Shown: positions 1 through 32,000 of the stretch, piece by piece
Layout: each line of letters opens with the position of its first letter
How positions within the stretch are numbered: the first letter of the stretch is position 1
DNA from: Patescibacteria group bacterium
GTDB taxonomy: Bacteria > Patescibacteriota > Patescibacteriia > 2-01-FULL-39-33
Assembly (NCBI GenBank): GCA_041649575.1
Contig: JBAZMW010000004.1
Span: 60,001 to 92,000 of the forward strand
Length of the DNA: 32,000 bases
Direction of reading: 5' to 3'
The notes under the pieces: model-generated
Seen by the model: the letters and a program-made list of their open reading frames with translations, nothing else
Told to the model about the DNA's origin: nothing
Databases searched by the model: none
Program-made: the position numbers and the translations under genes

Positions 1-1100
1 AGTAAGGCTGAGTCAGGACTAAAAAATACTTCTGTTTCGCCATTGGCTATCGCTAAATCAATTAAGTGCTGGGGAGGACGAATTTTATCTTCAATAGAAT
101 CTATCTCTTGATTTAAACGGCAAATTTCATCAAAGTCTGACTCATCAGCGACATAAAGACCATGACGAGATTCCCAAGCGTAAATTCTGCCACTTAAAAT
201 AAAAGGTCGACGATTATTGTGCCTTGACTCTAGTAGTTCACCTTTTTCAAAATGGTTATATATTTCCTGAGCTCGCATTTTTAAAAAATAACTGCCCTCG
301 TTTTTTTCTATGGCTTCCTTTAAAACCATTATAACTTTAGAGCCAGCTTTCTCGGAAAAAGAATAGTCCTGAGAAACCTCACATAGCCTCCTAATAAACT
401 CTAAAAAAACAGCGGTACGAGAAAAATTCTTACTATTGGAAAAATCTAAATTATCAACTAAAACCTGATCATAAAGTTCGCTAAAAAAAGAATAGGCGTA
501 GTTTAAACCATGCAGAACCTCGCTCTCCAAATCCGCGTCAGTGTCTGGCCGACAAATTAAATCCACTAAGCCTTCTATAAAAATGTCTGGGCGTATTGTC
601 TGGGGATCCTGAAAAAGATACTGAAAAAATTTTCTACTAGCACTCGGGCTCTGGTGGTGAGTTTTAATAACAGCTTTAAAGGTCTTGTCAGCTATAGATT
701 CATCTTTGGAGCCGTCCCTTTTAAAATCTCCGTGAAGCTGAAGCGCGCAATTCAAGTCCATCGCCAGAAGATCTTGCTCTGCCTCTGGCCTATCCTCGAT
801 TAAGGATAAACCCCTACTAATTATCGCCTCTACTATCTCTGGTGGCAATAAGTGTCTCTGACTATTTTGCTCTAATTCTGGCAGTAGCTTCTTAAAAAAA
901 TAGTCAAATGGCAGGGAATTAATTAAAACCAGTGCCTGATTTTTTTTAGTCTGATCTACAGGGGTTGTTTCTTGTCTATCCGCTATAGATAGCAACAAAC
1001 CCCTGCCCACCAAATAGTCAAACAAATTTTCTTCAAATTTTGACTCTTTTTGATCAGAACTTGCTTCAGCTTTATTTGCTATTTTTTTTTCGCCTTCCAT
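1..1100 (-). CDS. hypothetical protein (partial; C-terminal part lies beyond the window start), directly downstream of smc
   Basis: Not in the supplied ORF track, presumably because it is open at the window edge. The ATG at 1100-1098 lies 3 nt after the smc stop codon (1104-1106). I walked the minus-strand frame by hand (plus-strand triplets starting at positions divisible by 3). No TTA/CTA/TCA occurs down to base 3, giving at least 366 sense codons. N-terminus MEGEKKIANKAEASSDQKESKFEENLFDYLVGRGLL. No family motif recognised. Confidence 0.55.
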   Translation of the reverse strand, partial: MEGEKKIANKAEASSDQKESKFEENLFDYLVGRGLLLSIADRQETTPVDQTKKNQALVLINSLPFDYFFKKLLPELEQNSQRHLLPPEIVEAIISRGLSLIEDRPEAEQDLLAMDLNCALQLHGDFKRDGSKDESIADKTFKAVIKTHHQSPSASRKFFQYLFQDPQTIRPDIFIEGLVDLICRPDTDADLESEVLHGLNYAYSFFSELYDQVLVDNLDFSNSKNFSRTAVFLEFIRRLCEVSQDYSFSEKAGSKVIMVLKEAIEKNEGSYFLKMRAQEIYNHFEKGELLESRHNNRRPFILSGRIYAWESRHGLYVADESDFDEICRLNQEIDSIEDKIRPPQHLIDLAIANGETEVFFSPDSAL

Positions 1101-1103
1101 ATT

Positions 1104-3866
1104 TTATTTCCCTATTTTTTCCGCCTCGGCTAATTTGAGCGACAAGAGCCGAGAAACACCGTCGCCTTGCATAGTGACACCATAAAGCACATTGGCGCGC
1201 GACATAATGGCCCGATTGTGGGTGATGACGATAAATTGAGTTTTATGGGCCAGCTCCTCGATGATATCGCTGAACTTGGCGGAGTTGTTTTCGTCCAGAG
1301 CCGCGTCTACCTCGTCAAAAAGAATGAAAGGCGAGGGATTGTTGGCAATGATGGCGCAAATTAAGGCCAGGGCGGTCATGGTTTTTTCCCCGCCGGAAAG
1401 CACGCTGACGCTTTTAATTTTTTTGCCTGGCGGACAGGCTTCGATATCAATGCCTATATTGGCCAAGAAAGATTTATCCTCGGGACAAACCTCTTTTTTT
1501 TCTGGGGTAGCTTCTTTTAGCTCCTCTGCCGCCGTATTTTCTGGCAACGGAACAGAATTTTTCTGGGCGATTTCTTCGCGGATTATTTCGGCTTCGGTTT
1601 GTTCTTCCTGTTTCTGCGTCAAAACCAATTTGGCGCCGCCGCCATCGAACAACTTTTTGAAATAACGCGAAAAATCCTGATTGATTCTTTTAAATTCTTC
1701 TTCGAATTGCTTTTTAATTAATTTGTCCAACTCCACCACCACCTTCTCCAAGTCTTTGATGGCTTTTTTCAGGTCGTCGCTTTGCTGACTAAGAAAATCA
1801 TAACGAGTTTTGACTTCCTCATATTCTTTTTCCACCTCCGGATCGGTGCCGCCAATCAGTTCCAACTGTTTTTTGAGCCGGCTGATTTTCAAAGACAGTT
1901 CGCCAATGTTGATATTTTTCAAACTACTGTCGACTTTGGGCCGATAGTCCTGGCCCAAATCTTGCCGCATGGCGGAAAAAAGGTCTTCTTTTTTGGTTTC
2001 TACCTTGGCCAATTCCACCCGCACCTCATTAAAGGCCAAATTGACTTTATTTAATTCCAATTGCAATTGGTGCATCTTTTCCTGCAGAATAAAAACTTCT
2101 TGTTTTTTGCTTTCCTCGGCTTCATTAAAGCTATCGATTTGCTCTTTAACTTCCGCCAATGATTTTTCGGTTTTGGCCAACTGGCTTTCTAATTCCTTTT
2201 TCTCTGCCGCCAGCCCTTTGGCCAGCTCGTCCTGATCTTTGGGGGCTAGCTGGTTTTTGGCCAGTTGTTCGGCGGTTTTATTCAGCTCGGACTCCAATTC
2301 TCCTACTTTATTCCGGAGAGAATTCTTTTGGGAAAGCGCCACTTCGACTTTAATTTTTATCTCGTTAATTTCGTTGACCAAGAGGTCTTTATCTTTCAAA
2401 AAACCTGACAGTTGATTTTGCAGAGCGGCAATCTCTTGTGACTGCTCCTGACGGTTGGCGCTGGAGAGACGCTGATAAAAAACTTCCATCTCCGCGAACA
2501 GATTATCGGCTTCGCGTTTCAAGTCTTCCAAAACTTCCAGGGTGGCAGTCCGCCTCAATTTATTAGTGAAATCACGCTGCAACAGATAGATGCGATTGAC
2601 GGTTTGGCGGATTTCTTTTTCGGAAATACCCAATTCGCTCTGAAATTCTTTTTGTAATTTCAATAAATTATCCTCCAACTCCCTGAATTCGCTCAAAACC
2701 ATTTCTTGCCGCGATCGCTTGCCGTTTAAATCCTCTTGCCAGCGCTTAATTTGTTTTTCTTGATCAGCGATCTGAACGCCAAAATTTTTAAGCTGCGCGT
2801 TTAATTCGTCCTGACGCCTTTCGAGCCAAGACAAGTCCTGCCGACCGACTTTCAGATATTCCACATCCAATTTGCCTTTGACTTCCGCCAGTGACTGGAG
2901 CAAAGAGTTTCTTAAAGCCAGCTTTTGATCGTAATCGTTTTGCAATTTATTGAACTCTTCTGCCCGTCCGCGCTGACGACCGATTTCTTCCAATTGCCTG
3001 TGTAGTAAGTCTATTTCCCGCTCCAGCCGCATGCCGCTTTTTTCTTTTTCGGTAAAAGAGCGGGCCAGCTCCTGATAACTAGCGTCTAAATCAAGCCAGA
3101 GGTGGCCGTAATAGTTCATTTGCCATTGCCGCAATTCTTTTTCTATCTCTTTGCGTTTTTGCAAACGATTGACCTGGCGCGTCAGTGATTTCAGGTGCGG
3201 CTCCAGCTCAACCAACAACCCCTTGACCTGTTCGATGTTTTCCCTGGATTTTTTTAGCTTACCAACCGAACGGTCGCGCTTGAGCTGAAACTGCTTGACA
3301 CCGGTCGCCTCATCAAAAAATTCTTTTCTTTCCTGGGTCGAATAGTTAACCAAACGATCAACCATGCCTTGGCCGATGATACTATAGGTATTTTGGCCAA
3401 AGTTGGCTTTGGCCAAAAATATAATAATATCAAACAGCCGCACTTCATTTTTATTGAGTAAATATTGAGAGGAAGCGTCACGATAAATTTTTCTGGTAAT
3501 CGCCACTTCGGCATAGTCCACCGGAGCCGATTTGTCTTCATTGTTTAAATGCAGAGAAACTTCGGCCAAGCTCATTTGGGATCTGTTGGAGGAACCGGAA
3601 AAAATCACGTCGGTCGATTTTTTGCCACGCAGCAGCTTCAGCGACTGTTCGCCCAAAACCCAGCGCACGGCGTCAACCACATTGGACTTGCCCGAGCCAT
3701 TAGGGCCGACGATGGCTGTGACGCCGCAAATGCCTCGCGGCAACTGTCCGGTCCGCGACGAAAGGTGTGGGGCGATTTGGCAGCCCTGGCCGGGCGTGGG
3801 AAATTCCAACACCGTCTTTTGGGCAAAAGATTTGAATCCTTGGAGTTCGATACGCTGAAGATACAT
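1104..3866 (-). CDS. smc: chromosome segregation ATPase SMC (short, 920 aa)
   Basis: N-terminus MYLQRIELQGFKSFA. Walker A GPNGSGKSN. C-terminal head has the LELIGGTDPEVEKEYEEVKTRYDFL motif, ABC signature LSGGEKTMTALAL and Walker B ILFDEVDAALD. The middle is long and coiled-coil-like. No hinge-like globular segment recognised by eye. Confidence 0.9.
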   Translation of the reverse strand: MYLQRIELQGFKSFAQKTVLEFPTPGQGCQIAPHLSSRTGQLPRGICGVTAIVGPNGSGKSNVVDAVRWVLGEQSLKLLRGKKSTDVIFSGSSNRSQMSLAEVSLHLNNEDKSAPVDYAEVAITRKIYRDASSQYLLNKNEVRLFDIIIFLAKANFGQNTYSIIGQGMVDRLVNYSTQERKEFFDEATGVKQFQLKRDRSVGKLKKSRENIEQVKGLLVELEPHLKSLTRQVNRLQKRKEIEKELRQWQMNYYGHLWLDLDASYQELARSFTEKEKSGMRLEREIDLLHRQLEEIGRQRGRAEEFNKLQNDYDQKLALRNSLLQSLAEVKGKLDVEYLKVGRQDLSWLERRQDELNAQLKNFGVQIADQEKQIKRWQEDLNGKRSRQEMVLSEFRELEDNLLKLQKEFQSELGISEKEIRQTVNRIYLLQRDFTNKLRRTATLEVLEDLKREADNLFAEMEVFYQRLSSANRQEQSQEIAALQNQLSGFLKDKDLLVNEINEIKIKVEVALSQKNSLRNKVGELESELNKTAEQLAKNQLAPKDQDELAKGLAAEKKELESQLAKTEKSLAEVKEQIDSFNEAEESKKQEVFILQEKMHQLQLELNKVNLAFNEVRVELAKVETKKEDLFSAMRQDLGQDYRPKVDSSLKNINIGELSLKISRLKKQLELIGGTDPEVEKEYEEVKTRYDFLSQQSDDLKKAIKDLEKVVVELDKLIKKQFEEEFKRINQDFSRYFKKLFDGGGAKLVLTQKQEEQTEAEIIREEIAQKNSVPLPENTAAEELKEATPEKKEVCPEDKSFLANIGIDIEACPPGKKIKSVSVLSGGEKTMTALALICAIIANNPSPFILFDEVDAALDENNSAKFSDIIEELAHKTQFIVITHNRAIMSRANVLYGVTMQGDGVSRLLSLKLAEAEKIGK

Positions 3867-3910
3867 TCAAATAAATTTAACTTTTATTAAATCGGGCTTT
3901 AATCGCCTTG

Positions 3911-3931
3911 ATAGTTTAAAGATTAAACTAT
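3911..3931. promoter_or_regulatory. perfect 9-bp inverted repeat ATAGTTTAA-aga-TTAAACTAT between divergent smc and the NYN cassette (possible operator)
   Basis: Read directly: 3911-3919 is the reverse complement of 3923-3931. It lies about 45-65 nt upstream of the smc ATG. Function is not demonstrable from sequence. Confidence 0.25.
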
Positions 3932-3978
3932 AAAAAACCGGAGTTGTTCCTTTTATCTATTCTAACAGAAAATTCAAC

Positions 3979-4007
3979 TTGACAAAATAGCTGAAACAAT
4001 ATATAAT
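3979..4007 (+). promoter_or_regulatory. consensus sigma70-type promoter TTGACA-17 bp-TATAAT
   Basis: TTGACA at 3979-3984, a 17-nt spacer, then TATAAT at 4002-4007. It sits about 75 nt upstream of the 4082 ATG. Confidence 0.55.
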
Positions 4008-4081
4008 GCCGGAGTTGCCCGAGAACTGTTCTTGGCCGCAGCATTAAACCGTGGAGAAGTTTTGGAGGAGGGAAGACGCCC

Positions 4082-4921
4082 ATGGCAATATCCGCCAACA
4101 ATGGCGCCAACTCAATGCCAGCGCCGCTACTAGAAAGGCAGGAAGCGGTACTTAAGTTCTTTCCCAACAGAAAGCCGTCATCCAGACTTGATAGCAGCCC
4201 GTCTATCTCTGGACACGAAGGCATCGTGGTCTTTCCTGACAAGGAGCTTGGGCGAGCGATCGCTTCACAATGCTTGGTTGGCAAGAGTCTGCAGATCATG
4301 CTACAAGTCTACAAAACCGCAAGAGGGACCCACGTCTGGACCGCCAGCAAACACCCCCGAAAGAATCTGGTACTTCAAACCGCCGACCTTGGCGGAAAAG
4401 AAGTGGCGGTCATCATCGACGGGCAAAACCTGCTGGGGTCCATGAGACGACTCGGGCTGAAGTCAATGGTTGACACTATTAGCAGGGTTCTGCGACCATT
4501 CAGGCCGAAGCTTATCAATCTTTACCTGGGAGCCAACGACCTTATACAACTACTTCCCGCTGACAGGACAGCACTCCATTCCGGCGCAAGGATTGGTGAA
4601 ACGCAGTTGACACTCTTCACTGTGGAGACTCGGCGCGTGGCCGACGATAACGGTACCAGAATGAAGAACAATATCGACGGCAGTATACTGCCGATCCTGG
4701 GAGAGCTGACAAACGACAGATCTTGCGAAGGCCTAATACTCTTTACGGGCGACAAGGATTTCAGCACCGGCGTGGAGCTTTGGATGGGTATTGGCGAACA
4801 ATCACACCGCCCGGGCAGACCGGCCATTGTGGTCTCGGCCGATCCCATGCTTAGCACCGAACTGCGAGAGGCCATGAACCACCCCAGAGGGAACCTGATC
4901 TTTTTGGAAGACCTGTGTTGA
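4082..4921 (+). CDS. NYN/LabA-like (PIN-like nuclease fold) domain protein with an unassigned N-terminal ~100 aa
   Basis: 279-aa ORF. Motifs VAVIIDGQNL, NNIDGSILPILGEL and LILFTGDKDF match the acidic motifs of the NYN (DUF88/LabA) family. Shine-Dalgarno GGAGGAGGG at 4064-4072. The stretch is GC-rich (37/60 G+C hand-counted at 4381-4440). Confidence 0.55.
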   Translation: MAISANNGANSMPAPLLERQEAVLKFFPNRKPSSRLDSSPSISGHEGIVVFPDKELGRAIASQCLVGKSLQIMLQVYKTARGTHVWTASKHPRKNLVLQTADLGGKEVAVIIDGQNLLGSMRRLGLKSMVDTISRVLRPFRPKLINLYLGANDLIQLLPADRTALHSGARIGETQLTLFTVETRRVADDNGTRMKNNIDGSILPILGELTNDRSCEGLILFTGDKDFSTGVELWMGIGEQSHRPGRPAIVVSADPMLSTELREAMNHPRGNLIFLEDLC

Positions 4922-4943
4922 AACCAGTCTGCGCTATAACACC

Positions 4944-4979
4944 CGGCCGACTCTGGCAAGAGTCTGGCCGATTTTTTTT
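4944..4979 (+). terminator. rho-independent terminator of the NYN cassette
   Basis: CGGCCGACTCT-ggca-AGAGTCTGGCCG stem with one bulged base, followed by A then T8 (4972-4979). Confidence 0.7.
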
Positions 4980-5053
4980 ATTAAAAAACGCCAAGACAAT
5001 CTAAATTCCGAAGCCTGACTTAAAATTTGTAAATTCCTGAATTTCAACTAAAA

Positions 5054-5062
5054 TGCTATAAT
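5054..5062 (+). promoter_or_regulatory. extended -10 element TGCTATAAT upstream of polA
   Basis: TGnTATAAT at 5054-5062, 26 nt before the polA ATG. No clear -35. Confidence 0.4.
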
Positions 5063-5087
5063 ACAGCCAATTAAGCAACCAATAGCT

Positions 5088-7988
5088 ATGACAAACAAAA
5101 AACAGAGGCTGGTTATCGTTGACAGCAATGCTCTGATTCATCGCGCTTTCCATGCCTTGCCACCACTCTCCAACAAAGAAGGCCAATTGACCAATGCGGT
5201 CTATGGCTTCACTATGATTTTAATCAAAGCCATCAAAGACTTAAAACCAGATTATTTGGCTGCCTGCTTTGATTTAAAAGGCAAAACTTTCCGCCACGAG
5301 GCCTATGATCAATACAAGGCCACCAGGATAAAACAGCCCGACGAACTCTACCAGCAAATTCCCATCGTCAAAGAGGTTTTAGAGGCTTTCAAAATTCCTG
5401 TTTTCGAAAAAGAGGGGCTGGAAGCCGACGATTTAATCGGCACCATCGCTCACTTAAAATCTGTTGACCGTCCGGACATCGAAACCATTATCGTCACCGG
5501 CGACCAAGACACTCTGCAGCTTGTCGACTATAATACCAAGGTGCTAACGCCGCATAAAGGCATGAGCGAAACCATCCTTTATGGCGAGGATGAGGTAAAA
5601 GGAAAATTCGGCGGCCTGGAGCCCAAACAACTAATTGATTATAAAGGGCTACGTGGCGACGCCTCTGATAACATTCCAGGAGTCAGGGGTATTGGTGAAA
5701 AAGGAGCCATTGAACTTTTGCGAGAGTTTGGCAGCGTGGAGAATGTTTACAAAAACATTAAATCCAAAAAAATTAAAGAACGAACGCGCGAGCTGCTTTT
5801 GGCCAACAAAGACACGGCGCTATTATCGAAAAGGCTGGCGACCATAGTTTTGGACGCTCCGATAAAATTCGAATTGGAAAACTGCCGCTTTAGCGGCTTT
5901 GATAAAAATGCCGTGGTAGATATTTTTCAAAAATTAAACTTCAAACGACTACTGGCGCAACTAGCCACACTTTTAAAAAATGACCCTGCGACAACAATAG
6001 GGCAAGGAAATTTATTTTCCCAGATGTCATTCCGAGGAGTCCAGTCATTACACCGACTAGACGACGTTGGCCTGCCTGCCGGCAAGGCAGGGATCCCGTC
6101 TAATATTGAAAAAGATGGGATTGCCGCGGTCGCTCCGCTCCCTCGCAATGACAATAAAAAAATCGGCCGGCAAAATTATCAGTTGGTTGATGAGGAAAAA
6201 ACCGCCAAAAAATTCTTAACTGAACTGAAAAGGCAGCGCGAGTTTTGTTTTGATACCGAAACCACCGGACTGGATCCTTTTCAGAACAAACTACTGGGAA
6301 TCAGTTTTTGTTGGCAGGAAGGCGAGGCTAGTTATTTGACAGTCAGGATTATTAAAAACAATCTTAAAGAGCTAAAAAAAATATTTGAGAACAAAAATGT
6401 AAAAAAAATCGGCCATAATCTAAAATATGATATTGAGATTTTGGAAAAAAGCGGCCTAAAGACCAATAGGCTTCACTTCGACACCATGATCGCTTCCTAT
6501 GTTTTGAACCCCGGCGGCCGCCAGCATAATTTAGACACGCTGGCTTTCGTTGAACTGGGATACCAAATGCAACCGATAGAGGAGTTGATCGGCAAGGGAC
6601 GAGGCCAAATATCCATGGCCGAAGTGCCAATAGACAAAGTTTGTTGGTATTCTTGCGAAGATGCCGATCTGACTTTTAGACTGTACCAGAAACTGAAGCA
6701 AGAGCTGGGTGAGCAAGGCACGGAGGGCCTGTTGGAAAACCTGGAAATGCCGCTGGTGGAGGTTTTGGCGACAATAGAAACTAACGGCGTTAAAATTAAT
6801 GACAAAATTTTAAAAAAATTAAGTGATGATTTCGCCAAAAAAATTTCTGCCATAGAAAAAAATACCTGGAAGCTAGTTGGAGAAAAATTCAATTTGGCCT
6901 CGCCGTTACAATTAAAACAAATACTGTTTAAAAAACTAAAAATTGACGGGGCTGGGCTGGCTAAAACAAAAACTGGCATTTCCACCGGCGCGGCAGAACT
7001 GGAAAAACTGGCTGCTTGGTTCAGAGAAAACAAGGCGGACGAAAAAAAACTCAAGGTTATAAATTTACTTCTTGAATTTCGCGAGTTATCAAAATTGAAA
7101 TCAACTTATCTGGACGCCTTGCCGGCTCTAATAAATAAGGTTGACGGCCGGGTCCATACCAGCTTTAACCAAACCGTGACAGCCACCGGTCGCCTATCGT
7201 CCAGCGAGCCAAACCTGCAAAATATTCCTATTCGCACAGAAACTGGCGGACCAATAAGACGCGCTTTCATCGCCGAGCGGGGCTACAAAATAATGAAAGC
7301 CGACTATTCGCAAATCGAATTGCGTATTGTCGCCTCACTGGCCAATGACAAAAAAATGTTAAAAATTTTTGAGAGCGGCGGCGACATTCATACCAGCACC
7401 GCGGCTTTTATCCACGGCATCAAACCCGAAGAGGTGACCAAAGAAATCAGGCGTACCGCCAAGGAAGTTAATTTTGGTGTCCTCTATGGCATGGGTGCCT
7501 GGGGGCTCTCGCAACGCACCGGCATTTCCAACACGGAAGCGCAAAAATTTATCAGCAAATACTTTTCTACTTTTAAAGAAGTGAAAAAATGGCTGGATGA
7601 AACCATTGAGCTTGCCAAAGAACGCGGCTACGTGGAAACGCTTTACGGCCGCCGGCGCTACTTACCGGAAATCAATTCGGGCGTCAGCCAGGTACGCAGC
7701 GGCGCCGAACGCATGGCGGTCAACATGCCCATTCAGGGCACAGCCGCCGACTTAATAAAACTAGCGATGATCAAAATTCATAAAAATTTGCCCCATATCA
7801 GCCCTAAAGCCAAAATAATCCTGCAGGTGCATGACGAGTTGGTTTTTGAGGTGCCGGAAAAAGACATTAAAAAAGTGGCAAAGTTTGTCAGGGAAAAAAT
7901 GAGCTCGGTCATTAGGTTGCGCGCTCCGATTGAAGTAGAGGTCTCCGCCGGCGACAATTGGGGTGAGACCCGGGAAATAAATTTATGA
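5088..7988 (+). CDS. polA: DNA polymerase I (5'-nuclease + 3'-5' exonuclease-like + polymerase domains)
   Basis: 966 aa. 5'-nuclease N-terminus (LVIVDSNALIHRAFHALP, GDASDNIPGVRGIGEKGA). Exo I motif FDTETTGLD. Polymerase motifs RRAFIAERGY-ADYSQIELR, RRTAKEVNFGVLYGM and QVHDELVFEV. Confidence 0.95.
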   Translation: MTNKKQRLVIVDSNALIHRAFHALPPLSNKEGQLTNAVYGFTMILIKAIKDLKPDYLAACFDLKGKTFRHEAYDQYKATRIKQPDELYQQIPIVKEVLEAFKIPVFEKEGLEADDLIGTIAHLKSVDRPDIETIIVTGDQDTLQLVDYNTKVLTPHKGMSETILYGEDEVKGKFGGLEPKQLIDYKGLRGDASDNIPGVRGIGEKGAIELLREFGSVENVYKNIKSKKIKERTRELLLANKDTALLSKRLATIVLDAPIKFELENCRFSGFDKNAVVDIFQKLNFKRLLAQLATLLKNDPATTIGQGNLFSQMSFRGVQSLHRLDDVGLPAGKAGIPSNIEKDGIAAVAPLPRNDNKKIGRQNYQLVDEEKTAKKFLTELKRQREFCFDTETTGLDPFQNKLLGISFCWQEGEASYLTVRIIKNNLKELKKIFENKNVKKIGHNLKYDIEILEKSGLKTNRLHFDTMIASYVLNPGGRQHNLDTLAFVELGYQMQPIEELIGKGRGQISMAEVPIDKVCWYSCEDADLTFRLYQKLKQELGEQGTEGLLENLEMPLVEVLATIETNGVKINDKILKKLSDDFAKKISAIEKNTWKLVGEKFNLASPLQLKQILFKKLKIDGAGLAKTKTGISTGAAELEKLAAWFRENKADEKKLKVINLLLEFRELSKLKSTYLDALPALINKVDGRVHTSFNQTVTATGRLSSSEPNLQNIPIRTETGGPIRRAFIAERGYKIMKADYSQIELRIVASLANDKKMLKIFESGGDIHTSTAAFIHGIKPEEVTKEIRRTAKEVNFGVLYGMGAWGLSQRTGISNTEAQKFISKYFSTFKEVKKWLDETIELAKERGYVETLYGRRRYLPEINSGVSQVRSGAERMAVNMPIQGTAADLIKLAMIKIHKNLPHISPKAKIILQVHDELVFEVPEKDIKKVAKFVREKMSSVIRLRAPIEVEVSAGDNWGETREINL
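6026..6152. repeat. ~127-bp GC-rich element with imperfect terminal inverted repeats, read through in frame inside the polA interdomain linker
   Basis: Left end GTCATTCCGAGGAG (6026-6039). Right end CTCCCTCGCAATGAC (6138-6152), whose reverse complement is GTCATTGCGAGGGAG. Internal hairpins: CCTGCC-tgccggcaa-GGCAGG, and ATCCCGTCT...AGATGGGAT. It encodes SFRGVQSLHRLDDVGLPAGKAGIPSNIEKDGIAAVAPLPRND, between the 5'-nuclease domain and the exonuclease domain. Confidence 0.4.
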
Positions 7989-8935
7989 TTTTCTTCCTCT
8001 ATGGCACGGATCATTACCGCGTCAAAGAAAAACTGAAAGAATTAAAACAAGGTTTCACCCAAAAACGCGATGAGACCGGCTTGAACGTAATCAATTTAAA
8101 CGGCGAGAATTTAGAGGCCGATCAGCTGCGGCAAGAAGCGCTGGCCACGCCTTTTTTGGGCGAGAAAAAAATGATTATTGTCAAAAACGTTTTAGCCAAC
8201 AAAAAACAGGCCAGGGCTATAATTGAGTTTTTAAAAAATTATGAAGAAAAAATTGACAATATTCTTTGTTTTATCGACCTTTTAGACGAAGTAAAATCAA
8301 CGCGTCAGACAAAAGCCGAGAACGCCAACGCCTTATTTCAATATTTGACCAAACAAAAATTTCACTGGCAATTCAACCTCATGAACAACCTGGAAGTCGA
8401 GCGCTGGCTAAAAAAATATTTAGAAGACAAAAAAATACTCATGGAAAAAACCGCCAGTCAGCAACTGGTTGCTGCTGTCGGCAATAACCTGGATAGCCTA
8501 ATTTTGGAGCTTGGCAAACTGGCCGCCTACAGAAATGGTCAAATCATCACCAACGCTGATATAAAAGAATTAGTCCGAGCCAAATTTGACGAAAATATTT
8601 TTAACCTGGTTGACGCCCTGGGACACAAAGACAAAAAGCTGGCCCTAAAACTAACTAGCAACCAGTTACGGAGCGGCAATTCCCCTCTGGCCATTTTTAA
8701 TATGATGGCCAGGCAATTTAAAATCTTACTTCAGGTTAAAACGGAAAAGGCCACAGCCAACAGCTTAAAGCTCCATCCCTTTGTTTTTAAAAAGGCGCGG
8801 GATCAGTCGCAAAAATTTACAAAAAATCAACTGCTGAAAATTTATCAGGAACTGGTGGCGCTGGAAGCGCGGTTAAAATCCGGCACCAAAAATCCCGAAT
8901 TATTATTTGACCTGTTTATTATGAACATGCGCTGA
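7985..8935 (+). CDS. holA: DNA polymerase III delta subunit (HolA-like)
   Basis: 316 aa. The start overlaps the polA stop (ATGA at 7985-7988). The N-terminus MIFFLYGTDHYRVKEKLKEL and the overall length and layout are typical of HolA. This is a weakly conserved family, so the call rests on pattern and context. Confidence 0.7.
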   Translation: MIFFLYGTDHYRVKEKLKELKQGFTQKRDETGLNVINLNGENLEADQLRQEALATPFLGEKKMIIVKNVLANKKQARAIIEFLKNYEEKIDNILCFIDLLDEVKSTRQTKAENANALFQYLTKQKFHWQFNLMNNLEVERWLKKYLEDKKILMEKTASQQLVAAVGNNLDSLILELGKLAAYRNGQIITNADIKELVRAKFDENIFNLVDALGHKDKKLALKLTSNQLRSGNSPLAIFNMMARQFKILLQVKTEKATANSLKLHPFVFKKARDQSQKFTKNQLLKIYQELVALEARLKSGTKNPELLFDLFIMNMR

Positions 8936-8957
8936 TACAGATAATAATGATTACTTT

Positions 8958-8980
8958 AAAAGCCCCGTTAAGGGGCTTTT
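8958..8980. terminator. bidirectional terminator between convergent holA and rpsT
   Basis: AAAAGCCCC-gttaa-GGGGCTTTT. The A/T runs are part of the stem flanks on both strands. Confidence 0.7.
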
Positions 8981-8981
8981 G

Positions 8982-9248
8982 TTATTTTAGCATTTTACTG
9001 AGTTTTTTCATTAACCTCGACTTCTTGCGAGCGCCGGTATTCTTTTTGATAATTTTTTGCTGCATTGCCTTGTCAATCGCCTTAACGGCTGCTTTAATTT
9101 TTTGTACCGCCGAATCCTTTTCTTGTTTGAGGATAAATTTCTGCGATTTTTTAACTAAATCCCTGATTGCGGTTTTGGCCTTCAGATTTCTGGCCAACTT
9201 TTTTTTGCTTTGGCGCAGGGCTTTAATAGCTGATTTTTTTATGGGCAT
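8982..9248 (-). CDS. rpsT: 30S ribosomal protein S20
   Basis: 88 aa, very basic. MPIKKSAIKALRQSKKKLARNLKAKTAIRDLVKK is the typical S20 N-terminus. Confidence 0.9.
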   Translation of the reverse strand: MPIKKSAIKALRQSKKKLARNLKAKTAIRDLVKKSQKFILKQEKDSAVQKIKAAVKAIDKAMQQKIIKKNTGARKKSRLMKKLSKMLK

Positions 9249-9311
9249 AACAAAAAGATTTATTTTTTACGCAAACGGTTGACAAATTGACTATAACACA
9301 AAAAATTTTTT

Positions 9312-9341
9312 TTGACAAGCGGCTTTTGTTTAAGCTAGAAT
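9312..9341 (+). promoter_or_regulatory. candidate promoter TTGACA-18 bp-TAGAAT for the bactofilin gene
   Basis: TTGACA at 9312-9317 and TAGAAT at 9336-9341. Confidence 0.4.
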
Positions 9342-9373
9342 TAATCAGTAATAACAAATAACTTGCCGCTTAT

Positions 9374-9832
9374 ATGTTCAAAGAAAATCAGCCCGCCGGT
9401 GAAACCGAAACCGTTATTGGACCGTCGGTAAAAGTGGAGGGCGACTTTGTCACTGAAGGCAATGTCGTGGTTCAGGGAACGGTTTGCGGTACCATTAAAA
9501 CCTCCAAGGACCTCAAAATCGGCTCTAAATCAAAAATTTTCGCCGATGTCAGCGCCGAAAACGCCCTAGTTGCCGGAGAAATTCAAGGGAATATCAGGAT
9601 CGGCTCTAGATTAGAGCTCACTTCTACGGCCAAAGTCTTCGGCGACGTTAAAACCGAAACCCTGATTATGGCAAACGGCGCCATTTTAAATGGCAAGTGC
9701 CAAATGGGTAATGTCAAAGAGCGGTCTTCTCGACCCGACTTTACCAAGCAGGCGAAAATCGACCTAAAACCACAAACGACGGAGGAACTGACGGAAAATT
9801 CAAACGAAGAAAACAAAAAAAAGAAAAAATAA
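9374..9832 (+). CDS. bactofilin-family polymer-forming cytoskeletal protein
   Basis: 152 aa. Repetitive beta-helix pattern (VKVEGDFVTEGNVVVQGTVCGTIKTSKDLKIGSKSKIFADVSAENALVAGEIQGNIRIGSRLELTSTAKVFGDVKTETLIM) followed by a charged C-terminal tail. Confidence 0.8.
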   Translation: MFKENQPAGETETVIGPSVKVEGDFVTEGNVVVQGTVCGTIKTSKDLKIGSKSKIFADVSAENALVAGEIQGNIRIGSRLELTSTAKVFGDVKTETLIMANGAILNGKCQMGNVKERSSRPDFTKQAKIDLKPQTTEELTENSNEENKKKKK

Positions 9833-9844
9833 ACAAAACCAACC

Positions 9845-9872
9845 GCCAATAAGCTGTTATTGGCATCTTTTT
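9845..9872 (+). terminator. terminator-like hairpin after the bactofilin gene
   Basis: GCCAATAA-gctg-TTATTGGC followed by ATCTTTTT. It abuts the next ATG (9873). Confidence 0.5.
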
Positions 9873-10616
9873 ATGTATTACTATCTCTATGATTCGCGCT
9901 TGGCTGAAAAAAAATATGGCAGCACTGTCGCTAAAATTGAAACCCGGCTAACGGATTTGGGCATTAATGGAAAAATAAACCATCTGTCTTTTCTAAAAAA
10001 CATTCAGCAAGTGGTGGGCGAAGAGCTTAAAAGGGGCGTGAAAACAATTGTCATTGTCGGCGATGACAAAACTTTTGGACAAGTAATAAACCTGATAGCC
10101 GACTTTAATGTGGTTGTCGGCTTTATACCTGTTGAGGGCAAAAACGACATTGCCAGGTTATTAGGCATACCTGAGGGTGAGAAGGCCTGCGACGTCTTGT
10201 CTTCTAGAATAATCAAAAAGATGGATCTTGGAGAAATTAATGGCTATTACTTTTTTACCTCCTTGGAGGTTATTAACCACCAGGTGGCCCTAGAGTGTGA
10301 CAATAGTTATTTTATCAACTCTGAAAAAAAAGAATTGGCGATAAAAATTGCCAACCTGGACTGTTATCAAGAAGCGCCCACTCAGCCCGATGACAATAAA
10401 TTGGATATTTTTTTAACCGGCCCTAAAAGCACTTTTTTTTGGAAAAAAAATACCGACCCGCCGACGCATCTAAAAGCCAAAAACATAAGAATTACCAGCT
10501 TTAAATCAACACCCATCTTATTAAACGATGACGGCCGCATTATCAAAACTCCGGCCACCATCACCATCAGCCACAAAAAAATAAAAGTTATCGTAGGAAA
10601 AAATAGATTATTTTAA
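9873..10616 (+). CDS. diacylglycerol/lipid kinase catalytic-domain-like protein (YegS/DAGK_cat-like) with a degenerate GGDGT motif
   Basis: 247 aa. KTIVIVGDDKTFGQVINLI aligns with the DAGK_cat nucleotide-binding loop, with GDDKT in place of GGDGT, followed by ARLLGIP. The assignment is by motif only. Confidence 0.45.
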   Translation: MYYYLYDSRLAEKKYGSTVAKIETRLTDLGINGKINHLSFLKNIQQVVGEELKRGVKTIVIVGDDKTFGQVINLIADFNVVVGFIPVEGKNDIARLLGIPEGEKACDVLSSRIIKKMDLGEINGYYFFTSLEVINHQVALECDNSYFINSEKKELAIKIANLDCYQEAPTQPDDNKLDIFLTGPKSTFFWKKNTDPPTHLKAKNIRITSFKSTPILLNDDGRIIKTPATITISHKKIKVIVGKNRLF

Positions 10617-10643
10617 AAAAACGGCCTCTAAGGCCGTTTTTTT
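10615..10643. terminator. bidirectional terminator between convergent genes
   Basis: A6-ACGGCCT-cta-AGGCCGT-T7. Confidence 0.75.
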
Positions 10644-10655
10644 ATTCTAAGAAGA

Positions 10656-10925
10656 TCAAGTGGCGACCGGTTCCCGAATAAACTTTTTTTGTTCAATTAA
10701 ATTATCATCAACTATCATCACTTTTTCTCTTATCTCTATTACCCGACTACTATCGATGATTAAATCATGAACCAATAGCTTTTCAACCAACTTGGGAGAA
10801 GAGACGATATATTTTTCCAATTGCTGGGTCTCACTGTTAAACTCAAAATCCTTTACCTGGCCTAATCTTTGACCACTTTCAGTCTCGACCTCCAGGCCAA
10901 TTAGTTGTTTTTGATTAAGAAACAT
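10656..10925 (-). CDS. PRC-barrel domain protein
   Basis: 89 aa. LIGLEVETESGQRLGQVKDFEFNSETQQLEKYIV matches the PRC-barrel pattern (G..V....G..lG.v.d...d.....i..lvv). Confidence 0.5.
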   Translation of the reverse strand: MFLNQKQLIGLEVETESGQRLGQVKDFEFNSETQQLEKYIVSSPKLVEKLLVHDLIIDSSRVIEIREKVMIVDDNLIEQKKFIREPVAT

Positions 10926-10937
10926 CGATTTTAAAAA

Positions 10938-11681
10938 TCAACGCTTATCTAATATTTCTACGGCGGGCTGATCCTTCTTTTTTCTAAAAGTCACTAATTG
11001 CTGCAAAATTGTTAAAAGAGTAACTACCAGCCAGTAGAGAACTAGGCCGCTAGGCAAGGTAAAACCAATAATAAAAGTCATGATGGGCATAAAAATAACC
11101 ATCTGTTTGTTCATAATAGCCAACGTACCCTCATCTTTACTACCAGTGGTTTTAACTTCCGGTTTATTGAAATTAAGCATTCGAGCTTGCCAGAATTGAG
11201 CCAGAGCGGCTAAAGCCGCCAGAATTACCTGTGGCTTGGATAAATCCAAAAAACCAAAAGCGATCGGGCTAAGTGTGCCGGGATTGGGAATAAAAGAATA
11301 AAGCTTGCTTAAACTGCCCTGGGCCAAACCAGTGTAAAAAACTTGATAAATGGCTATTAAAAAAGGAAATTGAATCAATAGGGGCAAGCAGGAAGAAAAG
11401 GGACTGACTTTTTCTGCCTTATAAAGCTTCATCATCTCTACGCCCATTTTTTCCCGTTGATCCTTGTATTGATTTTTCAGGGCGTTAATTTTTGGCTGAA
11501 GCTGTTGTAAGGCTTTCTGCGACTTCAAGGATTTGGCAGAAAAAGGATATAAAATCAATTTAATCAAAAAAGTTAATAAAATAATAGCCACTCCGATGTC
11601 ATGACCGGGAATAAAATTATAAAACAACACCAATAGATTCAGCAGCGGCTGATAAAAAATAATATTAAATAATTGAATCAT
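10938..11681 (-). CDS. yidC: membrane protein insertase YidC (short OxaA/SpoIIIJ-like form)
   Basis: 247 aa, polytopic. Core motifs: KSLKSQKALQQLQPKINALKNQYKDQREKMGVEMMKLYKAEKVSPFSSCLPLLIQFPFLIAIY. It sits in the conserved rpmH-rnpA-yidD-yidC order. Confidence 0.85.
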   Translation of the reverse strand: MIQLFNIIFYQPLLNLLVLFYNFIPGHDIGVAIILLTFLIKLILYPFSAKSLKSQKALQQLQPKINALKNQYKDQREKMGVEMMKLYKAEKVSPFSSCLPLLIQFPFLIAIYQVFYTGLAQGSLSKLYSFIPNPGTLSPIAFGFLDLSKPQVILAALAALAQFWQARMLNFNKPEVKTTGSKDEGTLAIMNKQMVIFMPIMTFIIGFTLPSGLVLYWLVVTLLTILQQLVTFRKKKDQPAVEILDKR

Positions 11682-11712
11682 AAATTAATTTTAGTCCGGC
11701 CTGGAAAAATTT

Positions 11713-11985
11713 TTATTTTACCTGGTCGAGGCCGCCTTTAGAAAATGGGTTGCAACGCAGCACCCGCCCCAAAGCCTTTAACCCCCCCTTAATAATTCCA
11801 TATTTTTCTACCGCCTGATAGGCATACTCTGAACAGGTCGGCTGAAACTTACAGTAACCGCCCGGGTAAAAAATCCGTGGCCAGCCGTAGTCAAAAGAAA
11901 GGGTTTTTTGGTAGAGTCTGATTAATCTTAAAGCAAAAAAACGAAGAGAATAAGCCAGGTTGCGAATTGTTAAATTAATCGGCAT
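11713..11985 (-). CDS. yidD: membrane protein insertion efficiency factor YidD
   Basis: 90 aa. [45 protein letters not shown] is the YidD signature. Confidence 0.9.
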
Positions 11986-12308
11986 TTTTTAAAAACAGTT
12001 AGGAGCTCCGATTCTAAAAACTGTTGTTTTTGACCCAAGGCCAAAGGCGTAGCGCTAATAATTATATCAATATTTTGACTAAATTTAAATAAATTTTTTT
12101 TAACAATCTCCCTTAATCGTCTTTTGATTAAATTTCTTTGCGAGGCCTTTTTAGAGACTTTATTAGAAACGACTACCGCAAAACGACAGAAATCTAAACC
12201 ATTAGGCTTATAATAAATTGCCAAAAATCCACTGAAAGCCCTCTTACCGCTTCTAAAAATTTTAAGAAAATCGTTACGTTTGGTTAGACGATATTTTTTG
12301 GCCAACAT
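11970..12308 (-). CDS. rnpA: ribonuclease P protein component
   Basis: 112 aa, basic. Motifs [15 protein letters not shown] and [22 protein letters not shown]. It lies between rpmH and yidD. Confidence 0.8.
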
Positions 12309-12349
12309 AATAATAAAAAATTAGGTAATTATGGCCAAAACCGTGCCGA

Positions 12350-12478
12350 CTAGTTTGACCGACCTCGATTTTTTCTTCTTTTTAGGACTTTTCTGCCATT
12401 TTTAGTCTGCATCCGATGACGAAAGCCGTGCTTTTTGACTCTTTTTCTCTTTTTTGGTTGGTAGGTTCTCTTGGGCAT
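12350..12478 (-). CDS. rpmH: 50S ribosomal protein L34
   Basis: Below the ORF-track size cutoff, so I translated it by hand: [42 protein letters not shown], 42 aa with a TAG stop at 12350-12352. It has the canonical L34 core and the canonical position upstream of rnpA. Confidence 0.85.
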
Positions 12479-12570
12479 AAAACTTCAATTAATAACTCTT
12501 TGTATTATTTTTTGTCGCTTTCAAAAGAATAACATTTTTTTAATAACACGTCAATGAAAAGAAAAAATAT

Positions 12571-12601
12571 TTATCAACATCTAATCAACATCTAATCAAC
12601 A
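12571..12601. promoter_or_regulatory. three phased DnaA-box-like 9-mers (candidate oriC element)
   Basis: TTATCAACA (12571-12579), TAATCAACA (12582-12590) and TAATCAACA (12593-12601), starting every 11 bp. They have 1-2 mismatches to TTATCCACA. They lie in the rpmH/dnaA divergent intergenic region. Confidence 0.5.
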
Positions 12602-12690
12602 CTTTTTGTTTTTTATTGACTATTTCTAATTTTGTTAACTTGTGCTAAAATTATAAAGACTTATTTTTACTCTTAATCCAACCCTCCATC

Positions 12691-14082
12691 ATGATTCCCC
12701 AGCAACTCTGGCAAGCAGCGCTCGGCGAGCTAGAACTTTTATTATCAAAGGCTAATTTTACCACTTGGTTTAAAAACACGGGAATCTCTTCTGTTGAAGA
12801 AAACAAGGCAGTGATTTCTGTGCCCAACAGCTTTACTAAAGAATGGCTGGAAAAAAAGTACCATCAAACTATTCTTAAGGCCCTAAAAAACGTTACCGAC
12901 AATAAAATCAAAGAGGTGGTTTACAAAATCGAGGCCGTAGCCCAACAACCAAGCTTTAATTCGGCCAGCCTGCTTAATAAAAACATTACCCCAGATAACA
13001 CCCCACCAGAAGCCACCAAAGAGAGCTACTTCAGTGATAAAATCCCGGAAACAACCAATAATTTTATTCTTAATCCCCGCTATACCTTTGCCACTTTCAT
13101 TGTCGGCAAAAACAACGAACTGGCCCATGCGGCTTCGCTGGCGGTCGCCAAGAACCCGGGCCACGCCTATAACCCATTGTTTATTTATGGCGGCGTGGGT
13201 CTAGGAAAAACCCACTTACTTCAAGCTATCGGTCATAAAATTTTAAACGATAATCCTAAAACCAAAGTTTTGTATGTTTCCTGCGAGAAATTTGCCAATG
13301 ATTTTATTAATGCTATCCAAAACGGCAAGGCCGAAGAATTCAAACAAAAATACCGCTCTATTGATTTGTTGTTAATCGATGATATTCAATTCATTTCTGG
13401 CAAGGAACAGACCCAGGAAGCTTTTTTTCACACCTTTAACGAACTACACCAGCAAAACAAACAGGTGGTGATCTCCTCTGACCGGCCGCCCAAGGCTATC
13501 GCCACCCTGGAACATCGCTTGGTTTCACGTTTTGAGTGGGGAATGATTGCCGACATCTCCAGCCCGGATTTAGAAACAAAAATGGCCATTATCGAGGCTA
13601 AAGCCAAGGAAAAAAATTACTCTCTGGAGCCGGCAGCCACCAACTACTTGGCCAGCGTCATTCATAATAATGTCAGGGAATTAGAAGGTGCGTTAAACCG
13701 TATTATTGCCCACAGTCAACTACAAAATAAAAAGTTAACTCTTGAGGAAATCAAACAAATAACCGACTCCATTACCACCAACTCTCAAAAAAAATCAATG
13801 ACCCCTAAGTATATCATTAATACTGTCGCCGAATACTTTGATATTGAAATAGCCGACATTCTCTCACCTTGCCGCAAAAAAAGCCTCACCGAGCCAAGAC
13901 AAATAATTATGTATTTGATGCGCGAGGAAATGAAAGCCTCCTATCCGACAATTGGCCAGGAGCTCGGCGGTCGCGATCATACCACAGTCATCCACGCTTA
14001 CGAAAAAATTGTCAAAAATTTAAAAACCGACGACAAATTAAGGCAGGACATTAATGTTTTAAAACAAAAACTATATAGTTGA
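12691..14082 (+). CDS. dnaA: chromosomal replication initiator DnaA
   Basis: 463 aa. Walker A GGVGLGKTHLL, Walker B LLLIDDIQF, sensor motifs, and the C-terminal DNA-binding helix GGRDHTTVIHAYEKI. Confidence 0.95.
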   Translation: MIPQQLWQAALGELELLLSKANFTTWFKNTGISSVEENKAVISVPNSFTKEWLEKKYHQTILKALKNVTDNKIKEVVYKIEAVAQQPSFNSASLLNKNITPDNTPPEATKESYFSDKIPETTNNFILNPRYTFATFIVGKNNELAHAASLAVAKNPGHAYNPLFIYGGVGLGKTHLLQAIGHKILNDNPKTKVLYVSCEKFANDFINAIQNGKAEEFKQKYRSIDLLLIDDIQFISGKEQTQEAFFHTFNELHQQNKQVVISSDRPPKAIATLEHRLVSRFEWGMIADISSPDLETKMAIIEAKAKEKNYSLEPAATNYLASVIHNNVRELEGALNRIIAHSQLQNKKLTLEEIKQITDSITTNSQKKSMTPKYIINTVAEYFDIEIADILSPCRKKSLTEPRQIIMYLMREEMKASYPTIGQELGGRDHTTVIHAYEKIVKNLKTDDKLRQDINVLKQKLYS

Positions 14083-14371
14083 TAATTTGGGTAAAAATTC
14101 TTTATAAAAAGTAACTAACTTGGTGATAGTATTGTTTTAAAAAGTTAATAAACTTTAGATAAGTTAAAATAAAACTGGAAAAATTTTTTAAAACCATTTA
14201 ATAAAATTCAAGTCACTAGTTTTAAACAGTTGGTTGTAATAATTATTCAGTGTTTATACCTAAAAAATTTATTTTAAATATTAAAAAAGGTATAGTTTCA
14301 TAAATTTTTAATAACTTTCCACTTTTCCCCTGTCATTAATATAATTATTAATAATTATTTTATTAAACTAT
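14083..14371. other. 289-bp very AT-rich dnaA-dnaN spacer (possible DNA-unwinding part of a bipartite origin)
   Basis: Unusually long and AT-rich for this compact window. There are no convincing DnaA boxes and no ORF. The role is inferred from position only. Confidence 0.3.
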
Positions 14372-15496
14372 ATGAAAATTTCTTGTACCCAAGAAAATTT
14401 AAATCAAGGGTTGATGGTAGTTAGCCATATTGCCAATAAAAATTCTAATTTGCCAATTTTAGCTAACATTTTAATAAAAGTAGAAGATAAAATTTTAACT
14501 TTCTCGGCAACTAATCTAGAAATTGGCATTATAGCTCAAGTAAGGGGTAAGGTGGAAAAAGAAGGCGACTTCACAGTGGATGCTAAATTACTAGCCGACT
14601 ATATTTCTTTATTACCAAAAGAAAGGGTGGACCTGGAGTTAGTAGAAGATAATTTAAAAATAGAGTGCCAAAAACAAAAAACAAAAATTAAAGGATTAAC
14701 AGCTAGTGATTTTCCTTTAATCCCTAAAATAAACAAAGAAAACCCCTATATTATTAGTGCTAAGAGTTTTAAAGAGGCAATCAGCCAGGTGACTTTTGCT
14801 GTTTCTAATTCAGAAACTAGGCCGGAAATTTCTGGGGTGTTTATAAAATTTACTAATAATACTGCTGTTTTTGCTGCTACTGACGGCTATCGGTTGGCGG
14901 AAAAAACAATTGACCTAATTGAGGGCGGCAAAGAAGAAAAGACAATAATCGTACCAGTCAGAACCCTACAGGAGATTTCCAGGGTGTTAGGAATTTTTAA
15001 AGAGGACGTGTCCCTAAAAGAAGTGGAAAATGTGGAGATTTATATTTCTAATAACCAGATAGTGTTTACTTATAATGGGGTGGAGTTAGTCTCCCGTTTA
15101 ATTGAGGGAGAATATCCTAATTATTCCCAAATCGTACCCAATAACAGTAAGACACAAATTAAAACCAATATCAATTCTTTAATTAAAGCAGTTAAAACAG
15201 CCAGTCTCTTCACTAAGAGTGGTATTTATGATATTAAATTAGAATTTAAAAAGAATAATGAAATAATCATCACCTCCTCCTCTTCTCAAACAGGGGAAAA
15301 TATTTCAACCCTGGAGGCGGCTGTTAGCGGCGAAGAAAATAGTATTGTTTTAAATTATCGGTATTTTTTGGATGGTTTACAAAATATTAATACAGAAGAA
15401 ATAATTATAGAAATAAATGACAGTAACAGCCCCTGTTTAATGAAGCCATCCGGATTGAGTGATTATTTTTATATTATCATGCCAATAAAACAGTAG
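14372..15496 (+). CDS. dnaN: DNA polymerase III beta sliding clamp
   Basis: 374 aa. MKISCTQENLNQGLMVVSHIANKNSNLPILANILI is a typical clamp N-terminus. Other motifs: ATDGYRLAE and the C-terminal end MPIKQ. It sits immediately after dnaA. Confidence 0.9.
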   Translation: MKISCTQENLNQGLMVVSHIANKNSNLPILANILIKVEDKILTFSATNLEIGIIAQVRGKVEKEGDFTVDAKLLADYISLLPKERVDLELVEDNLKIECQKQKTKIKGLTASDFPLIPKINKENPYIISAKSFKEAISQVTFAVSNSETRPEISGVFIKFTNNTAVFAATDGYRLAEKTIDLIEGGKEEKTIIVPVRTLQEISRVLGIFKEDVSLKEVENVEIYISNNQIVFTYNGVELVSRLIEGEYPNYSQIVPNNSKTQIKTNINSLIKAVKTASLFTKSGIYDIKLEFKKNNEIIITSSSSQTGENISTLEAAVSGEENSIVLNYRYFLDGLQNINTEEIIIEINDSNSPCLMKPSGLSDYFYIIMPIKQ

Positions 15497-15507
15497 ACTG
15501 GCTAAAT

Positions 15508-15540
15508 AAAAAGATCACCCCAGTTTGGGGTGATCTTTTT
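15508..15540. terminator. bidirectional terminator between convergent dnaN and the PBP gene
   Basis: A5-GATCACCCCA-gtt-TGGGGTGATC-T5. Confidence 0.8.
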
Positions 15541-15548
15541 ATTTAGCA

Positions 15549-18443
15549 TTATTTTATTTCTAAATTCAACTTAGCGGTAGGTGTTTTTTTGTTATTTAGA
15601 TCAAATATATAGCCGTAAATTTCATAATGGCCGGGACTGATTGTCTTATTCCAAATAATGGAAATGTCGGCTTTTTGGGGTTCACTGTAGCCCAAATATC
15701 CCTCTGAGCCATCCCCTACTTTTTGATAGTAGAAATCAATTTTTTTTACCTTTTGCCAATTGGTGAGCTGGGCACGCAGGGTAATTGGCAGTTTAATAGT
15801 GAAATTATCCTCTGGATAGGACCAAGTAAAGACGGGCAGGGTTTGTGGTAAAAGAAGATTTAATTCCACAGATTTTTTGGTGGTATTTTCCAAATCATCC
15901 TTGGCCAAAACCGATAGAGTATGATAGCCATTAGTTAAGGCTGATAAATTAAGGGAAGCGTCGCTGGAATCATTTTTGGTCTCAATTAGCTTGTTATCCA
16001 AATAATATTCTATTTTTTTTATACCCCGTCTGGCTGATGCCGCTATTTCCACAGTTAGGCTGGCTTCTTTTATGGTTTGGTTGGGTAGTGGAGTAATAAT
16101 AGTTAGGTTGGGCTGGTCGGCTTCCAGGTGAATATTATCATAATCCGTCGGCAAGTTTTGATTATTTTGGCTAGTGTCATAACCTTTCTCTTTTGCCCAT
16201 CTTTGGACGGCCTGCTCCCAGTTATTAAATTGGGGATCGGCAGAGGGATTTTGGGGCGGCTCACCGTGAGGATCGTCTTTGTTTATATAATTTAAAATGT
16301 CGTGAATCTCTTTGATTTTGATTTCTTTAATGGTTGATTCCGGTGTGTATTGCGTGGCCAGTTTATTGGACATGGTATCGATTTTTACAATGGTCTCCGG
16401 GCTGGTTTGGCCGTCTAAAATCGGCTTGCCGGTGGTTATTTTTTCTGGGGCAGTAAAATTTTCTGGGGCAGTATCTTTTAGCGCTTCAAGCATAAATTGA
16501 TTCCAAATGGGAGCGGCAACAATACTGCCGTCGGCGCCGCGTTTCATTTCCTTATTGTTATTGTTGCCCACCCAAACGCCGGCTACCAGGCTGGGCGTAT
16601 AGCCAATAGTCCAAGCGTCATGATAATCATTGGTGGTACCGGTTTTAGCGGCGACAGGACGGTTTGGTAGGGTCAGTTTACTGCCTCGTCCAAAAATAAA
16701 CGACCTGGCTTCATCGTCAGAAATAATACTGGTGGTTAAGCGGGCAATTTCCGGTTCTAAGATTTTTTTTGTTTTATCTTTGTACTCATAAAGCACCCGG
16801 CCTTGTTTATCTTCGATTTTAAGGATGGGGTTAAGCTCATGTTTTATGCCTTCTTGGGCCAAAACCGCATAAGCTCCCACGTGTTCCAAGAGTTTTATTT
16901 CCCCGCCACCCAAACAAATTGACAGACCAAAGCGGTCGCGATCCTTGAGGGTGGTATATCCCAGTGAGTCGGCCAGATCCAAAATATTATTAATGCCGGT
17001 GAGGTAGGTGGTTTTAACGGCCGGGATATTAAGCGAGCCGGCCAGCGCCACTTTCATGGTTATGGGGCCGTGTTCTTTTAGGTCATAATTTTTAGGCTCA
17101 TATGGCTGGGAACCAGTGGTGTCGAAATTGGTATTAACATCATACAATACCGTGTCAGGGGTGTAGCCCTTAAGAAAGGCGGCGCTATAAACGATCGGTT
17201 TAAAAGAAGAGCCGGGTTGCCTAGGTCTTAGGGAGACATTGACCTGGCCGTCAATTTCGTCATTAAAATAATCAACGGAACCAACCATAGCCAGAATTTG
17301 TCCGGTTTTCGGATCGAGAGCGGTTAAAGAGGCGTTGGTAAAATTATATTTTTTACCATTAGTTTCCACTCCCGCTTTCACTGCCTCTTCCGCTATTTTT
17401 TGCTTGTCTAAATCTAAGGTGGTAAAAACTTTTAAACCTTCTTGAGTAATAAAATCTTCGCCATATTTTTCTGAAAGCAATTCCTTGATATACATGACAA
17501 AGTGCGGGGCGATAATTGACTCCCGAAGCGGTTTAAAAATAATTTTTTCCTGTTTGGCGGTTTTGGCCTGGTCTTGGCTAATGTAGCCCAACTCCGCCAT
17601 GGAATCTAAAATATAACGCTGGCGAGCGATTAGCTTGTCTTTGTTGTTGCCATGGGGAGAATAATAGGTTGGGGCTTGAGGAATAGCAGCCAGAATGGCA
17701 CTTTCGGCCAGCGTCAGTTCTTTGGCTGGTTTGCCAAAGAATGACTGAGAAGCAGCTTCAATGCCATAAATTATCGAGCCATAAGGTATTTCATTAAAAT
17801 ACATTTGTAAAATCTCGTCTTTACTGAACTTTTTCTCCAGTTGATAAGAAATTAAAAACTCTTTGATTTTACGAGTGTAAGTCTTCTCTCCAGTCAAAAC
17901 CGCATTTTTTACAAACTGTTGGGTGAGGGTTGAACCACCAACCTTACTGCCGGTAAGAACATTTTTTATTAATGAACGGGCGATACCTGTCAGACTAAAA
18001 CCTTTATGCTTGTAAAAATCCCTATCTTCGGCGGCTAGAGTCGCTTGCTGGGCGAATTTGGGGATATCGTCTAATTTGATTAAAGTTCTCTTGATGTCGC
18101 CGTGTACATCATATAAAACAGTTTGCCCGGTGCGATCGTAAATTTTAGTGCTGACCGTCAGGTTGCGGTTGATTACTTTGTTGGGGCTGGGCAGGTCCTT
18201 GGAAATCCAGGCCAGAACTCCAATCGAAGAAAGCCCAACCAGAAGAATTATAAAAATTATTAGAGGTACTAGGGTACCAATCAGCTTCTTTAATCCTTTT
18301 TTGGGCGGCCGATAACTACTTTTGGCAAAGGTTAGATCGGCTTGATGGTGGGTCTTGTCTTTCTGGCGCCGTGATTTTTTCAGATAAACCGGATTACGCC
18401 AGTCTGGCGTGGGTTTGCGAGGAGAGAGTTGAGGTATGGTCAT
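15549..18443 (-). CDS. class A penicillin-binding protein (GT51 transglycosylase + transpeptidase) with a ~250-aa C-terminal beta-rich extension
   Basis: 964 aa. Basic cytoplasmic tail plus one TM segment. GT51 motifs (AAEDRDFYKHKGF, GGSTLTQQFVKN, RKIKEF). Transpeptidase motifs SSFKP and KTGTT. The C-terminal ~250 aa look like two Ig-like modules (IKKIEYYLDNKLI..., VKKIDFYYQKVGDG...). Confidence 0.9.
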   Translation of the reverse strand: MTIPQLSPRKPTPDWRNPVYLKKSRRQKDKTHHQADLTFAKSSYRPPKKGLKKLIGTLVPLIIFIILLVGLSSIGVLAWISKDLPSPNKVINRNLTVSTKIYDRTGQTVLYDVHGDIKRTLIKLDDIPKFAQQATLAAEDRDFYKHKGFSLTGIARSLIKNVLTGSKVGGSTLTQQFVKNAVLTGEKTYTRKIKEFLISYQLEKKFSKDEILQMYFNEIPYGSIIYGIEAASQSFFGKPAKELTLAESAILAAIPQAPTYYSPHGNNKDKLIARQRYILDSMAELGYISQDQAKTAKQEKIIFKPLRESIIAPHFVMYIKELLSEKYGEDFITQEGLKVFTTLDLDKQKIAEEAVKAGVETNGKKYNFTNASLTALDPKTGQILAMVGSVDYFNDEIDGQVNVSLRPRQPGSSFKPIVYSAAFLKGYTPDTVLYDVNTNFDTTGSQPYEPKNYDLKEHGPITMKVALAGSLNIPAVKTTYLTGINNILDLADSLGYTTLKDRDRFGLSICLGGGEIKLLEHVGAYAVLAQEGIKHELNPILKIEDKQGRVLYEYKDKTKKILEPEIARLTTSIISDDEARSFIFGRGSKLTLPNRPVAAKTGTTNDYHDAWTIGYTPSLVAGVWVGNNNNKEMKRGADGSIVAAPIWNQFMLEALKDTAPENFTAPEKITTGKPILDGQTSPETIVKIDTMSNKLATQYTPESTIKEIKIKEIHDILNYINKDDPHGEPPQNPSADPQFNNWEQAVQRWAKEKGYDTSQNNQNLPTDYDNIHLEADQPNLTIITPLPNQTIKEASLTVEIAASARRGIKKIEYYLDNKLIETKNDSSDASLNLSALTNGYHTLSVLAKDDLENTTKKSVELNLLLPQTLPVFTWSYPEDNFTIKLPITLRAQLTNWQKVKKIDFYYQKVGDGSEGYLGYSEPQKADISIIWNKTISPGHYEIYGYIFDLNNKKTPTAKLNLEIK

Positions 18444-18499
18444 AAGAAAATTTTATTGAGACTATCGCAAGTATTTGTACTTTAAGACAAGGATTGGTT

Positions 18500-19432
18500 T
18501 TAGCGGCGGTAAAATCTGGCTGCCTCTTCGGGAGAGATAGGATTGACGATTAGTCCGGAGCCGATCTCCACTCCTGCCCAAACGGAGCCACGTGGCGTTA
18601 CTTTGAGATAGAGATGTTGATCGTTGTCGTTTATAACTTGATGGAAGTAATAATTATAAGGCAGATTAAGCTGGTTGATTTTATTTAGAACTTTCTTAAG
18701 CATCTTTGCCAGGCTAAAAAATTCAGCTTTTGTAAGCAAGGAGATGTTGTCTACGTGACGTTTGGGCATCAGCCAAATTTCATAGTTGTGCATCGGCGCC
18801 CAAGGGCAAAAAACAAGGAAATTTTTGTCTTCGAAGACGGCGCGCGGACCACGTTTTTCTTTTTTAAGGACATCACAATAAACACATGAGCCATTTTGCA
18901 GCTTATAGTCACGGGTTCGTTGGGATTTGTCCTTTAGGTGCGGCGGCAAGAACTGAGTGGCAAAGATTTGGGAATGGGCGTGCCGCAAGGAAGCGCCGGC
19001 GGCACCCCCGTGGTTTTTAAAAATCAAAATGTATTCGATTTTTTTGTACCGGCTGATGATTTTGGTGCGCTCGGCGTAGATTTCTAATATTTTAACCAGG
19101 TGACTATCAGAGAGATTTTCAACTTCTTGCAAATGATCCGGCGTCTCTATCACAACTTCCTGCCGACCATAGGCGCGGGGATTATCTTTACTAACTGCAG
19201 GAAATTTGTTACGGATGACTTTTATTAACCAGCCTCGGCTTTTTCCGGGCAAAAAGACGGTAGTGATCAACCGGCCCGCTTGGCCGATTTTTGGGGGACA
19301 AAAAATGCAGTTTTTTTCGCCAGTTGAGATTGAAGCTTGAGGCAATTCTAAATCATGAGGCCGTCGGCCGCGTTTGGGCGCGATAATGACGTATTTATTT
19401 TGGATGTAATCTTGGCGAATTTCTGATTTCAT
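18500..19432 (-). CDS. galT: galactose-1-phosphate uridylyltransferase-like HIT-family nucleotidyltransferase
   Basis: 310 aa. Motifs CIFCPP, NKFPA, VVIETPDH, FKNHGGAAGASLRHAHSQIFA (the HxHxQ active site), and a second half-domain. Confidence 0.7.
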   Translation of the reverse strand: MKSEIRQDYIQNKYVIIAPKRGRRPHDLELPQASISTGEKNCIFCPPKIGQAGRLITTVFLPGKSRGWLIKVIRNKFPAVSKDNPRAYGRQEVVIETPDHLQEVENLSDSHLVKILEIYAERTKIISRYKKIEYILIFKNHGGAAGASLRHAHSQIFATQFLPPHLKDKSQRTRDYKLQNGSCVYCDVLKKEKRGPRAVFEDKNFLVFCPWAPMHNYEIWLMPKRHVDNISLLTKAEFFSLAKMLKKVLNKINQLNLPYNYYFHQVINDNDQHLYLKVTPRGSVWAGVEIGSGLIVNPISPEEAARFYRR

Positions 19433-19477
19433 CTTTTTATTTACTTAATATATCATTTTTTTCTAAGCTTTTCAATT

Positions 19478-19511
19478 AAAAAACGTCGATTGATTAAAAT
19501 CGACATTTTTT
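19478..19511. terminator. bidirectional terminator separating the yebC-ruvC unit from galT
   Basis: A6-c-GTCGATT-gattaa-AATCGAC-a-T6. Confidence 0.6.
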
Positions 19512-19524
19512 AATTTTAATCTTA

Positions 19525-19656
19525 TTATTCTACTTCTTCTTCTGACTCTTCGGCATCTGGCTCCGTTTCGTCCCCTTCCTCGCCTTCTCCGTCAGTAAGG
19601 GGATCTAGCTCTGCATCGTCGTCAACCAAAGAGAGATTTTGGATTTCATCCAACAT
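19525..19656 (-). CDS. candidate 43-aa highly acidic microprotein downstream of ruvC
   Basis: Hand translation: MLDEIQNLSLVDDDAELDPLTDGEGEEGDETEPDAEESEEEVE, with a TAA stop. It lies between ruvC and the terminator at 19478-19511. No Shine-Dalgarno was seen and it is below the ORF-track cutoff. Confidence 0.3.
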   Translation of the reverse strand: MLDEIQNLSLVDDDAELDPLTDGEGEEGDETEPDAEESEEEVE

Positions 19657-19719
19657 ACTTAGTTGTTTATTAATTAAATAACTAACAGTTTCTTTATTAT
19701 AACTTTTTTATAAAAATTG

Positions 19720-20244
19720 TCAAGAGCCAAGTTGGCTGGTAAAATTTTGGTGATTTAGGCCACAAATAGCTATAGCTAGAGCGTCGGCCGCGTCATCCGG
19801 TCGGGGCACCTCCTTTAATCCAAGAATGGCTTTAACCATTAGCTGGATTTGTCTTTTGTCGGCTTGCCCGTAGCCAGTAATTCCTTGTTTGACTTGCAAA
19901 GGGGTAAACTCTTTGATTAAGAGATGGTTTTTTTCGCCAACCAAGAGGATCACTCCGCGGGCTTGCCCGACCATAAGGGCGGTTTTGACATTTTTGCAGA
20001 AGAAGAGCTGCTCGACGGCCAACAGTGTTGGCCGGTAAACTTTTATCAACTTGGTTAGTTCTCGTTCCAGACTTTCTAGGCGTTTGGCCAACTCTAAACC
20101 CTTTTTGGTTTTGATGGAGCCATAAGCCAGAAGAGTTAGCTGATTTTGTCTCTGGCTGATAAGACCATAACCAGTATCGGCTATTCCCGGATCGATGCCC
20201 AGAACAATGGAATTGGTTTTACCAGCTGGCATTGGTGTAGACAT
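19720..20244 (-). CDS. ruvC: crossover junction endodeoxyribonuclease RuvC
   Basis: 174 aa. Motifs VLGIDPGIADTGYG, VEQLFF and DAADALAIAIC. The true start may be the internal Met (MPAGK...). Confidence 0.9.
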   Translation of the reverse strand: MSTPMPAGKTNSIVLGIDPGIADTGYGLISQRQNQLTLLAYGSIKTKKGLELAKRLESLERELTKLIKVYRPTLLAVEQLFFCKNVKTALMVGQARGVILLVGEKNHLLIKEFTPLQVKQGITGYGQADKRQIQLMVKAILGLKEVPRPDDAADALAIAICGLNHQNFTSQLGS

Positions 20245-20953
20245 TGCTTATTTCATCATAATCACTTAAAGCGTCATATAATTGGGAAATTTTGTTTTGC
20301 ATTTCTGAATCAGAGACAATCAGTTTGTCTTTGGGGGCATAGACCAAGCCGGATTCAGCCGGGTTTATTCCTAATTTTTTTAGGGCCTCGTTAATTTTTA
20401 ACAGCTCTTGGCTGGCGGTATAAATTTCCCAGTCAGCATCATTTTTTGTGATATCCAGAGCGCCCAGATCGATAAATTGGAGCTCAAGCTCATCGGGTTT
20501 TTTGTTGGACAATTGGTCAAGGCCCACGACAAGCAGGCCGCATCTTTCAAACATCCATAAAACACTATTGGGAGCACCCAGTTGGCCACCATTTTTATTC
20601 AGAATGTTCTTGAGCTGCGCCACGGTTCGGTTTTTGTTATCGGTAATGGCCTCGACAATAAAAGCGCTGCCGCCGGGACCAAATATTTCATAGGTCACTT
20701 CCTCCAGGGCGCTGTCGCCGCTGGTCAAGCCAGCGCCTCTACTAATTGCTCGTTCGATGTTGTCTTTTGGCATGTTGGCTTCACGAGCCTTATCAATCGC
20801 CAGGCGCAGTTTAAAGTTGCTATTAGTATCAGAACCGCCTTCTTTAGTGGCGATGGTTATGAGGTTGGCTAACTTGGTAAAAATAGCACCTCGTTTGGCG
20901 TCTTGGGCCGATTTTTGGCGGTGGGTGGTGGCCCACTTACTGTGTCCGGACAT
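20219..20953 (-). CDS. yebC: YebC/PmpR-family DNA-binding regulator
   Basis: 244 aa. MSGHSKWATTHRQKSAQDAKRGAIFTKL is the family N-terminal signature. Confidence 0.9.
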   Translation of the reverse strand: MSGHSKWATTHRQKSAQDAKRGAIFTKLANLITIATKEGGSDTNSNFKLRLAIDKAREANMPKDNIERAISRGAGLTSGDSALEEVTYEIFGPGGSAFIVEAITDNKNRTVAQLKNILNKNGGQLGAPNSVLWMFERCGLLVVGLDQLSNKKPDELELQFIDLGALDITKNDADWEIYTASQELLKINEALKKLGINPAESGLVYAPKDKLIVSDSEMQNKISQLYDALSDYDEISNVYTNASW

Positions 20954-21027
20954 AAAGGTTAAAAAATTTGATGAAGATTATTGATTAATATACCCCATTG
21001 AAGCCAAAAAAGCAACCAAAAATAATT

Positions 21028-21056
21028 TTGTCATTAGGGGTGATTTCTGTTAAAAT
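21028..21056 (+). promoter_or_regulatory. candidate promoter TTGTCA-17 bp-TAAAAT
   Basis: TTGTCA at 21028-21033 and TAAAAT at 21051-21056, 30 nt before the 21087 ATG. Confidence 0.45.
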
Positions 21057-21086
21057 GTAATCAATTAATAGCTAAACTAAAAAGCA

Positions 21087-22160
21087 ATGAAAAATTTTTT
21101 AGACGATATTGACGAATTAAAAAAGTATAACCAATTGAAAGAAACAGAATCGGTAGCTTTTTTGCCGGAGCAGCTGCTAGATTCGTGGCAATCGGCTAAA
21201 GTGACCGCCCTTAAGATTACTCCCCAGAAGTTTAACAATCTGGCCGTTTGCGGTATGGGCGGATCAAATTTGGCCTCGGAAATAATCAGAGGCGTTTATA
21301 GCGAACAGCTGGAACAGCCATTAATTTTAATCAGAAACTATGGTTTGCCAAAATGTATTAAGATTGGCAGTTTGGTGATTATTTCCAGTTATTCCGGTAA
21401 TACCGAAGAAACTATCAGTTGTTTTTTGGAGGCCAAAAAGAGAAAAGCCAAAATAGTTTGTATTTCCAGCGGCGGCCGGTTGGAAGCCTTGGCCAAGAAG
21501 ACTAAAACGCCATTTTTCAAGTTAAACAGCAGATACAATCCATCGAAACAGCCGCGCTATGGCCTGGGCTTGCAGTTAATGGCAGTTTTAGTAATTTTTT
21601 GCAAATTAAAATTGATTAAAATCGGTGACCGGGAGGTGATTGGCCTGGCCAGGCACCTTAAAGGATTGGATCGGTCTTTGGGTTGGGCGGCAAAAACCGA
21701 TATTAATCCAGCCAAGCAGGCGGCGATCTTTTTGAAAGGCAGTGTGCCTTTGGTGGTAGGCTCTGGTTTTTTGGCAGCCAACGCTCATATTCTGGCCAAT
21801 CAACTTAACGAGAGCGCCAAGGTTTTGGCCTATCCTTACCTGTTGCCAGAATTAAACCACCATTTATTAGATGGTCTGATGTTGCCACCAGCCAGCGCCA
21901 GACAAATAAAATTTTTATTTTTTAATTCCAATCAGCTCCACCCCCGGATCCAAAAGAGATATAAGATTACGCAAAAAATATTAAAAAAGCAAAAAATAGA
22001 GTTTATGGAATATCTGCTTGCCAGTGACGAAAAGCTGGCTTCGAGCCTGGAAATTCTATTTTTTGGGTCTTACCTAAGCTTTTATCTGGCGGTTTTAAAT
22101 CAGCAAGAGCCGGCCGCGGTGCCCTGGGTCGACTATCTTAAGGCGGAATTAAAAAAATAA
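21087..22160 (+). CDS. SIS-domain bifunctional phosphoglucose/phosphomannose isomerase-type protein
   Basis: 357 aa. CGMGGSNLASEIIRG and SYSGNTEETI are typical of the PGI/PMI family. Confidence 0.7.
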   Translation: MKNFLDDIDELKKYNQLKETESVAFLPEQLLDSWQSAKVTALKITPQKFNNLAVCGMGGSNLASEIIRGVYSEQLEQPLILIRNYGLPKCIKIGSLVIISSYSGNTEETISCFLEAKKRKAKIVCISSGGRLEALAKKTKTPFFKLNSRYNPSKQPRYGLGLQLMAVLVIFCKLKLIKIGDREVIGLARHLKGLDRSLGWAAKTDINPAKQAAIFLKGSVPLVVGSGFLAANAHILANQLNESAKVLAYPYLLPELNHHLLDGLMLPPASARQIKFLFFNSNQLHPRIQKRYKITQKILKKQKIEFMEYLLASDEKLASSLEILFFGSYLSFYLAVLNQQEPAAVPWVDYLKAELKK

Positions 22161-22181
22161 TTAAGCCGGAAATTATTTTTG

Positions 22182-22211
22182 GCGGGGTTTGCAAACCCCG
22201 CTAATTTTGTT
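22182..22211 (+). terminator. rho-independent terminator
   Basis: GCGGGGTTTGCAAACCCCGC palindrome (22182-22201) followed by TAATTTTGTT. Confidence 0.7.
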
Positions 22212-22235
22212 ATAGTTGGTTTATAAAAATTATTT

Positions 22236-23879
22236 ATGTTTTTAGGTATTTTCATTAGAGTCAACAGGTGGTTAGAGCAAAATAATTTACTGGCATATTT
22301 AATAATATTTTTGATTTGTCTGGTCGTTTTTTCTTGGTTGCAGTATGCCCCAGTCTTTCCCGATCCAGACTCTTTTTATCATGTTAAACTAAGCCAACTA
22401 ATGGGGCAGGGTGGGATCATAAAAAGTTTTCCTTATCAGCAATTCACGATTTTAAAAGATGGTTATATTGATCATCATTTTTTGTATCATCTGTTTTTGG
22501 TGCCCTTTGTCACCTATTTGCCCTCACCGCTCGGTGGCAAGTTGCTTCAGGTGATTTTGGATTCTTTGTTGGTTTTGACTTTTTTTTGGTTGTTAAAAAA
22601 GTTTAAGATCAGGGGAGCTTTTTGGTATGTTTGGTTGTTGTTTCTGGGAACGACTTTTATTTTTCGTATCAGTCTAGTCAAAGCCCAGCCCTTGTCTATC
22701 ATCATTCTCTTTTTAGGCGTCTATCTGATTCTGAGTCGTCGTTATTTTAAGCTTATGGCTCTGGCTTTTGTTTACGTTTGGGCCTACGGCGGCTGGTTTT
22801 TGCTATTAATTCTAACTTTGATTTATATTTTCACTGTGGCTCTAAATCAGGCCGTAAAAGAAACAGACGTCGGTCGAGTTAGAAAAATTTTGATAAAAAC
22901 CGGCTGGCTAAAAAGAAGGTGGCTGCTTAATTTTGTTAAGGGCTTGATAAACGGTTTGTTTAAGGCCGACAATTTTAAGCTGCTGGCCAGCGTGGCTGGC
23001 GGTTTATTGCTGGGAGTTGTCATTAATCCTTATTTCCCGCAAAATCTGAATTTTTATTGGGTGCAAATAGTTCAAATTGGTTTGGCTAATTACCAGCATC
23101 TTATTGGTGTCGGCGCGGAGTGGTATCCTTATAGTTTCCCGGATTTTTTAAAGAATTTAGCCGTACCGCTCGTCTTGGCGCTGCTGGCTTTAGTCTTGTA
23201 TCTCGATTATTATAAAAAATACAGCGTGGCAGTAAAATATTTGAGTTTTATTTTCTTATTTTTTTTGATAGCCACCATTAAATCCAGAAGGAACATCGAG
23301 TATCTGGTGCCTTTTTGCTTGTTGTTCGTCGCTATGGTTTTTAGCGCCGCCAGCCAACTGAAAGAAGTAAAAGGAGCTTTGGCGGTTTTTAGAGAGAGAA
23401 TTTGGCAGACCCTTTTTATTAAACAATCGGTCAATCTCTTGCTAATAGCGGCGTTAGTGCTGCTGTTCGCCAATTCGCTTTTGGGGGTCAAAAGCAGCTT
23501 AAGTCGCGGCTGGAATTTTAATTATTTGCAGGCGCCGTCCGAGTACCTAAAAAACAATTCTCAAACAGGCGACATCGTTTTTACCAGTGATTGGGACGAA
23601 TTTACGGTGCTTTTTTATCATAACGATAAGAATTATTATCTAAATGGGCTGGACCCGACCTTCATGTATTTGTATAATAAAGACCTCTATCGCCAGTGGC
23701 GCGACATTACCGAGGGCAAGAGATCGGGGGAAATTTACGAGATTATAAAAAATAATTTTCGGGCCAAATACGTTTTGGTTTCCCAGGGCCATACGGCCAT
23801 GGAGAATAACTTGGATAATAATTTTCGTTTTAAAAGAGTTTATCAGGATAAAGAAGCCACTCTTTATCAGGTTTTATGA
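22236..23879 (+). CDS. polytopic membrane protein, probable GT-C-fold (ArnT/PMT-like) glycosyltransferase
   Basis: 547 aa with many predicted TM helices. An acidic first-loop motif (FPDPDSFYH) and a soluble C-terminal part. The stop overlaps the downstream GT2 start (ATGA). Function is inferred from architecture and context. Confidence 0.45.
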   Translation: MFLGIFIRVNRWLEQNNLLAYLIIFLICLVVFSWLQYAPVFPDPDSFYHVKLSQLMGQGGIIKSFPYQQFTILKDGYIDHHFLYHLFLVPFVTYLPSPLGGKLLQVILDSLLVLTFFWLLKKFKIRGAFWYVWLLFLGTTFIFRISLVKAQPLSIIILFLGVYLILSRRYFKLMALAFVYVWAYGGWFLLLILTLIYIFTVALNQAVKETDVGRVRKILIKTGWLKRRWLLNFVKGLINGLFKADNFKLLASVAGGLLLGVVINPYFPQNLNFYWVQIVQIGLANYQHLIGVGAEWYPYSFPDFLKNLAVPLVLALLALVLYLDYYKKYSVAVKYLSFIFLFFLIATIKSRRNIEYLVPFCLLFVAMVFSAASQLKEVKGALAVFRERIWQTLFIKQSVNLLLIAALVLLFANSLLGVKSSLSRGWNFNYLQAPSEYLKNNSQTGDIVFTSDWDEFTVLFYHNDKNYYLNGLDPTFMYLYNKDLYRQWRDITEGKRSGEIYEIIKNNFRAKYVLVSQGHTAMENNLDNNFRFKRVYQDKEATLYQVL

Positions 23880-24607
23880 AAATTTTAATTGTCTTTCCGG
23901 TTTATAACGAGCAGCTGATTGTGGAGAAGAGTGTCAGACAAACGCTGGATTTTTGTCGAGGAAATTTTTGCTCCGATCGGTTCAAAATCGTGGTGGCCGA
24001 CAACAATTCAACCGACAAGACGGCGGAAGTGGTTAAGGGGCTGGTCGGGGAAACAGCCGAACTGGAGTATTTTTTCATTCCGGAGAAAGGCAAGGGTCTG
24101 GCTTGGCGTAGCGTTTTTTTGCAAGAGACGGCCGACATTTATATTTTTATGGATGTTGATCTGGCGGTGGCTCTCGAGGATCTTAAATCTCTAGTGGCAG
24201 GAATAAAATCGGGCTATGCTTTGGTAATCGGTTCGAGATTTTTGGCAGCGGCCAAGGTGGAGCGATCTTTTTTGAGAAGCTTGGTTTCTTTCACTTATCG
24301 TTTTTTGGTGCGGCTGATGCTGAAAAGTAAAATTAGCGATTTTCCTTGCGGCTTCAAAGCCTTAAACCAAACAATCAAAGAAAAGGTTTTGCCTCTGACG
24401 CAGGACAAACTGTTTTTTTTGGACACGGAGCTGGTGGTGCTGGCCGAAAAAATGGGTTACCGGATCAAAGAGGTGCCGGTTAACTGGTCGCAGTTTCGCG
24501 ATCTGGCCAGGAAGAGCACAGTTAATATTATGGAAACCGCTGTCGAGTATTTTGTAAAAATCTGGCGGTTAAGAAAAAGGATAAACAATTTATCAGAACG
24601 TCGCTGA
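23876..24607 (+). CDS. family-2 glycosyltransferase (polyprenol-phosphate sugar synthase-like)
   Basis: 243 aa. Motifs ILIVFPVYNE, VVADNNSTDKT and the DxD-type MDVDLA. Confidence 0.8.
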   Translation: MKILIVFPVYNEQLIVEKSVRQTLDFCRGNFCSDRFKIVVADNNSTDKTAEVVKGLVGETAELEYFFIPEKGKGLAWRSVFLQETADIYIFMDVDLAVALEDLKSLVAGIKSGYALVIGSRFLAAAKVERSFLRSLVSFTYRFLVRLMLKSKISDFPCGFKALNQTIKEKVLPLTQDKLFFLDTELVVLAEKMGYRIKEVPVNWSQFRDLARKSTVNIMETAVEYFVKIWRLRKRINNLSERR

Positions 24608-24624
24608 AGTCAGCGGCGTTTTTT
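24599..24624 (+). terminator. rho-independent terminator overlapping the GT2 stop codon
   Basis: CGTCGCTG-aagt-CAGCGGCG followed by T6. Confidence 0.65.
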
Positions 24625-24629
24625 GGCTA

Positions 24630-24658
24630 TTGACATTTTGGGTTATTTTTGGAATAAT
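24630..24658 (+). promoter_or_regulatory. near-consensus promoter TTGACA-17 bp-AATAAT
   Basis: TTGACA at 24630-24635 and AATAAT at 24653-24658. Confidence 0.5.
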
Positions 24659-24723
24659 GGAGCGTTACCCTGGAGGTAATGAACATTGGTCAACAAATCC
24701 CCTTTTCGGGGTATGGGAGAGCG

Positions 24724-25311
24724 ATGATGAACAGGAACAGGCAAGCGGTATTTCTGGTGATTTTGGCGGTTGCGGCGGCTGGGTGTTCGACGACGGTCAG
24801 TCCCAACGGCTATCGTAGGGACTTTCTGACTTTCGGCGGCGAGCGGTATCAGAAGTACCAAGACCCGCGGCTGGAGGCGAATTCCGGAGTCGTGGCTTAC
24901 AGTGGCATTAACGGCCCAAGCGGTCCATACGCGGCCGCGTTGGCAGTCGGCAGTATCTCCGACCCGGCGGCGCGGCGTGATGCGGCCGAGACCATAAAGA
25001 GCGTGGCCGAGAATGAAGGAGCCTATGGCGGCGGACGAGCGGCCGGTGGCTACCGCGGCTATCACGGCGGGTTTAGACAGTTGGGCTATCTGCTCAACAA
25101 CAGCAACGAAACGCGTTTTGTCAGTGTTGACGGCAGCCGGCCGATCGAGGTGCTGCCTTGGCGCAAGTTGTTTCTGGAGCTGCTGCCCGGCGACCACCAG
25201 CTGGTGGTGACAAGCCGGAGCGGCGCTTTCATCAAGGAACGGTCTTTCGTCGTGAATGAGGAAAGGCGCGATGCGCCCGATCACCTCCACGATTGGATGC
25301 AGAACATTTAG
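24724..25311 (+). CDS. GC-rich putative lipoprotein with a PEGA-like C-terminal beta domain
   Basis: The track ORF starts at 24679. I prefer the ATG at 24724 because it gives the signal peptide MMNRNRQAVFLVILAVAAAG-C with a lipobox-like AAGC. The C-terminal FVSVDGSRPIEVLPWRKLFLELLPGDHQLVV resembles PEGA/Ig-like beta domains. G+C is 36/60 and 38/60 in hand-counted samples at 24841-24960. Confidence 0.5.
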   Translation: MMNRNRQAVFLVILAVAAAGCSTTVSPNGYRRDFLTFGGERYQKYQDPRLEANSGVVAYSGINGPSGPYAAALAVGSISDPAARRDAAETIKSVAENEGAYGGGRAAGGYRGYHGGFRQLGYLLNNSNETRFVSVDGSRPIEVLPWRKLFLELLPGDHQLVVTSRSGAFIKERSFVVNEERRDAPDHLHDWMQNI

Positions 25312-25340
25312 GGGGAGTGTAAACAGGCACAAGAACAAAA

Positions 25341-25369
25341 GGGACGCGAGATCTCGGAAATCGCGCCCC
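25341..25369. terminator. hairpin terminator between the convergent lipoprotein gene and the pilin-like array
   Basis: GGGACGCGA-gatctcggaaa-TCGCGCCCC. On the minus strand the single non-canonical pair becomes a G-U wobble and the stem is followed by CTTTTGTT. Confidence 0.55.
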
Positions 25370-25393
25370 TTGAAATTTTTATTACAGACGAGA

Positions 25394-25807
25394 TTAAGGC
25401 GTACCTGTTCCAGTAGAGGCTCTGTTTAGCTGATCGACGATAAAATAAGAGATGGAGTAGGAAGCTAAGACGATCACTAGTCCAATGGTAGCGGCGATAA
25501 TAATATCTTTGGCTTTTTTGACTTTTCCATCGTCGCCGCTAGCGATCATCCAGATGAAGCCGGCATAGATAATAAGCATGATGAAGATGACGCCGAGAAT
25601 TCCCAAGGCTACGCCGATTATTCTGCCGACAGCGATAGGCAGAGCGTTTTCACTGGCGTCGCCGCCCAGGCCGGAATTTTCTTTGACGGTATTAAGTTTG
25701 TCTAACATGCCGGTACTGGCCAAGGAGACGGCCGGCAGGCAAAACAAAGACATGACTACCAGCAAAACGATCGCGATGACGATTTTTTTTATTAATATTT
25801 TTTTCAT
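25394..25807 (-). CDS. VirB2/TrbC-like small two-TM secreted membrane protein (pilin-like paralog 1)
   Basis: 137 aa. Signal peptide ending SLA-STG, a variable segment, TM1, the loop YAGFIWMIASGDDGKVKKAKDII, TM2, and the tail NRASTGTGTP. Confidence 0.6.
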   Translation of the reverse strand: MKKILIKKIVIAIVLLVVMSLFCLPAVSLASTGMLDKLNTVKENSGLGGDASENALPIAVGRIIGVALGILGVIFIMLIIYAGFIWMIASGDDGKVKKAKDIIIAATIGLVIVLASYSISYFIVDQLNRASTGTGTP

Positions 25808-25839
25808 AAGTTGGTGTCGACTTTAATTATTTAGGTTGT

Positions 25840-26220
25840 TTATTTGATTCCCATGGCCGACATGACAAAAATTGTGATGCTGTAAGAGGCCAAGACAATT
25901 ACTAGTCCAATGGTAGCGGCAATGATGATATCTTTAGCTTTTTTAATTTTGCTTTCTTCGCCCGAAGCGGTCATCCACAGGAAACCGGCATAAATTATAA
26001 GGATGATAAAGATGACGGCCAGCATGGACAAAAGGGCGCTGATCATCTGGCCGACCACCACTTCAATGGTTCCAGATTTTTTAAGGGCATCAGGCGCAGC
26101 CGAGTCGAGGCCGGCCACTGGTGTTAAATCGGCTGCCAGCGAAAGAGAAGGAAAAATTAAAAAGGCCAAGAGAAACAGGAAGACTATTATTTTTTTTGAT
26201 TTTAGACAAGAGAAGTTCAT
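25840..26220 (-). CDS. VirB2/TrbC-like pilin-like paralog 2
   Basis: The track ORF extends to 26274 using a GTG that lies inside a strong hairpin. I prefer the ATG at 26220 (MNFSCLKSKKIIVFLFLL..., 126 aa). Loop YAGFLWMTASGEESKIKKAKDII. The 23-aa block KKAKDIIIAATIGLVIVLASYSI is identical to paralog 1. Confidence 0.6.
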   Translation of the reverse strand: MNFSCLKSKKIIVFLFLLAFLIFPSLSLAADLTPVAGLDSAAPDALKKSGTIEVVVGQMISALLSMLAVIFIILIIYAGFLWMTASGEESKIKKAKDIIIAATIGLVIVLASYSITIFVMSAMGIK

Positions 26221-26247
26221 GGAGTGTTTGGCGGTTGAAATTGGAAC

Positions 26248-26271
26248 GGGGAAGGGGTAGGCCCCTTCCCC
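26248..26271 (-). promoter_or_regulatory. perfect 10-bp G/C-rich intercistronic stem-loop between paralogs 3 and 2
   Basis: GGGGAAGGGG-tagg-CCCCTTCCCC read directly. No U-run follows on the minus strand, so it is not a classical terminator. Confidence 0.5.
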
Positions 26272-26285
26272 CACAACTATTTACT

Positions 26286-26672
26286 TTATGGATTGCCAGC
26301 GCCAGTAGCAGTAGCAATTTGACTGATGACGAAGGCGGCGATAGCCCAGGCCGCCAAGATAATCACTAAACCGATAATGCCGGAATAAATTAATTTTTTG
26401 GCTTTCTCAACTTTTTCATCAGCACCAGCGGCGGTCATCCAAATGAAACCGCCCCAGAGGATCAAGAGAACAGCGATAATACCCAAAATTCCCAAAATCG
26501 CATTAATAGCTAAAGAGATGGTCTCGGTCAGGTCTTGTTTGCCTAGCTGGACGTTCTCGAGGTTATTTAAGCCGAAGTTCGTATCAGCCGGACTAGCCAG
26601 AACCACTGCCGGCAAAGCGAAAGCTGTCAAAGCGGCGACTGCCAGTAAAGTTCCGATAATTCTTTTTTTCAT
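26286..26672 (-). CDS. VirB2/TrbC-like pilin-like paralog 3
   Basis: 128 aa. Signal peptide ending VLA-SPA, loop WGGFIWMTAAGADEKVEKAKKLI, and a strong Shine-Dalgarno (AAGGGGGTG). Confidence 0.6.
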   Translation of the reverse strand: MKKRIIGTLLAVAALTAFALPAVVLASPADTNFGLNNLENVQLGKQDLTETISLAINAILGILGIIAVLLILWGGFIWMTAAGADEKVEKAKKLIYSGIIGLVIILAAWAIAAFVISQIATATGAGNP

Positions 26673-26747
26673 TATTTCACCCCCTTTCTATATCGCGCTT
26701 ATTTTATGAAATTTAACGCGAGATTTATTTTTTATTTGACTGACTTT

Positions 26748-26756
26748 ATTATAGCA
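26748..26756 (-). promoter_or_regulatory. extended -10 element TGCTATAAT (minus strand) upstream of paralog 3
   Basis: Plus-strand ATTATAGCA at 26748-26756, inside the 110-bp AT-rich gap between paralogs 4 and 3. Confidence 0.45.
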
Positions 26757-26782
26757 TATTTGGCCATTAGTCAGACTAGCAG

Positions 26783-27196
26783 TTATCCACCAAAGCAGGG
26801 GCCTGTTTGATTTAGAGCCGGAATACTGCTGTTGCCGTAAATGGCGCCAATGGCCACGCTGATTAAGGTATAAGCTAGAAAAATAATGACAAGGCCAATA
26901 ACGGTGGCGATAATAACCCCCCTACCCGATTGAATTTGCGATTCTTTGCCGTAGGCGGTGAGCCAGAGTAGCCCGCCGTAGATAAACATCAGTAGCGCAA
27001 TAGTGCCGCTTAGGCCGGTAATCAAGTCGGCGGCTTTGACCAGGACGGTGATGATGTCGCAGGGATTACAGTTTTCGGCGGTGCCGCTGCAATTTTCCGG
27101 GATTAATCCGTCAGCCAAGGCTGGGCCGACAAAAGCCGAGACGGCGAGCGCAGTCAAAACAAAAATTAAGAGCAGCTTAGATTTGGTCTTCTTCAT
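26783..27196 (-). CDS. VirB2/TrbC-like pilin-like paralog 4 (Cys-containing variant)
   Basis: 137 aa. Signal peptide ending ALA-DGL. The exposed segment is ENCSGTAENCNPCD. Loop YGGLLWLTAYGKESQIQSGRGVI. C-terminal tail ends GPCFGG. The ATG overlaps the SBP stop (ATGA at 27193-27196). Confidence 0.55.
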   Translation of the reverse strand: MKKTKSKLLLIFVLTALAVSAFVGPALADGLIPENCSGTAENCNPCDIITVLVKAADLITGLSGTIALLMFIYGGLLWLTAYGKESQIQSGRGVIIATVIGLVIIFLAYTLISVAIGAIYGNSSIPALNQTGPCFGG

Positions 27197-28560
27197 TTAA
27201 AGGTTTGGTTAATTTTGGAGATGGCTGTTTTGACGATGTCGTTAAACTCTTTTTCCTCGGTGGCTTTGAGCAGATTTTCCGTCATTTCTTTGAAAGCATT
27301 TTCGGCCGCTAGCGGGTCTTTGCCTTCGTACCAGTTGGTGGCTGTCAGTGTTTGCACGGCTGAAGCATGGAGATCCTCATCTTCCAGCTGACTGTTAATC
27401 AGAGACTTGAGAGCGGCCGGGCGATTGGTTTTGTTGAGGAATTTTTTGACTTGTTCTTCCTGATTGGCAAAGATGACAAAGTCCCAGGCTTCATTGGTAT
27501 TTTTTGATTTTTTGGAAACAGTCTCGATAAAATAGTTGGCGTAGTTTTTGGGATTATCGGGATTAACTTGAGGCAAAGGGGCAACGCCCAGATTTAGCTT
27601 GGGAGCTTGAGCGCGGATGATGGGAATAGAATAATTGTAGCCAAAAATGAAGCCGACTTTGCCAGAGAGAAAGGCTGCCAAAGAATCGGGCAGATCCGAA
27701 TTCCAGCAATAAACGTTTTTGGTGGGTGAGGCGAAATCAAGGTAGAATTTGATGGCTTCCAGTCCTGGATTATAGTTTTTGTCTTTGGTTTTACTGATGA
27801 TGGCGTAGCCGCTAGCATCGGTCATGACGGCATCGTTTTGCAGCATTAGAATAGAGAGGATATCGAAACTGCGGCTGACATTGTAGCCGGTACCCAGAGC
27901 TGTTCCTGATTGGATAATATTGTTTTCCTTGTCAAAACGGTTGATTTTTTGGACCGCGTCCTGAAAGCTCTTCCAGTCGGTCGGTGGCGTAGTTATCGCC
28001 GATTTATTGAGAATGTCGCGGTTGTAGAGCATGATCAGGCTCTCCAGGCTCAAAGGCAGACCATAAATTTTGTTATCCAGCACCAGGTTTTTGTAAACAA
28101 TTTCCGCGTAGTCGTCTTTGATTTGCCGTAGGCTTAAGGTTTTTTTGGTTCTTAGCTCTGCCACCGTTTCTTTTTTGATGGTTCCTTTTATGACCTGATA
28201 GGCCATGGTGATTTCTTCCGGCATCGGCTCGATTTTGGCCTGATATTTGCGCAAGAGGTTTTCGTTGAGGGAAAAAATATCCGGTCCGCGGTCTTCGGCC
28301 AGAGCGTCTAAAAGCTCCTGCTCGTATTCTTCCGGCCGGAATTTGCGGTAATTAATGTTGATATTGGGATGGAGCTCGCGATAGGCCTTGATGATTTCGC
28401 TAAAAGCGTCTTCGTCGTCGTAGAGCCGCCAGTATTCCAGGGTGATCGGTTTTTGGTGTTCTTTAACCTCACCGCTGGGGCTTTTGCAGCCAAAACCGGA
28501 GGTAATCAAAAAAATAAAGATTAAAAATAAAGGCAGGATTTTCAAAAAGTTATTTTTCAT
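27193..28560 (-). CDS. extracellular solute-binding protein (ABC-type family 1, sugar-type), probable lipoprotein, with no cognate permease or ATPase nearby
   Basis: 455 aa. N-terminus MKNNFLKILPLFLIFIFLITSGFG-C. ITLEYWRLYDDEDAFSEIIKAYRELHPNINI and the overall layout are typical of family-1 SBPs. Confidence 0.75.
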   Translation of the reverse strand: MKNNFLKILPLFLIFIFLITSGFGCKSPSGEVKEHQKPITLEYWRLYDDEDAFSEIIKAYRELHPNININYRKFRPEEYEQELLDALAEDRGPDIFSLNENLLRKYQAKIEPMPEEITMAYQVIKGTIKKETVAELRTKKTLSLRQIKDDYAEIVYKNLVLDNKIYGLPLSLESLIMLYNRDILNKSAITTPPTDWKSFQDAVQKINRFDKENNIIQSGTALGTGYNVSRSFDILSILMLQNDAVMTDASGYAIISKTKDKNYNPGLEAIKFYLDFASPTKNVYCWNSDLPDSLAAFLSGKVGFIFGYNYSIPIIRAQAPKLNLGVAPLPQVNPDNPKNYANYFIETVSKKSKNTNEAWDFVIFANQEEQVKKFLNKTNRPAALKSLINSQLEDEDLHASAVQTLTATNWYEGKDPLAAENAFKEMTENLLKATEEKEFNDIVKTAISKINQTFK

Positions 28561-28594
28561 GGGTCTAGCTTTAGTTTTTTTGGTTGATACTTAT

Positions 28595-28603
28595 ATTATA
28601 ACA
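28595..28603 (-). promoter_or_regulatory. extended -10 element TGTTATAAT (minus strand) upstream of the SBP gene
   Basis: Plus-strand ATTATAACA at 28595-28603, about 35 nt upstream of the SBP ATG. Confidence 0.4.
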
Positions 28604-28816
28604 AGAAAACCGGGACGAGTGCAATTCGTCAGGGTTTTTGTGTTTAGTGAGGGGAAATTAAAAGAGGTTTTGATTTTCTAAAGAAACGCGGCAGTTATTG
28701 TTTTTGTTAAATCATAGGTCGAATTTGGCAGAGTTGACTGTTAAGAAACAATAATGCTAGGATAACATCTTGTGATAGATTCTGGTTCAGCGCACCTTAC
28801 AAAGGAGGATCCGGCC

Positions 28817-29848
28817 ATGAAGACCATCCAGGTAAAAAGGCTTTTTCCAGACGCCCAGATTCCGGTACGTGCTTCTAACGGAGCCGTGGGGTTTGACGTC
28901 TTCGCCTACGGCGTGCTTGATATGGAGACTAAGGAATACGCGGGAGAATTGCCTTTTGTTTTGCTTCCTGGCAAAAGGATTTTGATTGGTATTGGCGTTT
29001 CCTTTGCCTTGCCTTGGCCCGTTGAGTGTCAGGTTCGTCCGCGTAGCGGCCTGGCCAACAGATACGGGATTGAGCTTGGCAACTCCCCCGGGACAATCGA
29101 TCCGGATTTCCGCGGCAACATAGGGGTACTGCTGACTAACCGCAGCGATGAGCCATTCACCATCACCAAGGGCATGCGGATAGCTCAACTGATCTTCGCC
29201 GACGTGAAAACCCCGGTTTTTGAGGAAGTCGCCGAATTGTCGGCGACCAGACGGGGAGCCGGCGGCTTCGGCTCCACCGGCCTAGGGGCGGTTCGCGAGG
29301 GAACCACGGAGTATTTTCGGTTGGTCGCGGAGCAAGACAGGTTCTATATGAAGATGGCTATTGCGGCCGCCAACCGCTCCAATTGCGCCCGTGGCTGTCA
29401 GAAAGATGGCAATGGGCGCTATCTTCGCGACAAGGATGGCGGGCTGATCGGACAAACGCGCAAGTTTGGCTGCGTGATAGTCAAGGGGGACAATGTCGTC
29501 TCTATTGGCTATAACGCTCAAGCTCCCGGTCAGCCGCTCTGCGCCGATGTCGGCTGTCTGCGCGAAGCAGAAGGCATCGCTTCCGGTACGCGAATTGAGC
29601 GGTGTCGCGCCGTTCACGCCGAAGATCACGCCTTTCTGAAGATGTTGGCCAGCGGAGTCGCTGCGTCCACCGTGGGCGCCACGATGTATGTGACTTCAGA
29701 GCCATGCGAGGTCTGTGCCAAGTCTATCGCCGGATCGGGCGTGGACACACTGGTGGTGCTGGAGGGCGTCTACCCCACAAATGGCATCCAGATCGTCAGA
29801 GATGCCGGAGTCAACATCCGTTTTGTCAAGCAGGAAGCGGTGATGTAG
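28817..29848 (+). CDS. fusion protein: trimeric dUTPase (N-terminal) + dCMP/cytidine deaminase zinc-binding domain (C-terminal)
   Basis: The track ORF starts at GTG 28772. I prefer ATG 28817, which is preceded by AAAGGAGGA (343 aa). dUTPase motifs: GFDV, RPRSGLA, GTIDPDFRGNIGV, RIAQLIF, RRGAGGFGSTG. Deaminase motifs: AVHAEDHA and SEPCEVCAKSI. G+C is 37/60 in a hand-counted sample at 29041-29100. Confidence 0.8.
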   Translation: MKTIQVKRLFPDAQIPVRASNGAVGFDVFAYGVLDMETKEYAGELPFVLLPGKRILIGIGVSFALPWPVECQVRPRSGLANRYGIELGNSPGTIDPDFRGNIGVLLTNRSDEPFTITKGMRIAQLIFADVKTPVFEEVAELSATRRGAGGFGSTGLGAVREGTTEYFRLVAEQDRFYMKMAIAAANRSNCARGCQKDGNGRYLRDKDGGLIGQTRKFGCVIVKGDNVVSIGYNAQAPGQPLCADVGCLREAEGIASGTRIERCRAVHAEDHAFLKMLASGVAASTVGATMYVTSEPCEVCAKSIAGSGVDTLVVLEGVYPTNGIQIVRDAGVNIRFVKQEAVM

Positions 29849-29869
29849 GGTATATAAGGTCTTTGACAC

Positions 29870-29908
29870 GAGGGTTGTCCGTTTGACACGGGCACCCCTC
29901 TCTTTTTG
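29870..29908 (+). terminator. rho-independent terminator of the dUTPase-deaminase gene
   Basis: GAGGGTTGTCCG-tttgaca-CGGGCACCCCTC (10 Watson-Crick pairs, 1 wobble, 1 mismatch) followed by TCTTTTTG. Confidence 0.6.
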
Positions 29909-29912
29909 TTTA

Positions 29913-29937
29913 CAAAAAAAACAGCTCTTAGGAGCTG
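29913..29937 (-). terminator. rho-independent terminator for the minus-strand tRNA transcription unit
   Basis: On the minus strand: CAGCTC-ctaa-GAGCTG followed by a T run (plus-strand A run at 29913-29921). Confidence 0.65.
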
Positions 29938-29948
29938 AATGTAAAAAT

Positions 29949-29968
29949 TGGCGGAGAGGGAGGGATTT
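29949..29968 (-). repeat. displaced copy of the tRNA-Ser 3' end (T-loop to discriminator) with encoded CCA
   Basis: Plus-strand TGG-CGGAGAGGGAGGGATTT. The 17 nt at 29952-29968 are identical to 30131-30147 inside the intact tRNA. Only this copy is followed by CCA. Confidence 0.8.
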
Positions 29969-30130
29969 CTCGTCGTCCCGTCTTCGGCGGGGCTCTGTCC
30001 TGGGTTGGCGCCAATCATTCACCGGATGATTGGCGGCGTTCGCCTTCGGCTCACTGCCAACCCGTTCAAATCCCAGCCTTTCTGTCGAAAGGCAAATTTT
30101 ACTCCCGCTTCGCGGGGTAAAATTTTCCTT
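29969..30130 (-). other. 162-nt GC-rich, hairpin-dense segment of unknown nature between the tRNA and its displaced 3' fragment
   Basis: Minus-strand hairpins read directly. (1) UUUUACCCCGC-gaa-GCGGGaGUAAAA. (2) GCCUUUC-GACA-GAAAGGC, with a GNRA loop. (3) GGGUUGGC...GCCAACCC, which encloses GCC-gaa-GGC and GCCAAUCAU-ccgguga-AUGAUUGGC. (4) CCCG-ccgaaga-CGGG. There is no ORF of credible composition. Confidence 0.35.
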
Positions 30131-30217
30131 CGGAGAGGGAGGGATTTGAACCCTCGAGACCCTTTCAGGCCTATCGCTTTTCGAGAGCGACCTATTCAAC
30201 CACTCTAGCACCTCTCC
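30131..30217 (-). tRNA. tRNA-Ser (anticodon CGA), class II with a long variable arm, CCA not encoded
   Basis: Folded by hand. Acceptor GGAGAGG/CCTCTCC. D arm CTA...TAG with GG in the loop. Anticodon stem TCGCT/AGCGA with loop CTCGAAA. 18-nt variable arm. T arm GAGGG-TTCAAAT-CCCTC. Discriminator G. 87 nt in total. Confidence 0.9.
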
Positions 30218-30230
30218 ATGTTTGTTATTT

Positions 30231-30488
30231 TTATTTTTCCAATATAACCGTTTTTATTCTTGTCTTTAAGACTCTTCTCCCTTGACCGGTTTTATAAAAT
30301 AACTCTTGATTTCTGGCATCTTTCTCATATTTGAAAGCCTCGTAATATATAATCTCTAATGGCCTTCTATTTCTTGTGCTTTCAACTTTTCCGGAAGCGT
30401 GTTCCATAAACCTCCTTCTTAAGTCGCTAGTATACCCAATATACAGTTTTTTATCATACTGACTTTTAAGGATATAAACAAAAAACAT
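30231..30488 (-). CDS. small stand-alone GIY-YIG (URI-domain) nuclease
   Basis: The track ORF starts at TTG 30509. I prefer ATG 30488 (85 aa): MFFVYILKSQYDKKLYIGYTSDLRRRFMEHASGK, with GIY-like and YIG motifs and the conserved R, E and N further on. The stop is 13 nt upstream of the tRNA 5' end. Confidence 0.8.
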   Translation of the reverse strand: MFFVYILKSQYDKKLYIGYTSDLRRRFMEHASGKVESTRNRRPLEIIYYEAFKYEKDARNQELFYKTGQGRRVLKTRIKTVILEK

Positions 30489-30510
30489 TATTATTTTTAG
30501 TTTTATCAAC

Positions 30511-30579
30511 TCCGCTCAGCCTGCCCGCTCAAGAATCTGAGCGGGCTGGTGAGCGGACCCGCTCGCTCCGCCGAGCGGG
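30511..30579 (-). other. 69-nt GC-rich double-hairpin module upstream of the GIY-YIG gene
   Basis: Plus-strand pairs: TCCGCTCA (30511-18) with TGAGCGGA (30550-57). These enclose GCCCGCTCA (30523-31) paired with TGAGCGGGC (30538-46). Next comes CCCGCTCG (30558-65) paired with CGAGCGGG (30572-79). The GAGCGG/CCGCTC motif recurs. No U-run follows. Confidence 0.4.
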
Positions 30580-30597
30580 CACTCTAGCACCTATCCA
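30580..30597 (-). repeat. displaced copy of the tRNA-Ser 5' end (nt -1 to 17), 17/18 identical
   Basis: Minus strand TGGATAGGTGCTAGAGTG, against TGGAGAGGTGCTAGAGTG at 30218-30201. The copies are 379 bp apart. This copy lies 13 nt after the stop of the O-antigen-ligase-like gene. Confidence 0.75.
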
Positions 30598-30610
30598 CAA
30601 CAATTAACCT

Positions 30611-31885
30611 TTAGCTTTTGACTTCGCTTAGCTTTCTATTTATCACTGCCACGGCCATAATCAACCAGAACAACACTGATAGGTCATTCTTGAAGTATGG
30701 CGCATCCACTAGTCCGTGGACGATTATTTCTAGGCCGACAAGCAGTAGAGTCAAATTTAATATTTTATCACCATGTTTGTCAAGCCAATTTTTGAAATTG
30801 ACGGCAAAGTATTTGATAAACAGCCAAATAAAACTGATTAGCCCCAAGAGGCCCAGCTCGCTCCAGAAGTTTAGAATGATATTATGGGGATAAAGATAAA
30901 TCTCAAAAGTTTTCAAGTGGTAGGGCGCGATTTTCAGCTGGTAGCCGGCCAGGCCGGCGCCCCAGAGCCAGTTGTCTTTTAGCATTTGCCAGCTTTCCTG
31001 CCAAATCAGCCGTCTGATAAATCCCGAATAGTCCTCCAAGGATAATTTGCTGATTAGATAATGATTAAAGGCCTGATTGAAAAAAAAGACAATAAAAAAC
31101 GCCAAAATTACGCCGCCGGTCAGCAGGCGGGTTTTTCTATTAATCAGCCCAAAGATCAGCAAACTTAGGATCACGGCCAGGACAGCTCCCTCGGATTTGG
31201 CCAAAACGATAGTCAGGAAGCCGGCAGCGATAATCAAAGCTTTCAAAAATTGGCTTAAAAAGATTTTTAAGCTGGAGGCACTTACTTCCGCTCCCTGCCA
31301 GAAAAAGCCGACAAACAAAACAATTATCGGCCCCAGGTACAGGCCTAGGGCGTTGGGATAGGCCAAAAGAGAAACCACGCGGTCGACCGAGCCGTCGGGG
31401 TTTAAAAAAGCTTGAGGCACGCCCCAGCCGCTGAACTTCTGCCAAAAGGAAAAAGCGGAAAGATAAAGAACGGAAAGCCCGAGTGACCAGAAGATGTTTT
31501 TTAATTGTCGTTTGTCTTTAACAGTGTTAATTAAAATAATAAAGATGAGCAGCGGCTCTATAAAATAGGCTTTCCAAATACCGGCCGCCTGTCTCAAGGC
31601 GGGTGAGGTAAAGACAGAAATAGTGGCAAAAATAACGATAGCGATTAGCGGCCAAAAAAAAGGATTGGCTCTAAATCCACCGAGCCACCTAAGCCGGTTT
31701 TTCAACAGAAAGACAATAAAGAGAACCAAAATCAGAACTTCCAAAAGCGTAAACGGCAAACCAAAAATCTCCGAACGGATAATAAAGCTGGGCAAAGCGG
31801 CAACGAGCAAACAGGTGGCCAACTCGAAATTTTTGTAAGCCAGCCAGAGAAACAGCAGGCCGCAGATAAGAATAAATAATAACAT
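30611..31885 (-). CDS. O-antigen ligase/polymerase-like (Wzy_C-type) polytopic membrane protein
   Basis: 424 aa with about 10-12 TM helices and a periplasmic loop region (SLEDYSGFIRRLIWQESWQMLKDNWLWGAGLAGY), which is typical of the O-antigen ligase family. Confidence 0.65.
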   Translation of the reverse strand: MLLFILICGLLFLWLAYKNFELATCLLVAALPSFIIRSEIFGLPFTLLEVLILVLFIVFLLKNRLRWLGGFRANPFFWPLIAIVIFATISVFTSPALRQAAGIWKAYFIEPLLIFIILINTVKDKRQLKNIFWSLGLSVLYLSAFSFWQKFSGWGVPQAFLNPDGSVDRVVSLLAYPNALGLYLGPIIVLFVGFFWQGAEVSASSLKIFLSQFLKALIIAAGFLTIVLAKSEGAVLAVILSLLIFGLINRKTRLLTGGVILAFFIVFFFNQAFNHYLISKLSLEDYSGFIRRLIWQESWQMLKDNWLWGAGLAGYQLKIAPYHLKTFEIYLYPHNIILNFWSELGLLGLISFIWLFIKYFAVNFKNWLDKHGDKILNLTLLLVGLEIIVHGLVDAPYFKNDLSVLFWLIMAVAVINRKLSEVKS

Positions 31886-31888
31886 ATC

Positions 31889-32000
31889 TTAATTCTTAAA
31901 CTTCATAATTTCTAAAATGGTTTTTTTCTCGATTCCTCTTAAGGCGTAAAGCATAAAAAAATAAACCAGCAAGCCAATAATTATCAGAGTTACTAGATTT
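31889..32000 (-). CDS. C-terminal end of a membrane protein (partial; start beyond window end)
   Basis: Hand translation: ...NLVTLIIIGLLVYFFMLYALRGIEKKTILEIMKFKN, with a TAA at 31889-31891, 3 nt before the next gene's ATG. The frame is open to the window edge. Identity unknown. Confidence 0.35.
   Translation of the reverse strand, partial: NLVTLIIIGLLVYFFMLYALRGIEKKTILEIMKFKN

What the first reader, a model, noticed from the sequence alone, without database searches (positions are those of the whole stretch)
25394..28560. Four tandem VirB2/TrbC-like two-TM mini-proteins in an operon with, and translationally coupled to, an orphan solute-binding lipoprotein
Seen in sequence: four consecutive minus-strand genes (137, 126, 128 and 137 aa) share one architecture. 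Each has a signal peptide ending in an AxA-like site, 25-35 unrelated exposed residues, TM1, a conserved charged loop (Y[AG]GF.WM.A.G...K..KAK..I), TM2 and a short variable tail. Paralogs 1 and 2 share an identical 23-aa block (KKAKDIIIAATIGLVIVLASYSI) and a 21-nt identical DNA core (ACTAGTCCAATGGTAGCGGC region), while their exposed parts differ. Only paralog 4 has four Cys in its exposed parts. The stop of the upstream 455-aa SBP lipoprotein overlaps the start of paralog 4 (ATGA). The window contains no ABC permease or ATPase and no VirB4/VirD4/VirB6 gene. Established knowledge: signal peptide plus two hydrophobic helices around a short basic loop is the topology of TrbC/VirB2 conjugative pilins, and similar proteins in Patescibacteria are annotated as T4SS pilins. 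Inference: this may be a surface filament or adhesion module with diversified exposed segments, possibly using the SBP as a ligand-binding partner. I do not know of a described system with this composition.
Basis: partly seen in the sequence, partly recalled or inferred. Interest (0 to 1): 0.7.

Follow-up and report, generated by a model that had tools for sequence, protein, structure and literature searches.

The report
Sugar-binding lipoprotein operon with VirB2-like pilins
In this ultrasmall (Patescibacteria) bacterium a sugar-binding surface lipoprotein is co-transcribed with four conjugation-type pilin genes, and the same pairing occurs in about 80 related species and once inside a type IV secretion gene cluster, so the binding protein is probably an undescribed accessory of that secretion system.

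Summary
Five minus-strand genes sit between a promoter-like site and a terminator hairpin. They encode a MalE-class oligosaccharide-type solute-binding lipoprotein (SBP, 27193-28560) and four small two-helix proteins. All four score above the gathering threshold of Pfam PF18895 (T4SS_pilin, VirB2-like).

Arrays of such pilins are already described in Patescibacteria, and a six-gene array is essential in Southlakia epibionticum. The SBP link appears to be new.

- In 79 of 80 SBP orthologues from species-representative genomes (48-63% identity), the next same-strand gene is a pilin. The one exception is an ORF-picking artefact.
- The gaps are usually -4 to +20 nt, although the flanks are rearranged.
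- The pairing also holds in all five informative loci of homologues at about 30-35% identity. In one of these, a tandem double SBP lies between a PrgI/VirB4/VirB1-like block and four pilins.
- The SBP-adjacent pilin is its own Cys-rich orthologue group.
- Paralogue order is conserved, so the copies are an ancient fixed set and not recent variants.
- No ABC permease lies near any SBP.

Best reading: a detached pilin module of the Patescibacterial T4SS with a glycan-binding receptor as partner. The mechanism is inferred, not shown. I rate it a new variant of a known kind, of moderate to high interest.

The parts
28595..28624 (-). Promoter-like site: TTGCAC, 18 nt, TATAAT preceded by TGT (extended -10), about 35 nt upstream of the SBP start codon
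   Evidence: Read directly from the sequence. The consensus scan did not list it because the -35 hexamer matches only 3 of 6. Function is not shown.
27193..28560 (-). Solute-binding lipoprotein (455 aa) of the MalE-like oligosaccharide-binding class. Signal peptide ends in the conserved TSGFGC (Cys25). Carries a conserved beta-hairpin insertion at about residues 112-142.
   Evidence: Pfam SBP_bac_8 2.9e-27 and SBP_bac_1 2.6e-22. AlphaFold2 pLDDT 90.4. Best Foldseek PDB matches are oligosaccharide SBPs at E about 1e-22. G22 and C25 are invariant in 29 homologues. The hairpin region is not aligned to solved homologues.
26783..27196 (-). P4, the SBP-adjacent ('position 1') VirB2-like pilin (137 aa), with four Cys (three before helix 1, one in the C-terminal tail). 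Its start overlaps the SBP stop (ATGA).
   Evidence: PF18895 34.8 bits (cut-off 26.6) and PF04956 TrbC 25.6 bits (cut-off 27.9). Its best hits in other genomes are all position-1 pilins. Cys enrichment at position 1: 62/78 versus 14/261 at other positions.
26286..26672 (-). P3, VirB2-like pilin (128 aa), preceded by a strong Shine-Dalgarno sequence (AAGGGGGTG). Orthologue of the first gene of the distal pilin array in related genomes.
   Evidence: PF18895 49.4 bits. NF045849 47.5 bits, above its cut-off of 40. Best hits are p2of7, p2of4 and p3of5 in other loci. Upstream sequence.
25840..26220 (-). P2, VirB2-like pilin (126 aa from the ATG; alternative GTG start at 26274 gives 144 aa)
   Evidence: PF18895 30.7 bits. 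The ATG start gives a normal signal peptide. Public gene calls use the GTG. The true start is unresolved.
25394..25807 (-). P1, VirB2-like pilin (137 aa), last gene of the operon
   Evidence: PF18895 31.1 bits. 49% identical to P2.
25331..25371 (-). Intrinsic-terminator-like hairpin (11-bp G+C-rich stem) followed by UUUUGUUCUU, 23 nt after the P1 stop codon
   Evidence: RNA fold -20.3 kcal/mol, z = -3.06 against shuffles. Sequence.

Best explanation
The locus is a five-gene operon running from a promoter-like site to a terminator hairpin. It makes an oligosaccharide-type solute-binding lipoprotein and four VirB2-like pilins of the Patescibacterial type IV secretion system (T4SS).

The pilins are a fixed, ancient set of non-equivalent subunits: one Cys-rich 'position 1' pilin coupled to the SBP, and three array pilins. 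They are inserted into the membrane through their Sec signal peptides. Most likely they are assembled by a VirB4-type machine encoded elsewhere in the genome.

The SBP stays lipid-anchored at the cell surface next to them. It probably acts as the glycan-binding receptor of this apparatus, either recognising a conserved sugar on or from the host cell or capturing it as a substrate. The position-1 pilin would be its dedicated adaptor.

Shown here: gene identities, operon layout, conservation of the SBP-pilin junction, position-specific orthology, and one case of embedding in a T4SS cluster. Inferred: physical SBP-pilin contact, glycan ligand, pilus formation, and use of a distant VirB4 machine.
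For: - Family assignment: PF18895 above threshold for all four pilins, and SBP_bac_1/8 for the SBP. NF045849 passes for P3.
- SBP model pLDDT is 90.4, and its top structural matches are sophoro-, manno-, malto- and cello-oligosaccharide binding proteins.
- Junction conservation: 79 of 80 SBP orthologues from species-representative genomes are followed directly by a same-strand pilin, mostly with gaps of -4 to +20 nt. The exception, L066, has a pilin-model hit overlapping the SBP end.
- The flanks differ between loci (SMC, ComM-like, FG-GAP or dUTPase upstream). In 42 loci 2-5 kb of unrelated genes are inserted after pilin 1, yet the SBP-pilin 1 pair stays intact.
- The pairing persists at about 30-35% overall SBP identity (28% per domain for the double SBP): L089, L092/L093, L094, L095.
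- In L091 a double SBP lies between PrgI, TraC-like, VirB4 and SLT/NlpC-P60 genes and four pilins, again with an ATGA overlap.
- Position-specific orthology: the best hit is at the same position in 96-100% of comparisons for six of seven positions, in 23 species.
- Position-1 pilins are Cys-rich: 62/78 versus 14/261.
- No permease motif occurs in any of about 85 loci.
- A six-gene PF18895 array is part of the essential T4SS cluster of Southlakia epibionticum (PMC10633639 and its supplement; PMC12857230).
Against: - No VirB4, VirB6 or VirD4 lies in about 48 kb around this locus or within 10 kb in the 80 orthologous loci. The link to a T4SS machine therefore rests on family names plus a single contig (L091) of undetermined lineage.
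- No SBP-pilin fusion protein was found among the 150 best cluster representatives.
- The pilin model matches no solved pilin, either by fold or by profile.
- PF18895 genes also occur singly, with neither SBP nor T4SS genes nearby, so the family may not be restricted to T4SS pili.
- The SBP is unusually well conserved for a host-specific adhesin (48-64% identity across many species). That fits nutrient binding as well as it fits host recognition.
- The rest of the genome could not be searched for a shared ABC permease.
Confidence: 0.45

Rival explanations
1. Co-regulation only. The SBP is the receptor of an ordinary sugar ABC importer whose permease and ATPase are encoded elsewhere. The pilins belong to a T4SS encoded elsewhere. 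They share a promoter because both are needed during host contact, with no physical interaction.
For: The SBP has a full MalE-like fold, with many invariant aromatic and acidic residues typical of sugar binding. Orphan SBPs that borrow a chromosomal permease are known, for example PrgZ of pCF10 (PMC5552905). No fusion proteins were found.
Against: Mere co-regulation rarely preserves an exact gene junction with -4 to +20 nt spacing across SBP identities from 63% down to about 30% while both flanks and the rest of the array are rearranged. No permease lies near any of about 85 loci, which is unusual for carbohydrate SBPs. The adjacent pilin is a dedicated orthologue group found only at this position.
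Confidence: 0.25
2. The SBP-fold protein is an assembly factor or chaperone for the pilins. It would work like TraQ or TraX, or like a scaffold that holds pilin 1 before polymerisation. Ligand binding would be lost or secondary.
For: Translational coupling to one particular Cys-rich pilin. A conserved family-specific beta-hairpin insertion absent from solved sugar-binding relatives. Position just upstream of the pilins and downstream of the machine genes in L091.
Against: The two-lobe fold and the conserved aromatic residues look like an intact binding protein. No precedent for an SBP-fold pilin chaperone was found in the searched literature.
Confidence: 0.12
3. The two-helix proteins are not pilus subunits here. 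They would form a hetero-oligomeric membrane complex that serves the SBP directly as a transporter or sensor, replacing an ABC permease.
For: No permease or ATPase lies nearby in any locus. The set of non-equivalent paralogues has fixed number and order, as expected for a stoichiometric complex. PF18895 genes occur far from T4SS genes. The pilin fold could not be matched to solved pilins.
Against: There is no energising component. The family has sequence links to TrbC/VirB2 and to mycoplasma ICE pilin-like proteins. L091 places the module inside a T4SS cluster. The six-pilin array of Southlakia is part of its T4SS cluster.
Confidence: 0.08
4. The array is an antigenic or host-range variation device: recently duplicated pilins with rapidly diversifying exposed segments. 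This is the first reader's 'diversified exposed segments' and the suggestion made for such arrays in PMC12102498.
For: Exposed N-terminal and C-terminal segments are less conserved than the helices (0.35-0.49 versus 0.59-0.62 column conservation among position-1 orthologues). Within-array identity is low (median 35%).
Against: Paralogues are ancient and keep their position across species. The P1/P2 identical block carries 11 synonymous changes, so there is no recent conversion. No repeats or cassettes typical of variation systems were seen.
Confidence: 0.07

Closest known systems
VirB2-like pilin arrays of the Patescibacterial T4SS (Southlakia epibionticum SEML1_0014-0019; arrays of 2-11 genes surveyed by Quinonero-Coronel et al. 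2025)
   Same: Same Pfam family (PF18895), same size and layout, tandem sequence-divergent copies, and monoderm Patescibacteria hosts. The six-gene distal array seen here in 22 relatives matches the six genes of Southlakia.
   Different: In Southlakia the array is inside the VirB4 cluster and no SBP is reported. Here the array is detached from any VirB4 and is headed by an SBP plus an extra Cys-rich pilin. None of the papers mentions a solute-binding protein.
TrbC/VirB2 conjugative pilins of Gram-negative T4SS (Pfam PF04956; RP4 TrbC, Ti-plasmid VirB2)
   Same: Signal peptide, two hydrophobic helices around a short basic loop, both ends outside the cell. P4 gives a weak PF04956 hit, and several of its homologues carry PF04956 hits.
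   Different: The score is below the PF04956 threshold. No cyclisation enzyme is nearby. Instead, the 3+1 Cys pattern of the position-1 pilin could tie the N-terminal segment to the C-terminal tail by a disulfide (inference). The host is monoderm.
Sulfolobus bindosome (Bas system)
   Same: Sugar-binding proteins depend on small pilin-like proteins and a filament-assembly machine to be functional at the cell surface (PMC3047682). This is the only described system pairing sugar SBPs with pilins.
   Different: The bindosome uses type IV pilin-like (class III signal peptide) proteins, and the SBPs themselves carry that signal. Here the SBP has a lipoprotein-type signal peptide and the pilins are of VirB2 type. 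The two are analogous, not homologous.
PrgZ/TraC pheromone-binding proteins of enterococcal conjugative plasmids
   Same: An orphan SBP encoded with a Gram-positive-type T4SS that has no permease of its own and works through a chromosomal ABC system (PMC5552905, PMC7117660).
   Different: PrgZ is an OppA-type peptide binder (SBP family 5) in the regulatory region and is not coupled to pilins. The protein here is a MalE-type sugar binder translationally coupled to a pilin.
Carbohydrate ABC-importer binding proteins (MalE-like, e.g. 5YSE sophoro-oligosaccharide, 4R9G manno-oligosaccharide, 7X0L cellodextrin binders)
   Same: Same fold and Pfam families, lipoprotein anchoring as in Gram-positive bacteria.
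   Different: Only 14-20% identity. There is an extra conserved beta-hairpin. No adjacent permease or ATPase genes occur in about 85 loci.

Membership tests
Pfam PF18895 T4SS_pilin | Score at or above the family's gathering threshold (26.6 bits) | tested here: met
   P1 31.1, P2 30.7, P3 49.4, P4 34.8 bits
Pfam PF18895 T4SS_pilin | Signal peptide followed by a two-helix hydrophobic hairpin with a short charged loop | tested here: met
   Alignment. AlphaFold2 model of P4 has helices 5-28, 46-80 and 85-120, pLDDT 82-89 over the hairpin.
Pfam PF18895 T4SS_pilin | Encoded with T4SS machine genes (VirB4, VirB3/PrgI, VirB6) | tested here: not met
   None in the window or in about 16 kb beyond it, and none within 10 kb in 80 orthologous loci. 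Met only in the distant relative L091.
Pfam PF18895 T4SS_pilin | Polymerises into an extracellular pilus | not testable with these tools
   Needs microscopy or proteomics. It has not been shown for any Patescibacterial member in the papers read.
TrbC/VirB2 (Pfam PF04956) | Score at or above the gathering threshold (27.9 bits) | tested here: not met
   Only P4 hits, at 25.6 bits, E 1.5e-5. Profile and fold searches against solved structures found no pilin.
NCBIfam NF045849 (Mbov_0395 family pilin-like conjugal transfer protein) | Score at or above the cut-off (40 bits) | tested here: inconclusive
   P3 47.5 bits passes. P1 31.4 and P2 27.1 bits are below the cut-off. P4 has no hit.
ABC-importer solute-binding protein, MalE-like carbohydrate class | SBP_bac_1/SBP_bac_8 domain and two-lobe fold | tested here: met
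   Pfam 96.6 and 80.7 bits. Foldseek E about 1e-22, TM 0.6-0.8 to oligosaccharide SBPs.
ABC-importer solute-binding protein, MalE-like carbohydrate class | Encoded with cognate permease and ATPase genes | tested here: not met
   No EAA-motif permease in any of about 85 loci. All Walker-A/LSGGQ hits are SMC. Whole genomes could not be searched.
ABC-importer solute-binding protein, MalE-like carbohydrate class | Binds a sugar ligand | not testable with these tools
   Only indirect support: invariant Trp, Tyr, Asp, Asn and Gln residues.
Bacterial lipoprotein | Signal peptide ending in a lipobox with invariant Cys | tested here: inconclusive
   The n- and h-regions are followed by TSGFGC. G22 and C25 are invariant and T20, F23 and G24 nearly so. 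However, G-F-G at positions -3 to -1 is not the canonical L-[AS]-[GA]. An LspA (Peptidase_A8) gene is present in the related genome L003.
Archaeal bindosome (Bas) | Class III (type IV pilin-like) signal peptides on SBPs and Bas pilins, with a BasE/BasF assembly ATPase and platform | tested here: not met
   The SBP and the pilins have Sec-type signal peptides. No T4P-type ATPase is in the locus.

The most novel reading that the evidence does not exclude
The SBP and the VirB2-like proteins could form the extracellular front end of an import device. The lipoprotein would capture a host-derived oligosaccharide and hand it to a channel or filament built from the fixed set of pilin paralogues and driven by the VirB4 machine. 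That would be an SBP-dependent, T4SS-type uptake system replacing the missing ABC permease. It would also explain why the relaxase-less T4SS is essential for these auxotrophic epibionts.
Probability: 0.1. Interest if true: 0.9.

Novelty: new variant of a known kind. Interest (0 to 1): 0.6.

Why it matters
The T4SS of Patescibacteria is essential for epibiotic growth, lacks a relaxase, and is unusual among monoderm T4SSs in having pilins. What it transports or binds is unknown (PMC10633639, PMC12857230). A sugar-binding protein locked to one dedicated pilin across many species, and placed inside a T4SS cluster in at least one lineage, gives the first concrete candidate for a ligand-recognition component. 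It makes the question testable through ligand screening of a soluble, well-folded SBP, pull-downs with pilin 1, and deletion in a tractable relative. It also shows that the pilin 'arrays' are fixed heteromeric sets and not variation cassettes, which changes how they should be modelled.

Tried and rejected
- Fold search of the P4 model against the PDB gave no significant match (best E 3.5, HtrII helical hairpins). A two-helix hairpin is too simple for Foldseek.
- A profile of 31 pilins against PDB sequences gave only chance membrane-helix hits.
- The consensus promoter/terminator scan missed both operon boundaries, which were then found by eye and by folding.
- A search for SBP-pilin fusion proteins among 150 cluster representatives found none. 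It found only two tandem double SBPs.
- Supplements of PMC12102498 contain no solute-binding terms. Literature searches for SBP plus VirB2 or Patescibacteria found nothing relevant.
- The metagenome scan with the double SBP P0256 gave one weak hit. Its 17 relatives and their cluster members carry no organism names, so the lineage of L091 stays undetermined.
- Recent gene conversion between P1 and P2 was considered and rejected, because the identical block has 11 synonymous differences.
- A disulfide between the SBP and the pilin was considered and rejected, because the SBP's second Cys (C285) is not conserved.
- The 231-aa minus-strand ORF at 24643-25338 was treated as spurious, because public gene calls take the overlapping plus-strand 210-aa ORF.

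Full report
**1. What is in the sequence**

They are the SBP 27193-28560 (455 aa), P4 26783-27196 (137 aa), P3 26286-26672 (128 aa), P2 25840-26220 (126 aa) and P1 25394-25807 (137 aa).

- The SBP stop and the P4 start overlap as ATGA. The other intergenic gaps are 110, 65 and 32 nt.
- P1 and P2 share an identical 23-residue block. The longest identical DNA run is 20 nt, not 21.
- That block carries 11 synonymous differences in 69 nt. The identity therefore reflects purifying selection on the protein, not recent gene conversion.
- P4 alone has four Cys in its mature part.
- About 35 nt upstream of the SBP start there is TTGCAC-18 nt-TATAAT with a TGT extended -10.
- 23 nt after the P1 stop there is an 11-bp G+C-rich hairpin followed by UUUUGUUCUU (-20.3 kcal/mol, z = -3.06).
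- The unit therefore looks like one operon. Co-transcription itself is inferred.
- The start of P2 is ambiguous. The ATG at 26220 gives a normal signal peptide, but public gene calls use a GTG at 26274.

**2. What the proteins are**

- All four small proteins exceed the gathering score of Pfam PF18895 (T4SS_pilin): 31.1, 30.7, 49.4 and 34.8 bits against 26.6.
- P4 also gives a sub-threshold TrbC/VirB2 hit of 25.6 bits against 27.9.
- In NCBIfam, P3 passes NF045849, the 'Mbov_0395 family pilin-like conjugal transfer protein' of mycoplasma ICEs. P1 and P2 hit it below the cut-off.
- All 28 database homologues of P4 carry PF18895, and several also carry PF04956.
- An AlphaFold2 model of P4 shows a signal-peptide helix and a hairpin of two long helices (46-80 and 85-120).
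- Neither fold search nor profile search finds a solved pilin. The VirB2 relationship therefore rests on the Pfam and NCBIfam profiles, not on structure.
- The SBP hits SBP_bac_8 and SBP_bac_1 and models at pLDDT 90.4.
- Its best structural matches are oligosaccharide-binding proteins of ABC importers (sophoro-, manno-, malto-, cello- and arabino-oligosaccharide binders) at 14-20% identity, E about 1e-22.
- Its signal peptide ends in TSGFGC, with G22 and C25 invariant in 29 homologues. It is probably a lipoprotein, although the lipobox is not canonical.
- It carries a well-conserved beta-hairpin (about residues 112-142) that falls in a stretch not aligned to solved relatives and about 16-21 residues longer than theirs.

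**3. Genomic setting**

- The window is chromosomal and close to the replication origin. It holds dnaA, dnaN, yidC, polA, holA, SMC, a class A PBP, ruvC and others.
- The same sequence lies on a 132,932-bp metagenomic contig. NCBI labels the SBP as coming from a 'Patescibacteria group bacterium'.
- No VirB4, VirB6, VirD4, ABC permease or ABC ATPase is present in the window or in the extra 6.5 kb and 9 kb read beyond its ends.

**4. Is the SBP-pilin pairing conserved?**

Yes, to a striking degree.

- The SBP has more than 2,300 homologues at E <= 1e-10. The best 120 are 50-64% identical, and the named ones are Patescibacteria or Buchananbacteria.
- Two homologues on long contigs are each followed by five PF18895 genes, while their flanks differ from the window.
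- A scan of one genome per GTDB species returned 80 loci at 48-63% identity, named Buchananbacteria, Falkowbacteria, 'Parcubacteria group' or Patescibacteria.
- I searched these loci with a profile built from the four paralogues. In 79 of 80 SBP genes with at least 450 nt of downstream sequence, the next gene on the same strand is a pilin.
- The one exception, L066, has a pilin-profile hit overlapping the SBP end and was lost only through my ORF picking.
- Gaps are mostly -4 to +20 nt, with a 4-nt overlap in seven loci. These are measured from longest ORFs, so they are lower bounds.
- Two layouts occur. In the first, the SBP is followed by 4-9 consecutive pilins, as in the window. In the second, the SBP and one pilin are followed by a 2-5 kb insert and then six more pilins.
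- The insert holds an HTH_25/Glucodextran_B protein, a methyltransferase, a small membrane protein, sometimes a UPF0102 nuclease, and sometimes a GT2 plus a protein of about 540 aa.
- Upstream neighbours vary: SMC, a ComM-like protein, an FG-GAP protein or a dUTPase.
- The SBP-pilin 1 junction has therefore survived rearrangements on both sides.

**5. Distant relatives**

- An exhaustive search of 50%-identity cluster representatives found 944 clusters at E <= 1e-30 and no SBP-pilin fusion. It did find two tandem double SBPs.
- I could fetch the context of six representatives at about 30-35% identity.
- L089 has the SBP, then a 327-aa protein whose N-terminus is a Cys-motif pilin domain, then a pilin.
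- L092/L093 have the SBP followed by eight pilin genes.
- L095 has the SBP, then a 307-aa pilin with a weak peptidoglycan-binding-domain hit, then a pilin.
- L094 has a double SBP followed, 3 nt after its stop, by a truncated pilin-like ORF.
- L090 ends right after the SBP and is uninformative.
- L091 is the key case. On one strand it carries PrgI (VirB3-like), a TraC-like protein, a 710-aa VirB4 (P-loop_TraG, CagE_TrbE_VirB, AAA_10), an SLT/NlpC-P60 hydrolase (VirB1-like) and a 188-aa protein.
- These are followed by the 871-aa double SBP, both halves of which align over the full length of our SBP (E 3e-47 and 2e-39). Four pilins come next, the first again overlapping the SBP stop as ATGA.
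- This ties the SBP family to the T4SS. It is a single contig of undetermined lineage.

**6. The paralogues are a fixed set**

- In the 23 species with seven pilins, the best hit of each pilin in another genome is at the same array position in 96-100% of comparisons, for six of the seven positions.
- In the window's clade, position 1 is the most constant (87-95%).
- P4 belongs to the position-1 group. P3 matches the first gene of the distal array. P2 and P1 match later positions.
- Position-1 pilins are Cys-rich: 62 of 78 have at least two Cys in the mature part, against 14 of 261 at other positions.
- In the window's clade, 15 of 19 position-1 pilins have three Cys before helix 1 and one Cys after helix 2.
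- If all four are paired within the molecule, one disulfide must join the N-terminal segment to the C-terminal tail on the outer face. This is an inference. It would mimic the head-to-tail cyclisation known for TrbC/VirB2 (established knowledge, not tested here).
- Exposed segments are less conserved than the helices (0.35-0.49 against 0.59-0.62). The order and identity of the copies are nevertheless old, which argues against a variation cassette.

**7. Comparison with what is known**

- Tandem arrays of 2-11 VirB2-like pilins in Patescibacteria were reported with the same Pfam model, with low within-array identity and a suggested role in host range (PMC12102498).
- The six-gene PF18895 array SEML1_0014-0019 lies in the essential T4SS cluster of Southlakia epibionticum (PMC10633639 and its supplement).
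- A recent review highlights these systems as the only monoderm T4SSs with pilins (PMC12857230).
- None of these texts, nor the supplements held, mentions a solute-binding protein. Other searches found no SBP-VirB2 system.
- The nearest functional analogies are the Sulfolobus bindosome, where sugar-binding proteins need pilin-like proteins to work at the surface (PMC3047682), and PrgZ, an orphan SBP of a Gram-positive conjugative plasmid (PMC5552905).
- Both analogies fail the membership tests, because they involve a different pilin type, signal peptide or SBP family.

**8. Most likely mechanism, and its rivals**

- I favour a detached pilin module of the Patescibacterial T4SS. In it, a membrane-anchored glycan-binding protein is made in fixed proportion with a dedicated Cys-rich pilin and works with the pilus or T4SS as its ligand-recognition part. 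I put confidence at 0.45, because contact, ligand and filament are all inferred.
- The main rival is simple co-regulation of an SBP that uses a permease encoded elsewhere (0.25). It could not be excluded because whole genomes could not be searched.
- Lesser rivals are a chaperone role for the SBP (0.12), a non-pilus membrane complex serving the SBP (0.08), and an antigenic-variation array (0.07).
- The most novel reading still open is an SBP-fed, T4SS-type import device (probability about 0.1).

**9. Verdict**

The pilin array is a known kind of feature. Its conserved coupling to an oligosaccharide-type SBP, the dedicated position-1 pilin and the fixed paralogue order appear to be new. I rate it a new variant of a known kind, with interest 0.6.

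Noticed in passing
window 22236-24607 (+): A 547-aa multi-pass membrane protein with no Pfam hit is followed, with overlap, by a 243-aa GT2 that weakly resembles polyprenyl-phosphate sugar transferases (AglJ, PgfS, ArnC). The same pair recurs beside the pilin arrays in other genomes: the GT2 in 28 loci and the large membrane protein in about 30. It could be an extracytoplasmic glycosylation pair acting on the pilins, the SBP or the wall.
   Followed up: partly
window 24679-25311 (+): A 210-aa predicted lipoprotein with no family hit lies convergent to the operon, in a stretch of higher G+C (about 0.49). Unrelated-looking secreted proteins of 216-270 aa occupy the same convergent position after the arrays in many loci. 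A 231-aa ORF on the opposite strand overlaps it and is probably spurious.
   Followed up: partly
window 27193-28560, SBP residues about 112-142: A long, highly conserved two-stranded beta-hairpin (K109, P114 and K130 invariant, P112 nearly so) falls in a stretch that does not align to solved MalE-like proteins and is about 16-21 residues longer than theirs. It is a candidate docking element.
   Followed up: partly
window 28772-29848 (+): A fused dUTPase/dCTP-deaminase-like and dCMP/cytidine deaminase protein (358 aa) lies in the most G+C-rich part of the window (0.58 against about 0.42). It is divergent from the SBP promoter.
   Followed up: no
window 28614-28630: A 17-nt palindromic hairpin (GACGAATTGCACTCGTC) overlaps the putative -35 region of the SBP promoter. 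It could be an operator or a chance match.
   Followed up: no
window 30130-30218 (-): A tRNA-Ser(CGA) is the only RNA gene found by Rfam and ARAGORN. It overlaps long spurious ORFs on both strands. A GIY-YIG protein gene lies next to it at 30231-30509.
   Followed up: yes
window 4000-5000: A G+C-rich kilobase (0.53) holds only unannotated overlapping ORFs. The public gene call there is a 268-aa protein without Pfam hits. Rfam found no RNA family.
   Followed up: no
L023 4897-7256 (-) and 11433-13792 (+): The whole five-pilin array appears twice in mirror orientation with identical profile scores, and the SBP family has one more member than it has loci (81 members in 80 loci). This is either a real inverted duplication or an assembly palindrome.
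   Followed up: no
L089 7397-8380; L034, L047, L059, L055, L044 position-1 pilins: Some SBP-adjacent pilins carry long Cys-rich extensions with a repeated motif (…GNQGYSCM…C..GYCPG…IQCC.P), either before the signal-proximal segment or after helix 2. L095's position-1 pilin has a weak PG_binding_1 hit. Position 1 seems to be where extra extracellular domains are added.
   Followed up: no
L086 10001-10375; L087 5807-6226 and 8684-9121: Solitary PF18895 genes lie among housekeeping genes with no SBP or T4SS genes within 10 kb. The family is therefore more dispersed than its name suggests.
   Followed up: partly
PMC10633639 supplement, SEML1_0634: [quoted passage not shown] This is another apparently orphan SBP that matters for epibiotic growth, and it is not next to pilins.
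   Followed up: no
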